The notes beneath the pieces are model-generated. The model ran no database searches, had not been told where the DNA came from, and saw only the letters and a program-made list of their open reading frames with translations. Source: Cladosporium halotolerans (lineage: Eukaryota). From it: 64,000 nucleotides of DNA. The position numbers were made by a program, and so were the translations under genes. The first letter of the stretch is position 1, and each line of letters begins with the position of its first letter. The stretch covers positions 558,001 through 622,000 of the forward strand of contig NW_027191456.1 of the NCBI RefSeq assembly GCF_011745625.1, read 5' to 3'. Positions 1 through 64,000 of the stretch are shown here, piece after piece.

Positions 1-438
1 GCCACCATAAGCCTCGGAAGACATCCTGTGATCTAGTCACCACGAATCAGCCTTCAGGGACTTTCCAGCGTCGTATCAGAGGCACCACAATGACGTTCCC
101 CGCAGAAGCTCCGACAGTGCAGGGCCAGATACCAGTGCATCAATTAAGTGGGGGATTATCATAGTGCTCGACGTCACTTCGCTACACTCATTGCCGTTTG
201 TATTGTGATGCTACCTAAGTATCACACGTTTCACGGCAGCGATGCATCAGCTGCATGAGCTTCAGCCAGATGATCTCTTTTGAAGGAAGGTTGTCCGAGC
301 GGACATTGCTTACTTACACGAGGCCTGATATGCCGAGGATCTCTCCTCTCTTACTCTTCCTCGACCATAGTATATCATGTAAACATTGTACATTAGCTTT
401 GCTTGCCTTGCCGTTTCCAAGAGCTATTGTCATCTAGC

Positions 439-1977
439 ATGGCTCCTTCTAGGGTCGAGCCATCTACTTCGGATGCCCGCCAACAACCTCGCTTCCTTAT
501 CATAGGCGCCGGATCTCGTGGCAACTCGTACGCCAGAGCACTCCAGGATTCTAAACTAGGAGTTGTTGCAGCAGTAGCTGATCCAATTGCATTTAAGCGC
601 AAGCAACTAGGCCGCAGATATATTTGGTCCTCTTCTGCACCTGAGGATGGCCAGGAGTTTGCAGGATGGAAAGAATATGTCGCGTACGAGCATCAAAGGC
701 GTGCTGACGAGGCTGCCGGCATCTCCACGCCACCCAAGATTGACGCTGCTTTCATCTGTGTTCTAGATCATCAGCATGTAGAAGTCGCCTCTGCCCTTGG
801 GCCCTTGGGCCTTCACATCATGTGCGAAAAGCCACTGGCGACGACGTTAAGTGACTGTCTCCGAATCCAGCAGTCGATCGAATCAGGCCCAAAGTCGATC
901 TTCGCGATAGGTCACGTTCTTCGGTACAGCCCTCACAACATGCTACTCCGGCATCTCGTGCGGGAGAAGAAAGTCATCGGTGACATCCTGTCTCTCGAGC
1001 ACATCGAGCCGGTCGGCTATTGGCACTTTGCCCATTCGTACGTCCGCGGCAACTGGAGGAAAGAGTCTATCTCGGCACCGAGCTTGATGACGAAAAGCTG
1101 CCATGACATCGATTTCATCCTTTGGATGCTCTGCTCGCCACTGGAAGCCAAAGATCGAACGCCACATTTGCCGGCGACGATATCTTCTGTAGGCTCGTTG
1201 AAGCAGTTCAAACGGTCAAGGAAGCCAAAGGAGGCGGGTGAAGCAGAGAACTGCACAGAATGCTCGATCAAATCCAGCTGCATATACTCCGCGCTTCGAA
1301 TCTACCGCGACAGGCACCTAGCCAAAGGCAACGCGAAGTGGCCTGTGGACATCGTCAATCCCGAGATTGACGCGCTGTTGGCTCAGGGTGAAACAGAGGC
1401 AGCAGATAAAGAGCTCTTGGCTTCGTTGGCTTCTAACTACGGCAAAGACACACCAGTCCAAGACATCGAGTCGAGACCCTGGTACGGGCGATGCGTGTTC
1501 GAAAGCGACAACGACGTCGTCGACGACCAGTTCGTCACATTCGAATGGAAAGACGGTCCAAACGGTCAGGCGAAGACTGCAAACTTCCACATGATAGCGC
1601 AGACGCTGGCTCAGTGCGAGCGGAGGGGCCGGATCTACGGCACGGCTGGAGAAATCTATTATGACAGCAAGAGCATCACGATTCACGATTTTACGAATGA
1701 CGAAACGAAGGTGGTTCATCCCGAAGTACCAAAGAACTCGCATCATGGAGGCGGAGACGACGGTCTCACTGCCCAGTTCGCGAAGGCTGTGGCTGCGGTC
1801 AAAATGGGCGCAATGAGCGTTGATGAGTCGCAGACGGCTTATGTTGGCTGCACTCTGGAGGAAGTCGTAAGATCACATGCAGCGGTCTTTGCTGCTGAGG
1901 AAGCCAGGCGGGGCGGGAAGGTAGTTGATTGGGGGGAATGGTGGGAAGAGCACGTGAAGCATGGCCTTCGTTCGTGA
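439..1977 (+). CDS. Gfo/Idh/MocA-family NAD(P)-binding oxidoreductase (StrI-like)
   Basis: Intronless ORF from ATG 439. Rossmann motif IIGAGSRG, the family CEKP motif, GHVLRYSP, HSYVRGNWR, KSCHDID and C-terminal HGGGD. Confidence 0.9.
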   Translation: MAPSRVEPSTSDARQQPRFLIIGAGSRGNSYARALQDSKLGVVAAVADPIAFKRKQLGRRYIWSSSAPEDGQEFAGWKEYVAYEHQRRADEAAGISTPPKIDAAFICVLDHQHVEVASALGPLGLHIMCEKPLATTLSDCLRIQQSIESGPKSIFAIGHVLRYSPHNMLLRHLVREKKVIGDILSLEHIEPVGYWHFAHSYVRGNWRKESISAPSLMTKSCHDIDFILWMLCSPLEAKDRTPHLPATISSVGSLKQFKRSRKPKEAGEAENCTECSIKSSCIYSALRIYRDRHLAKGNAKWPVDIVNPEIDALLAQGETEAADKELLASLASNYGKDTPVQDIESRPWYGRCVFESDNDVVDDQFVTFEWKDGPNGQAKTANFHMIAQTLAQCERRGRIYGTAGEIYYDSKSITIHDFTNDETKVVHPEVPKNSHHGGGDDGLTAQFAKAVAAVKMGAMSVDESQTAYVGCTLEEVVRSHAAVFAAEEARRGGKVVDWGEWWEEHVKHGLRS

Positions 1978-2320
1978 AACCTCCTCATGCAAAGATGTTT
2001 CGGTCACTAGTCATTCATGGTCATTGCTTACTTACGAATCCACAGCGATCCATTGATCGATCTTTTTGCTACAGCAGTACCTGCCTGTCAGTGATGAATA
2101 AGTGAAGACTTTCCGAATTAGGCAATCAAGAGTGAAGTGTGTTTTGTGAGTCACAAACCCGCAGTCACTCGGCAACCCGCCAAGCTTGCGTTTGTTGCCT
2201 CTTGTCGCTTCTTCACTTACCAACAACAAAATTCTAAACGCGCAGTCTCACCGTCCACATCAACTCCTCCCACCGCACACATTACCCTCCGCTCCTTCCA
2301 ACACATTTCGAAATAACACA

Positions 2321-3271
2321 ATGGCGAATTTCGTCTTTGAACCTCTCAGAGTCGTAGAATCAGCAAATTTGAAAGTAGGTGTCAACCGCCAGAACATACA
2401 TGCTAAAACGCCAAACGCTAACAGAAGCCAGGCGGCCGCGATGACCCGGAGTCTCGAGAATCCCACCATCAACGATCAACCTCCGGCTACTCAGACGACC
2501 ACAAGCCCCAGGGACCTCGTCTTTGGTACCGCTGAGCTCTTCGAGGCTATCCTCACCGAACTCCCTTTCTTCGATCTCGTCGTCGCATCAGGTGTCAACC
2601 GCCGCTTCCGCGATTTTGTCGCCGGCTCGCGCAAGCTACAGCAGCAATTGTTCTTGCTGCCTGTCCCGGATCCGGCTCGGTGCGATCAGCAGAAGGGGCC
2701 AGCACAAGAGAGACAGGGTGCATTGTCACCCTACAACTCTGACGACAGTGACGCGAACGAGCTGAATTCCCTTGACTTCCACGAGTTTGGGGATGTCTGC
2801 CCGATTCTTGACCTGCTGACGGAAAACTTGTACCTCGGCCGAGACTACAAATCTGTCCGAACCCTCCTTCAGCAGCGTCTTGGGAAGACAGGCTCATGGA
2901 GAAGGATGTACCTGACTCGTCCGCCGCTCAAACTTGTTTCTTTCGACGAGGTCTACGTCGTAGACAGGACCGACGGTTCCACTATCACGTACAAGACATC
3001 TCATCTTGCCGAGCATGACGAGGGTGTCAAATTCTCACACATTGACGAAGAGGCCCATAAACACGCGAGTGTCTATGTCTCTGTCGATGAGGAATGGTTC
3101 GACATAGAGATATGGGTGGACTGCATAGAGCCAGGCACGACGATCCGCGAGCGGATCATGGCTGAGCGGTCCGAGAATGCTGAGATTCGTGGCAAGCTGC
3201 AGTTTCTCTGGAATGCGGCCCACTGCATGGAGTTGTCGCCAGTCGGTGAGGTTCTGACGCTGAAGAATTGA
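2321..3271 (+). CDS. F-box-like domain protein
   Basis: F-box-like segment VFGTAELFEAILTELPFFDLVVASGVNRRFRDFV..S..LQQQLFL followed by SWRRMYLTRPP. Probable in-frame 57-nt intron 2375-2431 (GTAGGT..GCTAAC..CAG). Confidence 0.7.
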   Translation: MANFVFEPLRVVESANLKVGVNRQNIHAKTPNANRSQAAAMTRSLENPTINDQPPATQTTTSPRDLVFGTAELFEAILTELPFFDLVVASGVNRRFRDFVAGSRKLQQQLFLLPVPDPARCDQQKGPAQERQGALSPYNSDDSDANELNSLDFHEFGDVCPILDLLTENLYLGRDYKSVRTLLQQRLGKTGSWRRMYLTRPPLKLVSFDEVYVVDRTDGSTITYKTSHLAEHDEGVKFSHIDEEAHKHASVYVSVDEEWFDIEIWVDCIEPGTTIRERIMAERSENAEIRGKLQFLWNAAHCMELSPVGEVLTLKN

Positions 3272-3569
3272 GCGGAAGATCCCAAGGGATATCTCGCGAG
3301 CTGGAACCGCGGCCCAGAAGCACGTGCAGACGGTTGCATCAGGTGGTTTAAAAAGCCGTCTTCTACATGCTGTCTGTGATTCTGGACACGGCCATGAGCT
3401 TCAATTAATGGATGGTAGAAGGCAAAGAACAAATCAAGACCTTCAATCGTCAGCATCATTTCTCACCTCCCCCTCAAGAGCATTGTGCTAGTGACTTCGT
3501 GAACTCAGAACAGCGATCTGAATAATGATACAATTGTACAAGTTGTAGTCCTTAGAGCTTTCAGCTCGT

Positions 3570-4248
3570 TTACCTCGTCCAAGCATGGTTCCAGCCATCC
3601 CTGGGCGGCGTGTCCGTCTGTATCCTCGCGTACTCAATCGGCACGCCGTCCCAGATGCCCTTCTTCTGCATCGCAATCCTGAACAGCTTGCCCATCTGGT
3701 TGCCCTCTGCTTCTCCCTCGCCGAGCTTCAGTCTCTCTTCCGCCGTGAGACCCTGGTTATCGATGAGGCGGAGCGCCTCGCATGCGTTTGCCATGCTTTG
3801 GTACTGCTTCTCGAGATCGGATTGTTGCTTGTTGCGGAGTTTGAATTGGTAGAGTTGCCATGCGCGGTGGATGGTCCAGTGGCGGAGGGCACGGTTGCTA
3901 TAGAAAATCGCAGTCAGTAAAGTGCTGCACATGTAGAAGGTTTCAAGCATTCACATACCGAGAGAAGCGCAGAGGTCGGGGTGTGAGAGGATGTTGCAGG
4001 TGGTATCTGATTTGGGCTGCAGGTTCTGGTCAGCATTCTGTTCCTCCCAGAAACAGGTATTCCGCATCCGTACTAATTCTTGCGTCCTTCTTGGGTCCCG
4101 CCCTTTTATTTCTAGCCTGGTTCGCGGGTGTGGAGGAGAAGTCTGCTTGTTGCTGCTGGGCGATGCAGCCGCGCGCGGTGGCGCTGGTGGCCTCGGAACG
4201 CCACAGAGGCGAGAAAGTGCGCAAAAGCGCCGTCGAAGGGGCCTTCAT
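3570..4248 (-). CDS. MRPL28: Mitochondrial large-subunit ribosomal protein mL40 (MRP-L28 family), 3 exons
   Basis: Spliced reading: presequence-like MKAPSTALLRTF..KKDARI / TQIRYHLQHPLTPRPLRFSR / NRALRHWTIHRAWQLY..PIEYARIQTDTPPRDGWNHAWTR. Intron donors GTACGG and GTATGT. Confidence 0.8.
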
Positions 4249-4864
4249 TGTGCTGGTGTGTCGAATGCGCCGGGATGGATGCGCGATATGAGGTTGCGAT
4301 GCCCCGTGACCCGAGAAAGCCGCAGTTCACTTACATCCCAATCGGGCAAGACGCGCTTGCCGCAGACAGCCCGCGCGGCCAAGGCGCGGATGCGACCGAG
4401 CCGTCCCGGACGTGGTGGGCTGCGGGCTGCTGCGACACGAGAACGTGGGGTTTGAGGTTGCTGGGTGGGCGAAGTGGGCTGCCTCGCTGGCTACGTCGGT
4501 CGTCTTGCTCGTGACTCGCCTGTCCGCCCACCCTCCCACCACACCCTCCACTGCCCTCCTCGCCGTCTTGCCCTCCCAATCCGACACTGACATCTCTTAT
4601 CTTCCGCGACCACACCCTTCCTGGTCTGACACCCCCTCCACCACCTGCCACACAGCTCCGCACGCTCCACGAACACGTTGCCGGATTTCGCAAGCCGCAT
4701 TGGGACCTGCATTAGAGCTACCTGAAGGCTGAAGCTCTGGGCCCCTTGTGATCTGCCGTGATCTTGCTGGGGGATTGCGCTGTCCCTGCTGCATTCCAGC
4801 TTCAGCATTCTTATTCTAGGACGCCGCCGACTTCTCTTCCTTTCCCTCTCTCATCGTCGTCAAC

Positions 4865-6514
4865 ATGTCCGACCAGTACGCCGATGCTGTCGCCGCGGCG
4901 GCCAAGTCGCATCCGCGTCCCAGCGGTGCGAAGCCTTTTGTCTACGGTACCGCCGGTTTCCGTATGAACGCCGACCTTCTGGACCCGGTCGTTTACTCTG
5001 TCGGTCTCCTCGCTGCCCTCCGCTCGCGAAAACTCAAGGGCCAGGCTATCGGTGTGATGATCACTGCCTCCCACAACCCCGCGAAGGACAACGGTGTTAA
5101 GCTGGTCGACCCGTATGGTGACATGCTGGAGCAGTCGTGGGAGAGCTATGCTACCACCCTTGCGAACACTCCCAGTGAAGAGATGGCGGAGGCATACGCA
5201 AAGGCGGCCAAGGATCTCGGCGTGGACTCTGACATTCCAGCCAATGTCATTATTGCCCGCGACACTCGTCCTTCCGGCAAGGCGCTTGTTGATGCTCTGG
5301 TCGATGCTCTCAAGGCTACCGGCTCCCAGTACACCGACTATGGTGTTCTGACCACGCCCCAGCTGCACTACCTCACCCGCGCTACGAACACCCAGAACGA
5401 TGCACACCCCTATGGCGAGGTCTCTGTCGAGGGCTATTACAAGAAGCTCAGCGAAGCATACAAAACCGCCATGCGCCATGACAAACCCACTGGATCTCTC
5501 ACCGTTGACTGTGCGAACGGTGTCGGTGCCGTGGCCCTGAAAGAGTTCCTGAAGTATATGCCTAAGGAGGATGACCTGTCTGGTGGTCTGAAGGTGAACG
5601 TCGCGAACGACCGTATTGACAAGCCGGAGGTTCTCAACGAGAAATGCGGTGCCGACTTTGTAAAATCTGGCCAGCGGGCACCTGAAGGCTTCAACGGCAA
5701 GCCTTTCGATCGCTGGGCTTCTTACGATGGTGATGCCGACCGTGTCCTCTACTACTTCCACGAGGAAGGCAGCATCTTCAGACTCCTCGACGGCGACCGC
5801 ATCGCCACTCTGGCCGCCACTTTCATCCGTGAGCTCGTGCAGAAGGCTGGTCTTGAAGAGGATCTCCAACTCGCTGTCGTTCAGACTGCGTATGCCAACG
5901 GCGCCAGCACCAAGTATATCGAGGATGTATTGAAGCTCAAGGTTGAGTGCACACCTACAGGTGTCAAGCACCTTCACCATGTTGCAAGCCGCTACGACAT
6001 TGGTGTCTACTTCGAGGCCAACGGCCACGGCACCGTGCTGTTCTCGCAAAACGCTCAGCGCAAGATCCGCAAGGCAGACCCGCAGTCTCCCGCCGAGCTC
6101 GAGGCTTTGACCACTCTTCGTGCTCTGACTGAGCTCATCAACCAAACTGTTGGTGACGCTCTGTCCGACATGCTTCTCGTCGAAGTCATCCTCGCACAGA
6201 AGGAATACACTGTCAAGGAATGGGCCGCCACCTATGAGGACATGCCGAACAGGCTGATTAAGGTCCTCGTCCCTGACAAGAGCGATTACGCTACCGTTCC
6301 TGGTACCGCCGAACGCAAGCTCGAGAAGCCCGCGGGCATGCAAGACAAGATCGACGTGCTAGTCGAGAAGTACCGCAACGGCCGCTGCTTCGTTCGTGCG
6401 TCTGGCACTGAGGATGCCGTCCGCGTGTACGGCGAAGCGTCCGCCGCTTACGACGTTGACGACATGCTCCGCAACGTCGAGCAGTTGATCAAGGTCACTC
6501 CCAAGGCCAATTAG
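4865..6514 (+). CDS. PCM1: Phosphoacetylglucosamine mutase
   Basis: 549-aa ORF with YGTAGFR, catalytic TASHNP, metal loop DGDADR, GVYFEANGHG and RASGTED motifs. Confidence 0.97.
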   Translation: MSDQYADAVAAAAKSHPRPSGAKPFVYGTAGFRMNADLLDPVVYSVGLLAALRSRKLKGQAIGVMITASHNPAKDNGVKLVDPYGDMLEQSWESYATTLANTPSEEMAEAYAKAAKDLGVDSDIPANVIIARDTRPSGKALVDALVDALKATGSQYTDYGVLTTPQLHYLTRATNTQNDAHPYGEVSVEGYYKKLSEAYKTAMRHDKPTGSLTVDCANGVGAVALKEFLKYMPKEDDLSGGLKVNVANDRIDKPEVLNEKCGADFVKSGQRAPEGFNGKPFDRWASYDGDADRVLYYFHEEGSIFRLLDGDRIATLAATFIRELVQKAGLEEDLQLAVVQTAYANGASTKYIEDVLKLKVECTPTGVKHLHHVASRYDIGVYFEANGHGTVLFSQNAQRKIRKADPQSPAELEALTTLRALTELINQTVGDALSDMLLVEVILAQKEYTVKEWAATYEDMPNRLIKVLVPDKSDYATVPGTAERKLEKPAGMQDKIDVLVEKYRNGRCFVRASGTEDAVRVYGEASAAYDVDDMLRNVEQLIKVTPKAN

Positions 6515-7072
6515 GAAATGCCTCTAGGCAGTGATGGATTTAGCATTTTGGCACAGTCGCGGAGTCTTCCGGGACGCCGGGTCGGATTCTGCTCGTTGGG
6601 CGGCAGCTCAGGAAGCAAACGATCTTTGGAGTCGGGGTATTGGATGCCCAGCACCAGCGATGGCGTTGTTTATGAACGATGAACGAAACTTACTGAAAAC
6701 CAAACCAGAAAAAGTTCTTGCTTGCTACATGTGCATCTGCGAGCTTTGGCCGCATTGGGAATATGAAGGGTGTTTATAGCATAGCGCAGTACTCAATGCA
6801 ACGGAGACATGCTCTATCGCCAATGATTATACAATCACTCTCTTGCTATGCCATGGTGAAATGCCGTTTATCCTGCCTTGATAGCGCAGCAATGTTCAAT
6901 ATTCGATGAAATGCATCTAGTCACGTGAAAGCTTCGTTTCCACGGGACTTGCCGCGCTCCACCTTCCTCACGCTATACTGTAACGACAAGGCAGACACTT
7001 GACCTCTAACAACCTCTGACGAAGGTTGCCACCATATTTCTGAAGGAATTCTCTGGGTCGGCACACACAATC

Positions 7073-8980
7073 ATGGCGCAGAACCCCATCGCCAGCCGCC
7101 TGCAAACACACCTGGCAGACCTCCAGGCGAATCCCACAACCGTCGCTATCGACTCCCGCCTCTTCGAAGAAGCCGACCTCGTCCTGCCAGAACAACTAAG
7201 CAAACCCGAGACCTTCGACTTCGTCCAACAACTTTCGTCCCTCCTCCAAACAATCCAGCAAAACCCTGCGCCCGCAGTAAACCTCCTCATCCGCCTTCTC
7301 GGCCCATTCGCATTCTCCGACGTCCTCGCTTTCGACCCGCCCGTCGACTTCGCCACCGGCCTAGATGTCGGCTTCGACGCGCCCGAAGGCGTCATGCTGC
7401 CTTTCAACCGCCTGATGCTCGCGCTGCTGGACAAAGCGAGCGTCAGCGCCGGCGACGCCGCGAGCGTGGCGGCGAAGCCGGAGGTCGTGCTCGCGCTCGT
7501 CAGGCTGTGGCTCTGCTCGCCTGACACGGGCGTCGCAACGCACGCATCGAAGGTGCTGCTCGATCTGCTGAGAGTCGATCGCGAGTTGTTCGACGATCTG
7601 GACCAGCATGTACCGACGGGCGGGCAGGGGTTGGTTTGGAAGCGGGTTTTTGGGGATCGAAATGTTTACGGGACGCTGTTTGAGGCGTGTGGGTTGAAAG
7701 CGAAGGCGTTGAAGCTGAGCAAGAAACAGAGGACGTTGGCGCAGGCTAGGCTGCTGGAGTGGTTGCCTGCGGTGGCGAGTATGAGTTGGTCTGCGGTGGC
7801 GAAGAGCCATCATGCGGATGTGGAGGAGTCGTTTGGGCTTGCTTCTGGGGCTGGCTTGTTGGAATTTGCTGCGCTGCATATGGTGGACTACGTCGACGAC
7901 GTGCTGATGTACCGGTGTCTGATCGATTTCTTTGCCGAGCTTCTGGACGTGATGCTTGAGAAGGAGACTCCAACGCCGACTGTCGAAGCCTCTCCAGCAC
8001 TGGACTACCTCACAGCAAAGGGCCTTCACGAGCGGACGACGAATATCTATCTGCATTCGGGCGAAGACTCGGATATCATGGGGTCCATGTTCCTCTACGG
8101 GCCCTCTGCGAACTACATCGCCACCTACGCTTCGCTTTACCCCAAGCACTTCCAAGCGTCTTCAATGCCAAAGCAAGTCAACGATCGACTGATGAACGCA
8201 CTGACGCTGTCATCGTCAAGATGGGCTCATGCAGAATCTCCGAAACATGACCTTCACCTACTTGCAAGTCTTCCTCGGATCTCAGTGCTACCAAGTGCTG
8301 AGGGCCAGGCCGCTTGGGCTACCAGTCCGCTGTCACTTATCCCGTCGAAAGCCAGCAATCCAGATGCACTGTACACTCTCGCAACAATATTCCATGGCCC
8401 TTCGAAGAAAATCATTACATTCCCTCCAACGTCGCCTTTACCCGACGAGCTTAGCGCACAGGAAGAATTGGAAGCTGCAGCAGCACGTGCACTTTACATG
8501 AATTACCTCGCCAACAACCCGAACTTCTGGAACGACATCACAACCCACGCTGACACTGTCGCGCTTAAAGACCTTGCACTTGCAGCAATCAACTGCCTTC
8601 ATTCAGTCATCACGGCCAATTGGTCCCCCAAACCATCTCTCACTATGCCGTCTGCAATCATCGCAACACCGGCATCCGGCCATCTCGCGATTCTCAGTCC
8701 CCCAGCGCTCGAGTATACTTTACCGTACCTCATCAAGCCCCCTCAGACGTTCGCAAATCTGGTCGGTGGCCGCGGAGACGCAGAGAGTTCTGCGTATAAG
8801 ATCGCCGCCGCGAAATGGGACGCTCTCAAGGCCCTTCACGGCGCCCTAATCACACAAGTCGAGCAGGCTCCTGGCCAAGGCTTCGAAGATATCCTTGCCA
8901 CTCTGAGCAAGCGATTGGCGGAAGGTCCGCTGAGCAGGGAAGGCGAGATTGGCGGACGGATCGATACGATCCAACTCTAA
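7073..8980 (+). CDS. Conserved helical-repeat protein, probable Hsm3/PSMD5-like proteasome assembly chaperone
   Basis: 635-aa intronless Leu-rich helical ORF (VWKRVFGDRNVY, QRTLAQARLL, C-terminal GGRIDTIQL). The family assignment is from recall and is less certain than the CDS itself. Confidence 0.6.
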   Translation: MAQNPIASRLQTHLADLQANPTTVAIDSRLFEEADLVLPEQLSKPETFDFVQQLSSLLQTIQQNPAPAVNLLIRLLGPFAFSDVLAFDPPVDFATGLDVGFDAPEGVMLPFNRLMLALLDKASVSAGDAASVAAKPEVVLALVRLWLCSPDTGVATHASKVLLDLLRVDRELFDDLDQHVPTGGQGLVWKRVFGDRNVYGTLFEACGLKAKALKLSKKQRTLAQARLLEWLPAVASMSWSAVAKSHHADVEESFGLASGAGLLEFAALHMVDYVDDVLMYRCLIDFFAELLDVMLEKETPTPTVEASPALDYLTAKGLHERTTNIYLHSGEDSDIMGSMFLYGPSANYIATYASLYPKHFQASSMPKQVNDRLMNALTLSSSRWAHAESPKHDLHLLASLPRISVLPSAEGQAAWATSPLSLIPSKASNPDALYTLATIFHGPSKKIITFPPTSPLPDELSAQEELEAAAARALYMNYLANNPNFWNDITTHADTVALKDLALAAINCLHSVITANWSPKPSLTMPSAIIATPASGHLAILSPPALEYTLPYLIKPPQTFANLVGGRGDAESSAYKIAAAKWDALKALHGALITQVEQAPGQGFEDILATLSKRLAEGPLSREGEIGGRIDTIQL

Positions 8981-9034
8981 GAACCTCTAAAATACCAGTG
9001 AAAATAATTCGGCCCATCCGGCTAAAAATTCGCA

Positions 9035-10544
9035 TCAAACTCGCTTCTCATCCCCCTCCACAATCCTCACCTTCCCGAACCCCCTCCGCTGATGCACCAA
9101 CCGTCCCTTAACCCAAACCGCGACCGTATTCCGATCATCCCCCGTATAAACCCACTTCGCCACCTTGTCCTCCCAACTCTCCCCTCCAAAAACCTCAACC
9201 AACCCCTCCTCCTCATCTCCCAACTCCCCATCCTCCCCAACGCCCCCAAGCCTAACCAACTGCGCATCCCACTCCATCCCGACCTCAAACCCACCAACCC
9301 TCCCCTCCAACCCCACAACCCTCGCCCCGCCCCTCGTCGCAAGCCACAGCCCCTCCTCAACCGCCAGCTTCGCGGTCTCATCCCCTTCCATCGCCACATG
9401 CCGACTGCACAACACCGCCTCCCTCGCCTCCGCCAGCACGCTCGCCGTGTAGCCCCCGCTCACATCCGTGCCCAAGCCCACATCAATCCCCTCGTCCAGC
9501 AGCTGCCTCGTCCTCAGCCGGCCGGACGTCAGCGCCGCGTTGCTGGCCGGGCAGTGCGAGACCTTCGCGCCCCGGGCTTTGATCAGCGCGCGCTCTTCGG
9601 CCGACAGGTGGATCGCGTGCGCGAGGATGCTGCGGGGCGTCAGCAGGCCGTGCGCGTCGTAGACGGCCGCGTAGGAGGCGTGCGAGGGGAAGAGCTCGCG
9701 CACGAGCGCGATCTCGGACGCGTTCTCGGAGATGTGCGTTTGCGTGGGGAGGTTCTCTTGCTGCGCGAGGGCGCCGAGGGCGGAGAGGGTTTCGGCGGTG
9801 CAGGAGGGGGCGAAGCGGGGCGTTATGATGGGGGTGATGAGGGAGGAGGTGGGGTCGAGGGCGCGGATGTGCGCGATGCAGGATTTCGTTGCGGCGAGGG
9901 AGGCGGAGGGGGTTTCGTCGCGGTAGGTGGGGGGGCTGAGGCGGTCCATGCAGACGCGGCCGACGAGGGCGCGCTGGCCGCGGGCGGCGCAGATGTCGGC
10001 GAGGAGGTTGGTGGCGGGCACGTGGGTGGTGGCGTAGTAGGCGGCGGTGGTGGTGCCGTGGGAGAGGGTGCGGGCGACGACGCGCGAGTAGACGCGGCGG
10101 GCGACGGAGAGGTCGGCGAAGGAGGACTCGAGCGGGAAGGTGTAGGTGTCGAGCCAGTCCATGAGGGTGGATTTGCCGAAGACGCCGGCGTTGGGGTATT
10201 GGGAGGCGTGGATGTGGGTGTCTAGAGATTGTTAGTCTTGGTTGCTTTCAAGAGGATTTTTTGATATCGTTGGTCTCACCAATGAATCCGGGAAAGAAGA
10301 ACTCGTTCTCGCCCAGATAGATCCATCTCGCCTCCTGCCATTCCTTCTCCAATCCAGCAGGCTGCTTACGGGTCACCCAAGCGATCTTACCATTCTCATC
10401 GACACCAATAGCCCCGTGCAGACAGATATCCAACTCGCTAAGAGACTTGCATTGAATCACGGGACCAACGAAAACCGTCTTTCTCAGAGCCATCCTCGGA
10501 GGAGCAGGCGTCGAGGCGTTGTTTAGATTTTCGGAAAGAGTCAT
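9035..10544 (-). CDS. GUD1: Guanine deaminase (amidohydrolase superfamily), 2 exons
   Basis: FFFPGFI / intron ~10280-10222 / DTHIHASQYPN, LMDWLDTYTFPLE, TPRFAPSC, QTHISEN, HCPASN, GLGTDVSGG. Start ATG at 10544 or 10493. Confidence 0.95.
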
Positions 10545-11109
10545 TTGAACGAAAATGGTTAAAGGAGTCAACAGAAAATATAAAGCGGCATCAAAAATCG
10601 AAGGGCAGGGGTGAGAATATGTATAAACATTGCGTTCGGGGCGTGTAGTAATGTTGATAGGTGACGATAGCGGGCGATTGGCTGGAGGTGGGTCTGGACG
10701 TCTGGCTTGGAGTGTGGAGTGAAAGGCCTGGCGGCGAGCTCCGACGGCGAGCACCACCACAGCAGCATTCGTCGGCCTCGGCCTATGTGCTGCCTGAAGG
10801 CGCGGCAAACTCATTGTTGTGGCCCTTAAGATGTCAAGACATTACGTATCGCAAGTTTTGTCGTCTTGTTGGTGAAGTCTTACAGAGTAGATCATCACGC
10901 GGTCAACGTCCGCTCTGTGATTCGTTACACAAACCCTTCTCGAACACATACAAGTCGAAACACAGCAATGGCTTCAATGTTGACATTAAAAACGTAAGTT
11001 TATTTCGTCCGAGACCTCTTTATCTAATAAAAGGTATCCATCCCTTTTGTAGCCATGAATTAACTCCATCATGCAATAATGCCCCTAAATCAAGCATCTT
11101 TCAAAAAAT

Positions 11110-12627
11110 CTACTGCTTGATCTCGTACTTGCGCCTGAACATCTCGTCGACCTTGGTGAGGTAGTAGGTACCAGGGAGGAGAGTGTCGGTCGCACCCTTG
11201 GGCTCATAGTTGCCCTTGAGGTGAGCCTGCTCGCGCAGGTTGCACATCTCGTCGTAAACTTCGGGCGCGACGGTGCGGCGAGAGTCGAGGCGGGAGTGGA
11301 GATCGACCTTGGAAGCGATCTCGTCGGTGGCGCCGCGGACGCGCAGGGAGAACATGGAAGCAGCAAGACCGGAGCCGTAGGAGAAGATGCCGACGCGCTT
11401 GCCCTGGAGGTCGGCGGAGGAGACGTTGGCGAGGAGGGAAACGAGCGAGCCGTAGACGCTGCCACAGTACATGTTGCCGCACATGGTGGGGACCTGGATA
11501 GAGGGCTGGACGCGGGCGGCGAAGCGCTTCTTGGCGAGAGCCATGAAGGTCTTCTCGACGGTCTTGTCGGTGATGGTCTGCTCGTAGGTGAGGTTCTTGA
11601 TGTCGGCGGGGACCTCGGCGAAGATGGGGTTCTCGGGGTTGGCGAGGTAGTCGTTGTACAAGAGGCGGGCGTAGCTCTTGGAGACGAGCTTGCAAGTCGG
11701 GGCGTGGAAGCACATGTAATCGAACTTGTCCATGGGGGCCTCCTTCTCGGCGTGCACACCGTTTCCGTTGGCGTGGCCGTTCAGCTTGCTCTTGAGGGTC
11801 TCCTCGCGGGCGTTGTAGGCCTTGTAGCAGGCGTCGACGGCCTCAGTGTAGCACTGCAGGGAGAACTGGCCATCAACGATGGGATACTCGCTGGTCAGGT
11901 CGGCCTTGTAGAAGTCGTAGGCGTGCTTGACGTAGCTGCCGCGGAGACCAGGCTCGAAAGCCAGGGGAGCGTCGGGGCCGACGAGCATGGCAACGCAACC
12001 AGCACCGCCAGTGGGTCTGGCGGCACCCTTCTTGTAGAGGGCAATGTCACCGGCGACAACAATGGCGTTGCGGCCGTCCCAGGCGGAAGACTCGACCCAG
12101 TTGATGGCGTTGAAAAGAGCGTTGGTGCCACCGTAGCAAGCATTGACGGTGTCCACGCCCTCGACGTTGGTGTTGCCCGAGGGCTCGAAAAGCTGCATCA
12201 ACACACTCTTGCATGACTTGGACTTGTCGAGGAGGGTCTCGGTGCCGACCTCGAGTCTGCCGATGGATTTGGGGTCGATGTTGTATTTCTTGAGGAGGGA
12301 GGAGACGGTGGTGAGGGCGATGGAGTAGATGTCTGCGTGTTTGCGTTAGTTGGCGCTGAATATTGGGCGCAGAATTGTTGGAATGCTCGTTGCACTCACC
12401 TTCTCTGTCGTCGCAGAAGCTCATCTTGGTCTGGCCGAGGCCAATGGTGTACTTGCCCTGGCTGACGCCGTCGAACTTCTCGAGCTCTGCTTGGTCGACG
12501 CACTGCAGGTGTCCCGTCAGCCACCCAGATTGCTGGATGCCAAAATCGCCGGCTGCATCAAACCTACCTGGCTGGGGACGTAAAGCTCAATGGCCTTGAC
12601 GCCGACATTCTGGGGCCTCTCAGACAT
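11110..12627 (-). CDS. ERG13: Hydroxymethylglutaryl-CoA synthase, 3 exons
   Basis: [16 protein letters not shown].., [23 protein letters not shown], active-site NACYGGT, FSYGSG. Two canonical introns near the 5' end. Confidence 0.97.
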
Positions 12628-13740
12628 GATCTGCGGTGGTTGTGAGTGTGTGCGGGTGATGGGTGGTGAGGGGTGCGTGGTCGCGTGCAGGCGATTTTTC
12701 TCGAGCGAATGCGGTGTGCGAGGGGGAGGGGATTCAAACAATGGGCGGAGGTGGGGTTGGTATGGGAGAGAAGGCGCGAGGTTTCGCCGTGGGTCGCGGA
12801 GGAGAAGATGAGAGGAGGGGATCGGATTGTTGGAGGAGGAGGAGGAGAAAGACACTACGGGAACAACAGGAGAGGATATACACACAGCGCGAGGAGGTGC
12901 CGCTAACTCTCTGCCTCCGTCCTGGCAAATGAAGCTGGCGCCGCCGGGGGCGATTTCGAAAATGGTTCGATTCGCTGCGCGGCGGGTTGGCCTGCGCTAG
13001 AGATGGACCCTGACGCCTGAGGCCGGCATCTGCAGGTACTCTGGCAACTTGCGCCACGTTGACACCGCCTGTCGCGCCGCGCTTGCACCCGCCCGACTTT
13101 CTCAACCTCAACCGCCCACGATGGGTGCTAAGGGAGTTTGTTGTCCGCCGCAGCTTCGCCTCGCCACACCTTGTTGTCGCCATCTCTGCGATCGTCTCGG
13201 AAATTAATGTTCCGCCGTCTATTCTTCATATCAGGTCCCCGCTCTGTCGACGTCTCTCGTCTCTCTGCAAGCCCTAGGCGGCTATCACAGCCCGCGGACG
13301 GTAGATCCGTCACCGATAGCGGAGTGGGTATCTGTCGACAGGTTTCCCTTGGAGCTTGCAAGATTTTTATCTGATCGTACCATCGCCTTGATTCTGAACT
13401 GAAGTCCTTGCGGCTGGCAGGGCTGCATCTCGCGCCGACGTCAGCCAAGTGGCGCGTCTTCATCGTGGCATGATAAACGGCCAAAGATAGGCCGCTTCAT
13501 GCATGTTGCCTACTGGAGATAGCTGGAGCCATCGACAAAGGGGTGAACGTCCAGCCACATAGTGCAATCGAAAGACATTGCCTCGATCCTCAATAGCTAC
13601 GCTCGTACGACAAATCGTGTCATTTCATTTCGTCTCGTCTTATCGCACCAAATCGATCACCGACCCTCACAACATCCTCTTTCACTCCTCAATTTTACTT
13701 CGTCCACTTCTCACACCAGATCAATCAATCAATCAATCAA

Positions 13741-14927
13741 TCACACCCTCTCCTTCTCCCACCTCTCATACATCAAATCGTACAGCCTCAGATCCTCCAT
13801 CGCATCCTCCGCCGACGTCTTTATCTCCTTCCCGTTCCTCAAACACTCATACAGCTCCTTCAGCTCCGCCGTATACGCATCCTCATAGCTCCCCAGTACC
13901 TCCCTCGTCTCCATCTCCCCTTCCGCATTCACCTCCTGCACCGTAACCTTGATCGGCAACCCCTTCACATAAGGGCTGTCATACTTAATCATCACCCGCT
14001 TCCTCTCCCCATAAACCGCGAAATGCGCATCAAACTCCGGCACGCCGTCAATCCCACTCTCGTACGTCACACTAAACGGCTCCTTACCCCCCTTCCGATT
14101 CCTGTAATTAAAAATCGCACTGTAAAACGGCTCGTTCGCACTCACGCCCCCAACACTCTCGGGGAAGCCCAGCACCTCCCGCATGAGCGAGATATCATGC
14201 GACCCCAGACTGCCCAAGAACCTCGCAAACCGCCTCCTCTCATCCGTCACCTCCCGCCCCTCGAACGCCTCCCCCAGTAACTTCCCCAACCTCTCCTCCC
14301 CCTCCGCCCCCACCTCCACCGGCACATCCCCCAATCCCTTGACAGGGAAAGTCCCACTCTCAGCAACAAACTTGCCGTTCGGCCCACTAAAGTCCCTCAC
14401 GCGCGCATACAAGATCCTATCAATGCCCCCCACCTCCCGCAGGAAAGTCTGCGTGAACGACCGCGCGTACCGCCGCATGTAGCCCACGAAGACGCGCGCG
14501 CCGTTCGGCGCCCCGCGCTCGGCGGCCAGGATGCGCTGCGCGGAGGGCAGGGAGAGCGTGAGGGGTTTCTCGAGCAGGACGGATTTGCCGGCGCGCAGGG
14601 CGGCGATGGTCGTGGGTTCGTGGGCGGCGTCGGAGGTGAGGTTGAGGATTAGGTCGGTTTGGGGCGAGGCGATGACGGTGCTGGGCGAGGTGGTGTGCGT
14701 TGGGATGTGGAATTTGGTGGCGACGTGGTGGGCGGTCTGGTGGGGGGGTTTGTTAGTTTGGGGTTTGGAACGTTTTGGGTTCAGGTTAAGATCCTTACTT
14801 TCTCGGAGATGTCGCAGATGGCGGTTACGGTGTAGAGGTGGGAGAGCAGGGCGAGGGTGGGGAGGTGGATTACTTGGGCGACTTCGCCGGCGCCGAGGAC
14901 GCCGACTCGCAGGCGGGTGTCGGCCAT
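13741..14927 (-). CDS. Gfo/Idh/MocA-family oxidoreductase (inositol dehydrogenase-like), 2 exons
   Basis: MADTRLRVGVLGAGEVAQVIHLP / intron ~14798-14737 / ..VLLEKPLTLS..VFVGYMRRY..LGSLGSHD. Confidence 0.88.
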
Positions 14928-15675
14928 GTTGGGCTAGTTGATATGTGTTAGAGGAAATGGGAATCCGGGTCGGGTAAGCTGGTGTTTTTTATGGTATTGT
15001 GTTGGAGGTTATATGAGTTGAGGTTGAAACAAACAGTTTGGATGGTTAAGTGGACCCGGGTTGACGTAGCTACCTACCATTTTCATGCCCTGAAGATCGG
15101 GTTCCTCGCGGTGGGACATGATACGATCGTCAGGTACAGTACTTGTGTGATCTATAATTTGAGTCCTAATGGTATTCTCCAGAGCTCTCAGAGACGGAAT
15201 GTCGCCTTGCTCCTTGAGGTACACTTTACACAACCAGATCGTACCCCTCCATGCCCCTCCAAGTCGGCTCAACGTTGCCAAGATGTAACGAGATTCTGCC
15301 TTGGACGCTTCTCTTGTCAAACTTGACAGGGCACAAAGATGCATTCAAAGTCGAGATTATACTTATGAACGGAATAAAAGCGCAGAGATCGTGTCGATTT
15401 GCATACCGGAGAATCCGTTCCGAAGTCTTCCCGGTGCTCTGCCCGGTCACCGAAAGTTCAACACCGAATTGTCAAAAACTGTACGGCAAATGCAGATTAT
15501 TGGATTAGGTGGTCGTCAAATGTGGATATCATTCAAGGGCGGCGCCTCTTGTCTTGTCTAAGCTTGAAGATGGTATTCCCTTGCGCAAAACGCCGTGTTG
15601 CCGTCGCATGCTTCCAGGCAATATTTCATGCCCTTCAGCACGCTCGTAGCCATGCCTCTCTTCCCGTTGCATCGC

Positions 15676-15996
15676 TTATTTCTTGCCGCTCTTCTTGATG
15701 CCCTGGCTGCCAGTGTTCAGAGGGCCCTTGCCGCCGGCCTTCTTGGCCATCTCCTCGCGAGCCTTCTTCTCTGTGGGTGTTCGGTCAGTACGATGTTGGG
15801 CAGAGCGCGTCTTCAGGATCGCGTCGCACCAGCCTGCATCTTGGCCTTGTAGGCCTTGTCCTCGTCGTCCTCCTCGACGACCTTCTTCTTCGGCTTCTTG
15901 TTGTGAATCGGGTTGGTACCCGCTGTGCTTGGTTAGTATGCAAGGACGGTGCCAGTATTGCGGCATGCTTCACGTACAGCCCATTCCGGAAGGCAT
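15676..15996 (-). CDS. TMA7: Translation machinery-associated protein 7, 3 short exons
   Basis: Spliced reading MPSGMGSGTNPIHNKKPKKKVVEEDDEDKAYKAKMQA..KKAREEMAKKAGGKGPLNTGSQGIKKSGKK. The C-terminus is diagnostic of TMA7. Confidence 0.9.
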
Positions 15997-16578
15997 CTTG
16001 GCTGGTATGTGCCGAAGGAGGTAGGTGTGTTGGTGGATGGGTGACTGGACTGAACTGCGGACTGCTGAAGCGATCGCAACAAACGCCGCCCACTGCGCTT
16101 CCAGCCTGTGCCCCTCCTCACTTTTCTGCCCGCGGGCGGCGTGCACGTGACGCAAGCTCTGGACTCGCAGAAGTGGCGCAGGGCTCGCAGGGACTCGACG
16201 CCGGTGGCTCGGGCGGTGGCGCGATCCGATGGCCGACAGGACAAGCTCGATCGCGACTTTGCCATCGCTCCAGCGCATTCTGCATCCAGCACCCGCCGAC
16301 ACCTGACATCACCCGCCTGGATCGCCGCGGCCTCGAGCCCTCCGCCGCCTGCCTCGCCCAATGCGAAAAACGACCTCACGCGCAATGAACCACGGCCTCA
16401 AGGTCCCCTGATCCCTCCCACGCAAACGAGCCAGCGAGGCACACACACCGACGACCGCCCGCCCAGCAGCGCCGCGCCGCGAGACGAAGGGCAATCGACC
16501 GATTCCGCGCGCCTCCATCTCCGATCGCCGAAAAAAACATCCCATCCAGCCCAGCCCTCGAAAGCGACCGCCGCCGTG

Positions 16579-17901
16579 ATGCCCGACATGCACCGGCCCT
16601 CCAACATCCACCACCTCCCTCCCTCCCACCCCGCCGCGCGACACCGGCCCAAGTCGCCCAACCGCGTGCTCGCAGAGCAGGAGGCGCAATGGCTCTTCAC
16701 CGACGCCGAGCTGGCCAACACGCCCAGCATCCAGGACGGCATGACGCAGGCTGAGGAGAAGGACCTGCGCGCGAAGGGCGTCAACTTCATCGTGCAGGTC
16801 GGCATACTGCTCAAGCTGCCGCAGCTGACGCTCAGCACGGCAGCCATCTTCTTCCAGCGCTTCCTCATGCGCGCGAGCCTGAAGTCCGCCCGCGACGGCA
16901 TCCCCAAACTGCACCACTACCAGAGCGCCGCGACCGCGCTGTTCCTGGCCACGAAAGTCGAAGAGTCCTGCCGCAAGATGAAGGAGATCGTGCTCGCCTG
17001 CTGCCGCGTCGCGCAGAAGAACCCCAACCTCATCATCGACGAGCAGAGCAAAGACTTCTGGCGCTGGCGCGACTGCATCCTGTACAACGAGGACGTGCTG
17101 CTGGAGACCCTCTGCTTCGACCTGACCGTCGAGTCCCCGCACCGCCAGCTCTTCGACATGCTCAAGGGCTACGGCATGGAGCACAACAAGCGGCTGCGCA
17201 ACGCCGCCTGGGCCTTCGTGACGGACAGCGTCAACACGCAGCTCTGCCTGCTCTGCAACAGCCGCACGATCGCCGTCGCCGCCTTCTACAACGCCTGCAA
17301 GTACTCCGACGTGCAGCTGCCGGACGACGCGAAAGGCCGGCCGTGGTGGGAGGCGATGCACGTGCGGCTGTCGGACGTGCGCAAGACGGTCGAGTACATG
17401 AGCGCGCACTTCGACGCGATGAACCAGGGCTCCGGCGGCGCGAGCTCCATGGCCGGCGGCTCCGGCTCCGGCGCGGCGGCCAGCGACGGCGCCCGCAGCA
17501 TCTACGTAGGTCTCTCCACGCCCAACGAGACCCAGGATGGGTGGGACGTCACGCGGCTGAGAGATGATCGGCAGGACATGTCGCCTTTCCCGGCCTCGCA
17601 AGGGCTGCAGCGAGAGAGCGAACGGCGGTTATCGAACGCGAGCTCGGTCGGCACGAAACGCGATCGAGAAGATCCTGCGAGCAACGGTGCTGCGACGAAT
17701 GGAACGACGAATGGAGACGTACCGCTCGCGAAGCGCCCGAAGACGGATAATGGCGTTCCGGCGAGCGAGAGTGGGAAGCAGGACATGCTGCACCAGGAAG
17801 AGTTGCTACGCGTGAAAGCCGGCAACGAGCACAGTGCGGCAGATGCGAAAGCCGCCGACGAGCCTGGCGAGGTCAGCGAGGAGGGAGAGGTCGAGGAGTG
17901 A
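16579..17901 (+). CDS. Cyclin of the transcriptional K/T (Pch1-like) class
   Basis: QWLFTDAELANTPS..RAKGVNFIVQVGILLKLPQLTLSTAAIFFQRF, LFLATKVEE, LETLCFDL, C-terminal SEEGEVEE. First in-frame ATG at 16579. Confidence 0.9.
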   Translation: MPDMHRPSNIHHLPPSHPAARHRPKSPNRVLAEQEAQWLFTDAELANTPSIQDGMTQAEEKDLRAKGVNFIVQVGILLKLPQLTLSTAAIFFQRFLMRASLKSARDGIPKLHHYQSAATALFLATKVEESCRKMKEIVLACCRVAQKNPNLIIDEQSKDFWRWRDCILYNEDVLLETLCFDLTVESPHRQLFDMLKGYGMEHNKRLRNAAWAFVTDSVNTQLCLLCNSRTIAVAAFYNACKYSDVQLPDDAKGRPWWEAMHVRLSDVRKTVEYMSAHFDAMNQGSGGASSMAGGSGSGAAASDGARSIYVGLSTPNETQDGWDVTRLRDDRQDMSPFPASQGLQRESERRLSNASSVGTKRDREDPASNGAATNGTTNGDVPLAKRPKTDNGVPASESGKQDMLHQEELLRVKAGNEHSAADAKAADEPGEVSEEGEVEE

Positions 17902-18867
17902 GAGAGCTGGGCGAAGTGCCTGTCTGCGCTCGGCTGAAGACCGGGTTGTAGACGGCGCCAGGCCGACCAAAGCTGCTCCTCCATGACCGGGAGAGACCAC
18001 TATCTCAAACATCCGGACGACGACGAGCGAACAGAAACGCTCACCAGTCCGCCTGTACCAGAACAACAAGGAGGACGAGATATACCATGCATTCGAAACG
18101 CCGGGGTTAGGGAACGGGGAAGGCCCCAGATTTCCTCCAGAACGAGATTTACCGTTTCCCGATCATCGAATAGATCTCACGGCGCACGGCGCACGAGAGG
18201 AGGACGAAGTGGCGGATGCAGAGCTCGGAAGACCTACGTTTGAATGCTTGCTTGACTGATTGATTGATTGATGCAAATGAATGGAGCAAGATACCCGCGG
18301 CAGGCAAAATTGAGGTCGATTTACAATTTGCTTTTCTTGATTGATTGTGATGCGATACGTAAGAGTGTTCGTATGGAGAAGCAATTTTTCGTGTCGTTTG
18401 CAAAACGCCGATGATAGTCACCCGTCGGGCTGAGTGTTTGTGACAAGGTATCTTTCACCTTGTTTTCTTCTCCCGCCAATAAGACAAATAATGATAAGCT
18501 CGTAGGCGTTGTTGTGGGGTCGGCTCACTTCACTTCGCTCCAACGAATACGTGGAAACGGTTTCTCGAATCGGTGGACTAAAACAGTCAAATTCTCTGTC
18601 AATCGCCTTGTCTTCTCGGAAACGAAACGATGCCCTTTCCCTTGAGCCAAATGCCGTCACGACGGACCTACAAACGACACGAAACGACAGTCGAAAAAAG
18701 ACGCGAATGAAACCCCAAACCCCGTCCATCCCTCCGCCGCATCCACCCCAGTCAGTCAAAAAGTGCCTTGCGGTCGCAACCGTACGCCCGAACACCTTTC
18801 CTTCGTGAAAACCAAACCAAACCAAAACCGCGTCGAAACTCTATCCTCTACCAAAAAACAATCAAAC

Positions 18868-20493
18868 CTACGCAGCAAAAACCCTCCTCCCCCTAACCCA
18901 CGTCTCCCTCACCCCCGCCGCCAACAACTCCCTCGCATCCCACCGCATCCTCACAACGACAAAATCCCCCCTCAACCCCCTCGCCAACTTCCCGACCCTC
19001 CCCTCCGCAAAACAGCTCCGCGCGCTCCCCAGACTCGCCCCCGCGACCGCCTCCGCAAGGCTCAGCGCGAAGTGCTCGTTCGCCGTGGCGCCGCTGTGCG
19101 GCTCGCGCAGGCTGCGCCGCGTCGTGGCCACGTACATGTTGCGCAGCGTGCGGTAGGGGGCGGTCGGGGCGTCGGAGCCGAGCGCGAGGTTGGCGCCCGC
19201 GTCGGCGAACTCGCGGTACGCGAAGGCGCGCTTGTAGCGGTCTGGGCCTAGGAGGGTGGGCCAGGCTTTGAGGAGCACGGGGTCGGTGTGCGCGGGCTGG
19301 ATGGAGGCCGTGATGCCTGCGGCGGCGAGGCGGGCGGCGTCGCCGGGCTGGGTGAGCTCGAGGTGCTCGATGCGGTGGCGGGAGGTGGGGCGGGCGTGCA
19401 GGGTGAGGGTTGTGAGGGCGAGGTCGACGGCGGCGTCGCCGATGGCGTGCAGGGCGCATTGGAGGCCGGCGCGGTCGGCGTGGGAGATGACGGGGGCGAG
19501 GGAGAGGGGTGTCCAGGCGAGGGGCGCGGAGGGGGGGCCGGTGGTGTAGGGTTCGAGGAGGGCGGCGGTGCAGGAGTCGACGACGCCGTCGAGCATGAGT
19601 TTGATGCCGGCGATGCGGAGGTCGGGGGAGGTGGTGGCGTTGTATTGGGTGTGGAGGGCGATGGCTTTGTCGACTTGCGCGAGGTCGGCGGCGGGCGAGT
19701 CGGTGGGTTTGATGAACCAGTGGGCGGCGATGTGGACGGGGAGGCTGCCGCCTTCTTCGGCGCGGAGGGTGAGCAGCGCGTCCCAGGAGATGTCGTCCAT
19801 GGCCATGTCGATGAAGCCGGTGCAGCCGGCCGCGTTCATGGCGGCGATGGCGCCGCGGATGGCCTCGACGCGGTCGCGCGGGGAGGCGACTTTGGCCAGG
19901 TGAGGCCAGACGAGGAAGACGCAGGCGGCTTCGCTGAAGAGGCCGGACGGGTTGCCGTTGGCGTCGCGGTAGATCTTGCCGCCGACGGGGTCGGGCATGG
20001 ACTGCACGTTCATCTCCGCCATGGCGGGAGTGTTGCACCAGCTCGAGTGGAGGTCTCGAGAGTCAATGAAGATTGGCCGGGGATCCAAGTCGTCGAGCAT
20101 GTCAGCCGTCGCTTTGCCGTCAGTCATATACTCCATCCAGCCAGCGCAGATGATCCGCGGCAAGTCCGGATTGGCGTTGGCGTACGTCCTGATGGCAGAC
20201 CTCACATCCTCGAGCGTCTTACAATGCTCCAGATCCAATTTCTTCAGTGTCTGACCCAGCAGGAGAATATGCGTGTGGCCGTCAATGAAGCCGGGCAGGA
20301 CGTGGTCGCCGTTCAAGTCGCGCACGTCTGCGCCTTTCGCGGCGGCCAGTTGCGCCGCATGCTGCGTGTCGTCTCCGACGTACGAGATGATACCGTCCTC
20401 GACGAGCATGCATTGCGCGAACTTGGCCGTCTTGCGCGCCGAGTCGTCGGTGGTGAAAAAGCGGCCATTGGTGAACAGCGTGGCCGACGCCAT
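18868..20493 (-). CDS. Amidohydrolase family 3 (YtcJ-like) protein
   Basis: Intronless. PGFIDGHTH, IKLMLDGVVDSCTA, HAIGDAA, RHRIEHLE, ALGSDAP, TWVRGRRVF. Confidence 0.92.
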   Translation of the reverse strand: MASATLFTNGRFFTTDDSARKTAKFAQCMLVEDGIISYVGDDTQHAAQLAAAKGADVRDLNGDHVLPGFIDGHTHILLLGQTLKKLDLEHCKTLEDVRSAIRTYANANPDLPRIICAGWMEYMTDGKATADMLDDLDPRPIFIDSRDLHSSWCNTPAMAEMNVQSMPDPVGGKIYRDANGNPSGLFSEAACVFLVWPHLAKVASPRDRVEAIRGAIAAMNAAGCTGFIDMAMDDISWDALLTLRAEEGGSLPVHIAAHWFIKPTDSPAADLAQVDKAIALHTQYNATTSPDLRIAGIKLMLDGVVDSCTAALLEPYTTGPPSAPLAWTPLSLAPVISHADRAGLQCALHAIGDAAVDLALTTLTLHARPTSRHRIEHLELTQPGDAARLAAAGITASIQPAHTDPVLLKAWPTLLGPDRYKRAFAYREFADAGANLALGSDAPTAPYRTLRNMYVATTRRSLREPHSGATANEHFALSLAEAVAGASLGSARSCFAEGRVGKLARGLRGDFVVVRMRWDARELLAAGVRETWVRGRRVFAA

Positions 20494-21406
20494 GTTGAGA
20501 AGCAAGGAAAGACAGTGGCACGTGGAGACGAAAACCAAAAAAAAAAAAGTTGGAGGAATGCGACGGAAACACTCGGCACTTAGAGACAAGGAAACGGCGA
20601 TGCAAGTGAAATGATAAACGAGTCGATTCAAGTCGGGCGCGCGCTCCACGATCCAAGAGAGTCACAGAGTCTCAGCTCCGGGGGTGAAGCCTGCGCAGGC
20701 GTCTGATGAGATGTTCCTTCGCGGAGTCGGTTGGGTATACAGAGATATGACAATGAGCGCATACCGCCCTAAGGCGGCAAGGCCCACGGGGCGCGGCTGT
20801 GGACGGCGCGACTACGGGTCGGCGGTCGCTTGGGCAAGGGCATGGGCATGGTCTGGTCGGGCGGTGAGAGAGTTGGGTTTGGAAAGGGGCCGAAACTAAA
20901 GGGAAATAATGCGCTGTGGAAGCTTCGACGTTGGAGATTATTCGAGGGCGGCGGGCGGCGAGGGACAAGGAAGCTCGAGCCGGCAAAGCCCGGATGCCCT
21001 GAGAGGCCAAGGTGGCGGCGGCCAGCGGCGCGCGGCTCTGCTTTGGCTTTGCGGTGCGTTGCGGGTTGCGGGTTGCGTTGCGTTGCGTTTCGGTGCCGAC
21101 TTCCAAGGTTGTTAGGGGCCAGACCGCGTTTGGCGGAGGGGCCGGGTGGAGTGAGGTCCGCCGGCGAGCAGGTGGGCGAGGCAGCGAGTCGGCTGGACAT
21201 TCCTGGCGCTTATCTATCGCACGCTGCGGTGCCAATGCCCGGAGCGCATGCCATTGCATACACACACCCATACGTAGCACTGCTATATGTACACACCGTT
21301 ACTGACACATGCATGTACTGCCGCTAGCGCTGCCCGGGGGGGATCTTCAGCGGTGAATTGGCGCAGCGCGGTGACGTATCGCCTGCGTATCGCCTGCGCA
21401 TCGCCT

Positions 21407-21452
21407 GCGTCTCGTCTCGTCTCGTCTCGTCTCGTCTCGTCTCTTCTCGTCT
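21407..21452. repeat. (CGTCT)n pentanucleotide microsatellite, preceded by three ATCGCCTGCG-type units
   Basis: cgtctcgtctcgtctcgtctcgtctcgtctcgtct read directly from the sequence. Confidence 0.85.
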
Positions 21453-21985
21453 GTCTGCGTCCCTCCCTCGGCCTCCGAAACACGGCGTGGCGTGGCGTGG
21501 CCTGGTAGGATCAAGGGATGTCGGCACCCCCGCGCCACGCTCACGCGAGCGAACCCGGGGCAGCTTCCACCCCCAAACACGTGGCACAGAAGCGGCTGAT
21601 GAAAGCCTAATAGTAAGAAGGCCTGCTGATGAAACCCGACCCGCGACACGCCTTCGGACGCTCTCGCTCGTGCGCACAGAATCCGCGACTCACGGGCCCG
21701 CAATCACGCTTGGGTGTTATTGATTGCCGTAGGGCTGGCGAGGCGAAACGCCGCTGGTGCTGCCTGACATGCAATCTACGTGAAATGAAGCCCGGCAGGC
21801 GCTCTCGTATCCGGGTAATGTCACATGTGGAGATTCGACGTGTTTCACTCACGTCAACCTTGTGCCTGAATCGGCAGGAATCAAAGAGGATCAGGCTTCG
21901 CGTTCGCATCCACTACCGAAGTGCCCCAATCGCCCAATCGGAAAAAGTAAAAATTCGCATCGCTAAAATCCCTCGACGCAAGTCG

Positions 21986-23344
21986 CTACACGTACTGGCT
22001 CGCCGCGCACGTGAACGGGTCCCCGACCGCGCCCTGCGCGTACGAGTCCACGATGCTCTGGATGCTCGCGTACGTGCCGCAGCCCAGAAACACCAGCCCG
22101 ATCGCAATGACCACGGCATTCAGAACGGAATACGCGACGTTCTTCCAGCTCGCCCTCCAGCTCCCCTCCTTCAGCAGCGTGAACCAGAAAATGGCCGGGA
22201 AGTAGATGGTGAAGCCGCTGATGAACAGCGACGCGATGACGCCGAGCAGCGAGCTGAAGAACGGGATCGCCTCGCCGACCACCCAGGAGATGATGGTTAT
22301 GACGGCCAGCACGGCGAGCCAAACGGCCCAGCCGCGCGCGTCGCGGATCAGCCGGATGTCGGACTTCGCGAAGGCGCGGCCCATAATGTATTTCCCCAGC
22401 ACGGTGCTGTTGATCGAGCCCGAGATGAAAATGACCGGCAGGGCGACGCCGAACGCGACTCTCGAGACGACGTCGCTCGTCGAGAGCAGCGCGGGGCTGG
22501 CGACGTCGTCGCCGACGAACGCGTAGATCAGCGCGCCCGTGAGCACGTAGATGAAGATCTCGATGACGCCGATCGCGCAGGTGGACTTGACGTAGTCGGA
22601 GGGCGTGTGCATCTCGTCCATGAAGCTGAACTGCACCATGCCGAAGGTGTAGGCGAAGAGGATGTTGGAGACGGCGAGGAAGGCGTCGGAGAAGGCGACG
22701 TCGGGCGCGGGCCAGAGGCGCCAGGGCACGGCGCTGAGGCCGCCGGGCGCGTTGCTCGCCTGGATGCCGGTCGCGATGATGGTGATCCCGATAGCCAGGA
22801 GGATGGACGCGAAGTCGATGTAGCCCAGAATGGCGAAGTCGGCGAACGTCGGCGGCAGCGCGAGCAGGAACAGCAGAACCGCGGCGACCACTCCCCACAC
22901 GATCGCGCACAGCTCCGTCTCGTTGGTGATCTTGATGAACGCGATCGTGCCCGTCAGAACGTGCGAGCCGATCAGCAGAATCAGCATCGTGACGAACATC
23001 CCCACCGCCAAATGATACCCGATCCTCCCCCAGATCAGCCCCAGCGCCTCCGCGTAGTCCCTGATGTGCGGGTACTTCAGCTTGACCAGCCCGATGATAT
23101 AGCTCGTGTACATCGCTAGCAAGCCGATGAAGACCGTGATGAGGATGCCCGGGACCATGCCGAGGGTGGCGAAGACGGCGGGCAGGCTGAGCGAGCCGAG
23201 CGCGATGGCCTCGACGATCAGGCAGATGGTCAGCCGCTTCCAGCCCAGCTTGTGGAACTTCTGCTCGCCCTCCTGGATCGTGTCCTGGTCCTGCGACGAG
23301 GCGCCGTCGTGGGCGCCTTTACGCTTCTCGAGGTCCGCGTCCAT
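21986..23344 (-). CDS. Amino-acid permease, Aa_trans / Mtr-like family
   Basis: Intronless multi-pass membrane ORF. LGWKRLTICLIVEAIALGSLSLP, FSFMDEMHTPSDY, ALPVIFISGSIN, AIPFFSSLL. Confidence 0.92.
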   Translation of the reverse strand: MDADLEKRKGAHDGASSQDQDTIQEGEQKFHKLGWKRLTICLIVEAIALGSLSLPAVFATLGMVPGILITVFIGLLAMYTSYIIGLVKLKYPHIRDYAEALGLIWGRIGYHLAVGMFVTMLILLIGSHVLTGTIAFIKITNETELCAIVWGVVAAVLLFLLALPPTFADFAILGYIDFASILLAIGITIIATGIQASNAPGGLSAVPWRLWPAPDVAFSDAFLAVSNILFAYTFGMVQFSFMDEMHTPSDYVKSTCAIGVIEIFIYVLTGALIYAFVGDDVASPALLSTSDVVSRVAFGVALPVIFISGSINSTVLGKYIMGRAFAKSDIRLIRDARGWAVWLAVLAVITIISWVVGEAIPFFSSLLGVIASLFISGFTIYFPAIFWFTLLKEGSWRASWKNVAYSVLNAVVIAIGLVFLGCGTYASIQSIVDSYAQGAVGDPFTCAASQYV

Positions 23345-25240
23345 GGTCGCTGTGGCGTTTTCTGGCCCTGGATCCGGCGAAGGGTGGGAAATTTTCACAA
23401 GGCCTGCTGGGGTGGACGTTGTCGCGGCGCTGACGGTGTTTCAAGGGAAAGGCCAGCCAGAGCGATGTCAAGCCATCGAGCGAATCAAATGGTTGGTGGT
23501 ATAGAAACGGGGACACGCGACAGCAGCAGCGGCAAGGGACGTGGTCGCATTTTCTAAAACCGCGTAGGGGCCGCACATCGGCGGCGGTACCTCGCGCCCC
23601 CAAAACCCCCGAAAGCACCGCACCGCAGCACCGCACGGCGTTCAAGAGACGGCTCCATCCTAGCCGCGCCCTCCGGCGCGAAAGAACCACGCCTCGCAGC
23701 GCGCTTTGGTCATCGCAACGCGGCAAGAGAGGTTTGGCTTATGTAAATGCAAGCGTCCATTGGGTGCTTGGTTCGCTTTTTCTGTGGAGACAGGGCGTCG
23801 GCTATTGCGACCCATGGGGTAGATCCACGAGCATGCGTGCGAGAGGGCGGAGAGAGCGCGTGTGCCCCGATGTGACCTCGCAAACCTGCATGTTCGTGGA
23901 GAAAGTGTGGAGGCCTGAGTGTTGTAGTGTGTGCGTCTGTCTTGGGTTGATGTAACGTCTGTTCTGTATGCATGTGCGGCTCGCCGCGGCTGTGGCTTCA
24001 CAAGCGGTGCTAAGCTTTTCCCTTTCCGGTCTCGCGTAGACTGCCTATAACGGGTCGTCTGCATGGGAATGCGTGAGCTGGCTGTGAGCGATTGAGGGGA
24101 ACATCTCATTTAGGAAAGAGTCTCAAAGTATCCGTAATACGCTGCCCAGACAATATTGCCTGCCGCTTCATCCGATTGACGGAGATGGGTGAATCAGAGC
24201 AGGATGAGTCTCGGGTTTGAGGAAGACGATCCAATCCGACGCCTCTTTTTGAAGGGTGGATAATACGCACGCTCACAAGACACCAAACAGCCCCAAAATC
24301 GAAGACGAAGAAAAAAAGAGAAGATATCATACACTGCCTAAGGTAACTCCCTTGGCCCTCCTTCACCCCATGCCATCCCGTTTCCAACCCCAAAACCCAC
24401 CGTTCCCTCTCACCAGCTCGCGAACGAAGCCCATCAATCGTTGAAACCCCCCACCAACGCGACGAAAGCTTCCAAAGCAAAACCGCCGTGCACGAAAAAA
24501 AATGCCCAGGAACACAATCTAAGAGGGAAACCCCCCATGAAATAGAAAAAAAAAAAATTGCGAAAAGAGATAAAGGACAAAAGCGGGATATGAGATGAGC
24601 ATGCATAGTCGTCGTGGTCTTGCTAGCATCTAGAGTCGAAATCCACAGGGAAAAAAAAAAAGGAGAAAAACAGAGATGATCGTCCCTTTTGATGCATCGG
24701 AATGGCTTCATTTTCCTCCCCATGCCCGTTTTTCCTTTCATGCTTTCCTTCCGGAGACACGTCTCTCGTCCGTAGTGCTTCGGCCAATCTCGCAAGCTCG
24801 GCGCCGATTTTTTGGGGTTTTCATGGTGTGATGCCTTGAATGTGATGCTGCGAGCGTCCAAGGTAGCGATGCATGCTTGCGTACTCGCTTGCTTTGTTGT
24901 GTGTTGGCAGCAGCAGGGAGAGCGTTCTAGTGCGAGGGTGGCGCTCGCGAATAAGAAGTGTGATGTTGATACCGTCTGGCCTTAAGCGGGACGTGGTAGC
25001 ACTCCGGCGGCGAAGTCAACGCCGTGCAAGTCTGCGAGAATCTCGCGGCTTGAGAAGTCGTGGCAGTGGTGTTGCTTGAGCCATCGATCAAGGCCACGCA
25101 GTGTTTGCCCGACCAGCCGCTCAGGAGCCCAAAAGCAGCACCCCCAAAAGCCAACCCTCCCCATTCGCCCGTCCCATCAATACTCCCTTTAGAAATACCT
25201 CCCGAGCCGTGACGTGATCTGATCCGATTCCTCATCATCA

Positions 25241-28240
25241 TCACACATTACTCCCCATCCACCCGCCCGCCCCACCATGCCCCCCACCACCACCACCGCC
25301 CGTCCACCCCTCCTCCAGCGTTCTATCCTCCAACGCCCTGATAAAATTCCTGTTCGGATCCTGCCTCGCGGCTCTGCTCTGCCTCCTCCGTCCGCCCACG
25401 TTGCCAATCGCCTCCTGCCCCTCCTGCGGCGGCGGGTAGTACGCCGGGGAAGGCTGCAGGCGGATGGGGGCGTTGGGGTCCAAGTGGGAGACGACGCGCT
25501 GCAGGGCGGGCGGGATGCCGTTGACGTTGCCGTTGGCGTCCATGGTGCTGGCGCGCTGGCGGCCGGCGCGGGTGGTCGCCTGCGCGTAGAGGTTTTGCTG
25601 CGGGGCCTGGGAGTGCTGCGGGTAGGGTTGCATTGAGGCCGCGGCGGCGGCGGCGGGAGGGGGTTGCTGGATCATGGGGACTTGCTGGCCGTAGGCGGAG
25701 GGCGGGTTGGAGGGGTAGGGGGGTGGGGCGCCTTGGTGGGAGGGCGTGTAGACGTTGCCAGCGTACATGGGGGGCGCTTGGGGTTGCTGGGCGACGTGGG
25801 GGGGGTTGGGGTAGCCGGGGCTCATGCTGTGCATTCCGGCTGCGTAGGCGGCGGTGGCGGCGTGCTGGGCTTGTTGGGCTTGTTGGGCTTGCTGCTGGGC
25901 TTGTGCCTGGGCCCGTTGCTTCGACAAAGCTTCTGCTTGTTGTTGCTGTTGCACGCCTGGTGCTGGTGACCGCGAGGAGGTTTTCAGGTTCATCTGTGGG
26001 TGGAAAGGTCCAGTGTACTTTTGCTGAGTGATGAAGGGGTGTGTACGCGCTTGCTGCGGTGACCAACGCTCGAGAGGGTTGATGTTGAGCAAGCCGTTAA
26101 CGAAGTCGATGAAGGCCTCGCGGTTGGCCATTTCTGATTACTGTTAGCAATGGGCCCGAACAACTTGTCCTCAAGACTTCTTACCTCGCTCAACCTCGTT
26201 CTGCTTCATTCCCTTCCTGGGCATCGGATAATTCCTGATGATGTCGGGTAATCTCGTCGCACTGAAGTACTTCTTGCTGGGCTGCTCCTTTGTGCCGTGC
26301 TCTCTAGAATACTGCTCCATAGACTTGAGCCTGTAATTCCTTCGGCCAAACTCATCGTGCACTTTCTCAAAGAACTCGCCAGACTGCTTGCCAACTTCCA
26401 GCATCCAGGTGGGAGGCAGACCGAGCATTTCGGTGATGCGTGAGACCTGGTTGTACTCAGAGCTTCCGGGGAAGAGAGGCAGTCCAAGGAATAGTTCCAC
26501 AACGATGCAGCCGAGAGACCACATGTCAATAGCTGCCGAGTAAGGAAGGCCAAGGAGGACTTCCGGTGATCGATAAAACCGAGACTGGATGTAAGTGTAC
26601 ACTGTCTGTCGCTCGTCGCATGCGGAACCAAAGTCGATGATCTTGATGATTGGGCTTTCGAGGCTGTTCACACTGTCAGCATCTAGATGTCGTCGATGTC
26701 ATCCAAGCGAAGAGAAAGTTCAGGAGACTTACTTTTTCAGCAAAATATTCTCCGGTTTCAAATCGCAATGTATCAGCTTCGCCTTGTTCAGCAAGCACAG
26801 CCCATTCAGCAGCTGCTGCGCAAAGACACGCACGAGCGTGGTGCTCAGTCCCCTAAACTGATTCTGCTTGATCAACTCGTACAAGTTGACCGACAGCAGC
26901 TCAAACACCAGGCACAGGTGCTGCTTGTGGATGAAAGTGTCCTTGAGGCGGAGGATGTGGTGGTCGTCGTTCTTGTCCATCCTGCCATTGAGCAGGTCGA
27001 GCACGGACACCTCCATCATGCTCTGGTTGAAGTACGCGGTCTTGTTCTTCACCACCTTGACGGCCACCACCTCTTGCGTCTTCAGATTTTGACATTTCAC
27101 GACCTGGCCGAAGGTGCCTTGGCCCAGCACGTCGAGGATGAGGTATCTGTTTTTGTGGTTCGTCTCTTCCGACCCGAGGATGTCGTTGACGTACAGAATG
27201 TAGTCGCTGTCCTCGTTGTCGTATCCATCGTTCTTTACACCCTTGCTCGGTTTCGTGAGAACTCTTCGAGGGTTCCTGGATGATTCATACTGGAAGGCGG
27301 GGTTGCAAATACGGTACGTCGCGGGCAGATGGGTGGTGAGTGCCTGCAATGGACTGATGAAACCTCCCTCTGGGTTCGCTCTTCGGAAAGGCGGTTGTGA
27401 GTTGATTCGGGGCTCGAGTTCTGCGATGTTGTTGCACTTCCTCATCTGCGGCACCGTCGATCCTCTTCCACCAGGCGAAGGCTGATGGTGCGGGTGGCCC
27501 TGGTTACCTGGAGATCCTGCATCGCGTCCGAAGACAGCATTGAGCTGTTGTGTGGCAGATTGGGGGAAGTATCCTGTCGGTGACAGTGTGGGCTGCAACG
27601 GAGGAAGCTGCGACGAGTGCGCGCGTGCGGACGACGGAGGGGAGGCGTAGTAGCGCTGCGACGAGGTTGGCGACGCGTACTGGCTCTGCCTGATGGGCGA
27701 CTGCCGCGCAGACTGCTGGGGAGTGTATGAACTGTACTGGGTGTTGCTCGAGAGCGGCGGCTGAGAGCCGGGCTGATAGGGCGAGGTCGGCGAGGTGTTC
27801 ATTGGCGAGTAGCGCGCGGCAGCTCTGGAGGTCGCGTCGTCGGCGTGGGCGGGCAGGTACTGCGAGTTCCTGTTGGAGCTGGCGGCGGGACGGTTGTACT
27901 TTTGCTTGTTGTACGGGTCGGCGTCCTCCATTGGCATGTCGCCGTCCAAATCGCCGTTGTGGGCGTAGGCCATGGTGGTGTCGCGCGGCGTGTGGGTGCC
28001 GCTGCCCGCCGGGGTGGACAGGCTCAGGTTGGCGGTGCGACTGGCAATGGAGGGCGGTGCGTAGGCGTCGTACTTGGCCGAGACAGACGCGCCGTCGGCG
28101 GCAGGGTGGGAGGGTGCTGGGGGCGCAGCGGAGGCGGAGGAGGGTTGGTCGCGGTGTGGGGTCTGGCGCGAGCTGAGCGAGGACGGCTGGTCGGAAGGGT
28201 GACTCGGCGTCGACGTCGACCAGGGCGGGTCGCGGTCCAT
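25241..28240 (-). CDS. YAK1: DYRK-family protein kinase Yak1, 3 exons
   Basis: [11 protein letters not shown] (DH box), [36 protein letters not shown], Gln/Pro-rich tail. Introns 26732-26664 and 26184-26134. Confidence 0.96.
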
Positions 28241-28447
28241 GGGGGCCAGCGGGACAGCGCGGCGCGGCGGGAGAGGGCGGTGGACGCGCGCTGGGCTGGG
28301 ACGCTGGCGGAGGCAGGCGCCGGGCGGGAGATGCGAGGCGGGCGGCGTGCTGTGAGGGCGGCCGGTGGTGGATGGGTGGATGGGCGGATGGATGTGCGTG
28401 GAGCTGGCCCGGGCGCAGCTCAGTCGTGCCCGACGTCAAAGACGGCG

Positions 28448-28472
28448 GCGTGCGTGCGTGCGTGCGTGCGTG
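28448..28472. repeat. (GCGT)n tetranucleotide microsatellite upstream of YAK1
   Basis: gcgtgcgtgcgtgcgtgcgtgcgtg, an alternating purine/pyrimidine tract. Confidence 0.8.
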
Positions 28473-29528
28473 CACTGCTCAGCGACACGCCACGCGAGAC
28501 GCTGCCGTTGCGCTGCAGCAGTCGGGAGGCGGCGGTTTGAGGAATGTCGTCTGGTGGGAGTAGCGCATTCGCCGCGCGACAGCCGCCTGCCTGTGGTGCG
28601 GTGACTGGCGCCGTCGAGCTCGCCTGCTGCTGCTGCTGCCGCCCTGCTCTCCCACTGCCGCCGCTTGCTGGCTGGGCTGGACTAGCCGATTCGGCCGGGT
28701 CACGGCGCCGCCACTACTCGCAATCACACAGTGCCTGGTTGATACAGCAGACGTGCGGCTCGAGGCACAAGGCGTGGAACGTGGTAGAGGTCGAGAGAGA
28801 CGCAGCAGCGACGATGAGACAAGATCACAGCATGTATATCACATCTACGCATTGGCCGCAGTGCTGTGGCCGGGCATGACACACTCGGAACGTGCTGATG
28901 CAGAGTGGGCGAGGCGTGGCAACCCAACGCCGCCCAGGGTGTTTCATGCTAACGCTGCACTGCGAGGATCGATGGTTTGCTGTTGGCTCCACGTGGAAGC
29001 CATCCTCCAGCTACGCGCGTGTCGATCCTCAGGCATACGGCGGTTTACTGGATCAACTCGACGACATGGTCTGCTCGTGGCGGCATCCTCCGTTTTCTGA
29101 ATGGCGATTGGCCCGTAAGTAGAATGACAGTCACCTAGCATCGCTTTGAAATCAATTGTTCGTTTGATTGATCATCTGCTTTCTTCGAATACGACATGTA
29201 TCACACTGCCTGCTCCGTTCCTCGTTTCTCTCCACCCTTGGTCTCATTGACTTGGGACAACCTGCTCACTGGGAGCATCTGCGTTTCCCAAATAACCTCC
29301 GGCAATCACCTGCCGACGTCTCGAAGCTGGTGGCAGAATGTCTGTCTTTCGCTCGGGGTACGCATGTTTCGAAAAAGTCTGTGAGCCCAATTGCCCACGG
29401 CGCGATGCGTGTCCTTCGTAGGCTCTCTACAATCGTGAAACCGACGCTGTCATCGTACGGAAAATCGAGTCTGGCGTCAAAGCCTATGGCTGCATCTTCG
29501 TTCTTTATGCCGCGCTTCAATGCAATAC

Positions 29529-30586
29529 TCATCCAGTCGGCTTCTCGCCCGGCGGCGCCTCAGTAACCGGCGTGTCCACAGCAGGCGTAGCAACCGGCGG
29601 CGTGCCAGCAACAGGCGTGTTGCCCGAGCCCGGCGTAGTCGGAACGCCGACAGGCAAGATCTCCGTCTTGAGCTCGCGATTCTTCTTCGGCTTGGGTTCC
29701 GGCGCTGTCACGAGTTGTCAGCAAAACTGATTCCGCAACCTCCCACCAGGAAAAGAAAAAGAAAAGTCTCACCCTTATCGTTCTCCTGCACATAAAACCT
29801 CCGCAGCAACATGATCGCCTCCTCGCGGTACAGGCCGCCGTAGACGGGGAACGGCCTGTCGACGCCCTCGTCCATGTGCACCGTCATCACGCCGCCCGTG
29901 CCGCCGAAGCGGTCGTTGAGGCAGCCGAAGTAGACGCTGCGGATGCCGAACTGGCGGAGCGCCGACGCGCACATGATGCAGGGCTCGACGGTCACGTACA
30001 GGTCGGTCTCGTGCAGGACGGACGGGTGGTGGCGCGACATGATTTCGGAGAGGGCGACAAATTCGGCGTGGCGGGTGCCCTGGGGGGAATGGTGGGTTAG
30101 TTTTGGATTTTGGGAGGGAGGTTTTTTCGATTTGGTGGTGATTTGGTATTCGATTTTGCGATTGATAGCGGGGTGTGTATCTTTCGTTGGTATTGTCGTT
30201 TGGGAAAATGTTCGACAATATTGACCCAATCCAGAAAATCAAAAAAATCAAAATCAAACAACAAAGAAGGGGAAAACGAGAAAGAAACTCACGTTCAAGC
30301 TCGCGTTCGTCCCATTAATCCCCCGTCCGATCACCTCCCCGTCCCTCACAAAAACACACCCGACGGGCGTCTCGTCGCTGCGCAGCGCCAACTCCGCCAT
30401 GTCGATGGCCTTGCGCATGAAACCCGCGTGGTACTCGCGGTCGGGGATCGGGCCGAAGACCATTTCGTCGCTGTCGCCGCCGCTGCGGGAGAGGTTCGTG
30501 TATGGGTTGGAGGAGGAAGAGGGAAAGGATTGCTCTGCGGTGGTGGGAGTGGGAGGTAGAGGGACTTGGGTGGGCGAGGAAGGCAT
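29529..30586 (-). CDS. TAD2: tRNA-specific adenosine-34 deaminase catalytic subunit, 3 exons
   Basis: ETPVGCVFV, NGTRHAEF, LYVTVEPCIMCASAL, YFGCLNDRFGGTG, LLRRFYVQENDKAPEP. Introns 30292-30080 and 29772-29705. Confidence 0.95.
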
Positions 30587-31491
30587 GGCGGGCGTTTTTT
30601 GCCTGAGCGGCTTTCCACTTGCTTTGGCTGGGGCGGGCGCGCTGGTTGGCTGGTGTGGGGATTTGGGGATGGGGAAGGAGCGGGTTTGCGGTTTGGTATT
30701 GATCGATTGATGGATAGGACGCAGTTTGTTTGTATCCAAGATGGAAAGAGTGTGATGGGTCGGTTGTGTCGCGAGGTGGAGAAGGGAAAACAAAAGGGTG
30801 GTGTGAGGTTGAAGTGAAGGCGAGAGGTACAGGCTGCAGGCGACAAACGCCGCTTGTTTGTCTTCACATGCGAACATTGGCTGACCGCGTGAGCGCGCGC
30901 AGCACGTGAACGATATCGAGGTGTGGACAGAATTACACTTCACCATGGTAGATGATCTTCAGATGTCCAAATAATTTCCACAAAATGAATACTTTCGTCT
31001 AGTCATCGGATTTTGGCACAACTCAGAAAAAGAACACCACAAGAAGAGCAAACCGTGTATTCTGCTCCCTTGACCCTCTCCGATCCGTCGATACAATCTG
31101 CTCAAAATCAAGAAAACAATCAATCGCAAGACCAAGGTACCTCGAAAGAGCACGCGCTTCGATAAGGAAGGCGTGGACCTTGCGCCGTAGGAAAACAAAA
31201 AACAAAAAAACAAAGCAAACAAAAATCGAGTCGCTCAATGTAGCAAGATCAAAACGCGGACAAGGATTTCCCAGATCTTTCCCATATGCCGTTGATGTAC
31301 GCCTCTTCAGTCGCTGAAGAATGAAATCCCAATCCCAGTGCAAAAACAAAATGAAGGATAAACTCCAGGATATGCCGATGAGGCCGCGAGAATGGGTTCG
31401 ATCGACGGCAGGGCAATCCCTATGCATGAAAAAAATGTGTCGTAAAAAGTCGATGCAGACTGCAGACGATGACGATGAGTCGCCCCAAAGA

Positions 31492-33981
31492 TCACTGACT
31501 CCACCATTCACAGTGACACCCATTGCTCGGTGTCATTCTCTTCGCTCGAAGCTTCTGAGTCGGTGTGCCGTCTTGACTGTCGTATACTGTGTACTCCGGT
31601 GGGCTCTCCGCCATTTCGAACCTGACGTACTGGCCGTTGGAGGTCGTGGGTTGCAAAGTGCCATCGTTGAGGAGTTGGAATTGCTGACAGTATGGCGTGT
31701 TACCCTCCTCGGGTACTCGACGTTCCTCAATCTTGATCAAGTAAGGGTAGATGTCTAGACCGTGGTATGTGTCCAGCGCTTCTTGTTCTTCAGGGCTGAG
31801 GCCCGCCTCATTCTCGTCATCGTCGTCATCTTCGTCGTTGACCTCACCAGGGGTATCGCGCCGTTGCATCTCAATCTTCCGGCGCACTTTAGAGGATATC
31901 GTTTGACCATCGTCATCGGGATGATCATCATCGAATTGCTGGTGGCCGCCACGGTTCTTGGCCCAGGGCTCGGATGTTGCTGAAGCCGCCACTGATGTTT
32001 CAGTGACGGTGGTGGTGATGAGGCTGTCCGAGCTGGTCCAGACGTCGGTAGCTTTGACCGGATCACCAGAGACCAGAACAGTAGGGCTGGAGGTGTAGGA
32101 CGACAGCGTGGTTCCAGCGGGCATGGAGTTGTTAGTCGGTATGCTAACAGGAGAGCTGCTAGTCGTAGTGACAGGGAAGTCTTCAACGACAGGCTTCTCG
32201 ACATAAATCCAGCCTTCGATCAGAGTATCATTCCACACACACATCCAGGGCCGTTCGCCTTTGTTGATGGTCTGCTTTTGTCTGTTCCAGCCAGGAGGAA
32301 GCTGGTACTCGGCGCGTTTTACTCTGGAGGGGCTGCCAGTGGGTGCGGGGCCAAATGCAGTCTCTGGGAGAACGACAATCTTGTCGTACTTCTGGCTGAA
32401 GTAAAACGCAGGGCCTTGGTCTTCGTCACCGCTTTCCTGGAGAGCTTCGAAGGGAGCGAAGTCGGTGTCCATGAAGCGATACTGAGCACCATAATCCATC
32501 GCGTCGTTGGTCGATGCATAGAAGAAAAAGGCACCGACAGTGGGTCTCGGGGCTGCTGGCACGCCCACGCTGATAGCGAGAGCGGGAGTGCCAGACAGAT
32601 CGCAATCCCATGCTTGATTGTAGTTCGGGTCGGATAAACAGCCAGACTGAACGTTTGTCGGAGTTGAAAGGCTCAAGGCGTATGTTCCTGTAGGGGCAGA
32701 GACAGTTGGCGTCGCTATCCTACGAGCCTCAGCCACTGAACTGCTACTACTGGATTCGGCATCAGATTTCCTGGGAATTGGTCAGTATTGCGTTATTGCC
32801 ACCTGGATCATGTTCACATACTCTTTTGCGTGTTTTGAACCGCTGGCATAGCCTCCCAAAATGCCACCAACAATGGCGCCAATAAATCCGGCAGCACAGG
32901 CCGCCATGATCAACCACAAGAGAGGAACGCCACAAAACTTCGTCTTTCGCTTCTCTTTCCATGACTTCTCTTTCCAGCTCTTCTCGGAGAAGCCCGTGTC
33001 TTCGGAGTCGGTGCGTTCCATGAGTGGCAAAGATGCGTGCGTGTCGACGCCTCGGTCCTGTACAGAGTGTCTGTCCAGATTTGACTGATCGGTCATAGAC
33101 TGACGAGGCATGGGCGGGTCTGGTGGTGGTTGTACGTGGTGGTGCATGAGAGGCATGCCGGGGTCTGATCCGGCTACTGGCCCTCGGCTGTGCAGTTCGC
33201 CGGGCACCGCTAATATGGGCATCTTAGGGCCATCTTCAGGGTATCTTGTGTAAGGTGGGAGTTGCTCCGTATGTCCATCTACGCCTACGATGTCCTGCTC
33301 CTCACCATCAGGGCCCCGCACGCGTTGGTATTGCTGGCCAAGACCAGGGAAGCCAACGGCAGGGGCAACGGCAGGTGCCTCTTCGTCCAGGTCAACATCC
33401 TCCGCCACGCCCTGTGGGTACATCGCATACGGGTGTTGAGGTGCGTGTCGAACAGAGGAAGTCCGGTTTGGTTGTACTGTGGATGTGGTTGCGATGCTTG
33501 GCGATCGGGGTAAGGTGCCTTGCGGGTACATGGCATAGGGATGACTAGGTCCTCCACCATCGAAACGAGGGCTGTGAGTACTGGCGAAGAGGTTGGAGGA
33601 TGCTGAAGAGGTAGACCGACGCGCTATGCCAGGTGCAAAGCTGGCGGTCGACTGCGAGTGCATGCTTGGCGACCGCTCAAACTCCATCCGAGGTTCGTCG
33701 TCGGGGCTGCTGAAAGGGTTCTCATTGCTGGTCGGTTTCGAAATGGAATTCCTTTTCGGCACTGCAGCCGGTGTGATCAGGTCCGGGTCGGTCGCGTAGT
33801 GTGCTGAGACCGTATGTATGGGGGGATCCTGGCTATGACGCTCGTCTCCTTCGCTGGCGTTGCCCGGTCGGAAGCCGTCCGCGACGAAGTCGAAGTCGTC
33901 CACCGCAAACTCGTCGTCGAAAACATTCATGCTCTCCTGCGTCGGCGTCACGTCGCCCTCCTCACTGCGCCTGCGATCCAT
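31492..33981 (-). CDS. Conserved fungal single-pass (type II) membrane protein of unknown function, 2 exons
   Basis: Disordered N-terminus with HPYAMYPQ repeats and EQLPPYTRY, TM helix GVPLLWLIMAACAAGFIGAIVGGILG, intron GTATGT..ACTGAC..CAG (~32821-32771), Cys/Trp-containing lumenal domain ending GCHCEWWSQ. Confidence 0.85.
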
Positions 33982-36866
33982 GATGGCGGTGGTGGTACTG
34001 GTGTTGGATGCGTGTGTGCGGCCGCCGCGGGCCAGCACAGCCCCGTCTCAAACCCTCCCTGACGCAGTCTCCTCGTCGCAGCGGTGTCGAGCAGGCTCCG
34101 TTCGAGGCCCTCGGAGGACCAGCGAGACCGTGGGTTCGAGCGTATATGGGTGAAAGCGAGGGTGATGATGGCGCGGTAGGGGTGGCGGTGGTGGTGTGCT
34201 GTAGAGCAGAGGATGGAGCGAACGCTGAGCGCGACCGTCAGGCTCTCCAGGCCACGGCAAGCGGCAAGCACAACCGCGCTCGTTGGCAAAACAGCGCGAG
34301 ACCGTTCCGCGCTAGCCTGCTGCGCCCTGCAAAAAGCCCTGGGACTCCGACTGGGCAGTAGCCTCACGCTTGCAGACACTACGCGCTCGCACCCCTACTA
34401 GCTGCACAGCACGCTGGTAACCACGGGGACAACTATGTTCGGCGCTGGCGAAAGCATCGCGAGTCTGACACGCGCTTGCAGCAGGCACAGTTGCTGCTGC
34501 AGCTCAGCACGCATGAGGGCCGCCGCCGGACACAGCGGTAGGCCACAAATCCCTGCGCACAAACTCTGCCAGAAGCCAATGCTGGGCCGCCGGCAGAACC
34601 GTCGACACCGGCACGTGCGCCGGGCCCCATAATCGAGCTACGACGTCACTGCCACCTCCGTTTCAAGCATTTTGCGGCCGATGGGGTTGGTCAAAACGGT
34701 CGAGAGACAGCGGTGCGCCTATTGCGGCGTCCATCCTGCCGACACGAGTGAAGCAGGCTTGCGACCTAACGGTGTCACTGTTCGTGAGCAGGAAGACAAG
34801 GTATGTCTATGACTGTGTCAAGAACTCGCAGTCTGGGTCGGCTACACGCGAGCGAACCAGCGACCCGTGAGAGAGTTTCCGCTGGGAAAGCAAGTCGCGT
34901 GAACATTTCCTACTGGTCCAGCCTCTGCCGGAAGCCCTGCCCCGGAAGGCAAGCGAGCCTTCGCTTCGTGCTACTAGGTAGGTATCGGAGCATCAAGTCT
35001 TGGGACGAATTCGCTGCCTCCGCTCGTTGCTCGGCTGTGGCGTCTCGACCGTCCGATCGTCCACAGGGGCAGACCCAGGGATGAATGTCTCTGTCGGAAA
35101 CAGCACGTGATGGAGTGTTGGTCATCCTGCAATTTTTGAGGGTCGTGCTCTATTCTGTCAACGGGATGAGACGGCTGCTAGATGGCTAGGTATGACAGAC
35201 ATCGTATAGGGCAATACTTTGGTCTGGTGATTTTCTCGTACAGTGATCGGCCAAACGCTAGCGACTCGTGGGGATGGCACCAGTGCTGGAGTGCCGCCAG
35301 GCTGGTTATGGCGCTGTACGACCAGACGCAAACCGGTTGCGGTGAGCAGCTGACATGTGATGTGCGGCTAGATAATTCTTCGGCATCACCCAGCATCGAC
35401 ACCTGTTCAAAAGCAAACACGATGCACAATGGTCAGGTTGAATCGATCCCAAGTCGCGTCGTGTTCGAAGGTCGATAGCGATCGGTCAAAGATGAGAATC
35501 ATCATTGGAGTGCTCCACTGAGGGAAGGCTCTTGTAGACGCGTTTTCCGAGTCTCAGACTCGGATCTTACTGTTCAGATGTTTCCACCATGACAGCTATG
35601 CATCCCAGCCAAATTATCACTGCGAGTGAAAATATCCGCGCATGACATCTATGGCTCGCTCAGAAGTGATCAAAATTACCTGACTGTAATGCACTCTCTT
35701 ACTGGATGTGCATGTCTGGTTAAAAACATTCCAGGGACCGTCGCCATTCCTCGAATCTGGACCTATCGGTTATCGCGCAACAGGTTGACGACCTCAGAAG
35801 ATTGTTAAGCTCATTGCTCGTTCCCATTGTCGATTTGAATGATAGCTCAAAATATGCTTGTGATTCCCCGGTATTGAATGAGTGATATTACGACACCTCT
35901 TTTTTCTCACGTAGTTCCTCTCCCCACAGCAGAAAACATCCATCGCTCATTTGATCATACTCGTTTGTGAGTCCATGCTTTCATACAGATTGGTACGGCC
36001 AACATTTTAGTCTGTTGTGAGCAACGCTCGCTTTGAACAAAGGAAGACATAGCAATTCCTTGACTCATTCGATACTCGACGACAAGGGAGATGAAGAGGA
36101 CGGTGAGGGAGGAAACGAAGATAGGCCGAGTGATCGGTATGAACATTGAAGTATCTGGCATATCACTGAAGCTTCAGCCGGTAATAACTATCCAAGAGTG
36201 AGTATCGCATACTGAACGCCCCGATCGACATAAGCTGTAGGTCATCCAGTGTGTTAGTGAAGCTTCAGCTCGAGTTGAATGTTGCCAAGTGAGTGAAGCT
36301 TCAGAGTACTAGGTAGCGAGCATCCTAGAGACAATACTGCGAACGACATAAGTGGTAAAGCTTCAGCTCTCATTAGATTTGTGCTGATGTTGCCTTCGCT
36401 TTGCGCTTCATTCGCCATCATAACTCACCCTCACTATTATCACCTTTAGGGCTCGGCCTGAATAGCTAGCCATTTTCTCCACCATTCCTCTTTACACTTC
36501 GGTCTTCGACTTTCATATCAATATCGAATACGAAAGCCTGATATCTGATTTCAGTATCCCGATCTCGAGAGACCTAACCTCTATATATGCTAATACATAT
36601 TCTAACAAAGGATAATCCTAGCGCATAAACCTGATAGTAGGTAATATAGCGTGGGGTGCAAACTACTTGTAAGTCACCTTTCTATTTACCTAGCAGTGAA
36701 TGCTGCATTTACTCAGAGTAGTGATACTTTGTCGCGATGCTGTGATTTCTTGTCCTATTTTGTGAGAATAGATTCACCAATGTTCAGTAGATAATCACTT
36801 GCGGGCGATGGGTGAACAGTGAGGGAGCGTATATATAGATGAGATGGGTTATATAGGTCAGTGTTC

Positions 36867-36938
36867 GGCTGGGTGGCCTAATGGTAAGGCGTTGCTTTCC
36901 GGTGGCAAAGATTGCGGGTTCGAGTCCCGTCCTGGTCG
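36867..36938 (+). tRNA. tRNA-Arg(CCG)
   Basis: Cloverleaf: acceptor GGCTGGG/CCTGGTC, D arm GCCT-AATGGTA-AGGC, anticodon arm TTGCT-TTCCGGT-GGCAA (CCG at 36899-36901), T arm GCGGG-TTCGAGT-CCCGT. Intronless, with TATA-like sequence upstream. Confidence 0.93.
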
Positions 36939-36945
36939 TTTTTTG
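36939..36945 (+). terminator. RNA polymerase III oligo-T terminator
   Basis: T7 run immediately after the tRNA 3' end. Confidence 0.8.
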
Positions 36946-37850
36946 TAGTTTTTGGACATCTCTCAGAACATACCAAATCAACGGATATGCCATTTCCTGA
37001 ACGGATACGAACGCCCGAGGTTCAAGATGTGCAGGGGATTATTCTGCAGGCAGTATGGCCGGAAATGAACACACTAGCAAGACATCTCTGAGAAGTTGTT
37101 CTAATTACTTGAGGGGGCCACGACAGCATACAAAATCGGGGGAATCAGAGCAGCGAACAAGAATGGGCAGTATAACTACAGCAGTGGCGTCTATAAGAGG
37201 ATATCAAGACGGTAGAAGGCTAGAGAGCCGTTTCGACGCACTCACGTCGAAGAATCTACCCCAATGGAATTCCTTGAACTACGGATGATGTATTAATCTT
37301 ATACACATTGAATCTAAACCACTAGGGGCATAACGCCAATTCTGAATCCTGCCGCGATCTGTCGTGGGAATGTAAAAAGCAAATCGGTTGAGTCTATCAA
37401 TACAGAGCCTGTTGTCACAGGCGCTCATCTTAGGTACATCACGTCAAAAATCCATGGCCGCTTGAGCACTTTTGTACGACTCTTCTCAGCTATTGACAAC
37501 ATTACACAAAACAATGGATTTCAGAGTTCAAATACTCTAATGAGTGCTTCGCCTCCCAAGCGTTTCTCCGGGGTTTCTATGAGACAGCTCAAATGGAAAT
37601 GTGCAAGCAATCATCAACAGCTGTCAAATAGCTTCGAGCCATTGGATCACATTGTGCAATGCAACGCGCTTACACATATTTATTCGTCGCAGAAGGGAAC
37701 CCTGGAGTCCAGACTTGTAGTTGTAGGGCGTCGCCTTGGTCGTCCCAGAATGCCGATTCGAAGTCGGCTCGGCTTTCAAGACGCGCAGCCGAGCGGCTGT
37801 TCCAACACGCGACCTCACTTCCACGAACACCACCAACATCTCTCACAACA

Positions 37851-39828
37851 ATGCGATTTCTAGCAGGCGCGCGGCTTGCAGCCCGTATGAGCTCTGCACC
37901 TCTGATAAGACGTACGCAGTTTGTCCGTGCATATGCAGCTGCCTCGAATTCGAAACCACCGGTACGGCAGTCTATCCGCGGGCATGAGAGTCTCTATACA
38001 ATTGGGCGAATATTGACGCTTTGCAGAAACAACCAACCGGAGCAGCGCCGATAGAGCTTCTCATAGAAAATGGTATCTTGAATGTGGGGAGGGGCAAGTT
38101 CAAAGTAGAAGTGTCAGTTCCAAGCCTGTGTTCCCACTTGTAGTCTCGATCATTCGCTAACCCATGATAGACCTGGACGCTGGTTGAGGTAGGTAATGTT
38201 TGGATGTTCAAAGTACCTGATTCATCTAAAGTCTTTGAAGGGATCAATGTGCCTGTGCAGAATGCCGCAACCCCGAAACTGCGCAACGTCAAATCAACGT
38301 CTTCAAGGTGAACTATAACATCAAGCAGCAGAGCTCAAATTACTGACGACAATGGACAGAACCCAGACGCAGGAAAAATTGCAGATGTGAAACGTGTCAG
38401 CTCCGAAGTTCCTGATGTTGAGGTGACCTGTACGTTGCATCAGACATCTGTGCTAAATTATGGAGCTAATCGATTTCAAACAGTCAGAGATGGCCATCGA
38501 AGCGTGGTATCTGTGCAACAAATACGAAACAAGCTTCGCATGCGAGATTCGCGATATGGCATTGTCAAGTATGTCGGGTTGCTGCGTTTCGTATCCCACT
38601 TGTGCTGACATCGTTGTAGTATCGCGCGCTGGCGAGCGGAAATAAGTGAGAACCCGCCCGAAGTCCAGTTCGATTCGATGCAACGGGGGGATGGAATGGC
38701 AAATCTGCTGGCAAATATCGTTTGTCGCACTGTGCTCTGATGCTATCGAAAGCTAACACTCAGTCTCAGCGAAAATATGGGTTCTGTTTCATCGACAATA
38801 TGCCGGCGACCCCTGAGGCAAGTCAGGCACTTCTTGAGGACATTGGACCTATTCGTAACACACACTACGGTTCGATTCTTTGCTCAATTCCACCCTTTAG
38901 ATCCTTTGGCTAATCACGTCAAAGGCGGATTTTACGATTTCACCTCCGATCTCTCGTCGAAGGACACAGCTTACACGAGCGAGAGCCTGGAACCGCACAC
39001 CGACACAACTTACTTCACAGATCCCATCGTAAGCTTTCAAACAATGGTTGCGCCAATCGTACTCACAGCCAGGACACTGACAAAGCCAAACCTAGGGATT
39101 ACAAGCACTCCATCTCCTATCGCACACTGACGGCGAGGGCGGCCTCTCTTCTTTGGTAGACGGCTTCGCCGCCTCTGCGCACATCTACAAGGAAGACAAC
39201 GCAGCATACTTGACTCTTTGCCATACCCCTGTCTTTGCTCACGCAAGTGGCAATGAGGGAGTCAGCATCCAGCCCGTACATGGATTCCCGGTGCTCAACA
39301 CTTCACGGGAGCACAGAAACGGTCCGTTCCAAATCCGCTGGAACAATGCTGATCGTGCCGGCGTCCGAGCCTCCCTTGGGCCGGACATGGATAGATGGTA
39401 CGATGCTGCTGCGTAAGTGACCCAGTCGGCATCATCGTTTGCGACTTCTGTCTGGCAGTAGGTTGACTTCGACCTTGCAGGAAATTTGACGCGTTCGTCA
39501 ATGACCCGAAGAACCAATACTGGTTCCAGCTCAAGCCCGGCAGAATGCTACGTAAGTCGTGGTCTTTTAAGTCTCAGTGATCAAAAGATGTTTCCCACTA
39601 ATGCTGGCAACAGTCTTCGACAACTGGCGTGTCCTCCACGGTAGATCCGCTTTCACGGGCAAGCGGCGGATGTGCGGTGGTTACAGTAAGATCACTCAAG
39701 TTCGCTACCGACATGTTCATGATTCTGACCGAGTACGCTACGCAGTTAACCGCGACGACTTCATCTCCAAATACCGTATGACCAACATCAGCAAGGAAGA
39801 GATCGAGGCTTCCACGGTGACCGGCTAG
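37851..39828 (+). CDS. Trimethyllysine dioxygenase / gamma-butyrobetaine hydroxylase family (Fe/2OG), about 13 exons
   Basis: Spliced reading gives a mitochondrial presequence-like MRFLAGARLAAR, WLRDQCACAEC, YGFCFI, IGPIRNTHYGGFYDFT, AYT..LEPHTDTTYF, IRWNNADR, FDNWRVLHGRSAFTGKRRMCGGY. Confidence 0.9.
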
Positions 39829-40034
39829 ATCGGTGTCGTGGAATCTGTTTGGCCGACTGCGTTGTTTTCAATACATAGTGCGTTGAGCTACGCATCTCCT
39901 CCTGGTCAACGTTCGTAGAGTTCACTGTAGCAGAGATAGCGATCCGGGATGACTGGATTGTTGGAATGCCATTGATTCAAAGGTAGAAACATCAAAACCC
40001 TTTTCCAAAATCAGGCATTAAATTCTGTCATTCA

Positions 40035-41682
40035 TCAATCCATGAGCCTCTTCATCATCAAAACCTCATGCTTCGTGACAAACACCCCGTTCCCCATAAC
40101 ACCTCCACCACAGCCCCCGTCATCCCCCTCCCCATCCAGCGCATCCATGAACTTCGCCACCTTCCCTCCCTCCCACTCCCCATCGTCATTCGTCCAAAAC
40201 ACCCGCTTGATACCCACGGCGTGCATATACGAGATGCAGCGATAGCACGGCCGCGACGCATGGATCGCCTTCCTCGGAACGCCGCTCTCAGCCTTATCCG
40301 GGATCGCCGGCCGTTCGCGCGGCGACGGGCTCCGGAGCTCGTCGTGCAGCGAGCCGGTGGCGCCGAGGCTGGAGGTGGAGGAGGAGAGGGAGGGCGGCGG
40401 GTCGGAGTCGGATTCGGAGGACGGGGGGTTGATCTCCGGCAGGGGCTTGGGTGGCTTCTTCTTTGGCTTGGTCTTCTGGGCGGCGTGGCCGCCTTTGTTC
40501 CAGCCGAGGCGGGTCACGTAGAGGTCTGCGCCGACGAGGCGCGGGTTTTTCCTGCGGTCGTTGGGCTCGGGGCGGGGTTTGGCGAGGTCGAGTTGGGAGA
40601 AGGCTGTGCTTTCTGAGGGTGGCTTTTCGGGGTATCTTGGTTTGTTGGACTGCGTATTGTTAGCTGGGTTCAGCTACACTTGCTGGCACGGACTTACGCC
40701 ACGGCGGTCTTTCTTAGCCTCCGACCTCTCTGGAGATGCTTTGCTGGCGGCAGCAGTGTTCGTGATAACATCATTAATCATACGGCGGTCGAAACCTCGC
40801 GTCGTGCGTTCCTCAATCGGCGATTCAGACGCAGAGCGCTGTTGCCCGTGTCGCCGAGAAGAACCGCGCTGTGTCTGTCTCCCAGACCGGACGTGATGAT
40901 GATGTTGATAGTCGTACTGACCGGCCTTGTGATGTTTCACGCTCTTCCTCGCACTCTGAGTGGCTTGTTTCACAAGACTCTTGACTGCGTGAAACGCCCT
41001 GTCCTCGTCCTCCCGCAGCCGCGCCGCCTGGTCCAGCGCATGGTGGACGTTGTTGTTGTAGTTGTGGTCGGGTGCCGCCACGTCGTTGAGGAGTGGCGTT
41101 CGCAGAACTGCGCTGTTGAACCTGCAGTTTGCCCCCTTGCCCGTGCGCAGCGGAGGAGGTGGTGTCGTCGAGGTTGTCGCAGATGCGCTCGACGTAGGTC
41201 TTCAGGACGTCGCGGCGCAGTCTCTCCTTCTTCTTGTCGCCGCGCGGAAGCTTCATGCACGGCTTCTCGCGCGAGGAAGTGCCGCAAGCCAAGGTTGAGG
41301 AGGTCGACAGAGCAGAGTGGATGGCCATCATTTCGGAGTGCATAGAGAGAGGAGTGTATGCCTGGGTACCGCGCCCACCGCCAACCTTCTCGAAAGCGAC
41401 AAAATCGTCGGAGTCCTGCTGCTGCTGCTCATCTTTCTGTTTCGATTTAGTCTCCTTGCGCTGCTTCAACTTCGCCTTCATATCTGCCAGGGCGGGTCCA
41501 TTGAGAGCGCTGTTTGCGACGCGGCCGTGCTTGAGAACTCCGCCGTCGAAACCAGGACGATAGTCGTTGTGACCCTGGCCAATGACCTTGCCGCCTCGAA
41601 CGATGATACAGCCATGGCGGTAGTGGAGGGGAGATTTGGCGGCCTGCTCGAGGCAAAGCGTGAGGTAATTGTCCGTCTTCAT
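40035..41682 (-). CDS. CMP/dCMP-type (cytidine deaminase-like) zinc-binding protein with halves in different frames
   Basis: N-half: HGCIIVRGGKVIGQGHN..SMHSEMMAI. C-half: LVGADLYVTRL..SRPCYRCISYMHAVGIKRVFWT. Canonical 48-nt intron 40697-40650. How the frames are joined is unresolved (see findings). Confidence 0.8.
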
Positions 41683-42142
41683 TGCGATTGTTTAGCGGGG
41701 TAGAATGGTGGGTTTGCCGGTGATAGCTTGGTCGAACGAATTGCAAGAGTCGGTCAATATGGGTAGTATGGTTCCGCGAATCGTCCAAGTGACTCTGCAG
41801 CGTCAAGCTATCGAGCGTTTCTCGAAGATGGTAGGTTGTCGATCTTGCAAGCCATGACAGTCGCGATGCGCGTAGTTGACATGTGAAGAAGCGGGACGAG
41901 ATTCAGGGTGCAGGTGTGCCGAGGAGTAATCATCATCCATCTCACAGCTGTCAGGCTGCTTTGGTCTATGTACTTCGAAGCATGACAAGGACGATGACAT
42001 TGTGTGAAACCAATGGTTAAAGGAGATCAAAGTTTCCATCATACAAGTCTATCATAATTACCATGAAAGTCATCCCAAATCGTCGTAATCATCGTTTCCT
42101 AGCGTCCTGTTCCACCTTATTATTCCTGTGACCAAATCTCGA

Positions 42143-43645
42143 TTACTGCGGAACGCCTCTGATGCCCAACCCAATAGCCTCGCCAGTCCTGGCTCGCTTG
42201 GCCGGCGGCTCGTCCTCACCAGCCCGCACGACATTAGCCTTCCTCACCGCGCCGAACAGCTTGCCTTGCCGCAAGTTGCTGCCACTGCGCGGCGCGGGTC
42301 TCACATTCTGCGCATACTGGTCGTAAGAAGGCTGGTTGAGGCGCTCAGGATTCGCCCTGAGCATCTGGGAAGCAGTCAGCGAGGCTTGCGGCTCGTCAAT
42401 CTCGTTTGGCTCGAGGATGTCGGTCTCAGCTTCGCTGTCGTTGTCGTCGTGGTCGGAGGCGGAGACTGTGCCGTCAGAGGCCAGCGGCTGTGATCGCTTC
42501 ACGGGCAGCGTGCGCTGGCTGTAAATGTCTGGTGTGCGCAAGTTGCTTGTGCGCTGAACTGGCGCAGTCGAAGGCATCGCAAGCTGGTGATGCCCGCCCT
42601 GAGGTGTTTCAAAGAGCGGCGGCTGCTTGCGCGAGCGGTGAGGCGTGACGGGCAGGCTGATGTTGCGAGAGTGGCCTTTCTTGCCTGCGCCTCTGCTGCC
42701 ATATGATTTGCCGGCGCCCGCTTCTTGGCTGGCCATCTCAGATGCTTGAAGGAGCGCAGCAAAAGGCTGAGGCTGGTCGTGGCTGACCATTTGAGGGCGT
42801 CTTGGGGTGCTGTAGACAGAGCGTGGCGTGCCGTCAAGGTGTCGACCAAGACTTGCACTGCGAGCACGGTTTTGGTCATCGCGATGCTTCCTAATGCGGT
42901 CGCGCATCATAAGCACCTTGTCGGAGAGGCCGGCGATTTCAGTGTCTTGACGGAAGATCACCTTTTCTTGCTGGCGATGCTCGGCCTCTAGGAAGCGGTT
43001 GTTTTCTTGGAGGTGCTGGATCTCGCGACACATGCGCTGATAAAGATCCTTCTGTACGGGAATAGTGCCGTCCTGCATAGGCGATGATTGCAGGGGCGAG
43101 ACGGCAGCCTTGGCCTGTTCTGCGACATGGATGACATCGTTCTCGCACTGCACCATGCGAGCCTCGACTGCCATGCGCTCAATGGCAGCTGCGCTTTCCT
43201 GAGCCAACATCTGGTACTGCAGTCTATGGTGGGCAGCGGACATCTTGGCTTCCTGGTATGCGGCTTGGAGTTCGGCGACCTTGGATCGCAGCTCGTCGGC
43301 GGATGCGCTTGCGATCTGATCGCTGCTCATTGTGCGCGCATAACCTCCGACGGTACGAGTGTTGCTTTCCTGGCTCAATGTGTCGACGGTCGGCGGAGGG
43401 GTCGAGACATGCGAGCACGACGGGGTCGAAGCGTGCGATTTGGCGCGGCCATTGGCCGGCACTTGTGCTGACGGCGGAGGCGTCATGCTGGCCGTCGCGT
43501 CCTCGACGCGATCGGCCTGTTCCTTTGCGACAGTCTCGGTGGTGTCGACGGGTATGTTGGCATGCGGCGGCTGCGGCGTGACGGGCACGCTGGTCTGGGT
43601 CTGCGGTATGAGACCGTCTAGTACGTCATTTGCGTGGGCGTCCAT
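42143..43645 (-). CDS. Conserved fungal coiled-coil / low-complexity protein of unknown function
   Basis: ATG 43645. Coiled-coil core ELQAAYQEAKMSAAHHRLQYQMLAQESAAAIERMAVE, FAALLQAS, many TP/SP sites, C-terminal IGLGI. Confidence 0.8.
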   Translation of the reverse strand: MDAHANDVLDGLIPQTQTSVPVTPQPPHANIPVDTTETVAKEQADRVEDATASMTPPPSAQVPANGRAKSHASTPSCSHVSTPPPTVDTLSQESNTRTVGGYARTMSSDQIASASADELRSKVAELQAAYQEAKMSAAHHRLQYQMLAQESAAAIERMAVEARMVQCENDVIHVAEQAKAAVSPLQSSPMQDGTIPVQKDLYQRMCREIQHLQENNRFLEAEHRQQEKVIFRQDTEIAGLSDKVLMMRDRIRKHRDDQNRARSASLGRHLDGTPRSVYSTPRRPQMVSHDQPQPFAALLQASEMASQEAGAGKSYGSRGAGKKGHSRNISLPVTPHRSRKQPPLFETPQGGHHQLAMPSTAPVQRTSNLRTPDIYSQRTLPVKRSQPLASDGTVSASDHDDNDSEAETDILEPNEIDEPQASLTASQMLRANPERLNQPSYDQYAQNVRPAPRSGSNLRQGKLFGAVRKANVVRAGEDEPPAKRARTGEAIGLGIRGVPQ

Positions 43646-44159
43646 TTGGGTATGCGCGCGTGGTCGCGTGAAGGCGGCGATGGCAGCGGTGCGGTTTGCG
43701 ACAATGCGCGACAAGTGTGTATGGCGGTAGAGGTGTGGGTGAGGGTGGTCGAAGGGCGCAGAGGCGGCGCGGGCGGCGAGCGTTGTCTGAAGAGGGCCCG
43801 CCCTCCAGTGTGGCCGGGGCGGATGGAGACGACGAGGGTCAGCGGTGGGCGGAGAGGCTGGAGGACGCGGCTTGGGCGTTTGTTTGGCCCGCGCTAGAGC
43901 TGCAGGCACTTCCGGGAAGGCGGCTGCGCCCGGCCCGTCGAACCTTCCTGCTGGCCCGGCGACGACGACGACTCGCGCTGTCTGTGCAGGGGGCAGCGAG
44001 ACTCAAGGTAGGCGGCGGCTGCCGAGGGCGACGGACGTCACGCTGGCTGAGGATGGTACCTGGATGTCGCAGCATTGGATCGCCCAGCTCGACCTCTGCC
44101 CGTGCGGACTGTGACGAGACCCCGGTGTCTGTCTGTGCGTGCAGCACGCCTGGTGAAAC

Positions 44160-47100
44160 ATGGAGCACTCCCAAGCGACATCCAAGCCCACAGGCATACC
44201 GCGCTTCTCGAAACTCCCGGTGCTGAACAGCAAACGATCCTCTCAACTGCCGACGCCAACACCCACCGCAAAAGAGACTCCCTCACTTCCCAGGCCCGGT
44301 ACGGTGAGACCTGCTTCGCAACAGAAGCCTGCAGCGGCTCCCCCTTCGAGGTCAGCTAGTAGTACCAGGACGCCAGCTGCACCCACACCTCGGAAAGGCA
44401 TCCCTAGCATAGGAAAACCGGCTGCCACTTCGACTGTCCCATCGAAACCTCGCCCAGCCCCACCTAGGCCTGCTTCACGATTGCGGAGACCCCAGCCCTC
44501 AGCGCCGGCTAAGCAAGTCACTGAGGATGAAGAAACGAACGATCAACTCGGCTCTCTGGACGGCTTCCGTGCTGCTTCGCGTCAAGGTTCCCACGGTGAT
44601 TCCTCGCCCGAAGAGCAACCGGAACCCGTGTTTGACGAGGAGTTTGAGGAGTTGGCCACTCCGAAGCCAAGAAAGACGTCACGCCCGTCCCTGTCTGATC
44701 GAACGATCGAAAGCCTGCAATCAGTACCTTCGACGCCGAAAGAACGTCGACGCTCCAGCTTCTTCTCTGCTGAAAGCCCAATGGGGCCGCCACCCCGACC
44801 AGCGTCAAGCTTGAGTCGCGCTAGCAGCGTCAGTAGCCGACCTGGTACGAGTGACGGTAGCTTCAAGAAGCCTGCCATTCCTTCGGCGAAGAAGGCGCCT
44901 GCATCAGCAAGGCCTGCTGCGAGAACCTCAATGGGAGGCTTTGGCTTCACGCCCGGGAGTGGTCAGCGAAGCGTATCGAGCTCTTCTTTCACTTCGAGGC
45001 TTCAAGGAGCCAAGCCTTCAATTCCATCTTCTTCTGCGGCAGCGTCACCCTCTAAGGCTCAGACAAGCAGAAGTCTTGCCGCAAGACCTTCAAAGCAACG
45101 TCCTTCTGTGGCGGGTGCTTTCGCTCCGCCGCAGAAAATCGAGAAGCCGCCACCTACATCAAGCAATAAAGCTCCTGCAGCTGGTCCCGCGAAATCTTCG
45201 TCTTCCGCTCTACGTGAACAGATCGCTGCGGCTAAAGCTGCGGCACGAAAAGAGCGTGCCAATGAACCGCAAAAGCCTGTGCAAGACATACCCTCGCGAT
45301 CGGGGTTTGACTTTAGCGACGACTTTGCCTCTGATCCCTTTAATCAAGGTCCCAAGGACGAAAAGCACATCCTCAGAAATCGCGTCAACAATGCTCGCAT
45401 GGATGGCAAGCTAAATATAGCAGCAATGGGCCTTAAGGCGATTCCACCCGAGGTGTTGAGCATGTACGATGCTGTAGCCATGGAGGAGAGCAATGTGAAC
45501 TGGGCAGAAGTCGTCGACCTGACCAGATTCATTGCTGCGGACAACGATATAGACAGCATTGAGCCACATATATTCCCTGATAAGTCGTTCGAGGAATTGA
45601 GTGAAGAAGAAGACGGTAAGGGTAATCAATTCGGTGGCCTCGAACTGCTCGATCTGCACGGCAATAGCTTGGCATCTGTCCCTTCTGGATTGCGGCGATT
45701 GGAACGACTCACTTCGTTGAATCTCTCACACAACAAGCTCGATAACAGTGCGCTTGATATCGTGTCGCAGATCAAGCCACTGAAGGAGCTCAGGCTTGGC
45801 AACAACAGTATCTCTGGCCATTTACCTGTTTCACTAACGGAGCTACCCTATCTGGAGGTGCTTGAACTTCAAGCCAATCGTTTACTGGCTTTGCCAGAGG
45901 CCGTCCGCAATCTCGTAAATCTGCGTATATTGAATGTTGGCCACAATCAGCTCACCGATCTTCCTATGGAGGCACTCCAACAGGTTCCGCTCCAGGAGTT
46001 GGATGCTAGCAACAATGCTTTGATTGGAAGTCTATTTGCCCTTGGTGGTAACGCTGAGCATCGGACGTTACGTTCTTTGGATGTTTCCAACAACTCCTTG
46101 GCTGCCATCACATTCTCTGAACGATTTGATCTACCCCTTTTGCAGACACTAAACGTTACCAACAACCACTTGACCGCCCTACAGCCTCTGTATGGTTGTC
46201 CAGGTCTCATCACGCTCGCTGCTGGAGAAAACAAAATCTCGGAGCTGCCTAGCGGCTTCACTGAGCTGGCGCGTTTGCGTCACGTCAATCTCAGCAGTAA
46301 TGATCTGCGCCTGGTTCCTTCGGAGATTGTCAACATGGAGAATCTGGAGTCGCTGGTATTGGCGGCAAACCCCTTGCAAGTCAAGAAATATCTCACGATG
46401 AACGCGTCTGATATTAAGAGAGACCTACGAGCAAAGTTCGTACCCGACGCCCAGAATGGCGATAATGATTCTGTTCCCCACAACACTGAAGAGGAATCTC
46501 CTGAGACCGCAGTACCGCTCAGCGCTAAGTGGACACTTAAGCCGGGCGGTCTCCTCGACCTCGCAGGCCAAGGGCTGACTGACGATGCCATCATGGACCT
46601 CGCCACTTTCCTCGAAACGAACGATGTCCGACAACTTCAATTACAAAACAACAAATTCACGGCCATACCTCCCTCACTACTACTAGCACCCAACGTCCGC
46701 ATACTGGATCTATCCAACAATCCTTTCGAGGCCAACTACTTACCGGACCGTCTCGAGCTCCCCTCCCTGCAAGAGCTCACTCTCAGAAACTGCCGCCTCA
46801 CCACTTTCGACCAGCTCACCTACAACCTCGACTCGCCCAATCTCCGCACACTCGACGCGACTGCCAACCGCCTCTCTGGCCCGGTACCGATGCTCCGCGA
46901 AGCCTTCCCATGCATGACAACTCTGCTAGCCGGCGACAACCGCTTCTCCGCCGTCAGCGCAGAAGCTCTGCAAGGCTTCCACACCGTCAACCTCGCCTCG
47001 AACAGCCTGCAGCAGCTGCCGGCCGAAATCGGCCTGCTGTGGCACGAAGGTCTGAAGAGCTTGGAAGTCGGAAGCAATGCGTTCCGCGTGCCGGGCTACA

Positions 47101-47204
47101 GAGTGCTGGAGAAGGGTACAGAGGCGACGATGAGGTGGTTGCGGGACAGATTGCCTGCTGATCATGCTTCTGCTGGTGGCGAGGGTGATGAGGAGACGTT
47201 TTGA
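44160..47204 (+). CDS. Leucine-rich repeat protein with a long basic Ser/Pro-rich N-terminus (LRRC40-like)
   Basis: 1014-aa ORF with many LxxLxLxxNxL repeats (LELLDLHGNSL, LTSLNLSHNKL, LKELRLGNNSI) and C-terminal KGTEATMRWLRDRLP. Confidence 0.92.
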   Translation: MEHSQATSKPTGIPRFSKLPVLNSKRSSQLPTPTPTAKETPSLPRPGTVRPASQQKPAAAPPSRSASSTRTPAAPTPRKGIPSIGKPAATSTVPSKPRPAPPRPASRLRRPQPSAPAKQVTEDEETNDQLGSLDGFRAASRQGSHGDSSPEEQPEPVFDEEFEELATPKPRKTSRPSLSDRTIESLQSVPSTPKERRRSSFFSAESPMGPPPRPASSLSRASSVSSRPGTSDGSFKKPAIPSAKKAPASARPAARTSMGGFGFTPGSGQRSVSSSSFTSRLQGAKPSIPSSSAAASPSKAQTSRSLAARPSKQRPSVAGAFAPPQKIEKPPPTSSNKAPAAGPAKSSSSALREQIAAAKAAARKERANEPQKPVQDIPSRSGFDFSDDFASDPFNQGPKDEKHILRNRVNNARMDGKLNIAAMGLKAIPPEVLSMYDAVAMEESNVNWAEVVDLTRFIAADNDIDSIEPHIFPDKSFEELSEEEDGKGNQFGGLELLDLHGNSLASVPSGLRRLERLTSLNLSHNKLDNSALDIVSQIKPLKELRLGNNSISGHLPVSLTELPYLEVLELQANRLLALPEAVRNLVNLRILNVGHNQLTDLPMEALQQVPLQELDASNNALIGSLFALGGNAEHRTLRSLDVSNNSLAAITFSERFDLPLLQTLNVTNNHLTALQPLYGCPGLITLAAGENKISELPSGFTELARLRHVNLSSNDLRLVPSEIVNMENLESLVLAANPLQVKKYLTMNASDIKRDLRAKFVPDAQNGDNDSVPHNTEEESPETAVPLSAKWTLKPGGLLDLAGQGLTDDAIMDLATFLETNDVRQLQLQNNKFTAIPPSLLLAPNVRILDLSNNPFEANYLPDRLELPSLQELTLRNCRLTTFDQLTYNLDSPNLRTLDATANRLSGPVPMLREAFPCMTTLLAGDNRFSAVSAEALQGFHTVNLASNSLQQLPAEIGLLWHEGLKSLEVGSNAFRVPGYRVLEKGTEATMRWLRDRLPADHASAGGEGDEETF

Positions 47205-47514
47205 GCGATGGGCAAGGAGGAGATGAAGAGCAGGGTGACCAAATTTTGGGGGTTGCGATGTGTAGACTATTTCGTATTCATTGTATGCACTTTTTTTTTT
47301 GGCATCGATTCATCATATCACGGAATATCGCACTGGTCAGCTGTCGCAGGTATCCAACCTATCTCCTGCGACCAGTCAATGCCTCCCCAACCACAGTGAA
47401 CACTCACCCTACACTCCCCATAACTCCCAAAGCACCGCCTCCCCACCGGAGCCTCCCAATCCCTCCAACCAGCAAACCCCATCCCCAAAAAAGCCCACAC
47501 TAGAATCCAGGACA

Positions 47515-48054
47515 ATGTGTTACCGCATAATATCCCACTACACGCCCTGCCTGCACCAGCGCTGCACGAGCCTGGAGATCTGCTCGCGCAACAGAGCCAA
47601 TCCCGGCGCCGACCCGTTCGACTGCGAAATCGGCGGGCCGGTGTTCGTCGACGAGCCCTCGATCGATCCGTGTCCGGTTTGTTTGGGGGAGTTGGGGAGG
47701 AGAGTTGAGAGGGCTGGGGGGGCGTGGGGGGAGGTTGGGAGGAATGAGAGTGGTGCTGGCGAGGGCGAGGGGGGAGAGAGGGATGTCGGAAGCGGCGAGG
47801 ACGGAGAACGAAATCCGAATGTCTGGGCTGAGGTTCCGTGGAGTGAGATCAATGAGGAGATCTTGAGGCATGGGGAGGAGGGGTCTTTGAGGGATGGAGG
47901 TGGGGCGGGAGAGGGTTCGAAGGGCGCGAGTGCGAAGGGCGAGGGCGAGGTCGCGAAAGGTACCCAAGACGATGAAAGGCTGAACGCCCGCTGGGCTGAG
48001 ATGATGCGAGCGTTTGCTGAGGAGTCGTCGAAGGGATCGTACTGTGGCTCCTAG
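47515..48054 (+). CDS. Small hypothetical protein with an N-terminal Cys/His (putative zinc-binding) motif
   Basis: MCYRIISHYTPCLHQ..C..C..CPVC followed by a Gly/Glu-rich tail. Pyrimidine-rich leader and good ATG context (acaATG). Confidence 0.6.
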   Translation: MCYRIISHYTPCLHQRCTSLEICSRNRANPGADPFDCEIGGPVFVDEPSIDPCPVCLGELGRRVERAGGAWGEVGRNESGAGEGEGGERDVGSGEDGERNPNVWAEVPWSEINEEILRHGEEGSLRDGGGAGEGSKGASAKGEGEVAKGTQDDERLNARWAEMMRAFAEESSKGSYCGS

Positions 48055-48420
48055 ATGGTAGCGGAGCTTGCTTCAAGATCGCTCGGTTCAGCTGTGCTTG
48101 TCCAATTACTTCGACGGTCCATAACAGCCCACCATGGTCGCTCGAAGATGGGGTCCTGCCACTATACAACCTGGTCAATGAGTCGTGGAACTTATCAGAC
48201 GGGCTTCAATCTGCTGGAAGACTTGAAAGTAAATTCTTTCGGCGGTGCCTCGAAGATTGCGAAGGCGTTTTTGCTCCTTTCATGTTGGGTATATCGAGGG
48301 AAAAGATTCTAACCACCCGTTGTGTGTCGGCACTTCCAAATAAACCACATGCGCGCACTTTTTCTTTATATCGCTAATCCAAGACCATTCGGAATCCATG
48401 CTTCGTAATTTAACGTAAAT

Positions 48421-49208
48421 CTAGTTCTTCGCCTCGGCGGCGTGGCGGTCGTGCTCGTCAATGTCGCTGTCGAACATTAGCTTCACAATCCATGGCACTT
48501 CCTTCAATTCCAACAGGAATACTCACGTAGCTTCCCACGGGTAGTTGATCCAGGCATCGCCAAGGGTAACCGCAGCGATGTAGCGACCCTGGTCCATCAT
48601 CTCCTTGGGCAGAGTGCCCTTCTTCTGCTTATCCTTGTTGTGCAGCACGAAGATGGAGAACTTTGTGTTCTCCGCCGCCCTGCCCGCCTGCTTCGCCGCG
48701 TCCGCCACATCCTTCTCCAGCTCCTTGACCGCGTACTCCAGCGTCGTCCTGGTATCGTCGACCTCGTCAACGATCAGCACGTTCTTGCCGATCAGGTTGC
48801 CCATCTCCAGACTGCTGAGGTCGAGCCACTGGGTGCGCGTGACCTTGGTGCCGGGCTTCTCAACTTCAGTGTCGGTGCCGAGCGACTCGTAGAGCGACAG
48901 GCCAATAGCCTGAATGGGAATGTTCGGGTTGCCGGGCTTCTTGAGGAACGAACGGAGAATGCGGGCAGGAACATAGCCACCGCCGCCGATGGCGATCATG
49001 AGGTTGGGCTTGCAATCCTCAAGAATGCGAGGCGCAGACTCTTGACAGAGCTTGTGCACCTATTCGATCGCATTGTAGTCAGTAAATGGCCCGCCCTGGC
49101 GGTTATTTCCCCAAAAGAGACCCCGGCAGCATGCGCACGTGGAGGGGCTTCTGGGGGTGTGGGTGCATGACTTACATCGTTGTAAGTGACGTAGACCTTC
49201 TCGACCAT
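48421..49208 (-). CDS. XPT1: Xanthine/hypoxanthine-guanine phosphoribosyltransferase, 3 exons
   Basis: MVEKVYVTYND / VHKLCQ..IAIGGGGYVPARILR..PRPP motif VLIVDEVDDTRTTL..WINYPWEA / DIDEHDRHAAEAKN*. Confidence 0.94.
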
Positions 49209-49946
49209 TTTGGCGGTGTTGGAGGTAGTGATGTGTGCTTTGGAGAAAGATAAGCGAACGCTCAAGTGCAAAGGGTTTTTGAAGCTGATCTTCTGAGACC
49301 TGGAACCTACCTCGGGAGAAAAGATAAAAGCAGTCTTGGATCTTTTTCTTGACGCATCTGCACGTGGAGGGGAAGGCGTGCGGGCCGGTCCCTGACCGCG
49401 GGAAGTGGGGGCTTATCGATAAATGTCGACAACATTCACACCACTGGTCCATGACCGACCATCTTCCGGGCTCTCAAAGCAGAAATTGAATTCGACTGGT
49501 CTGAAAGTGACAATATCAGGCTGCTTTCCTTTTTCTTTCGCGAACGACAGAGATATCTCGGATTACTAAGTTGTAGCTATTCGCGGTCTAAGACCGATCA
49601 CCACCTACGAAGCCACCACATGCTTCTTTTAACTACTTAATTTCACCGCTGGGCTGAAGCCTATTAGAATTATGATGTTGGGGTCTTGAGTGGATGGTTC
49701 AGGGTACCTCAGTCTCCGTATTCCAGCAAGACGTAAGTGCCAATTGGGTAAACAGCACACGACAATTGAACTTGGCGCGCTTTCTTTGTCATTTCCAAAG
49801 AAACCTCGTCAGACACATGAACCATCTTCTCTTTCGCCAAAGAGGCTGCCACTGCTAACATGATGTCAGCAGAGACCGTGAACATGTTGCTTTGCTCCAT
49901 ACAATCATCCCAGCCGGTGCTCTCGCGTTACAGATCGCGGAATCAC

Positions 49947-50695
49947 TCAAGCGCGATCGTATGCAAGACTCCCATGACGGCGACGCCAGGCTGCCTCTAT
50001 CAACAGTTTCCTAGTCGACTCTGACTTGTGCGGACGGTTAGATACGTTCGTGAATTCAACGTTCCAAAATGCACCTTTACCGACGTTCGTGTCAGGTAGC
50101 TGGGCAAAGAAGTTGTCGGGTATGGCAGGGGCGTTGAAGTCCCAATTCGTAATACCATCGGGGATCTCCTCGTAATTTGTAGGTGAAGGTAGTGTGGCCG
50201 CCATCAGTGACAGGGCGACAGACGATCAGTACTACGATATTGACACCGCTGTTGTTCACGAACGTGTTCGTGGCAACGGGGATCTATCGGTCGATGTGTC
50301 AGCCTCCGCGTCACGAAATGAAGGAGAAGCGGCTCACCGTGTGCTTACGAGTCTCATCTCTATATTGTGCAGGTTGGTGCTTGTGCGAGACTTTTGCCTC
50401 TCGGATCGTCGCCGTTTGTGTGCAGTCTTGAGGTAGCGGATGCCATAATATTTGGGGTATATACCGTATCCTGTAGTCAGGGTAAGGGCTTGGTGGTTGC
50501 GTTAGCATCTGTTGGCAAGTCTTTGTGTGAGTTAGTCAACGACTGAGAATCGGGGTGAGCCATGGGTGAGTTTGGTGTCAGAGACGCGTTAGGTTGGACG
50601 TGATTGTCGAATGACGAGGAGAGAGGCTTGGAGAAGACAAGGGAGAGGTAGAGGCAAGAGGCGATCACTGCAGTGCAGGAAGCGCAAACCGCCAT
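49947..50695 (-). pseudogene. Possible degenerate gene for a secreted protein
   Basis: Signal-peptide-like MAVCASCTAVIASCLYLSLVFSKP, one canonical-looking intron (GTAAGC..GCTGAC..TAG), and protein-like segments split across frames by stops. Confidence 0.25.
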
Positions 50696-53600
50696 CAATC
50701 AAGCAGTCACATGTGTCTTGAAGTTCACTAAATATCCTGAGTCCTTCATCTTGTCACATGTCTGTCTTTACTTCCTCTCAATTGCTGTGACATCTACCTT
50801 TCATACTCTGCAACAATACTTGAGTCACCCGAGGCTCTGCTAAATCCCGGTTGCTCTCACATATCGAATGATGTTATCGTTGGGAGTGCTCAGATCGCTT
50901 CTAGTTTACGAAGGTGATCAAACTTCGTGGCCGTGCATGCGTGATTGTTGACCTGCATTTATCAATGGTATATACATACGGTCGCCATTTTCGCACGCCT
51001 TTCGCACACATGGAGGGCTCGAACGCGTCGACGATTTTATCTGTACAAGAGCATGTCCACCCAGTAGCTCCAAGCTGTCGAACCAAAGCCATATCCCCAA
51101 TGGTATCTCGACGACGGTGATGGCAGGGTGGTCATTCGCCGTTCGCAGCGGCAGTCCGAAGTGCTCTTCGCCCATCTCTCTCAGTAATTGCAACCAACAT
51201 GAATATATCTTATGGTATCAGAGCATTCCGACGAGATCACGGCAAATTGTTCTTCTCAACTGTCAGGTCGATCGGTCAATAGCATCGCCATTGGATTATG
51301 ATCTTGCAACGATTGTCAGCATGAGAACACAAGCTCTATCCGTACAGTCTCAGACAATCGAACAAGGCTTCTCTTATGCTTGACGGCAACATTGGCACGA
51401 AGTGAAGTCGCTCCTCGACGTCTTCCGCCGGAAAGTCGATCGCAGCTGATGCAGGCTGCAGTCCTTGGGCAAACCCACGTGACGGCTTGGATAATCGATG
51501 CGAGCGCGAACGACGGAAGGCACGTCAATGATTCGCAAAAGCACCAACGTCACGACACACTCCCTCCTCTCCCGCCCACGCGATCAATCGCCACGTGCCA
51601 ACCCCCATCAACCATGTCAATATTGCGAAGCCCGCTACTAGCGGCTCACGAATCCGAACGATTGATCGGACATCGACTCCAGCACGCGTTCCAGGCTGAG
51701 ACACGGAGCACACACCCTCCACACATGCACATCACGACCACGAAAGCGATAGCGTCAGCCGTCATCGCGATATCAGCAATATCCGCAGCCGCAGTATCAA
51801 CTCCCCTACGCAGCAAGGAAGGCCGGTCGACCGATCAGATCATCAACCCCAAGCAAACCCGAGCCTCCCAAGCCGCGCCTCCCTGCTCCCACACACACGG
51901 CCCAGCGCAGCGCAGCGCATCGAGCAAACCGCCCCTCCATCGACACTCTCGCGCGGCTCCGCGGCATCCTCTGACGCCCACCCAAGCAAGCCCACCGCGC
52001 CAGCCGAACCTCCCGGCCGACTACTCGCACGATCGCAATCCCACAATCTACATGCCACCCAGCAGCCCAGCCGACCCATCTAGACCTCGCTCGCCATGCC
52101 GCACCCGCTAGCGCCGCAATCCAAACTACTGTACTTCATACATACTCAACGCCGCGGGCGGCGGCCGGCATGCCCTGCGACCACCACCGCCCAGCGGCGC
52201 CTCCCGCGGCGAGCGAGCCGTCAGAGGCGTCCGCTGGCCGGGCGCGTCTCCGCCGCGTGGGCGAATGGAGGGCGAGCGCGGTGCGCCGCATCGCGATCGC
52301 GAGAGCTTGAGGATGCGATGGGATGGAGCATCGGGGGAGAGTTGGGATTGGCTTTTCTGCGCGCCTGCGGTGCTCCGGGTCCGCGGACGACAGAGCGAGC
52401 GCGCGAGGGTGTGTGGCATGATGGGGATGGAGAGAGGAACGACTCCACCGGCCAGCTCCATAGTCAGGCGGTTGTTAAGCCTGGCTGGGTGGCTAGTTCT
52501 GTACACAGCAGTAATCGAAGATGGAGGCGGGCGACGGTTGGCGGGAAGGCTATAGAGCAGCGGAGTCGACGTCCGCAGAACCTCACCTCACCTCACCGCC
52601 AATCTGCAGAGTCCGTGCGGCGATCTGTAGAGGCAGGGTGGTGATGTGATATGCGCGGCGCTGACTCTCGGCCTCGCTATACCCCAGAATTATTAACCGT
52701 GAAGGGTGGGTGGTGGGCGGCTGGTCCTGCGACTACTGCTGGCTGGACTGGGAGCTACTGCAGAGATGAGTCGTCAACTGGTGACGGCACTAGCAGGCAG
52801 CGGTAATATCGATCGCGACCCGCAACGCTCAGGAGGCAGGGAGCAGCATCAAACAAGCTCGAAGAGTTTTCGGGCGATGGTTACTGCTTCGCGAAAGGAT
52901 CCTCGCTTGCACCACAGGAAGGCGAGCGATCACCAACACGAGATGCGGATTATCGAAAAGAAAGAAAAATCCTCCAACGCTCCTTTCGAACTCTCCGGTG
53001 GATCCCAAGCGAGATGAACCTCCTTCGGCGCGATGCCAGTCGCAAGTAGCCTACCGAAAGACAAGAGGCCAGCTGCCGGGCGGCCATGCGCAGGTTTGTG
53101 CAAGCCACGGCAGCGCGCGGAAGCGTAGTGTGCCTGGCACAAGGAGAGCCTCCAGCGCCCGTCGAGGCCAGCGACCGCAAGTGGACGCGAGTTGACAGTA
53201 GGGTGACGAGCTAAAGCGGAACGGGCGCCGATCCACGCATCTAAGGGCAGACGGCTCGCGCTCCTCACGCGCGCCGAAAAGAAAAAAATGGAAGACCAGT
53301 AGTACGCCGCCAGCAGAGCAAGCAAGCGGCAGGGCAGGGGAGAGCGCGTGTGCTTCACGGCAGCTTGCCTCTTGCGGTTTAGAGCGGTGCGAGTTAGTCA
53401 GGGAGGGTGGCGGCGCTGGGCACGCTTCCTTTGGCGTGGTTGCGTGGTGCGAAATTTAGACGCAGGCCCTAATAAAGCTGACGCTGTTTCTGAGATGACG
53501 GGGCCCGAGCGCGCTCGAGAAGGCATCCCTGTCGATCTAGCGCGAAGGCAGACAGAGGACAAGCAGCAGCAGCTCGCACACAAGGCCCGCCTGGATCTGG

Positions 53601-56136
53601 AGGTGCCTCTGGATCAGAGAGCTGCATGCCTGGTTGCACGCCAGGCGTGCCGCGCCCTGCCGCCTTACTTTCGCTGCTATGATGGAGCTGCTGCCGTGTG
53701 GCAGGCGCGGCAGACCATGGGTCGCAATAAATGATGATGACTATGATAATAACTCTGAACGACCGGCGGGCACACGTGATTTCGGAAGCGACCTGACTCT
53801 GGAACGATTGATTGCCCGGTCGGTGAGGAGGGTTGTCCGGTGCCGACCCTCTGTCTGAAGCGAGCCATCCGGATGCAGAGACAGGCCTCGCAAGCCCGGC
53901 GTCCAAGCGTGAGCACAACGGGGCCCGATTCGCGTGAGCACACGATTAATCTCGCTCTGCACACGAACGGCACTTGCGGCGTCGCAGGCGGATCTTCGAA
54001 GGGCGGCCACGCAGGCGTTCGATAATTTCCTGAGCTATTGCCTTCGACAGCGCTTGCCGGTGGTAAAGATTAAACGGCTGCTTCGGGCGGCCAATCACGC
54101 AAGCGAGACATCGGGGCCCGCAGATCGCATCAGACCAGCCGCCACGCAACGGCCAATAAGGCTGGTGGCAGCGCTGGGGCGGCGGGAGAGGACGAGCGCT
54201 GTGAGCCCGCAGGCTGTGGCAGATCCTGCCAAGGGCAGAGGCAGCCGCTGCGTGTCGAAGGGAAGGACGGGCACGACGGGGGCGAGCACAACTCTGCGCC
54301 GGCACCAGCGCAGGTGGGCCAATAGCGCAGGGCGAGGCCTCGTTTTTGCGGCGGCGCTAGCCCTGTGCGATGTGCTATTGCGTCTGCGACGGGAGGCGTG
54401 ACGGGCGTGACCCGCTGCGAGTCGCCGCGATGAGCAACGCAGAGGCTGCTGGCCTGAGGAGCCCGCGGCGCCGCATGGGTGTCTGCTGCGGCCTGTACCT
54501 TCGAGCTGCCTGGCGTGTCTGGGACGCTGGGTACCTCAGGCGCAAAGCCAAGTGGCAGCCTGCCGCCGATCTTTGCCCGGCCGTGGGCGTCGGCCTGTCA
54601 CAGCCCACGCCGGCGCTGACGGCGCTGCGCTAGACACACCACCACTCTTCTGGAATCCGCCAGGCAGAAGGGAAGAAAAAATCATCGCGGCGTGTCGGTC
54701 AGAGGCTGGCACGGCTGGTCACGCCCGCTGCGTGTGGTGTGCGCGCCCCATGCCAGGCCCCGGCGCGTGACGCAGAGACGCCTTCGCCCTCAGGCTGCCA
54801 CCCGCCGACTGCGCGGCGGCTTACGCTGGGCGGTGGCGACGACAGGACTCGCCTGCAGATCCTGCGACACGGCGTGCGGCGTGCGGCGTGCGGCGTAGCA
54901 GCAGGCTGCGCGCATCCGCACGCCCACACCCACACGCAACCCGCATCCGCCGTCGCACACAGACACAGGCAGCCACGCAGCGTTGCCAGGGACCGCGCCA
55001 GGCCTGCTCGAGACTGCTGCTAGGCCCGCTGGGCCAGCTGGTAGCGGCCGAGGAGGGCGTGCAGGGCCAGCTTGGGCGTGCGGCAGGCCGGGCAGGGTGG
55101 CAGCGCCGATCGAGCAACGGGGTGCGGTGGGTGCGGTGGGTGCGACTCGGCCGCGGTGCTTGCGTGCAACGGGCGCGCCGTCCAGGCGCTGAGCCATGCG
55201 AGAGGCGCACACGCCGGGATGGCATGAGGGCGCGAGGGCAGGCATGGCATGCGGGCGTGAGGCGGGCGCTGCAGGATGCTGGCAGGGCAGGATGGGATCA
55301 CGTCGGGGCGCTGAGCCACCCAATTACCACGGCCCACCCTCGCGCCAGTCCACGCAAGCTGCGCGGCCCCCGTCGGCGCTTCTGCTGCCGGCCGGCTGCG
55401 GCGTGTGCAGAGGCTAGGCCAGACGCGGTTAGCGCGACACGGAGCGCATGGGCGATGGTTTTGCCTCGCCCCGCCTCGCCTGCAGGTCGCGCACGCGCGC
55501 CGCTGTGAGGGTGGAGCCTTCGCTGGCCTGGCGCTGGCGCCCCGGGCTGCTAACGCATGTGTGAGCCGGCACCCGTGCGCGCCCATCCTAGCAAGATTAG
55601 CTCGGGCTACGTATTGGTCGTCTTGGAGGCGAGAGGACTCATTACGAACGAGGGCTTGCCACTGTGCTGGAAGCCAAACGCTGCCGCCGGTGACATACAT
55701 ACAACCGCCGCCGCAGCCTCTACGCTTGTCTTGGTTGCCAGTCGCCTCAGTCATATCATTTTGCCTCCCACCATTCCTCTTTACCACCACATCACTCGCC
55801 TTTTCGCCTTTCCGTCGACAGCCCGGTTTGCCTTTGGCTTTGACTCGCCTTGCGCCCCACTCGCCTTGGGATTATATCAACGTTTGGTCGTCGCCGCTAC
55901 CGCTGTTTGATCGCCTGCGCCAGTTGGACATTTATTTGGACCGACTGCGTATATTACCAGGCCTCTTCATTACCGGATCTTGCCGTTCACTGCAACAACT
56001 GCGATCCAGGACTTTTCTTTAATTCTCTTTACCTTCTTCGGACTTTCTTGAGTACCCTGCGGTTCATGATTGTGCCCAGAGCTTAAGAAGGCCCTTTCTC
56101 TCCTCGACCGAGGAGACCTCCTTTGACCCATCGATC

Positions 56137-57448
56137 ATGCAGACTCCTCCTGCCTCCCCCAAGCTTAGTGGGAACAATGCCGTGTCGGACCGCCGGATTG
56201 GCTTGATCCTCGGTGGCTACATCGAATTGATCAATGTTCTTGGCGTCGGAGCCTACGGCACCGTCTACCAGGCCCGCAATGTGGTGACCGGTGCTCTTTA
56301 CGCCGTCAAGGCCCTGGAGAAAGCCGGACTTGACCCCAGGCAGAGGAAGTTCCAGGAGCGTGAGATCGAGCTTCACTATCTTGCCAGTCAGCACGACAGT
56401 GTCGTTTCCATGCACAAGGTCATTGACAGCCTGGACTGCACCTTCGTCGTCCTTGAGTACTGCCCGGAAGGCGACTTGTTCTCCAAGATCACCGAGGAAG
56501 GCCACTACGTCGAGGACGACGCCAAGGCCAGGCAAGTCTTCCTGCAGATCCTCCGCGCGGTGCAGTATTGCCACGATCAGAGCATCTTCCACCGGGACCT
56601 CAAGCCGGAGAACATCCTGGTCAAGGACAATGGCTTCACTGTCAAGCTGGCTGACTTTGGACTTGCCACCCGTGACCCTCTGACCTCGGACTTTGGCTGT
56701 GGATCGACATTCTACATGTCACCTGGTATGTGTTGACCCTATCGATCGATGGCAATGACGACTTGCTAACAGCATCACAGAATGTCAAGATACGAACCCG
56801 CACCCGATGGCTTGCTACCAATCAGCAGCCAACGACGTGTGGTCCCTGGGCGTGATTCTTGTCAACCTGACATGCGGCCGCAACCCTTGGAAGCGCGCAT
56901 CTCTTGAGGACTCCACGTACAAGGCCTTCCGCAAGGACCCCAACTTCCTCAAGACCATTCTGCCCATCACCGATGAGTGCAATGACCTCTTGAGGAGGAT
57001 CTTCGACCTCAACCCGCAAACCCGGATCTCTCTCCCGGAGCTGATCAAGCGAATGGAGCGCCAGCCCAGGCTCACCCGCGCCTCCACTGAGCCCATCTCT
57101 CCTCCCTACTCTCCCCTGGTGGAACAGCCAGTGCCTCAGGATCCGCTTTTCCAAAACGTCCAGGATTGCGCTTTCGAGCCTCTCCCGGCCCCGAGGTACC
57201 CTGCTGCCCAGCACGTCTTTAACGCGCACCAGCTCCCCCCGACCCCGGTCTCCACCCCGCCGGCCTCCGTCCACTGCACGCCTCAACCAACCCTCTATAC
57301 GTCGCAAGTCCGGCCACAGGCGCCCTGCTTCCCAGCGCCCGTGGCTGCCTATGCACCCTTCCAGGCGTCTTGGAACCGCTGCGGAGCCTACTTCTCTCAG
57401 TTCGCGGCTCCGCAGTGCCACCAGCCTTACTGGACATTTGCCCACTAA
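56137..57448 (+). CDS. Ran1/Pat1-like (Sks1/Vhs1 family) Ser/Thr kinase, 2 exons
   Basis: [48 protein letters not shown] / intron ~56725-56780 / ECQ..NDVWSLGVILVNLTCGRNPWKRAS. Confidence 0.93.
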
Positions 57449-58442
57449 GGTTCCTCTCTGTTTCTCTACTTGACTTTTTCGTTCAATCCCGGCATGGCAC
57501 CTACGAGCTCACGACAAATTCCTACTTCAAAAAACCCTACCGACTTTTATTACACGGCTCTCGTATTCTGGCACACACTTTTGACTCTTTGAAGATACAA
57601 AAAGAAGTCTTTTGAGCGCAGCGTTGTTCCCATACCTGCCCCCGCCGCCGCTGATTCTTTCCTGGGGCGGAGTGGCTTGGCTTTTCGAAACTATTCTAGT
57701 TGTTTCATTGATGGATGGATGGAGATACCCCCCGAGTTGTTGACTGCTTGTTGTTGATTTTTTTTTATTCCGGCGCAGGAGGGAAAGATGGGAAAAAACC
57801 AAAAGGGCACAAAACTTGTTACATGGGGAATGCTTGTCAGAGATGGCCCCGGGCGGCGGAGAGGGAAACTTGCTTTTTCACCTTGTAGATGGACAAAATT
57901 GGGTTGGTTGCATTGATTTCTGAGAGGAGTACTCGCGGCCCTGCTGCTTGTCTCGCTTACTCTCTTGCACGACGATACTACGATTAGACGGACTCATCAT
58001 CACACAAACACTACCACTGTATCAACAACACAACTACCTGACCGCAACATTGCTGCTTACCTCTCTCTCCCTGTCAATTTCCCATTCCTCAAGCCCTCTA
58101 ATGATCATCCGCACACGCAGACTAACCCTGCTAACAACACCCACGTCTCACCCACCTGCGTCAACCACCCATTCCCAGACAACCGTTGTCGCCCGGCCCC
58201 CGTACGATTTTCTAGAAACGTCTCGTCCGCCGGTCCCGTGGTTCGCCCAAACGTCGACTAATAGCAGAGCAAGGAAGCTTCATAAATGTCTCAGAGCTTG
58301 CGGGCCTCCCACGCCTCCCTCCCAGCAACGGGTCTAAATCTGGGTTCGGAACATACAAGCGCTGCGGTAAGGCCGATCGGCCGGGTGTCTGTTGGTGGGT
58401 AGGTCATGGAGTAATACGCTCAACCCCACGCAAAGCACACAC

Positions 58443-58600
58443 GCACGTAAGGTACCTTACCTGAGGTATACCGCGCCGGTAAGTATTCCTGGAGTCCGCA
58501 ACGGCCGTTGGCCATAGCGGCGCTCCGGTATACGTTCCAACTGCAGCTGGCACTCCCTGCGGACTCCGGCTTGCCGGCCTCAGGCAGCACCTGCACGTAA
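58443..58600. repeat. Fold-back (nested inverted repeat) element flanked by 8-bp direct repeats; MITE-like or structured RNA
   Basis: GCACGTAA at 58443-58450 and 58593-58600. Paired arms CCTGAGG/CCTCAGG, CCGGTAAG/CTTGCCGG, GGAGTCCGCA/TGCGGACTCC. Confidence 0.5.
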
Positions 58601-59909
58601 CCGTATACTACTCTCACTGCCCCAACATGTAATAGAGCGGGAGAGGTAGGGAAGCGCTCGGGCCCCCCTACAGAGTATCATAGCACCGAACTGCTACACC
58701 CGCCTGCGGCGCAAAACCAAGCAGGCCCAGCCTCGCCATCACCTGCCCGCGCACCCAAGCCCATCCCATCCTCGCTGCAAGGCTGGCAGCGCCAGCGCGA
58801 GCAGCGCAAAAGCAAAAGAGCGCGCGCGCGCGCGTGTGGCTCTGCCGTCGCAGCCGGCGCCAAAAAGGCTGCACAAGCACGAGGTACAGTCTAGTCGCGG
58901 CGCTGGGGATGCAAGCCACGAAAGCGTTTCCGTGCGTCCCCCAAAGCGCGCCCAGGGCGGCCAGTCGGGGCTCTGGTCCTTGGATGACGCTGAGTTCTGG
59001 CCTTAGGTTTTCGGCGTGCGACGCGGTACGCGGTACGCGGTACTTGGGATCGCACTACGTGACTGGAGACTTTCGCTTTGGCTTGGGCCTTGGTGTCGCG
59101 TGCATGTACTGGGGCGAAGTATCCTGCGCTGCGGGGCGGGACACGCTTTTTGTTGGTGGCTTGTGGTGCCGCTGGGGAGGATTTGGGATGTTGCTAAGGT
59201 GAGGCGTGCTGGGTATGCTATGCTATGCTATGCCGTCTCAGCAGGGGGGCAAGGATTGCGATGGCGTCCAGCCTCTGTCGTTGATGGCGGGAGCAGGCGC
59301 TATCGTCATCATTATCTTATCATCTAGGCGGGCGATCGAGCAGCGCACCTCATCTTGCGAGCGTGCCTTACGGCCTAGCCGGTCAAGCCGACAATCGACA
59401 CACAGGTAAGTACATAACTACATACACACATCAATCCATCCACCCATCGAGCCCAACCCGATCTCCATCAGTCCCGATCGCCCTCTCGATCTCCCCAAAA
59501 AAAAAATCCGACACGGTAGCGCCAAACCCAGAAACCAACTCACTACTAATCAATCGCCCCCCTCCATCCACACCCACCAAGCCAAGCTCCTCACAAGCGC
59601 TGCGCGGCAATTCACTCCTTAGCCTCCTCCTCCTCCTCGCCGCCATACCTTACCATGCAAGCCATCCCCCTGCCATCACCAATCCACCTCTGCTCAGACA
59701 CGTGTCGATCGCGCCACACACCCCACTCCCACACGAAACGCAGGCCCCTCGATCCCAGCAGCGCAGCGCAGTGCAGCGCAGGGCCGCTTATCATAAGTAG
59801 CGCCGAGTATAGGCAGGCCGCTCGCTCCCTTGCCTCGACGCTATAGTACATGTACAGTAGTGCATGCATGCATGCAGGCGTGCGGAGCGGCGGCGTCAGC
59901 GTGCATGCT

Positions 59910-59926
59910 CGCGCGCGCGCGCGCGC
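59910..59926. repeat. (CG)n dinucleotide tract
   Basis: cgcgcgcgcgcgcgcgc. A similar tract lies at ~58820-58834 and (TGCA)4 at 59861-59876. Confidence 0.8.
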
Positions 59927-61145
59927 CTCGTCTTTTGTCGCTTTTTGCTTTTGCGGCGTGCGTGGCGGGCTGGCAGAGCAGGCAAGGTGCCTTAGCGAAA
60001 AGGCTAATTGGCCCTCATGAGAGAGATGAGGGTCGTGCGACGGTACGTGTTATGCTGGGAGGAGGAGGGGGGTGGCCACCGTGCTGTATGTACTGTGCCG
60101 CAAGGCACACCCTGGTGGGGTGTAGGCGGACGGGTAGGAGTCCGGGCGGTACGTTCCTGTCATACCCAGGAATGGTCCCCCGGTCCCGTCGTTGCGAGAG
60201 CTGCTGCGCCTTGGTGCGTTGCACGGCGTCTGGACGACCGGGGAGGCGATGGAAGGGGGGCGTCTTTCGATCCTGGGGGTTTTTGCCTATCTCTCTCGCA
60301 TACTTGCGCCTGCGTGCAGTGCAGGGCGTGTGCCACTGTCGGGTTCGCGTAGTCGTGACACAATAGCCTGAATCAACTCGCTGTCGGTACATGTACGTCA
60401 ACGAGAATGGGCGCTGCTCGTGTTCCACACAAACACACAGCGCGAGTCATCGACGATAGAGCACGCGGGTGGTACGGCGTCATGATAGGCAGGGATGGGG
60501 ACACAGTCAGGAAGACTCGGTTTCGAAGTTTTTCATCATTATACCCTCCCAAGTTGCGGGTTTCATCGTAAGAAAGATCTACAGTACAAGACAGCTGCGA
60601 CAGCAAGGTATAACAGGCATAATGCCGGGTTCCATGCACGCTGCGGCGATCCGTAAAGAAAGAGCCATGGTAGCGGGGCTTCGTTGTTTCTTCCCTTGCC
60701 CTTGCGACTCGCAGCGAGACAAGGGTCCGACACAAACCCCAGGAGAAAGCTGACCGTTGGGAGGAAGATCTGCCGTGAGACAATCCGTTGCCTCGCCGCA
60801 GCACCTCTCTCTCTCTCCTGGGTGACATGCACCGCCGTATGCCGTCGTATCCAAACTGCCTATCGTCGCACTAATGCCCAAGATCATCGCTCAAACCCTT
60901 CGGTTGCCCGACATGGGTCCACTTACTTGTCGCACATAAAGTCCCGTTACGCTTGAGGTTGGTGGATACAAGGGCCATAGAGGAAGCTAAGATATGGAAT
61001 GCAGGTCTCTCGAAGACGATCAGTTCAGGGATGTATAGCTGAGGTAGCGCAGAGCAATGCGGTTTTGAGCAATGACGGCGTACAGTCATCCCACGGGTGA
61101 TGCGTCGATAGACTTCCTGCGAGTGACCGCGTCGGGGACAAACTC

Positions 61146-63749
61146 CTATCTCATCCTCAATGGTGCCATTGCTGGCTTGACCCTCGCAGCTGGCGCAGCC
61201 GAAGGCTGAGCGTGCTGGATGAACGGGTGGCGAAGTGCGTCGTTGGGGCTGATCCTCCTCGCCGGGTCGAGCTGCAAGCATTTGTCCAACAAGTCGATGA
61301 ATGCGTGCAACTCCTTCAACTCCGCCGGGGCCATGGATCTCGCGTTGGCTGTCAGGCGGGCCTTGAGGTCTTTGCCTGGCACGGTCTTGGCGAAGTTCAT
61401 GGGTCTCATTGTGGTGTTGCCGGTGATCTTGTCGCGCTCCTGTGAGATGAAGACGTACTCGGGATCGCCACCTTCGAAGTGCTTGCCTGCGAGAGTCGAA
61501 CGGATAATCAAGCGCTTGGGGAACTTGCCACGACATTCTTGGATGACGCGCAGCATTTGGTTGTTGTCGCTGCCAGCAAAGAGGATGCGGCCAGTGTAGA
61601 GCTCGAACAGTGTGCAGCCGATGGACCACATATCGATAGCGTAGTCGAACGGCATTCCGAGTATGACTTCTGGTGCACGGTAGAATCGGGACACCAAGTA
61701 CGGAGTGACCTCGGCATCTTGGGCTTTGGACGCAGTCCCAAGATCGCAAATCTTCAGGCTGCTCCTTTCCTGGTTCACCAAAATGTTGTCAGGCTTCAAG
61801 TCGGCATGCAAAACCTCGCACTTTTTGAGGTGACTAAGCGCAAGGAACATCTGCCGTGCGTAAGCTCTGATCGCCTTGAGGTTGATTCCGACATTGCGAC
61901 CGAACTTCTTGAGCACTTCACGCAAGTCGGAGTGCAGGTTTTCGAAGACCAGACACATGTGGTTCTTGTGATCGAAGTTGCGCAGGAGTTGGATAATGTG
62001 CTTCTTGTCCTCGGGGTCCCCGGCGTTGAGGAACGTGAGCATGTCCATCTCTTTGGTGCCAGCCTTGTACATGGTTTCGTTGTTGCATGCAATCTTTACA
62101 GCGACGTCTTGGTTTGTCTTGATATCGGTGGCTCTGACCACTGTGGCGAAGGTACCTTTACCGATCTGTTGCTGCACAGCGTAGCGCCCGTCAAGAAGCT
62201 CGCCAAGAATAATGCGGTAGTGGCCATCAGGATAGTCCCAGTTGTCCAGGAGGTTGGAGTCGAGAGCCCGGACTTCAGCGTGTCCAGGGCCTTTCGATGT
62301 ACTATCAGCAGGAGCAAACATGTCGTCATCGTCGTCCTCTGCGAACATGTCGAATTCTTTGTCGGGCTTTGCTGAGGGTGCAGTCACTGCCTCTGGTTTC
62401 GTGGTGTCGGCCTGCTTCTCTGTGGTGTTGACGAAAGGTTTGAGTTCAGGTCTGTCTTCTTGCATGTCCATCGTAGGATCGTAGTCGGCTGCAGATGGGC
62501 CATCGTCATCATTAGCTGCGGCATCTGCTTGCTGCCTGTTTGCCAATTCTTCGTCATTGGCTACATTAATAGACGCTGGAGAGCCTGGGCTTGCTGGTGT
62601 GCGTGGCGAGTCGAGGGAGTTTGGAGCTGGAAAACGAAAGTCAGTAATTGACTTTCACACAAAAGCCCGGCGTGCAAAGAGATACTCACAAGATGCATGT
62701 TCAGATGTGACGCCGCTGCTTTCATGCTGCGGAGTGCTTGGTGCTGACATGATATTCTGCTCTAACGCTTGCACGAGCAGCGGCGGTTGCTGGCTTTTGT
62801 ACTTTGCCTTGATTGCCTCCCGCTTCTTTCGACGCTGTTCGATCAGCTCGTCTTCAGTCATCTGAGGCGATGGTTCTGCATCGGCGGCCTGCGTCGAATC
62901 TTCAATTTCGACCACGCTATGAATTTGTCAGTAGGCATTCGCGAAGATTTGTTGGAACTTGACGTACCTCGGAGGCGGGACCTTCCTGCTGGGGTTTTGA
63001 TTGCGGTTCTTCTCCCCGTTCTGGTTGTGAGCCGACTGGGACGAATTTGAATCAATGGATGAAGTCATGTGACTCGCCTGGTTTAGCTTGGCGTCTGCGT
63101 GAGACTGTTTGCGGGCTGCATCATCACGCCGATACGGCGATCTGCTGCGGCCGCGATGGTTCTCAGCGCGGCGACTGTTGCGAGTCGGGAGATCGTCGCC
63201 ATTGCGAGGAACTCGATCGTCATCCCTAGGGTAGCGATTCTGGCTCTCCTTGTCGTTGCGTCCTAGGCCACGGTGAAGGCTGTCCTTCTCTTTCTCATAG
63301 TGGACCTTGAAGCGCCTCGGATCGGAGTGGCTGGAGGGATGATAGTGGTTCGAAGAACGCGGCCGTTTGTCACCAGGGCGTGCGTCGTCGTCGTGAGATG
63401 GAGACCTCGAGCGAAGTCTGTCGTTGAGCCCACGACGTGAAGATACGGATGGCGACCGCGAAAAGGATCGAGAGCGGGAGCGAGATCTCGGACTCATGCG
63501 ACGTTTGTTGTGGGAGGCGCGGTAAGGCGATCTCGAGCGGGGCGCGGGCGACCGAGGAAGTGGTGCGCGATTCGATGACCGAGCCATGCTGGATGAAAAG
63601 CCGTCAAGACGCGAAGCGCGAGATGAAGCACCGCTGTGCAGTCTGGTCGAATTGTTAACCCTGCCGTCTCTTGTTTCGGATGTAGTTGGCTTAGATGCCT
63701 TCTCCCCGTCTCCGCGACTGCCACGGCCGCGGTTGTAATCGCCTTCCAT
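61146..63749 (-). CDS. PRP4: Pre-mRNA splicing kinase Prp4, at least 3 exons
   Basis: RS-rich N-terminus, LIEQRRKKREAIKAKY, DNWDYPDGHY, IGKGTFATV, HADLKPDN, TPYLVSRFYRAPE. The 5' end is uncertain because a further acceptor lies near 63803. Confidence 0.95.
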
Positions 63750-64000
63750 GAAGGACACGCTTGGGCTTATCTTGCCGATCGATGCAATCACCAGCAAGTC
63801 CCTGCGCTCGAGGTTTTGTATTTGGTCAGCGAAAGTGCTCTGCTTTGGCCGTCTTTTATTCTGCTGGATCGCGGAGTGCGGTACCAGTGCGGGATAGTGT
63901 CCTCACAGGCTGCTGGTATTTGCCTCGCTCCGAATCGTAGGAGGCACAGTGAACCGGGCGAATGCACCTGCTGTCTGTTGCGCGTAACACGTGGTAAGTC

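Follow-up and report, generated by a model that had tools for sequence, protein, structure and literature searches.

In Cladosporium halotolerans, the two zinc-binding halves of a predicted deaminase are encoded in different reading frames, and the whole enzyme, of about 532 amino acids, is probably made by programmed +1 ribosomal frameshifting near a GUU_CAA sequence; ribosomes that do not shift would make a short form of 285 amino acids. The gene lies on the minus strand of a 64,000-nt stretch of DNA (assembly GCF_011745625.1, contig NW_027191456.1, positions 558,001-622,000), which is referred to here as the window, and all coordinates below are window positions.

The first open reading frame (ORF1, frame 0; 40825..41682, minus strand) runs from an ATG at 41682 through 285 codons to a TGA stop at 40827-40825. 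It contains the N-terminal half of the deaminase fold (helix 1, strands 1-2 and the HSE helix), a further helix and a 107-residue tail; the HSE motif (HxE, zinc binding and catalysis) is CAC TCC GAA at 41340-41332, minus strand. ORF1 can be aligned with residues 1-185 of a Cladosporium fusiforme protein (P0001) at 78% identity (148/190), and a near-identical raw ORF (P0086) is present on 13 contigs. The second half (ORF2) is in the +1 frame, overlaps ORF1 and has no start of its own, and both ORFs are needed for one protein. In the window the +1 frame is stop-free from 41201 to 40677. A +1-frame TGA (41202..41204, minus strand) forms the 5' limit of the +1 ORF (40674..41201) in this lineage, and the shift must therefore occur 3' of it. 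Upstream of the near-invariant 21-nt block described below, the +1 frame is open for just 78 nt in the window and for 177-200 nt in most relatives. The part of ORF2 that precedes the intron (40698..41117, minus strand) has 140 codons counted from the AAC at 41117 and is 52% identical (55/106) to P0001 residues 194-297. Next come a phase-0 spliceosomal intron of 48 nt (40650..40697, minus strand; GTAAGT...GCTAAC...CAG), seen in a transcript contig, and the last exon (40035..40649, minus strand; 204 codons plus a stop), which is 61% identical (129/211) to P0001 residues 299-502. This exon encodes strand 3 (GADLYVTRLG), the PCYRC motif in the +1 frame (40250-40236, minus strand), which supplies two Cys zinc ligands, and the C-terminal strands and helix. 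The positions given in the first-pass annotation for the ATG, HSE, frame-0 stop, +1 ORF, intron, PCYRC, a G5 run and an inverted repeat all match the sequence.

CDA-fold deaminases need HxE and PCxxC within one fold. The H, S and E of the HSE motif are invariant in alignments A2 (17 sequences) and A4 (26 sequences), P433, C434 and C437 of PCxxC are invariant in A2, and across classes there is little or no variation in the PCYRC motif and the C-terminal strands. The same pair of motifs occurs in the PF00383 family, dCMP deaminase, cytidine deaminase, TadA/ADAT2 and RibD. The PF00383 profile gives the ORF1 fragment of the window 23.7 bits, as against a gathering cutoff of 25 bits, and scores above the cutoff in all four full-length homologues (26.6-32.8 bits); the match is limited to profile positions 5-83 because an insert separates PCxxC from the rest. 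An AF2 model of the homologue P0001 has a core pLDDT of 73-89 and a three-layer alpha/beta/alpha deaminase fold. In a VIA-align comparison with this model (residues 1 to ~472), the best 24 rows are all CDA-fold deaminases with Z values of 5.8-8.3, a range in which scores under 8 may be non-specific; superpositions of the predicted core were obtained with 3dmo_A (Z 8.3, 113 residues), 2w4l_A (Z 8.0) and 4p9c_A (Z 7.6), and with TadA and RibD. Unlike known CDA-fold deaminases, the protein has ~200 disordered residues between the HxE helix and strand 3, and ~80 before PCxxC. Foldseek returned no match in the PDB at E<=0.001, a sequence search of solved chains gave none at E<=0.01, and sequence searches found no characterised relative. 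On the motifs and the model, the gene is a member of a CDA-fold zinc deaminase family with named members found in four classes of filamentous ascomycetes, and the fold, as modelled, needs both the HSE half and the PCYRC half.

The frame break is present in both DNA and RNA. A DNA-like contig of 66.6 kb (X1) is identical to the window over 40000-41750. A transcript contig from the same organism (X2; 1399 nt, depth 60.8) joins 40649 to 40698, omitting 48 nt whose ends are CT..AC on the plus strand; it is otherwise colinear over 40698-41750, with this intron as its sole joint and with no indel. X2 is labelled ‘?’ in the run listing, and we call it RNA because of its intron-less joint and the short contigs. 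From another study, an RNA-labelled metatranscriptome run (X16) has a 249-nt contig that covers 41045-41293 with two mismatches and no gap; runs X16 and X17 span parts of the gene. The RNA basis thus consists of assembled contigs, which lose rare variants, from one species plus one short metatranscriptome contig. The spliced transcript confirms the 48-nt in-phase intron that had been predicted from the DNA and has no second intron that would restore the frame in the overlap, and a 1-nt assembly error is excluded by the DNA-like, transcript and metatranscriptome contigs alike. In the contigs of this one species, the break persists in the mature mRNA.

Candidate introns in the overlap were also considered, with GT..AG pairs listed by hand. 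The lone in-phase pair (41121-41028, 94 nt) has a poor donor, GTTCAA, would remove a conserved +1 peptide and is unused in the transcript contig. A 40-nt mini-intron suggested by the family consensus (GTTCAAG...CTCAACCAG) is absent from the window, which has GAC for CAG, and its bases show +1 codon periodicity, against an intron reading.

The break is shared by relatives of the gene. The set comprises 73 sequences (72 loci plus the window), of which 67 contain the N-terminal part and two of these end before the site. The motif [RKT]F[KN]S[AG][VID]L..H[LVI][ND] is found in the +1 frame in 62 of the 67 and in another frame in none; three further sequences have a diverged motif, also in +1 when assigned by eye. 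The +1 arrangement is therefore present in 65/65 related metagenome loci that cover the site, and a homologue with a single continuous ORF, which would have told against the first-pass reading, was not among them. When tblastn gave HSPs for both the N-terminal and the middle parts, the step between them was +1 (14/14 loci, and the window), and 10 of 11 raw ORF calls terminate at the same frame-0 stop. The nearest named relatives of these loci are in Cladosporium, Teratosphaeriaceae, Mycosphaerellaceae, Pleosporales, Sordariales and Lecanoromycetes; Eurotiomycetes and Hypocreales yielded no named member. Judged from these alignments, the frame break is conserved among relatives and ancient.

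The position of the switch can be approached through codon usage and substitution patterns. In 20-codon windows, frame-0 GC3 is 0.85-1.00 at starts 41292-41187 and 0.25-0.35 at 41112-41052, and GC3 in the +1 frame is 0.75-0.95 at starts 41172-41037, which bears out an earlier hand-counted change of codon bias from frame 0 to +1. Per-column entropy over 38 non-redundant site sequences, together with alignment A3, identifies a near-invariant block of 21 nt, the window copy of which is at 41101..41121 on the minus strand. Its family consensus, GTTCAAGAGTG[C/G][G/C]G[T/A]TTTGAA, translates as V-Q-E-C-G-F-E (frame 0) or F-K-S-A-V-L-K (+1); six positions of the window copy depart from it, all conservatively or synonymously in +1, so that N-S-A-V-L-R is kept. 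Frame-0 codon periodicity gives way to +1 periodicity at this block, and the +1 periodicity continues past it. The two frame-0 codons directly before the block have the highest third-position variability. Codon phase thus indicates that translation uses frame 0 as far as the block and includes the +1 frame from there on.

Within the block, the candidate shift heptamer inferred from the codon-phase data is GTT CAA C (41115..41121, minus strand; GUU_CAA_G in the family). Where the codon at 41121-41119 varies (GTC, GTG, GGT or GGC), the change is synonymous or to Gly in frame 0 and turns F into S, C, V or A in +1, while the next +1 codon varies only at its third base (AAG, AAC or AAA). The assignment of this site relies on very few substitutions, and some signals conflict: two changes between L011 and L012 upstream of the block are synonymous in +1 and non-synonymous in frame 0, and frame-0 synonymous constraint drops already 60-180 nt upstream of the block. 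A tRNA-Val would re-pair poorly at UUC, which counts against a slip at GUU_CAA.

The first-pass annotation had instead placed the slip on the G5 run (41132..41136, minus strand), where GGG could re-pair in +1. This part of the proposal is not sustained: in A3 the run is confined to the window and L008, the closest relative of the window, and lies outside the conserved feature, and codon phase puts the switch ~12-20 nt further 3', at GTT CAA (41121-41116). Slippage on the run, whether transcriptional or ribosomal, was rejected because the run is not conserved. The accompanying hairpin (41106..41129, minus strand), in which AACTGC (41129-41124) and GCAGTT (41111-41106) would form six base pairs around the candidate shift site, is doubtful. 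It is weak and gains no covariation support: the equivalent 8-bp helix is 75.0% paired in 39 sequences versus 72.3% in shuffles (5/500 shuffles as high), two pairs have changes on both sides, and RNAalifold on the 39 sequences predicts no consensus pairs. Nor do known +1 sites (CUU_AGG_C, CUU_AGU_U, GCG_AGU_U) or an in-frame stop occur in 41201-41101. GUU_CAA_G matches no known +1 site and no stop-codon A site, and would be a new site. CAA accounts for 27-33% of Gln codons; a hungry-codon mechanism was rejected, CAA and GTT being minor rather than rare codons.

The mechanism that we favour would work as follows. One mRNA would carry two overlapping frames of a single gene, and translation would start at the ATG at 41682 and cover the HSE half in frame 0. 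On reaching the 21-nt block (41121-41101), or just ahead of it, a fraction of ribosomes would shift to +1, most likely at GUU_CAA (41121-41116), giving ...K-L-Q-V followed by N-S-A-V-L-R...; at GTT CAA C, Val would be decoded in frame 0, the C skipped, and Asn (Lys in relatives) decoded in +1. Shifted ribosomes would continue through a long disordered insert, the junction left by the 48-nt intron and the PCYRC half, yielding the complete enzyme of about 532 amino acids. Unshifted ribosomes would read 98 more frame-0 codons to the conserved ...L-C-V stop, 297 nt from the candidate shift site, and the resulting 285-residue product would be without half of the fold. We infer that the joining step is ribosomal, and we infer likewise the exact site, the accumulation of two proteins and any regulatory role, such as the on/off switch proposed in the first-pass annotation.

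The same bases in the overlap (40828..41114, minus strand) would thus serve as the tail of the frame-0 short product and, in +1, as the disordered insert of the long product. A precedent for such an arrangement is HIV, whose overlap is dual-coded. Stop avoidance, the substitution pattern and a conserved tail alignment (A4) all bear on this region. After the switch, frame 0 is open for a median of 255 nt, versus 51 nt when the +1 codons are shuffled, with p<=0.05 in 29/31 loci. With shuffling limited to the stretch in which frame 0 is open, the expectation is about 5.0 frame-0 stops, and none is seen (p<=0.05 in 30/30 loci); once the first frame-0 stop is passed, stops occur at 5.8 per 100 codons. 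The openness of both frames that had been noticed in the window thus extends beyond chance. The reverse test, +1 openness given the frame-0 codons, is weaker (p<=0.05 in 16/30 loci). Openness of +1 upstream of the switch (median 183 nt, versus ~57 nt shuffled) is treated as weak, because p<=0.05 was obtained in only 13/37 loci and the region is inherited, conserved frame-0 sequence.

Substitutions lead to the same place. Synonymous differences were counted per identical-residue codon in eight independent pairs. In the overlap there are 49/478 when the sequence is read in +1 and 46/485 when it is read in frame 0, as compared with 191/928 in the upstream frame-0-only region and 108/378 in the downstream +1-only region (Fisher tests of overlap versus flanks, p = 7e-12 to 7e-7). 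Synonymous variation is therefore halved in both overlap frames, and substitutions there are flat across codon positions, whereas in the downstream +1 region the differences at codon positions 1/2/3 are 0.216/0.192/0.333, as in ordinary coding sequence. ORF1 ends in CTC TGC GTC TGA (L-C-V-stop; 40825..40836, minus strand), where the same bases read S-A-S-E in +1. A homologous frame-0 stop follows ..[IVLM]-C-[VA] in most of 36 loci, and the +1 third positions at this end are nearly fixed (T in 29/36, G in 33/36). The frame-0 tail can be aligned across orders (A4) and keeps the C-V-stop end; residues 179-285, which make up this tail in the short form, are predicted to be disordered, with no new fold. 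Together, these data indicate that the overlap is under constraint in both frames and is truly dual-coded. The first-pass annotation had offered a +1 frameshift or a dual-coded region; with constraint in both overlap frames, both are supported, and they are not alternatives. An antisense gene was rejected as the source of the constraint: a plus-strand frame at 40617-41345 is open in the window and not generally in relatives, the three antisense frames being stop-free in 21, 4 and 1 of 36 loci.

Other ways of joining the two halves should be weighed against ribosomal frameshifting. The best surviving one, which we nevertheless consider unlikely, is rare or conditional RNA processing, in which 3n+1 nt would be lost, either within the block or upstream of it, perhaps through alternative or unconventional splicing; a dominant unspliced mRNA would then give the short form and a rare isoform the full enzyme. 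Contigs report the dominant form only, and dual coding would be expected under alternative splicing too. In the window, a CTGCAG that immediately precedes the block is reminiscent of an Ire1-type loop. Even so, X2 has no joint other than the 48-nt intron, and in many loci the block follows the conserved frame-0 YVE.VC codons at a distance of only ~30-40 nt, too short for an intron. There is no position-conserved GT..AG (an AG at relative positions 0-1 occurs in ~22/38 sequences), the CTGCAG bases are variable, and use of the one in-phase pair in the window would delete conserved +1 peptide.

Less probable still is a split deaminase, with the halves made separately and ORF2 expressed from an internal transcript start or by non-AUG or internal initiation. 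Such a protein would be consistent with the conservation of both ORFs, both of which are required for one fold, and with the conserved tail of the short ORF1 product. Against it, the +1 ORF has no ATG before its conserved peptides (in the window, the first +1 Met is in ...DRRMINDV, far downstream), a conserved near-cognate start is not visible in A3, both ORFs are on one transcript contig, and several frame-0 ATGs lie in the 560 nt that a scanning ribosome would need to cross.

Slightly lower again, and decidedly improbable, we place bypassing, in which peptidyl-tRNA-Val leaves the GUU at 41121-41119, lands on the GUU at 41108-41106, 13 nt downstream, and resumes in +1. Both GTT triplets are present in the window and most relatives, 13 is 3n+1, and the weak hairpin encloses the take-off codon, but the landing triplet is GAT or another triplet in 11/38 sequences (relative position 16 is T in 27/38), and the bases to be skipped change +1-synonymously in the window lineage, which argues that they are translated.

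That ORF1 alone is expressed, the +1 region and PCYRC exon being an untranslated relic, is very hard to credit given the ordinary coding periodicity of the downstream +1 region, the near-invariance of PCYRC and the C-terminal strands across classes, and the removal of the intron in phase. An indel introduced in sequencing or assembly, or a gene that has only lately become a pseudogene in this strain, is the commonest cause of apparent frame breaks, and the G5 homopolymer is nearby, but the chance that it applies here is negligible: no indel is present in three independent contigs (two are transcript-like or come from RNA libraries), the same break is in every covering locus, nearly all raw ORF calls share the frame-0 stop, both frames are under purifying selection, and the predictions of this explanation are not borne out.

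Programmed frameshifting, the reading that we prefer, can be compared with known systems. Chromosomal +1 genes of budding yeast include OAZ1, ABP140, EST3 and YFS1/YPL034W (PMC12719033, PMC5009743), and a fourth case in these yeasts was reported only in 2025 (PMC12719033). Like these, the present gene is cellular, its full product would need a +1 shift, its ORF2 is startless and its break is conserved over a large fungal clade, here Pezizomycotina rather than budding yeasts. Conserved sequence directly 3' of the presumed shift site is also reminiscent of the 3' stimulators of Ty3 (14 nt) and EST3 (27 nt) (PMC5009743). Unlike in the yeast genes, the heptamers CUU_AGG_C, CUU_AGU_U and GCG_UGA_C are absent, and the A site holds neither a rare nor a stop codon. 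In the yeast genes, frame 0 closes a few codons further on and conservation does not extend to the short product, whereas here frame 0 continues for ~70-125 codons under selection; the distant frame-0 stop differs from those of antizyme, EST3 and ABP140. Closer in taxonomy is PaYIP3 of Podospora anserina (PMC3777964), where a conserved recoding event in filamentous ascomycetes likewise gives short and long forms from one mRNA, and which is conserved across Pezizomycotina (PMC3777964, PMC5009743). PaYIP3 is an unrelated gene, for a Rab-GDI displacement factor, with a mostly -1 shift at U_UUU_UCC and a 3' pseudoknot, and its shift comes late in an ORF that is both complete and conserved, whereas here a catalytic domain is interrupted midway.

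The long overlap is most like those of gag-pol genes (Ty1, Ty3, HIV-1; PMC5009743): the shift site is at the 5' end, both frames are translated (here, probably so) and synonymous variation in the overlap is suppressed. The differences are that the present gene is a cellular and putatively single-copy enzyme gene rather than a mobile element, and that each of its frames supplies half of a single fold, not a distinct protein with a role of its own. The word ‘deaminase’ does not occur in the available text of PMC12719033, and the sole deaminase case in that of PMC5009743 is an incidental -1 event in Bacillus. No description of a frameshift in a fungal deaminase was found by full-text searches of the literature and term searches of PMC5009743, PMC12719033 and PMC3531167, supplements excluded.

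The frame break also explains why public models of this deaminase family disagree. Among 120 public models that have both motifs, 22 read the block in +1 and 9 in frame 0, and the remaining 89 match neither reading under the patterns used. These models bridge the break incompatibly, with invented introns, or stop at it. Probably, then, hundreds of annotations in this family are wrong in the middle third.

A fuller statement, on which we are evenly divided, is that the programmed +1 frameshift is of ancient origin, shared by Dothideomycetes, Sordariomycetes, Lecanoromycetes and probably Leotiomycetes, with a new GUU_CAA_G signal and 14 conserved 3' bases, a zinc site split between frames and two conserved proteins over an overlap of ~300 nt. 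Output of a deaminase of nucleic acids or nucleotides, potentially a mutagenic one, would then be limited to a set fraction of that of the short form, which is catalytically incomplete. Few chromosomal frameshift genes are conserved, and this one would add a case that spans several classes of filamentous fungi. If the interpretation is true, the shift signal is unlike the known ones and would be a new handle on +1 programming. Among the cases compared here, a long overlap selected in both frames and a catalytic domain cut by the shift are unusual for a cellular gene. The finding points to an uncharacterised family of deaminases whose dosage appears to be set at translation.

The deaminase gene lies on the minus strand and is divided between two reading frames. 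Its frame-0 part (ORF1) runs from the ATG at 41682 to the TGA at 40827-40825 (285 codons) and carries the HSE motif (41340-41332). No stop interrupts the +1 frame between 41201 and 40677, and this frame is linked in phase, through a 48-nt intron (GTAAGT..GCTAAC..CAG, 40697-40650), to the last exon, which contains the PCYRC motif (40250-40236) and ends at 40035. The coordinates of this gene in the first-pass annotation are all correct when checked against the sequence. In 20-codon windows, GC3 in frame 0 is 0.85-1.00 until ~41187 and 0.25-0.35 by 41112-41052; across the same stretch, GC3 in the +1 frame climbs to 0.75-0.95. The upstream neighbour, also on the minus strand, is a 619-codon open frame (42143-44002) with low-complexity stretches rich in Ala, Pro, Gln and Ser.

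Part of the stretch is present in 20 of 24 public sequencing runs, four of which are compared here. Run X1, which may be the window's own source, has a 66.6-kb contig identical across 40000-41750. Run X2, from the same organism, is treated as a transcriptome because its contigs are short (≤7.5 kb, 20.6 Mb in total) and one of them is intron-less. In its 1399-nt contig (depth 60.8), 40649 is joined to 40698, with exactly the 48-nt intron missing, and past this joint the contig is colinear beyond 41750, free of further joints, insertions or deletions. X16, an RNA-labelled metatranscriptome from a separate study, provides a 249-nt contig that aligns ungapped to 41045-41293 with two mismatches, and X17 covers 40865-41015 and 41467-41617. 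The first-pass annotation had allowed for a 1-nt assembly error or an ordinary frame-restoring intron; no indel is found in the X1, X2 or X16 contigs, and the X2 transcript contig removes the 48-nt intron only. The frame break is neither an artefact nor an unseen intron. Since the X2 and X16 contigs run through without an indel, the dominant mature mRNA retains the break, as judged from contigs, which can miss rare isoforms. A rare or conditional RNA isoform, though the most probable of the alternatives, is in our view unlikely.

Judging from related sequences, the break is also not private to this genome. A scan of metagenome contigs gives 72 loci, and the N-terminal part is present in 67 of 73 sequences (the loci plus the window). 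The motif [RKT]F[KN]S[AG][VID]L..H[LVI][ND] occurs in the +1 frame in 62 of these 67 and never in the other frames; two terminate before the site, and the remaining three (L013, L052 and L055) have a diverged motif, likewise in +1. The break suspected from one genome is found in all 65 sequences that cover the site, always as +1. By best named match, the loci resemble Cladosporium, Friedmanniomyces, Hortaea, Elasticomyces, Meristemomyces and Baudoinia, as well as Sphaerulina (L022, 96%), Pleosporales (L054, 89% to Alternaria), Sordariales (L010, L013 and L067, 56-74% to Immersiella) and Lecanoromycetes (L049, 68% to Pleopsidium). The family also occurs in Leotiomycetes, Xylariales and Diaporthales, as annotated protein models only. 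Ten of eleven raw ORF calls from other assemblies cover the HSE half and stay in frame 0 until a ...C-V or ...C-A end; one of them, P0086 (285 aa, on 13 contigs), is almost identical to ORF1. The one call without the C-V tail, P0106 (339 aa), has unrelated sequence after the near-invariant block described below and is possibly from a chimeric contig. In the closest relative, L008, the last exon (L008:3136-3654) is inverted, on the opposite strand of the contig, probably by misassembly or rearrangement. The near-identical Sordariales-like loci L010 and L067 differ in N-to-C match spacing (906 versus 907 nt) and so in C-terminal frame, likely a matter of intron length or error.

ORF1 scores 23.7 bits against PF00383, slightly below the cutoff of 25 bits, which all four full-length homologues pass (26.6-32.8 bits). 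A Cladosporium fusiforme protein (P0001, 504 aa) matches the three gene pieces in order: frame 0 at residues 1-185 (148/190 identical), the +1 frame at 194-297 (55/106) and the last exon at 299-502 (129/211). Its AlphaFold model, built from an alignment of 17 sequences, is confident for a core of residues 1-40, 113-127, 330-346 and 430-470 and disordered at 170-322. In an exhaustive structural comparison with this model, CDA-fold deaminases are the top 24 matches (Z 5.8-8.3); all 24 align across residues 1 to ~472, so that in the model a single fold is assembled from pieces of both reading frames. A sequence search of solved structures gave no matches, and Foldseek nothing at E ≤ 0.001. Production of the two halves as separate polypeptides seems quite improbable. 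Six Pleosporales models (P0066, P0070, P0073, P0079, P0082 and P0108; 840-880 aa) join the deaminase to a PF10282 lactonase/YbhE-like domain, which may be an adjacent gene merged by the annotator.

To locate the switch, 38 non-redundant site sequences were anchored on the motif (rel 0 = 41123). The third base is the most variable in the two frame-0 codons preceding rel 2, rel 2-22 (the block, 41121-41101) hardly vary at any codon position, and from rel 23 on variation tracks the +1 codons. In the block consensus, GTTCAAGAGTG[C/G][G/C]G[T/A]TTTGAA, GTT changes only to GTC, GTG, GGT or GGC: in frame 0 these variants keep Val or give Gly, whereas in +1 they replace F by S, C, V or A. The +1 codon that follows takes the forms AAG, AAC and AAA, its variation lying at the third base. 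The window's six differences from the consensus are all silent or conservative in +1, not in frame 0. From these few substitutions we infer a switch at GTT/C/AAC as the simplest reading: Val GTT (41121-41119) would be read in frame 0, C at 41118 skipped and AAC (41117-41115) read in +1. The slip site first proposed, a G5 run at 41136-41132, exists in the window and L008 only. Hopping between two GTT triplets is a still more doubtful account than separate halves. At rel 19-21, nearly all loci (L001-L070) carry a TGA that falls in the third frame (-1 with respect to frame 0), whereas the window's own bases differ there (41101-41104 region); this TGA could be a trap for -1 slips or a by-product of two coding frames.

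Frame 0 stays open 3' of the block for a median of 255 nt, versus 51 nt with shuffled +1 codons (p ≤ 0.05 in 29/31 loci); the third frame closes after 18 nt. Shuffling within the open stretch, which by definition ends at the first frame-0 stop, predicts ~5.0 stops where none is seen (p ≤ 0.05 in 30/30 loci), and beyond that point stops occur in frame 0 at 5.8 per 100 codons. The reverse test, of +1 openness, is weaker (p ≤ 0.05 in 16/30 loci). Eight independent pairs were compared by codon position. Counted in the +1 frame, the overlap differs by 0.106/0.122/0.137 at positions 1/2/3 and the stretch beyond it by 0.216/0.192/0.333; the upstream part that codes in frame 0 alone, counted in that frame, differs by 0.061/0.045/0.214. 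Where the residue is identical, codons in the overlap show 49/478 synonymous differences read in +1 and 46/485 read in frame 0, against 191/928 in the upstream flank and 108/378 in the downstream one (Fisher p 7e-12 to 7e-7). The frame-0 tails, predicted to be disordered, align across orders (...GVS...ET...E-E-E...R-P-x-W-T-T-x-T...A-T..[IV]-C-V) and end at a homologous place, on bases reading S-A-S-K in +1. These comparisons indicate that the overlap is dual-coded. That ORF2 (the +1 part and the last exon) is a relic is very improbable, and an artefact or pseudogene is a negligible prospect. An antisense stop-free frame of 242 codons (40617-41345, plus strand) spans the entire overlap; an antisense gene was rejected as the source of constraint because, of the three such frames, the best is open in just 21 of 36 loci and the others in 4 and 1; this one is probably a by-product of composition. 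In one locus of 36, L063, the +1 frame is interrupted within the overlap by a stop ~290 nt past the site (..YE*QYD..); sequencing error, an intron or decay of this copy could each account for it.

Public gene models treat this region inconsistently. Among 120 with both motifs, the block is read in +1 by 22 and in frame 0 by 9; 89 fit neither reading under the patterns used, many being bridged by a predicted intron. Family annotations (P0001-P0160) cross the break in mutually incompatible ways (for example P0042, P0013, P0033 and P0019/P0026, the last with a 13-nt gap), and many omit conserved codons through a predicted intron. Many of these annotations probably contain errors in the middle portion.

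For the mechanism, we lean towards +1 ribosomal frameshifting, indistinguishable here from a -2 shift. Several observations count against it: CAA is minor rather than rare among Gln codons (27-33%), the candidate heptamer matches none of the known +1 sites compared, and no conserved RNA structure was found at the site. Frame-0 synonymous variation also drops (0.42, 0.27, 0.17, 0.13) toward the block over 240 nt upstream, in a region 60-240 nt from it (~41360-41150 in the window, and in related loci) where the window's frame-0 codons are nearly all G- or C-ending. Possible causes of this drop are a 5' stimulator, optimised codons or, in some lineages, a shift that takes place earlier.

The conserved +1 shifts known from cellular genes of fungi are those of OAZ1, ABP140, EST3 and YFS1 (PMC12719033, PMC5009743); in Pezizomycotina, PaYIP3 shifts mostly -1 (PMC3777964). 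None of the five is a deaminase or has the GTT/CAA site, and the yeast +1 genes have a frame-0 stop close after the shift site, unlike this gene. A literature search (full text and in-paper terms) found no description of a fungal deaminase frameshift. The comparative and RNA evidence for a conserved frame break is strong, and a ribosomal step joining the halves is a fairly probable candidate. Shifted ribosomes would then produce the full enzyme of ~532 aa (188 + 140 + 204 codons) and unshifted ones a 285-aa short form, an arrangement resembling gag-pol in that the shift site lies at the 5' end of the overlap and both products would be important.
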